Positions 1 through 14,129 of a stretch of 14,129 nt of DNA are shown piece after piece. This stretch comes from Promethearchaeota archaeon (GTDB taxonomy: Archaea; Asgardarchaeota; Odinarchaeia; Odinarchaeales; JBHLKK01): the NCBI GenBank assembly GCA_048939465.1, contig JBHLPL010000047.1, positions 1 through 14,129 on the forward strand, in the 5' to 3' direction. The notes below the pieces were generated by a model that saw only the letters and a program-made list of their open reading frames with translations, had not been told where the DNA came from and made no database searches. The stretch's first letter is position 1. Every line of letters begins with the position of its first letter. Made by a program: the position numbers and the translations under genes.

Positions 1-599
1 ATCGTGACCTGGTGCAAGCTCTCAGGAACAAGAGACCAAAAATCCCACCACATTGTGGTCGACCTAAGATTGTTTTGTGGAAGGCGCTTTTGTGTATGGA
101 TGAAGTCCATAAATTTCATCGGATCGCGTACAAAGAACACGGGTGTGTTGTTGCCAACCAAATCCCAGTTGCCGTCTTCGGTGTAGAATTTTATAGCGAA
201 TCCTCTAACGTCGCGTACGGTATCGGCTGATCCTCTTTCACCGGCAACAGTAGAGAAGCGAAGGAATACATCGGTCTTCTTACCGACTTTTGAAAAAGGT
301 TTGGCTTTTGTGTAGCGTGTGATATCGTTGGTCACAGTAAAAGTGCCATGTGCTCCTGCTCCCTTAGCATGGACAACACGTTCAGGAATACGCTCCCGAT
401 TAAAATGCGCCATTTTTTCAAAAAGGGCAAAATCTTGTACCAAGAGCGGGCCACGTGGCCCAGCAGTAAGGGAATTCTGATTATCACTGACGGGGACGCC
501 GGATGCGGTAGTCAAAGTCTTTTCTTCAGTCTTCTTTGTTTTCTCTTTCTTCAGGTTACTCGTTTTATTTCCCTCCTTTGGATTTAATCTAACAGACAT
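1..599 (-). CDS. katA: Monofunctional heme catalase (small-subunit type), 5' part only; runs off the left edge of the window
   Basis: Manual translation of the minus strand from ATG at 599: ...[59 protein letters not shown]...[61 protein letters not shown]...[15 protein letters not shown]. Contains the catalase distal-His signature [11 protein letters not shown] and the GNN catalytic Asn. No stop before position 1. The exact start is uncertain. Confidence 0.97.
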
Positions 600-619
600 T
601 AGTTTATTTATATATTAAC

Positions 620-630
620 TAGGTTACCTA
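620..630. promoter_or_regulatory. Short palindrome TAGGT-T-ACCTA in the catalase/PerR intergenic region
   Basis: Perfect 5-1-5 inverted repeat seen in the sequence; function inferred from position only. Confidence 0.25.
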
Positions 631-664
631 AAAATCCTCGATACTACAATTCTAGAGTGAATTC

Positions 665-687
665 TAAATAGAACTAACTTCTATTTA
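665..687. promoter_or_regulatory. Candidate operator: perfect 9-5-9 inverted repeat TAAATAGAA-CTAAC-TTCTATTTA
   Basis: Perfect dyad seen in the sequence, between divergent catalase and Fur/PerR genes and just upstream of the regulator's BRE/TATA. Confidence 0.55.
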
Positions 688-695
688 AATTTTAT

Positions 696-712
696 CCGAA
701 ATACTTTATATC
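696..712 (+). promoter_or_regulatory. Archaeal BRE/TATA promoter of the Fur/PerR gene (CCGAAATAC-TTTATATC)
   Basis: TTTATATC at 705-712 preceded by a purine-rich BRE-like CGAAAT, ~23 nt upstream of ATG 735, the geometry of a leaderless or near-leaderless transcript. Confidence 0.55.
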
Positions 713-734
713 TTACTTTGCCTAATGGAACCGC

Positions 735-1118
735 ATGAAAGAGAAGTTGAAGAAGCATGGGCTGAGGGTCACTCCACAAAGACTTGAGTTAATAAGAATA
801 CTCAAAGAGCAGGGAAGACATCACCCGTCATTTAACGATATCTGCAATGCTATAAAGAGCAAGTATCCGAATATAAGCCGGTCCACAATACTCAACAATC
901 TAAAAGAAATGACCAAACTGGATCTTATCAGTAGCTTTAGCCATAAAGGAGAGACCCGCTACGAGATGAATCCAGAACTCCATATAAATTTGGTGGCGCC
1001 AGATGGCACAATAAAAGACATCAAAGATGAAGAGATTCTGAAACATCTGGACAAGATAGTGAGATTAATAAACGAGAAAGAAAGACCGATTAAAAGCCTA
1101 CTAATCTTGGCTGAATAA
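735..1118 (+). CDS. perR: Fur/PerR-family transcriptional regulator lacking the structural CxxC motifs
   Basis: N-terminal GLRVTPQR, HPS and STILNNL winged-helix motifs; C-terminal RYE...HIN...KDI dimerisation/metal region; divergent from catalase, the typical PerR context. Family is clear; the PerR subfamily is inferred from context. Confidence 0.85.
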   Translation: MKEKLKKHGLRVTPQRLELIRILKEQGRHHPSFNDICNAIKSKYPNISRSTILNNLKEMTKLDLISSFSHKGETRYEMNPELHINLVAPDGTIKDIKDEEILKHLDKIVRLINEKERPIKSLLILAE

Positions 1119-1123
1119 GATAG

Positions 1124-1167
1124 TCCACGCCTCGGAAAGCCTAATTCTTTCGAGAAGGAGTTGTGGA
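1124..1167. terminator. Possible hairpin between the convergent perR and MTase genes
   Basis: TCCAC(1124-1128) pairs with GTGGA(1163-1167); inner CTCG-G-AAAG pairs with CTTT-CGAG (1131-1154). The terminator role is inferred only from position. Confidence 0.25.
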
Positions 1168-1174
1168 AACAAAC

Positions 1175-2236
1175 TCAATGCGTACTAAGGATTTTTTGAA
1201 TGGCGTGAGGTAACTCTTCACCAGTGGCGTTGTAAAGAGTAAAAGCCCTACAATTGTTCAGCTCTAATAACCTCTTCACGGATATTCTAATTGCATGTGG
1301 TGAGCTATCGATACCAATCCATCTTCTGTTCAGATTTTCAGATGCAACTAATGTTGTTCCTGACCCAGAAAATGCATCAAGTACAATATCCCCAGGATCA
1401 GAAGAAGTCTGAACAATCACCTCGAGCATTTCTAAGCTCTTTTCGGTCGGATACGATGGGTATTGGGGGTCTTTAAATTCCCAAATGTCCTGTCTTTTTT
1501 TCCCTCGTTTGACATATTCGTCTGCAAATATCTTTTTGCGAGGAACTCCTCTGCTTGACCACTCTATCAACCCGTTTCTGTCTAACTCCTCTAATACTTC
1601 CGGAGGATACCTCCAGTGCCTTCCCTTGGGAGGTGATACTTCCCTCCAAGGTTGACCAGTAGCCCCATTCTTTGTTTCACCTGGAGCATGAAGAGGATTG
1701 GTCGTGTACCTCCTCCCACCTTCATCAAGTCTAGGAAACAGTCGGTGAATTTCCTCCTCTGTGAATGGTGCTCTCTGATCATTCCATAAGTATTCGTCTG
1801 TCTTTGAGTAGAATAGAATCATATCTTTTATGTTCCCGTATGCTCGTCTAGGGAAATTCTTGGGATTACATTTTATTCTTGTAATATCATTTATGAAGTG
1901 TTCTTTACCGAAAACCTCATCCATTATGACTTTTACGTAGTGTCCAACCCTACAATCAATATGAACATAGATTGAACCATCCTCTGAAAGAATTTCTCTC
2001 ATTAGAATTAGTCGTCTTCTCAGAAACTCGAAATACTCACCTCCGTGGATTTTATCTTCATAGGCGATCTCATCCTTGGCGCCAGAACTTATCGTTGCAG
2101 CTCTTGATTCGCCCAACCTGAATTGATGAGTTGTCGAGAAGGGAGGGTCTATGTAAATCAATTTAACTGATCCTTTGATACTGGCATTTCCCATTAGCTT
2201 CTCCATAGCCGGTAAGCAATCTCCAAAAATGAGCAT
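1175..2236 (-). CDS. Site-specific DNA methyltransferase (amino-MTase, m6A/m4C, beta class); true N-terminus probably further upstream
   Basis: Motif IV LIYIDPPF near the N-terminus and motif I VLDAFSGSGTT near the C-terminus (beta order); P-x-EKS-x-x-L and WIGID motifs. The frame stays open without a canonical start back to 2339. Confidence 0.92.
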   Translation of the reverse strand: MLIFGDCLPAMEKLMGNASIKGSVKLIYIDPPFSTTHQFRLGESRAATISSGAKDEIAYEDKIHGGEYFEFLRRRLILMREILSEDGSIYVHIDCRVGHYVKVIMDEVFGKEHFINDITRIKCNPKNFPRRAYGNIKDMILFYSKTDEYLWNDQRAPFTEEEIHRLFPRLDEGGRRYTTNPLHAPGETKNGATGQPWREVSPPKGRHWRYPPEVLEELDRNGLIEWSSRGVPRKKIFADEYVKRGKKRQDIWEFKDPQYPSYPTEKSLEMLEVIVQTSSDPGDIVLDAFSGSGTTLVASENLNRRWIGIDSSPHAIRISVKRLLELNNCRAFTLYNATGEELPHAIQKILSTH

Positions 2237-2589
2237 TCCAGCTCGTTCATTATCCGATGTTTGAGCTTTTCCCAGCTCTCTTACTTCCTCTAAGTTGACT
2301 ACAGGTATTTCATATGTGATATTTCTCCCCCCGATTCTCTATCAGGATATGCTTGTTTGCATCCGTGTTTCATCTACTTCGCCCTAGAGCTCTTTTGTAT
2401 CTTACCGACTCGATAGCTAGTTTCTCTTCAGATTGGTTCAATTTTATGCGTTAAAGCGATTCTCCATCTTGAAGCTTTCTGTCGTTAACGTATTAATAAT
2501 TCTTTTAATCCTTCCTTAGACCTGTCAGTGTTTGAGACAATTGCTGTAGCATAAACAGAAAATTACCAATATCTCTCGCTCAATGTGAA

Positions 2590-2609
2590 ATTAGAACATA
2601 TGTTCTAAT
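2590..2609. promoter_or_regulatory. Perfect 20-bp palindrome ATTAGAACATATGTTCTAAT (core GAAC-ATAT-GTTC)
   Basis: Seen directly. Lies in the intergenic region downstream of EamA and upstream of the MTase. Operator versus terminator hairpin is unresolved. Confidence 0.5.
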
Positions 2610-2674
2610 GAAGGACTTAGCTTTCCAGCTCTAGCTAATCGCAGTGTTCCAATAAGGGTCTTGGATTTTGATAT

Positions 2675-3601
2675 TTATGTAGACAAGGTAGTATTCTGCG
2701 ACCTATAGACAAGGTATATGCCCAAAATCATCATTAATCCAACAGAAATCTGAATCAAGCTTATGGTTTCTCCAAGGAACAAGAACGCGAATATTACGCC
2801 AAACATTGTTGAGGTAGAAAAAATGACTCCTGTTTTTGACACCCCGATTTCTCGTAATGCAAGAAGAAAGAGAATCAACGAGAATCCGATGCCGAGTGTA
2901 CCCACAATGAAAAGATATGGAAGAGACAGAAGGGTGATTCCCCAGCCGATTCCTAACGGAAGGGAGGAGAGTAGCAAAATACTTCCCCCCAATGAGCATT
3001 TAATAGCCGTTATTTGAATAAGATTCTCCTGAATAGAGATTTTTCTGCTCAGATTATTATCAATGCCCCAAAACAAGCACGCCAATAGAATCAACATATT
3101 ACCTAATAGCCCTTCACTGAGATCTATCTGAAAAAGACTCCCATGAACCGTCAATATGAATGAACCAAGTATCAATATCCCAATACCGGTGTAATCCTTT
3201 TTGAGTAATCTTTCACCTAAAAAGGCGAATGCAATTAGAATTGTAAACAGTGTTTCAGTATTGAGAAGCAAGGAGGAGTTTGCAGCCGTAGTATTGGCCA
3301 GTCCATAATTGAAGAATAAAGGAGCAAGTATTGAGCCAAACAGTGTTATCGCTAGAAGTAACATATAGTCTCTTCTAGTCATAGATTCCTCACTCTTTGA
3401 AGGAGTCTCAAGCAAAGCCAGAATCTTTTTTCTTGCTGGTGTGAAATTGATGACTAATAACGTTGTCCCAGCGGTAAAATAAGTCAAACCGGCCACAACT
3501 AGAGGATCCACATCAACAAGAAGAATTTTGTTCAGGGACGCAACAAGCCCAAATAGCACTGCAGATAGAAGTGCTCCAACATATCCCCAATGATGACTCA
3601 T
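2675..3601 (-). CDS. EamA/DMT-family membrane transporter (two EamA repeats)
   Basis: About 10 hydrophobic segments; G...A..SSLLLNTETLFTILIAF.FLGE and G......FST..MFGVIFAFLFLGE repeat motifs. Confidence 0.9.
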   Translation of the reverse strand: MSHHWGYVGALLSAVLFGLVASLNKILLVDVDPLVVAGLTYFTAGTTLLVINFTPARKKILALLETPSKSEESMTRRDYMLLLAITLFGSILAPLFFNYGLANTTAANSSLLLNTETLFTILIAFAFLGERLLKKDYTGIGILILGSFILTVHGSLFQIDLSEGLLGNMLILLACLFWGIDNNLSRKISIQENLIQITAIKCSLGGSILLLSSLPLGIGWGITLLSLPYLFIVGTLGIGFSLILFLLALREIGVSKTGVIFSTSTMFGVIFAFLFLGETISLIQISVGLMMILGIYLVYRSQNTTLST

Positions 3602-3665
3602 TTGTTAACGCCCCTTCTTTCAAAGTTTAAGGTTCAAGGAATAAATAGGTTTGGCTTCAAGCCTC

Positions 3666-3701
3666 ATTATTCAGAGATATCCAACGAATGTGCTGAATAA
3701 T
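3666..3701. promoter_or_regulatory. Inverted repeat ATTATTCAG-N18-CTGAATAAT in the divergent EamA/ICMT promoter region
   Basis: Perfect 9-bp arms seen in the sequence; function inferred. Confidence 0.3.
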
Positions 3702-3791
3702 ATTTATGAATGCACGGTTAACTGTTTATCATATCTTAGTAATATGTTATGGTCAAAATCAGATTGACTATTTAGCTCAGGACGGATATCA

Positions 3792-4427
3792 ATGAGTGAA
3801 GATTTACTCTTTCGTATTCTCTTGATCCTGCTTTTTGGGATATTTGCCAGCATTAGGATCTTTTATAGAACCAGAAGCTCTGCACCCGCGCAAAAAGGGG
3901 CCAAACAGAGAGAGGGGATCAAGAAGATTGGTGGGTGGGCAGGAATCGTCCTATCTTTCGGCATTATAGGCATGCTGATTTCGGTTATCCTCTACCTTCT
4001 TGCACCAGCATGGTTTTTATGGTCACAACTTCCACTGCCAACTGTGATACGGGCGATTGGAGTTCTGACTTTAATCAGCTCACTCCCGATTCTTATCTGG
4101 ACCCATCGGACCCTTGGAAAATACTATGCTGCGGTTTTGGAGCTTAAAGAGAAACACACACTAATTACCAGCGGACCTTATTCACGAATTCGACACCCCA
4201 TGTATACCGTATTCATCATATTCACAATATCCTTAGCACTAATAAGCTCAAATCTGTTCGTTATAGTCTTCTCTATCTTCGTCATCATTCCATTCCCATC
4301 AATAGCCAAACAAGAAGAACAGATGCTACTTGGTTTATTTGGGGATGAATACCGTGATTATATGAGGCAAACAAACCGATTCTTCCCGCTGAAACGCCGA
4401 CAAAAGGAAACCGAGTTGAAAAGGTGA
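3792..4427 (+). CDS. Isoprenylcysteine carboxyl methyltransferase (ICMT/STE14/PEMT)-family membrane protein
   Basis: LG...H.LIT.GPYSRIRHPMY and EE..L...FG.EY..Y...T.RFFP motifs with several transmembrane helices. Confidence 0.9.
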   Translation: MSEDLLFRILLILLFGIFASIRIFYRTRSSAPAQKGAKQREGIKKIGGWAGIVLSFGIIGMLISVILYLLAPAWFLWSQLPLPTVIRAIGVLTLISSLPILIWTHRTLGKYYAAVLELKEKHTLITSGPYSRIRHPMYTVFIIFTISLALISSNLFVIVFSIFVIIPFPSIAKQEEQMLLGLFGDEYRDYMRQTNRFFPLKRRQKETELKR

Positions 4428-4467
4428 AAGAATATGAAGAGAAAATATCTTACAGTCAAAGAATAAG

Positions 4468-7400
4468 TCATAAGTATAGACTTAATGTAGATTGTGTTGA
4501 TTTTTCATCTTCAAACAGCGAGTTTATGCTCATTTCGATTATTTCTAGACGATGGCTTAGATACTGTGGCAAATCATACTTCTGAATTATCTCTTTGGCA
4601 ATTGAGAGATATTTTTTGATTCCTCCCTGGTAGACTGTGGGTACTATCTTTCCTTTGCACCTAGGACAGTGTCCGACTAGAGGTATCCTCCTAAATTTCG
4701 AGTTGCAGGACATACATCGGAACTGTTGTTTGGTGAATTTGACTAGATTCCCGACCATATCAGGAATGAAGTGAGATGTGATAACGCGTTCTGCTACATC
4801 CTTTAGGTCGACCGCACGGATTTTTTCGGCTATTTTGAGTTGAGCTCGCACTTTTTCTGCCATTGTTTTGAACCGTTTGTATGCAGTTGCGCTCGGCCCA
4901 CTGCTGATGCTCGTAGTGTTGTGGGAGAAGTTGAAGCCCTCGTACTGCTGGGGGGTGTTCAGTCTGTGCGATACTAGATCTATTAAGGGTTCGGCGTCCT
5001 TTGGGTTGCTGATTTTCATGGTTTTTTCGTAGAATTCTAAGGGGTAGGAAGAGGCGGTGTCCATGTTGTGAGCCTCGTCATCGATTTCGAGAGGATTTAT
5101 TTTAGTGGAAATGACGAGGGGGGCGTCCATCATTCCTCCTCGTTTCTCGGGTAAATAATAACGTGAGAAGTTTAAAAGGGCGTCTAGGACCAGTATCAAG
5201 GAGTCTTCGTCCCCGTCACATTGCTTAGTTAAAAGGTTATTCATTAACATATTATGTGAATCAATTCGACCTTCTTTTGGTATTTCTACTTCTAGGCAAT
5301 AAGAGGGCTGTTCTAAGATTGAGTGCTTAAGGCTTTTTATTTGATCAATAATTACTTTTTCGCCAACTCTCCATAGCTTGCTTGTCTTTGGTAATCCTTT
5401 TTTAATTAGAATACGTAGTGATTCAGCCTTGGATTTCTTGGTCAGCTTCAGATGTTCTAAAAGCAATTCATTCTCTAAACCTTGAATATTGACATGGAAT
5501 AGACTTGAATTCTCTTTAGGCTTTTTACCCAGTTCTCTGTACCTTTCTAATACTTTCTTGCCATACCTAGCTCCCTTTTGGTGAGATATTCTAGTAAAGA
5601 TTCCTAGTCCGCAAAGGAAAAGGCAGTAATCATGTGCAAGCTTCTCATTTGCAGTATAGATTGTAATCCTTCGACTGCGGTGAATTACAGATCCGTCTCC
5701 ATCTATCAGAGAAGAAAGAAACTCAAACTTTAGATTCAAAGGAAGAGTGTAAACAAATCCTGGAATGCGCTTAGTATGAGCATTAGTTCCTGCATTCCAG
5801 GCATAAGATATAAGATAGCTGTGTATTCGACTAGAGTGTACTAGTTGCTTATTATCCCTCGAATAGTAAGGTTCAGATCCGAAAAGAGTTTTGATGAGAC
5901 TTCTAACATGAGCTCGAAGCTCAGGATCAGGTAGACTAAAATTCGTCTGATAGCACCCATAACAGTCCCTTGAATAGCCTTCAGAAATATAGTATCCAAG
6001 CAAACGGAGAAGATCCGTTGTAAAAGGAATGTACGGAGAGACTGTCTTATCATCACGAGCCATGCCCAGCCGGGCTGTTTTCGGTATTTCATCCCAGTCA
6101 AACACTTCTTCTTTCCAGAGGACCTCAAGATGGCTAAGCGGTATAGATTCATACCAGCTACTATTGAAGGGTTTGCGATACGGTTTTTCGGGAAGTTTTG
6201 GCGAAAAATGTTTTCCTATGATTAGCGAAATTTGCCGTTTGGTAAGTTTTTCATCCTTTTGCAGTTCAAGGATGTACTTTCGAAGCTTCTTCCTAATCCA
6301 GTCGCCTGCGCCTCGAAGACGTACCTGGTGTTTAAATTTCCGGAATTTGAGCGTATCGGGCAGTTTTGTAGATAGTTCCTTCAGGACGTTTACGTGATCT
6401 GGAGGCCGAATTTCAGGAATAGGCAGACTCGTAAGCGTCGGTATAAGATTGCCAGGCTCTAGAAATGCAGCCTTTCTACCTTCAAATTTCTCAGTCTGTG
6501 GATTATAGACGAGCGCCATATGTTCTGGTGTCATCTTGAGCTTACGACCGGTGGCGGTGGTGATGGAGATCCACCGATTGTGTGTTCCTCTTATCCAGTG
6601 TCTAATAGGCTGGAGGATCGGCTCACCCGTCTCCGGACTGAGGCTTATGGCACGGTACTCCTGATTCAGATTCTCAACAGCCACGGTGCCAAAATCATCA
6701 ACTACGGTTCGTTTTGCACCGTTCTGCAGAGCATTTTCCACGAAATACCCGATCGGCTTCGAAACTACTTCTCCAGTTTCCGCATTATATACAGGGAGCG
6801 CCTCGCCCCCGGCAACGCAATTCCGCCTCTTGGCAGCATGCCAGTACGGATGAGCATAACACACATTGGTCCTCGTAAACCCAACGATCCGCCCGATAAT
6901 ACCTGCCGACGTGTGAGGCGCCAACCCGATAACAAGATGCCCGATCAAATCCTCTTCATTCTTCACACCGTAGTGGGCATCCATTCCATACACTCTCGTG
7001 AGAAGATCGTCAACATACTTTGCGACCTTCACCAAATACCGGGCACATTTCTCCGGCACAACTATGTCTTGAGGTTTCAGTTCCAGTATTTGATCCGGTT
7101 TTTCCAAAGATTCGCCTTTGTGGTCCTCTAAATATCCCAACTCCTTTAGCTTTTCAACCGGAGTATTAACCTCACCGGGAACAAAATGTGTCAAAGGCGC
7201 ATCTGTCGCATCAAAACGAACGGTTCCATCCTTGTAGACAAAAATATCGTGCTTTGCACGCAAGATACCTTTTTCGAGGGGTTCTGGGACCTTAAATTCA
7301 CTAGTTAGACCCCTTACGCCTTTTACCGCAATGCCTTTTAACGCGATTTCTGATTTGGGAATCTTCATTCTTTTTAGCGCATTGTCAAACAACTTGGCGA

Positions 7401-9543
7401 TGTTTATGTCTGTCTTTCCAAACGGTCTTGTCATCCCTCCACAAGCAGGACATTTCTCATCATCTGAGGGGGTGGCACAGTTCACACATACTCTCTTTGC
7501 TATTGTGTCAATGTTACAGATAGGGCATTTGACAGTAAATCCTGTTTTCCCGCACCTTGGACATTTTCGATATGCTAAATCCACTTCTATGGTAGGCCGT
7601 TTCTTTGTCGCGTTCAATATGTCTCTTGACTTACCACCCGCAAAACCTATAGGAAATAAAGAATGTATTGGGGGGGACATTTTCCTTTCCTTGGCTTTCT
7701 CAGGTCGGCCCATTCGCGCTCCGACATATATTGGGGCCTTTGCTCGTATTTTTACTCGAGAGATGGCATTCAATACTTCTAAGGTACTCTTATCTGAAGA
7801 CATTTCAGCAAAAAAAGCATCCTTCTCGGCATCTTCTGGCGCTAAGCTTTCAACAAGAGACGGAGCATGCGAAGAAATAACTATGAGACCGTTTTCAACT
7901 TGGTGCGGGATGCAGATCTTCTCCAAAATCTCTTTTACTTCAGCACTCAGTTTCATGCGAACGCTAACAGGCATCCCATCTTCTCTCTGAATTTCACTTT
8001 CACGCAGATATTTTCGTAGTCTTTCAAGTTCTTTGATAGTTATGTCATGCCAATGATAGGTGAAATCCGGGTGTAAGGGGATATCTAACTTGTGAGAAAT
8101 CTTTATGCTTTCGACGGCTGTAGGCTTGTTGTGTAAAGGAGACTGGAGAATGTCTCTTAACCGGGATACATCGATTACCTCACTCAATTGGGAAATATCT
8201 TCATTAAACTCATTCTTGATCTGATAAGCAACCTCTTCTACCCATATTTCTTCACAATATCCAGAAGGAATTAATGGGTGATTGTTCTCCAGGAATTCAC
8301 CAAAAGCCACCAGTAAATCGCCTAAGAATAGAATTTTGCTGATTTCCTTCTTGAAGGACCTTGCTTCACCTATGGAATTGATTTTGACAACATCACCGTT
8401 CCTTAAACGTACTATTGGGCCCTCTATGCTATCCACGGGAAGCACTATGGCGCCTTTTCCAGGATGCTCCGTTCTAATATGAGTGCCCGGAGCAAGAAAA
8501 CCTTCCAGAGTAATCATTGTCGCCGGATTGATTCCAACTGCAGCCAGTCCTGTATTTCTAGACCGTCCATATCTTATGCGAAACCCACCAACTTCTGCGG
8601 GGTGCGAAAAAACCGGGCGCCCAGCTATTACGTCGGCCATGTATTTCCTATCCGGCAAGACTCGCGGGAGATCCTCTTGCGAAACGGCATCTTCCTCTTT
8701 TTTCCACCTCTCTAGATCAGCAAGCCAGTCCCACCCACCGATGCCAATTGTCTCCACAATCCTTAGAAGCTTCGGCGCTTTTGCAATCATACCATCATTC
8801 AATACAAGTACCGCTCCGCCGCGTATTTGATTCGTTTCGACTCTCTTAAGATCTCTATGAGAAGAGACCTCTACACGCTCGGTCGCCTCCCCCGTTATTT
8901 CCACCGGGATGTTCTTAAGAGCAATCTCTCTTTCTTGACGCGTTGCAGGATACTGAAGGTTCATGATCTTGTCATAAGTCTCGACCTCTTCAATGAATCG
9001 ATCAATCTCCTCTTCAGTCGGCTTATATCTGTCCAATCTAAGCTTCTTACGTACAAAGTCACCCACCAGTACAGTTTGAGCGGTTTCTGTTCCCCCAGCA
9101 GCCCGTATGGGTCCTGAAAAATAAACTGCAAGATACCTTGATCCGTCGAAGTTTGTTTTGATCTTGACATAAGCGATACCCTCTATTGGCCCGGCAGTTA
9201 TCCCTTCAGTTAGGATTGCCAGAGCGGCCCTAATAGCCATATCAGCAGCCTTCTCATCGTTCATTCTTCCGAATTTCCCATGTACTATCTCTTCGGCGAT
9301 TTTGAAGGCAATCTCTTCTCGAGGGATAGACTCAGTCAATTCTCTTATTCTTTCGGCAACTCCTTTTGGGCCTATTAGCCCTTCCACACGAGCTGCCACA
9401 TCTTCTGCAGGATGTATTTCGGGCTCTGTTTCAGGGTCGATGCCAAGTTTGCGTGCTTTCTTGGCAATTTCATAGAGACTATAAATCTCTTCTTTAATCG
9501 AGTCGAAGTATTGCTGGATGGAGTCACTTGCGTTTGGCAACAT
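4468..9543 (-). CDS. polC: DNA polymerase D large subunit DP2 (intein-containing precursor 1691 aa; mature ~1158 aa)
   Basis: DP2 motifs GPIRAAGG, FRIRYGRSRNTGLA, GARMGRPEKAKER, EPLEKGILRAK, HAAKRRN/CDGDED (catalytic), central and C-terminal Zn fingers; AGGAG Shine-Dalgarno 6 nt upstream of ATG 9543. Confidence 0.98.
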   Translation of the reverse strand: MLPNASDSIQQYFDSIKEEIYSLYEIAKKARKLGIDPETEPEIHPAEDVAARVEGLIGPKGVAERIRELTESIPREEIAFKIAEEIVHGKFGRMNDEKAADMAIRAALAILTEGITAGPIEGIAYVKIKTNFDGSRYLAVYFSGPIRAAGGTETAQTVLVGDFVRKKLRLDRYKPTEEEIDRFIEEVETYDKIMNLQYPATRQEREIALKNIPVEITGEATERVEVSSHRDLKRVETNQIRGGAVLVLNDGMIAKAPKLLRIVETIGIGGWDWLADLERWKKEEDAVSQEDLPRVLPDRKYMADVIAGRPVFSHPAEVGGFRIRYGRSRNTGLAAVGINPATMITLEGFLAPGTHIRTEHPGKGAIVLPVDSIEGPIVRLRNGDVVKINSIGEARSFKKEISKILFLGDLLVAFGEFLENNHPLIPSGYCEEIWVEEVAYQIKNEFNEDISQLSEVIDVSRLRDILQSPLHNKPTAVESIKISHKLDIPLHPDFTYHWHDITIKELERLRKYLRESEIQREDGMPVSVRMKLSAEVKEILEKICIPHQVENGLIVISSHAPSLVESLAPEDAEKDAFFAEMSSDKSTLEVLNAISRVKIRAKAPIYVGARMGRPEKAKERKMSPPIHSLFPIGFAGGKSRDILNATKKRPTIEVDLAYRKCPRCGKTGFTVKCPICNIDTIAKRVCVNCATPSDDEKCPACGGMTRPFGKTDINIAKLFDNALKRMKIPKSEIALKGIAVKGVRGLTSEFKVPEPLEKGILRAKHDIFVYKDGTVRFDATDAPLTHFVPGEVNTPVEKLKELGYLEDHKGESLEKPDQILELKPQDIVVPEKCARYLVKVAKYVDDLLTRVYGMDAHYGVKNEEDLIGHLVIGLAPHTSAGIIGRIVGFTRTNVCYAHPYWHAAKRRNCVAGGEALPVYNAETGEVVSKPIGYFVENALQNGAKRTVVDDFGTVAVENLNQEYRAISLSPETGEPILQPIRHWIRGTHNRWISITTATGRKLKMTPEHMALVYNPQTEKFEGRKAAFLEPGNLIPTLTSLPIPEIRPPDHVNVLKELSTKLPDTLKFRKFKHQVRLRGAGDWIRKKLRKYILELQKDEKLTKRQISLIIGKHFSPKLPEKPYRKPFNSSWYESIPLSHLEVLWKEEVFDWDEIPKTARLGMARDDKTVSPYIPFTTDLLRLLGYYISEGYSRDCYGCYQTNFSLPDPELRAHVRSLIKTLFGSEPYYSRDNKQLVHSSRIHSYLISYAWNAGTNAHTKRIPGFVYTLPLNLKFEFLSSLIDGDGSVIHRSRRITIYTANEKLAHDYCLFLCGLGIFTRISHQKGARYGKKVLERYRELGKKPKENSSLFHVNIQGLENELLLEHLKLTKKSKAESLRILIKKGLPKTSKLWRVGEKVIIDQIKSLKHSILEQPSYCLEVEIPKEGRIDSHNMLMNNLLTKQCDGDEDSLILVLDALLNFSRYYLPEKRGGMMDAPLVISTKINPLEIDDEAHNMDTASSYPLEFYEKTMKISNPKDAEPLIDLVSHRLNTPQQYEGFNFSHNTTSISSGPSATAYKRFKTMAEKVRAQLKIAEKIRAVDLKDVAERVITSHFIPDMVGNLVKFTKQQFRCMSCNSKFRRIPLVGHCPRCKGKIVPTVYQGGIKKYLSIAKEIIQKYDLPQYLSHRLEIIEMSINSLFEDEKSTQSTLSLYL
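5221..6819 (-). mobile_element. Intein (533 aa, DP2 residues 909-1441) with LAGLIDADG homing endonuclease
   Basis: Inserted between HAAKRRN and CDGDED. Block A CVAGGEAL, block B LKMTPEH, block C LLGYYISEG, block E FLSSLIDGDG, block F SYCLEV, block G NNLLTKQ/C. Removing it restores the contiguous RRNCDGDED. Confidence 0.97.
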
Positions 9544-9886
9544 AAGAAGCTCCTAAAACTCTTTTCCCCCTTTTCGCTTCTTCAGAGTATACTCTACAAA
9601 GTAAAACTGTGTTCCACTCTTTCGTAGGTTTCTTTGAATTCCTATAGTCCCTATTAGCTATGTACTCCCTTTTCTCAATACAATTGCTGCAAATAGAGTG
9701 TCTCGGGTCCATAGGTCCGTCACAGCTGCCACAGTGAAGGATTAACACTTCTCCCAGATTTCCTAATTTGGACCAAAGGTATTCGTTCTCATCATATTTC
9801 GGCGAGAAACTGGGCCAGATATCATAAAGATCCCTATTTTCTAGGGTTTCTTTCAATTCGGTAAAGAATTTTTCGAAGGATGTCAT
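9524..9886 (-). CDS. Hypothetical 120-aa protein with CX2C-X10-CX2C putative Zn-binding motif, overlapping the polC start by 20 nt
   Basis: ATG at 9886 preceded by GGGGAGA SD-like sequence; fills the gap between GT2 and polC in the same orientation; HCGSCDG...ICSNC motif. Confidence 0.8.
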   Translation of the reverse strand: MTSFEKFFTELKETLENRDLYDIWPSFSPKYDENEYLWSKLGNLGEVLILHCGSCDGPMDPRHSICSNCIEKREYIANRDYRNSKKPTKEWNTVLLCRVYSEEAKRGKRVLGASYVAKRK

Positions 9887-9916
9887 GATTATCTCCCCCG
9901 GATAAGAGTACGGGCT

Positions 9917-10591
9917 CTAGCCTTGAAGCTTTTTTACCATTACTCGTTGTATCCACCTGATTGTGTCCTTCAAAGGCTTGATTTTTGATTCTTCAGTTCC
10001 GTACTTGGTCTTAATATCTACTTCTCTAATCTTAAATCCCTTTTTGTGAGCATCAATCAGGATTTCGGTCTCTGCAGCGAATTTTGAGTCTGTGTAACCT
10101 AGTTTTTTCAGCGTTTTAACCCTAAAAGCTCGAAAACCAGATTGAGAATCAGTAAGTGGTATTCCAAAGAATACTCTGAGGATATTGGTCGTCAGAGTGT
10201 TACTAATAACACGGTGACCTGGCATTTTACGTCCAACAGTGACCTCCTTCAAAAAGCGAGAACCCACTACGATATCTACATTCTCCTGTTTCAATACTTT
10301 TAGGAATTTCAATATCTCATTAGGCGAATGTTGTCCATCGCCGTCAAGGGTGATGACCACGTCTGCGTTGACAGATACAGCCTTTATGAAGCCTGTCTTT
10401 AGTGCCTCACCTTTTCCCCGATTTCTGGGATGACGAATAACGGTGGCTCCTGCTTTTTGTGCGTTCTTAGCCGTTGCGTCCAAACTGCCATCATCAACAA
10501 CGATAACAGAATCAACGTATTTGATTGTCTCCTCAACTAATGGTCCTATGAATGCTTCCTCATTATACGCAGGTATTACACCACAGATCAA
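9917..10591 (-). CDS. GT2 glycosyltransferase, dolichol-phosphate mannose synthase (DPM1)-like
   Basis: VIPAYNE, VVDDGSLD, RNRGKG, TLDGDGQH, VVGSRF, DSQSGFR motifs; TTG start. Confidence 0.93.
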   Translation of the reverse strand: MICGVIPAYNEEAFIGPLVEETIKYVDSVIVVDDGSLDATAKNAQKAGATVIRHPRNRGKGEALKTGFIKAVSVNADVVITLDGDGQHSPNEILKFLKVLKQENVDIVVGSRFLKEVTVGRKMPGHRVISNTLTTNILRVFFGIPLTDSQSGFRAFRVKTLKKLGYTDSKFAAETEILIDAHKKGFKIREVDIKTKYGTEESKIKPLKDTIRWIQRVMVKKLQG

Positions 10592-10684
10592 AGACTGGCC
10601 ACCATCCTTTCGCTGGTAAAGAAGAAATCAACAATAACAAACATATAAATAACGTTCTTTAAAAAACTACATTGGAGACGTTTA

Positions 10685-10700
10685 GCAGAATTCATTCTGC
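10685..10700. promoter_or_regulatory. Inverted repeat GCAGAAT-TC-ATTCTGC in the divergent GT2/MtaB intergenic region
   Basis: Perfect 7-2-7 dyad located between TTTATATG (minus strand, 10649-10642) and TTTTAAG (plus strand, ~10712-10718) TATA-like elements. Confidence 0.35.
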
Positions 10701-10831
10701 GACATATTCTATTTTAAGAGGGTGTAAAGGAATCTCATCATAGATTTGCATATTATGGAATGAAGAGCGTAGAGATGACATAAATTTCGTTCATCATTAG
10801 GAGAAGAGGCACCAGGGAGAGCTAAACAGAG

Positions 10832-12163
10832 TTGACAAAAACACTTCACACGAACAGGCAGAATAAGAAGGTTCATATAATTACCCATGGATGCGCCTTG
10901 AACAAGGCTGACACCGAGATTATTCACAGCAAGCTACTCGGAACTGGGTATGATATTACACGGAATGCAAATGATGCAGATTTCATTATCATAAATACCT
11001 GTGGTGTCAAACAACCAACAGAGAACCGAGTACTTAAGGAGATTCGGGAGTTGTCCTCGTTAGAAAGCAAATTGATAATCGCAGGATGCCTACCAAAAAT
11101 ATCGTTACAAAGAATAAAAGAGACAGGCCCGAATTTTGCTGCGATCATTGGTCCGGATGTTGGTCCAGAAATAGATAAGATCATCGGAAGAATCGAGAAC
11201 GGGGAGCACGGAATAGTACTTCTTGACGGAAGTGATGCTGAGTTAGAAGTACATGAAAGGGACAAACAGAGTAGATTCAATGCAGGGATAGGCATAGTCC
11301 CGATTTCTAGAGGATGCGTCGGGCAGTGTACGTATTGTTGCGTACGTTTTGCAAGAGGGAAGATTCGAAGCCTTCAATCAGATAAGATTGTCAGAGAAGT
11401 AAACACATTTTTGGGAGATGACTGTAAGGAGATTTGGCTGACGGGGCAGGATACAGCAGCCTACGGCTTGGATTTGAATAAGAATGATAACCTACCAGGA
11501 CTAATTAAGAGAATATGCGAGTTACCATTTGATTTTAGGATTAGAGTCGGTATGATGAATCCTAAGAAGGCGTTATTGATTCTCGATGAATTAATCGGTG
11601 CGTATAGGAACCCCAGGGTGTACAAATTCATTCACCTGCCGATTCAGTCAGGAGCCGATGAGATCCTACGTTTGATGGGGAGAGGATATACAGTAGAGGA
11701 CTTCAAATATATCGTGGAATCTTTCAGAAAGGTTTTCCCCGAGATAACACTGTCCATTGATATGATCGTCGGCTTTCCAGGAGAAATAGAAGAGAATTTT
11801 GAATGTTCATTAAGACTCATCGAAGAAACGAAACCGGATATTGTTAACGTTTCTCGTTTTGGCATCAGACCGCGAACGAGGGCGTCAAAAATGCCCGGGC
11901 AGACACCGGGATGGGAAACAAAACGCAGAAGCAGACTTATGACCAAATTAGTTAGGAGAATCAGTCATGAGCAAAATGAAGGATGGATCGGATGGCGTGG
12001 ATTAGCTTTGGTTTCGGAACCTGGAACGAAGGGAGGAGTACTGGGGCGTAATTTTTCATATAAACCAATCCTTATCGACGCTGGCGAAAGTATCCTTAAT
12101 CAGTTTGTTCAAGTGGAGATCACTGACGCAGAAACGGGATACTTGAAAGCGGAGCTGATTTGA
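10832..12163 (+). CDS. mtaB: MiaB-like tRNA methylthiotransferase (archaeal MtaB/CDKAL1 type; UPF0004 + radical SAM + TRAM)
   Basis: THGCALNKAD, NTCGVK and AGCL UPF0004 Cys ligands; GCVGQCTYC CxxxCxxC motif; HLPIQSG and IVGFPGE motifs; C-terminal TRAM-like strands; TTG start. Confidence 0.92.
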   Translation: MTKTLHTNRQNKKVHIITHGCALNKADTEIIHSKLLGTGYDITRNANDADFIIINTCGVKQPTENRVLKEIRELSSLESKLIIAGCLPKISLQRIKETGPNFAAIIGPDVGPEIDKIIGRIENGEHGIVLLDGSDAELEVHERDKQSRFNAGIGIVPISRGCVGQCTYCCVRFARGKIRSLQSDKIVREVNTFLGDDCKEIWLTGQDTAAYGLDLNKNDNLPGLIKRICELPFDFRIRVGMMNPKKALLILDELIGAYRNPRVYKFIHLPIQSGADEILRLMGRGYTVEDFKYIVESFRKVFPEITLSIDMIVGFPGEIEENFECSLRLIEETKPDIVNVSRFGIRPRTRASKMPGQTPGWETKRRSRLMTKLVRRISHEQNEGWIGWRGLALVSEPGTKGGVLGRNFSYKPILIDAGESILNQFVQVEITDAETGYLKAELI

Positions 12164-12283
12164 GAGGCGAAGCGGATTCTGAGGACATGTTGAATATCTT
12201 TGAAGTTCGTTATCGCCTTTTCATTTAGATTTATTCTGGAGAATGAATCAAACTACTCCAGTATTAGAAAAGTATTAAGGAGC

Positions 12284-12291
12284 TATTTAAG
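12284..12291 (+). promoter_or_regulatory. TATA-like box (TATTTAAG) for cdrS-ftsZ
   Basis: AT-rich box ~47 nt upstream of ATG 12338, preceded by AGTATTA direct repeats. Confidence 0.45.
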
Positions 12292-12337
12292 GGTCGGGAA
12301 GATTACTTACAGTTAGAAGTAGTATGTGGTAGGTCGT

Positions 12338-12508
12338 ATGAGGCTAGTAACAGTACATCTTCCAAAAATGTATGTAATCGGTCTAGATGAACTCATTAGG
12401 GCAGATATCTACCCCAATCGTAGTGAGGCGATACGTACCGCAGTTCGCGAATTCTTGAAGAAGGAACTCTGGGAAGCCCAGCAGCCCCTAATAGTATCGG
12501 GGGTATAG
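12338..12508 (+). CDS. cdrS: Ribbon-helix-helix (CopG/MetJ) regulator, CdrS-like
   Basis: MRLVTVHLP beta strand followed by LDELI..DIYPNRSEAIRTAVREFL, matching the CdrS PNRSEAIR signature; directly upstream of ftsZ2. ATG 12338 preferred over GTG 12326. Confidence 0.88.
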   Translation: MRLVTVHLPKMYVIGLDELIRADIYPNRSEAIRTAVREFLKKELWEAQQPLIVSGV

Positions 12509-12519
12509 GAGGATAGAAG

Positions 12520-13737
12520 TTGAAATCGTTAATCCAAGATGCGCTTAAATACGCAAGGTATGGGCAGGGTTACGGTGTTGAGAAAGAGGTAAACGGAGCT
12601 AAAATACTTGTTATGGGTACCGGGGGCGCCGGCAACAACACAATTGATAAGTTGGTTTCCATGGGCATTAAGGGAGCAGAATGTATTGCGGTAAACACCG
12701 ACAGACAGCATCTAGATTTTGTCAGATCGGATAGGAAAATCCTGATTGGAGGAGAAGTTACCCGCGGATTGGGTGCAGGAGGCTATCCGGAGCTGGGAGC
12801 CGCTGCGGCAGAAGAAAGCCGTGAGTCCTTGAGAGAAGTTCTTTCAGGTGCAGATTTAGTATTCATCGCTGCGGGTATGGGCGGTGGTACTGGAACTGGC
12901 AGTGCTCCAGTAATTGCAGAGATCGCCAAAGAATCGGATACAATAGTAGTAGGCGTAGTTACTATGCCATTCAAGATTGAAAAGGGAAGAATTGGCAAAG
13001 CAAGACTTGGGCTAAAGAACCTGCAGGAACATGCAGATACAGTTGTGGTAATCGACAACAACAGACTGTTGGACATAGCACCACATTTGCCAATAAGAAA
13101 GGCATTCAGCATAGTTGATGAGGTGTTGGCCAATATGGTTAAAGGAATCACTGAGACTATTTCTTTGCCTAGTCTGATAAACTTGGATTATGCGGATGTC
13201 AAGTCTATAATGAGCAGTGGCGGAGTGGCTTTGGTAGGATTAGGAGAAGCAGGCGGATCACCTGGAACTCCCGAGAATAACGAGAAGCAAAGCATCTTTG
13301 GGGGAGGCAGATCAGAAGACGTCAATAGGAAAAAGCTTAACAGAGTAGATGAAGCTGTCAGAAACGCCCTTAACAGTCCCCTCTTGGATATAGACTATGA
13401 AGGAGCTACAGGCGCCCTGATTCATATAGTCGGTGGAGAAGACTTAACCTTGGAAGAAGCAAATAGAGTTGGCGACATGATCACAAGTAAGATGGATCCA
13501 GATGCCCAGGTAATCTGGGGCGCAAGAATTTCTCGAAAAATGAGCGGATTACTCCGGGTTATGCTGATTTTAACAGGGGTTAGGAGTCCCCAGCTGCTTG
13601 GGCGATGTGACGATGAGTCTGATATAGGGCAATCCACTTGGGATCGAAATGCATTAGTACCACGGGGATTGACTTCAAGGTTTAACATAGCAGACCGCGA
13701 TATTGGGAATCTAGGACTCGATAGAATGGACACATAA
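12520..13737 (+). CDS. ftsZ: Cell-division protein FtsZ, FtsZ2-type, with an unusual S7-H9 loop insertion
   Basis: GGAGNN, GLGAGG, GMGGGTGTG signature, T7 loop LINLDYAD, SPLLD, VIWGARI, TGVRSPQLLG, C-terminal LGLD motif; TTG start with AGGAGG SD (12507-12512) overlapping the cdrS stop. Confidence 0.97.
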   Translation: MKSLIQDALKYARYGQGYGVEKEVNGAKILVMGTGGAGNNTIDKLVSMGIKGAECIAVNTDRQHLDFVRSDRKILIGGEVTRGLGAGGYPELGAAAAEESRESLREVLSGADLVFIAAGMGGGTGTGSAPVIAEIAKESDTIVVGVVTMPFKIEKGRIGKARLGLKNLQEHADTVVVIDNNRLLDIAPHLPIRKAFSIVDEVLANMVKGITETISLPSLINLDYADVKSIMSSGGVALVGLGEAGGSPGTPENNEKQSIFGGGRSEDVNRKKLNRVDEAVRNALNSPLLDIDYEGATGALIHIVGGEDLTLEEANRVGDMITSKMDPDAQVIWGARISRKMSGLLRVMLILTGVRSPQLLGRCDDESDIGQSTWDRNALVPRGLTSRFNIADRDIGNLGLDRMDT

Positions 13738-13778
13738 GAAGGGAAAGCGATCTGGACCGGTTGAACGCGAAGAGCAGA

Positions 13779-13994
13779 TTAGTTGCCATCCCAGCTCCTG
13801 AACAAGTTTCTTAAGATTTTTGCACTCATGTTCTCGATCTTAAAACGGTAGATTTTGATACGGCCAAATCTTTTTTCCTGTATTAGACCCAGCGTTTTGA
13901 GAAAATCAAGATGTTGTGCCGTAGCTTCATGATTTAACTTGGCCCTTCTTGATATCTCAGAGAGAAGCTCGTCAGCCAGTAGATCACATCCCAA
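13779..13994 (-). CDS. Small winged-helix (ArsR-like) DNA-binding protein; start uncertain (TTG 13994 preferred, ORF open to ATG 14090)
   Basis: LSEISRRAKLNHEATAQHLDFLKTLGLIQEKRFGRIKIYR is an HTH plus wing pattern. The upstream 32 codons contain a TATA-like TTTAAAAA (14033-14026) and do not look protein-like. Confidence 0.75.
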   Translation of the reverse strand: MGCDLLADELLSEISRRAKLNHEATAQHLDFLKTLGLIQEKRFGRIKIYRFKIENMSAKILRNLFRSWDGN

Positions 13995-14111
13995 GTACGA
14001 AATAAGATTGTGTAAAGTAAAGTTATTTTTAAATATTAAGCTTTCGGGACAAAGTATATTACGATACTTTTTGTAGATTTTACCACCCATCTTCTGAATT
14101 GCGTTGTTTGT

Positions 14112-14125
14112 AGGATAATTATCCT
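14112..14125. promoter_or_regulatory. Perfect 14-bp palindrome AGGATAATTATCCT
   Basis: Seen directly, upstream of the winged-helix gene at the window edge. Confidence 0.35.
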
Positions 14126-14129
14126 CTAA

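Follow-up and report, generated by a model that had tools for sequence, protein, structure and literature searches.

The FtsZ2 protein encoded in the stretch of 14,129 nucleotides considered here (henceforth, the window), from a member of the Odinarchaeia in the Asgard archaea, contains a genuine insertion of 26 residues in the loop that joins strand S7 to helix H9, corresponding to the position of the tubulin M-loop. Such a loop is spread throughout the class and is tentatively best read as a flexible side loop that tunes the association of one FtsZ2 ring with the next. The feature had not gone unnoticed before, given that the insert of the orthologue OdinFtsZ2 was published in 2025 as a 'CetZ-like loop' (Kumari et al., EMBO J 2025, PMC12583498) and that CetZ1 typically carries a long loop here. 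While the loop itself is thus already published, its class-wide spread and its evolution within the class are shown here, together with its boundaries (residues 245-274), its residues of note (the aromatic residue at its centre and the basic residues of its second half) and naturally occurring variants in a second family. As the loop had been published before and as its role in the window protein is one that we infer, the gain is modest. The subject nevertheless bears on the origin of microtubules, where it is an open question how single FtsZ-like filaments came to join side by side into tubes, and OdinFtsZ2, which makes stacked rings, has already been purified.

The assignment of the protein to FtsZ2 in the initial annotation was borne out. 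The product of the gene scored 401.7 bits against TIGR00065 (cut-off 295.2) and shares 63% identity with UniProt A0AAF0D3V8 (P0004 in the alignments), that is, OdinFtsZ2 of Ca. Odinarchaeum yellowstonii LCB_4. The nearest named homologues are found in Odinarchaeia, followed by FtsZ proteins of Thorarchaeia and other Asgard archaea. In the phylogenetic tree, the window protein grouped with OdinFtsZ2 on the FtsZ2 side, with the FtsZ1 encoded by the same genome (contig C106; 45% identical to the FtsZ2) lying across a 100/100 branch. When the predicted structure was used in a fold search, only FtsZ entries were found among the best 50 matches, with 1FSZ being matched over 313 aligned residues (Z 40.8, rmsd 2.3). 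Likewise, the protein is far nearer to FtsZ (E 1e-95) than to CetZ (4B45/4B46; E 1e-14 to 1e-13), and it contains both of the FtsZ motifs GGGTG[T/S]G and NxDxxD. The genome in question (1.96 Mb, 91% complete) belongs to a sister family within the same order as Ca. Odinarchaeum and, in addition to FtsZ1, encodes OdinTubulin (contig C134) and SepF (contig C2). As judged from its sequence, the LGLD stretch near the C terminus of the window FtsZ2 is a candidate SepF-binding motif. The positions of this and the other features considered are listed in Table 1.

Table 1. Features of the ftsZ2 region, given as window positions, with FtsZ2 residue numbers in parentheses.
Feature	Position	Strand	Basis or remark
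cdrS-like ribbon-helix-helix gene, 56 aa	12338..12508	+	Pfam RHH_1, E 3.7e-9; ends 11 nt before ftsZ2
ftsZ2	12520..13737	+	405 aa, TTG start; Odinarchaeia (Asgard), orthologue of OdinFtsZ2
GTP-binding T4 signature GGGTGTG (aa 121-127)	12880..12900	+	Read from the sequence; invariant throughout alignment A1
T7 catalytic loop NLDYAD (aa 221-226), intact	13180..13197	+	HHalign to OdinTubulin T7 loop, probability 93.6
Strand S7 (aa 235-244), N-terminal anchor of loop	13222..13251	+	Model strand E235-245; LVGLGEA invariant in Odinarchaeia
S7-H9 loop, 31 aa (aa 244-274), with 26-aa insertion	13249..13341	+	Alignments, anchor spacing
First half of loop (aa 246-257), polar and acidic	13255..13290	+	pLDDT <50, predicted disordered; dN/dS 0.27-1.3 (genus)
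Central SIF-x-GG (aa 258-263), holds central aromatic	13291..13308	+	SIF invariant in genus
Basic second half of loop (aa 265-274), modelled as N-terminal extension of H9	13312..13341	+	Models, low to moderate confidence
Helix H9 core (aa 275-284), C-terminal anchor of loop	13342..13371	+	R275 invariant; model
C-terminal LGLD (aa 398-401), GID-like candidate SepF-binding motif	13711..13722	+	Inference; L398, G399 and D401 nearly invariant

The loop had been described as comprising 31 residues at codons 244-274, about 26 of them inserted, and both readings held. The spacing between fixed anchors on the two sides of the loop is 40 residues in the window FtsZ2, as compared to a mode of 14 residues (225 of 317 FtsZ sequences). 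In agreement, alignment to M. jannaschii FtsZ1 breaks at this point, with query residue 245 being paired with residue 257 and query residue 274 with residue 260; alignments to FtsZ proteins of solved structure are likewise interrupted between query residues 245 and 274. The AlphaFold model places the insert between a strand comprising residues 235-245 (S7) and a helix that ends at residue 284 (H9). Residues ~247-268 (247-267 in the window FtsZ2) were assigned pLDDT values below 50 in the models of both the window FtsZ2 and the O. yellowstonii orthologue, and the loop is accordingly predicted to be disordered. In the same models, H9 runs back to about residue 265 (residues 265-284 here and 264-283 in O. 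yellowstonii, at low to moderate confidence), such that the free loop may comprise some 20 residues instead of 31. The M-loop is the loop between S7 and H9 (PMC8456036). Because the T7 loop was matched to that of OdinTubulin by HHalign, the strand that follows H8 is S7, and the loop that comes next occupies the M-loop position, as the initial annotation had proposed; this placement rests on the order of secondary structure elements in both models together with the T7 anchor, the HHalign match between the FtsZ2 and tubulin profiles covering residues 98-227 only and thus stopping before the loop.

The possibility that the loop is an assembly artefact was ruled out, since an independent mangrove metagenome contig (run X3, 9.6 kb) that spans the whole stretch contains 12 substitutions, none of them in the loop, and no indels, and since relatives also carry the insert. 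A related strain in another metagenome run presents a diverged loop that is 3 nt longer. Derivation of the loop from a local duplication or repeat was similarly discarded, as repeats occur at chance level only, as was the notion of an intein or mobile insertion, the insert being of 26 residues and containing no motifs and no Pfam match.

Loop residue G245 corresponds, in ungapped numbering, to R229 of M. tuberculosis FtsZ and S231 of E. coli FtsZ, both of which form part of lateral interface 1, located on the S7/S10 face, an interface that was tested in E. coli cells by crosslinking and suppressor mutants (PMC6050046). The insert is therefore found on a known side-contact face of FtsZ. In bacteria, this interface (R229-D301 in MtbFtsZ and S231-D304 in EcFtsZ) involves a 5-residue loop and a small antiparallel patch of ~210 square angstroms (PMC6050046), whereas in the window protein an insertion begins at the R229/S231 equivalent. 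By analogy, an insert of 26 residues must alter or block a lateral contact of the bacterial type.

Examination of other FtsZ proteins revealed the long loop (+21 to +34 residues) in all 13 Odinarchaeia-type FtsZ2 clusters found, showing that the insert of the window protein is no singleton. With this query, no FtsZ2 was obtained from one same-genus genome (78% complete). By contrast, the FtsZ1 of Odinarchaeia and the FtsZ2 of other Asgard families contain a short loop (+5 residues at most). Among 149 distant FtsZ representatives (50% clustering), 148 fell between -3 and +6 residues, with several at +4 to +6, and one was at +91. This last protein (P0227; ENA ERZ1758345, L139:4001-5338) is an unrelated, acidic (halophile-like) FtsZ, the gene of which lies directly after sepF; its 91-residue insert, likewise at S7-H9, gave no Pfam match and, as it is known from one contig only, may be an artefact.

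In a tree calculated after the loop had been cut out, the long-loop FtsZ2 proteins formed one group (support 84/59) that was nested among short-loop FtsZ2, and one loop change was obtained in 86% of the bootstrap trees. The simplest reading of the sequences, for which support is moderate and not strong, is that the loop was gained once in the ancestor of the Odinarchaeia, in agreement with the independent gain suggested earlier. Were the loop a true homologue of the tubulin/CetZ M-loop, either inherited or transferred, it would represent a step from FtsZ to microtubules. Such homology is in keeping with the shared structural position, with the presence of OdinTubulin in the class and with the resemblance of OdinFtsZ2 rings to OdinTubulin coils, yet is contradicted by the nesting of long-loop among short-loop FtsZ2. 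Moreover, the tubulin of the same genome presents a short loop of ~10 residues with no evident likeness to that of FtsZ2, OdinTubulin does not have the contact insert (280-282) seen in alpha/beta-tubulin (PMC8956254), and similarity to CetZ is, as noted above, remote. Common descent of the two loops is thus considered extremely improbable. Given the nested tree position, the variability of the loop and the profile match that ends at residue 227, the loop resembles the M-loop in position alone, as was originally stated.

Within the genus, dN/dS was 0.013 for the FtsZ2 core, 0.28-0.64 for the whole loop, and hence below 1, and 0.27-1.3 for the first half of the loop; overall, the loop evolves 20-50 times faster than the core. 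Between families, identity in the loop is 12-24%, as is the case for the disordered C-terminal tail, as opposed to 73-90% in the core. Loop length is 25-31 residues in 12 of the 13 clusters and 25-38 residues overall. An aromatic residue is found in the middle third of the loop in 12 of the 13 clusters (shuffle p 0.0006) and in all eight of the less related loops (p 0.007), and basic character is stronger in the second half of the loop than in the first (p 0.002), although these p-values are overstated, as the aromatic and charge windows were chosen post hoc and the sequences are related. The window loop, which is polar and includes only 3-4 hydrophobic residues, aligned with Odinarchaeum loops better than did shuffles (p 0.001-0.07). 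The loops of the window genus aligned with those of the P0007/P0009/P0010/P0012 group no better than did shuffles (p 0.29-0.67).

With these values in hand, the loop could be seen as a tolerated and nearly neutral insert at a permissive surface site that was fixed once in the Odinarchaeia ancestor and that has been drifting ever since. The near-neutral rate of the first half, the failure of the loops of the window genus to align with those of the aforementioned group better than shuffles, the predicted disorder and the acceptance of insertions at this site elsewhere (+91 residues in the unrelated FtsZ, +4 to +6 residues in several others) would all agree with such drift. At the same time, none of the 13 clusters, which span 73% core identity, has lost or shortened the loop, loop length is kept within narrow limits, the central aromatic residue and the charge gradient persist, SIF is kept throughout the genus in spite of synonymous codon changes, and large inserts at the site are rare (1 of 149 distant representatives). 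Neutral drift is, as such, held to be unlikely, albeit a reading of some weight. As a separate observation, two close strains (P0002 and P0003) differ by 6 amino-acid changes in the ~31 sites of the first half of the loop (13255-13290), where ~1 would be expected; outside this region, ~3% of synonymous sites differ. Local recombination, slippage or diversifying selection may account for these differences. These differences are not taken as evidence of positive selection in this half of the loop, as metagenome contigs can be mosaic and as synonymous changes cluster there too.

The initial annotation had also drawn attention to QSIF as a possible short linear motif. SIF is indeed unchanged across the genus although its codons vary synonymously, whereas Q is replaced by N in the proteins of 5 of 7 same-genus relatives. 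SIF is, moreover, absent from all other Odinarchaeia FtsZ2 aligned. QSIF was hence ruled out as a class-wide motif, with SIF standing as a feature confined to the genus. A conserved island within a fast-evolving disordered loop is the usual sign of a short linear motif, and the small island seen here could, in the form of SIF-x-GG in the window protein and of aromatic-x-hydrophobic elsewhere, bind an Odinarchaeia-specific partner, such as OdinTubulin or a neighbouring protein. Across the Odinarchaeia genomes that were searched, the loop occurs together with OdinTubulin; this co-occurrence, however, amounts to a single evolutionary event. Furthermore, the putative motif differs between families, and the invariant 3-residue patch is not significant on its own, as the genus shows no variation at 12 of the 30 loop positions. 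Finally, the last 47 residues of OdinFtsZ2 are needed for SepF binding (PMC12583498), such that SepF, the sole known partner, is lost without them though the loop stays. Recruitment of a dedicated partner through such a motif is accordingly deemed improbable.

Turning to the published orthologue, the insert in A0AAF0D3V8 is of +25 residues, as compared to +26 residues in the window FtsZ2, and falls between the same anchors. [quoted passage not shown] The two proteins are encoded alongside the same set of components (FtsZ1, FtsZ2, OdinTubulin and SepF) and their loops are weakly alignable (p 0.01). Still, they come from different families of the same order and the loops are only ~23% identical, that of the window FtsZ2 being Gly- and Glu-rich and containing SIFGGG, and that of OdinFtsZ2 being Ser-rich. 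OdinFtsZ2 is described as making stacked spiral rings, mostly pairs, whereas OdinFtsZ1, which does not contain the loop, makes single filaments (PMC12583498). As FtsZ1 and FtsZ2 differ at about half of their residues, this difference in filament shape cannot be assigned to the loop in particular. It is further described that OdinFtsZ2 alone does not pellet, a behavior that the authors ascribe to ring shape or to a lack of bundling, that it co-pellets with FtsZ1 and that, by itself, it does not bind liposomes (PMC12583498). The loop was not deleted in that work (PMC12583498), nor was any loop-deletion study found in the literature searched.

In the discussion of the same paper, it was speculated, in analogy to CetZ, that the loop touches and helps shape the membrane (PMC12583498). 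The basic second half of the loop, with its aromatic residue, would be suited to such contact. Against this stand the inability of OdinFtsZ2 alone to bind liposomes, the polar character of the window loop and the observation that a CetZ1 M-loop mutant binds liposomes as does the wild type protein (bioRxiv 10.1101/2024.04.08.588506), rendering membrane contact by the loop very improbable.

The M-loop of Haloferax volcanii CetZ1 is, at 14-26 residues, long and flexible (PMC9856176), and its hydrophobic tip is required for polymers and rod shape (bioRxiv 10.1101/2024.04.08.588506). Like it, the window loop is a long and flexible loop with a hydrophobic patch that occupies the M-loop site in a prokaryotic member of the tubulin family; unlike it, the window loop belongs to another protein family and was, according to the tree, gained separately. 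In addition, the CetZ1 tip is leucine-rich and amphipathic and its function has been shown, whereas the window loop would, from its composition, offer a single aromatic patch. As for tubulins, the mini-microtubules of Asgard AtubAB are held by one M-loop phenylalanine, with F275/F278 being found in M-loop residues ~270-280, and with Tyr/His283 being used in alpha/beta-tubulin (PMC13394414). The tubulin M-loop resembles the window loop in its S7-H9 position on the protofilament side and in the presence of an aromatic residue near its middle, but is much shorter, docks in a defined pocket and serves tubes of parallel, straight protofilaments. By contrast, the window loop is ~30 residues long, variable and predicted to be disordered, and the orthologue makes curved rings. 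At best, the window loop would work like a long M-loop of the CetZ1 type, and is not a tubulin M-loop by descent. A convergent, flexible M-loop, with the central aromatic residue docking on the next ring and turning protofilaments into stacked rings or tubes, is rather unlikely. If true, this would be the third independent use of the S7-H9 site for multi-filament tubes, after tubulin and CetZ1, and would have arisen in an Asgard class that also has OdinTubulin.

In the preferred reading of ring-to-ring tuning, a flexible surface loop would have been acquired in FtsZ2 by the Odinarchaeia ancestor and would stick out from the side face of the protofilament. In a ring that curves in the usual plane, as judged from the geometry of FtsZ and tubulin rings, that face would point along the ring axis, towards the next ring. 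So placed, the loop may set the fit of neighboring curved FtsZ2 filaments, and perhaps of FtsZ1 filaments as well, with GTP binding, hydrolysis and SepF anchoring being left to other, intact parts of FtsZ2. This could be achieved in two manners. In the first, which is conceivable though on balance unlikely, the loop would act as a tether, providing a weak link via the central aromatic residue and the basic second half. In the second, which is more doubtful, the loop would serve as a bumper, covering the S7/S10 face and preventing tight sheets. With either tether or bumper, one side contact would be favored, leading to pairs or short stacks of rings, as seen with OdinFtsZ2. Since, as previously argued, a single usable antiparallel side contact halts assembly at pairs (PMC6050046), two-ring particles fit the tether and the bumper alike. 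The loop may or may not promote sheets, bundles or tubes, as was initially proposed; since the orthologue does not pellet, it could equally be a spacer. Tuning is favored by the retention of the loop in all 13 clusters despite the low loop identity between families, by its place at lateral interface 1, by a whole-loop dN/dS below 1, by the persisting aromatic residue and charge pattern, by the stacked rings of OdinFtsZ2 as opposed to the single filaments of OdinFtsZ1 and by the analogous M-loops of CetZ1 and AtubAB, while divergence in the manner of a disordered tail, unlike what would be expected of a fixed and specific interface, argues against it. No partner pocket was identified. Also against a decisive role, minirings and helical tubes are made by bacterial FtsZ, which does not have the loop; lateral contacts likewise occur there (PMC6050046). 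The role in lateral contacts that was initially suggested appears plausible, given that FtsZ is known to use this site as a lateral interface and that the rings of the orthologue are stacked.

Upstream of ftsZ2, the product of the cdrS-like gene matched the NCBIfam CdrS model with an E value of 2.2e-10, which is nonetheless under the cut-off of that model. A cdrS-like gene is found 5' of ftsZ2 in this genus and in most Asgard ftsZ2 loci. In the loci compared (L003-L006, L031 and L118), no such gene was found adjoining ftsZ2 in those of the genus Odinarchaeum (none within 1.5 kb), in which respect the OdinFtsZ2 locus differs from the window, or in L118; whole-genome searches of four such genomes returned weak matches (E 1e-4) or none. 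On the other side, a small winged-helix gene (13779-14129, minus strand) converges on ftsZ2. In relatives (L111-L117), the winged-helix gene is overlapped by a cdc6/orc1 gene, placing cdrS-ftsZ2 between the genes encoding the large subunit of DNA polymerase D (DP2) and Cdc6 in this genus. The window DP2 (1691 residues; 4468-9543, minus strand) contains an apparent intein of ~535 residues that ends in Gln before Cys. The DP2 of one relative (L111) gave a LAGLIDADG match, while a 1024-residue copy in another (L113), which is either truncated or intein-less, gave none. Overlapping the start of the DP2 gene is a sequence encoding a 120-residue protein (9524-9886, minus strand) with Cys-x2-Cys-like pairs, which is conserved in relatives and gave no family match above threshold. 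Finally, at the start of the window (3-1118 and 1175-2236), a catalase gene that is truncated by the end of the stretch is, by eye, divergent from a gene encoding a Fur/PerR-like regulator, followed by a DNA methyltransferase-like gene.
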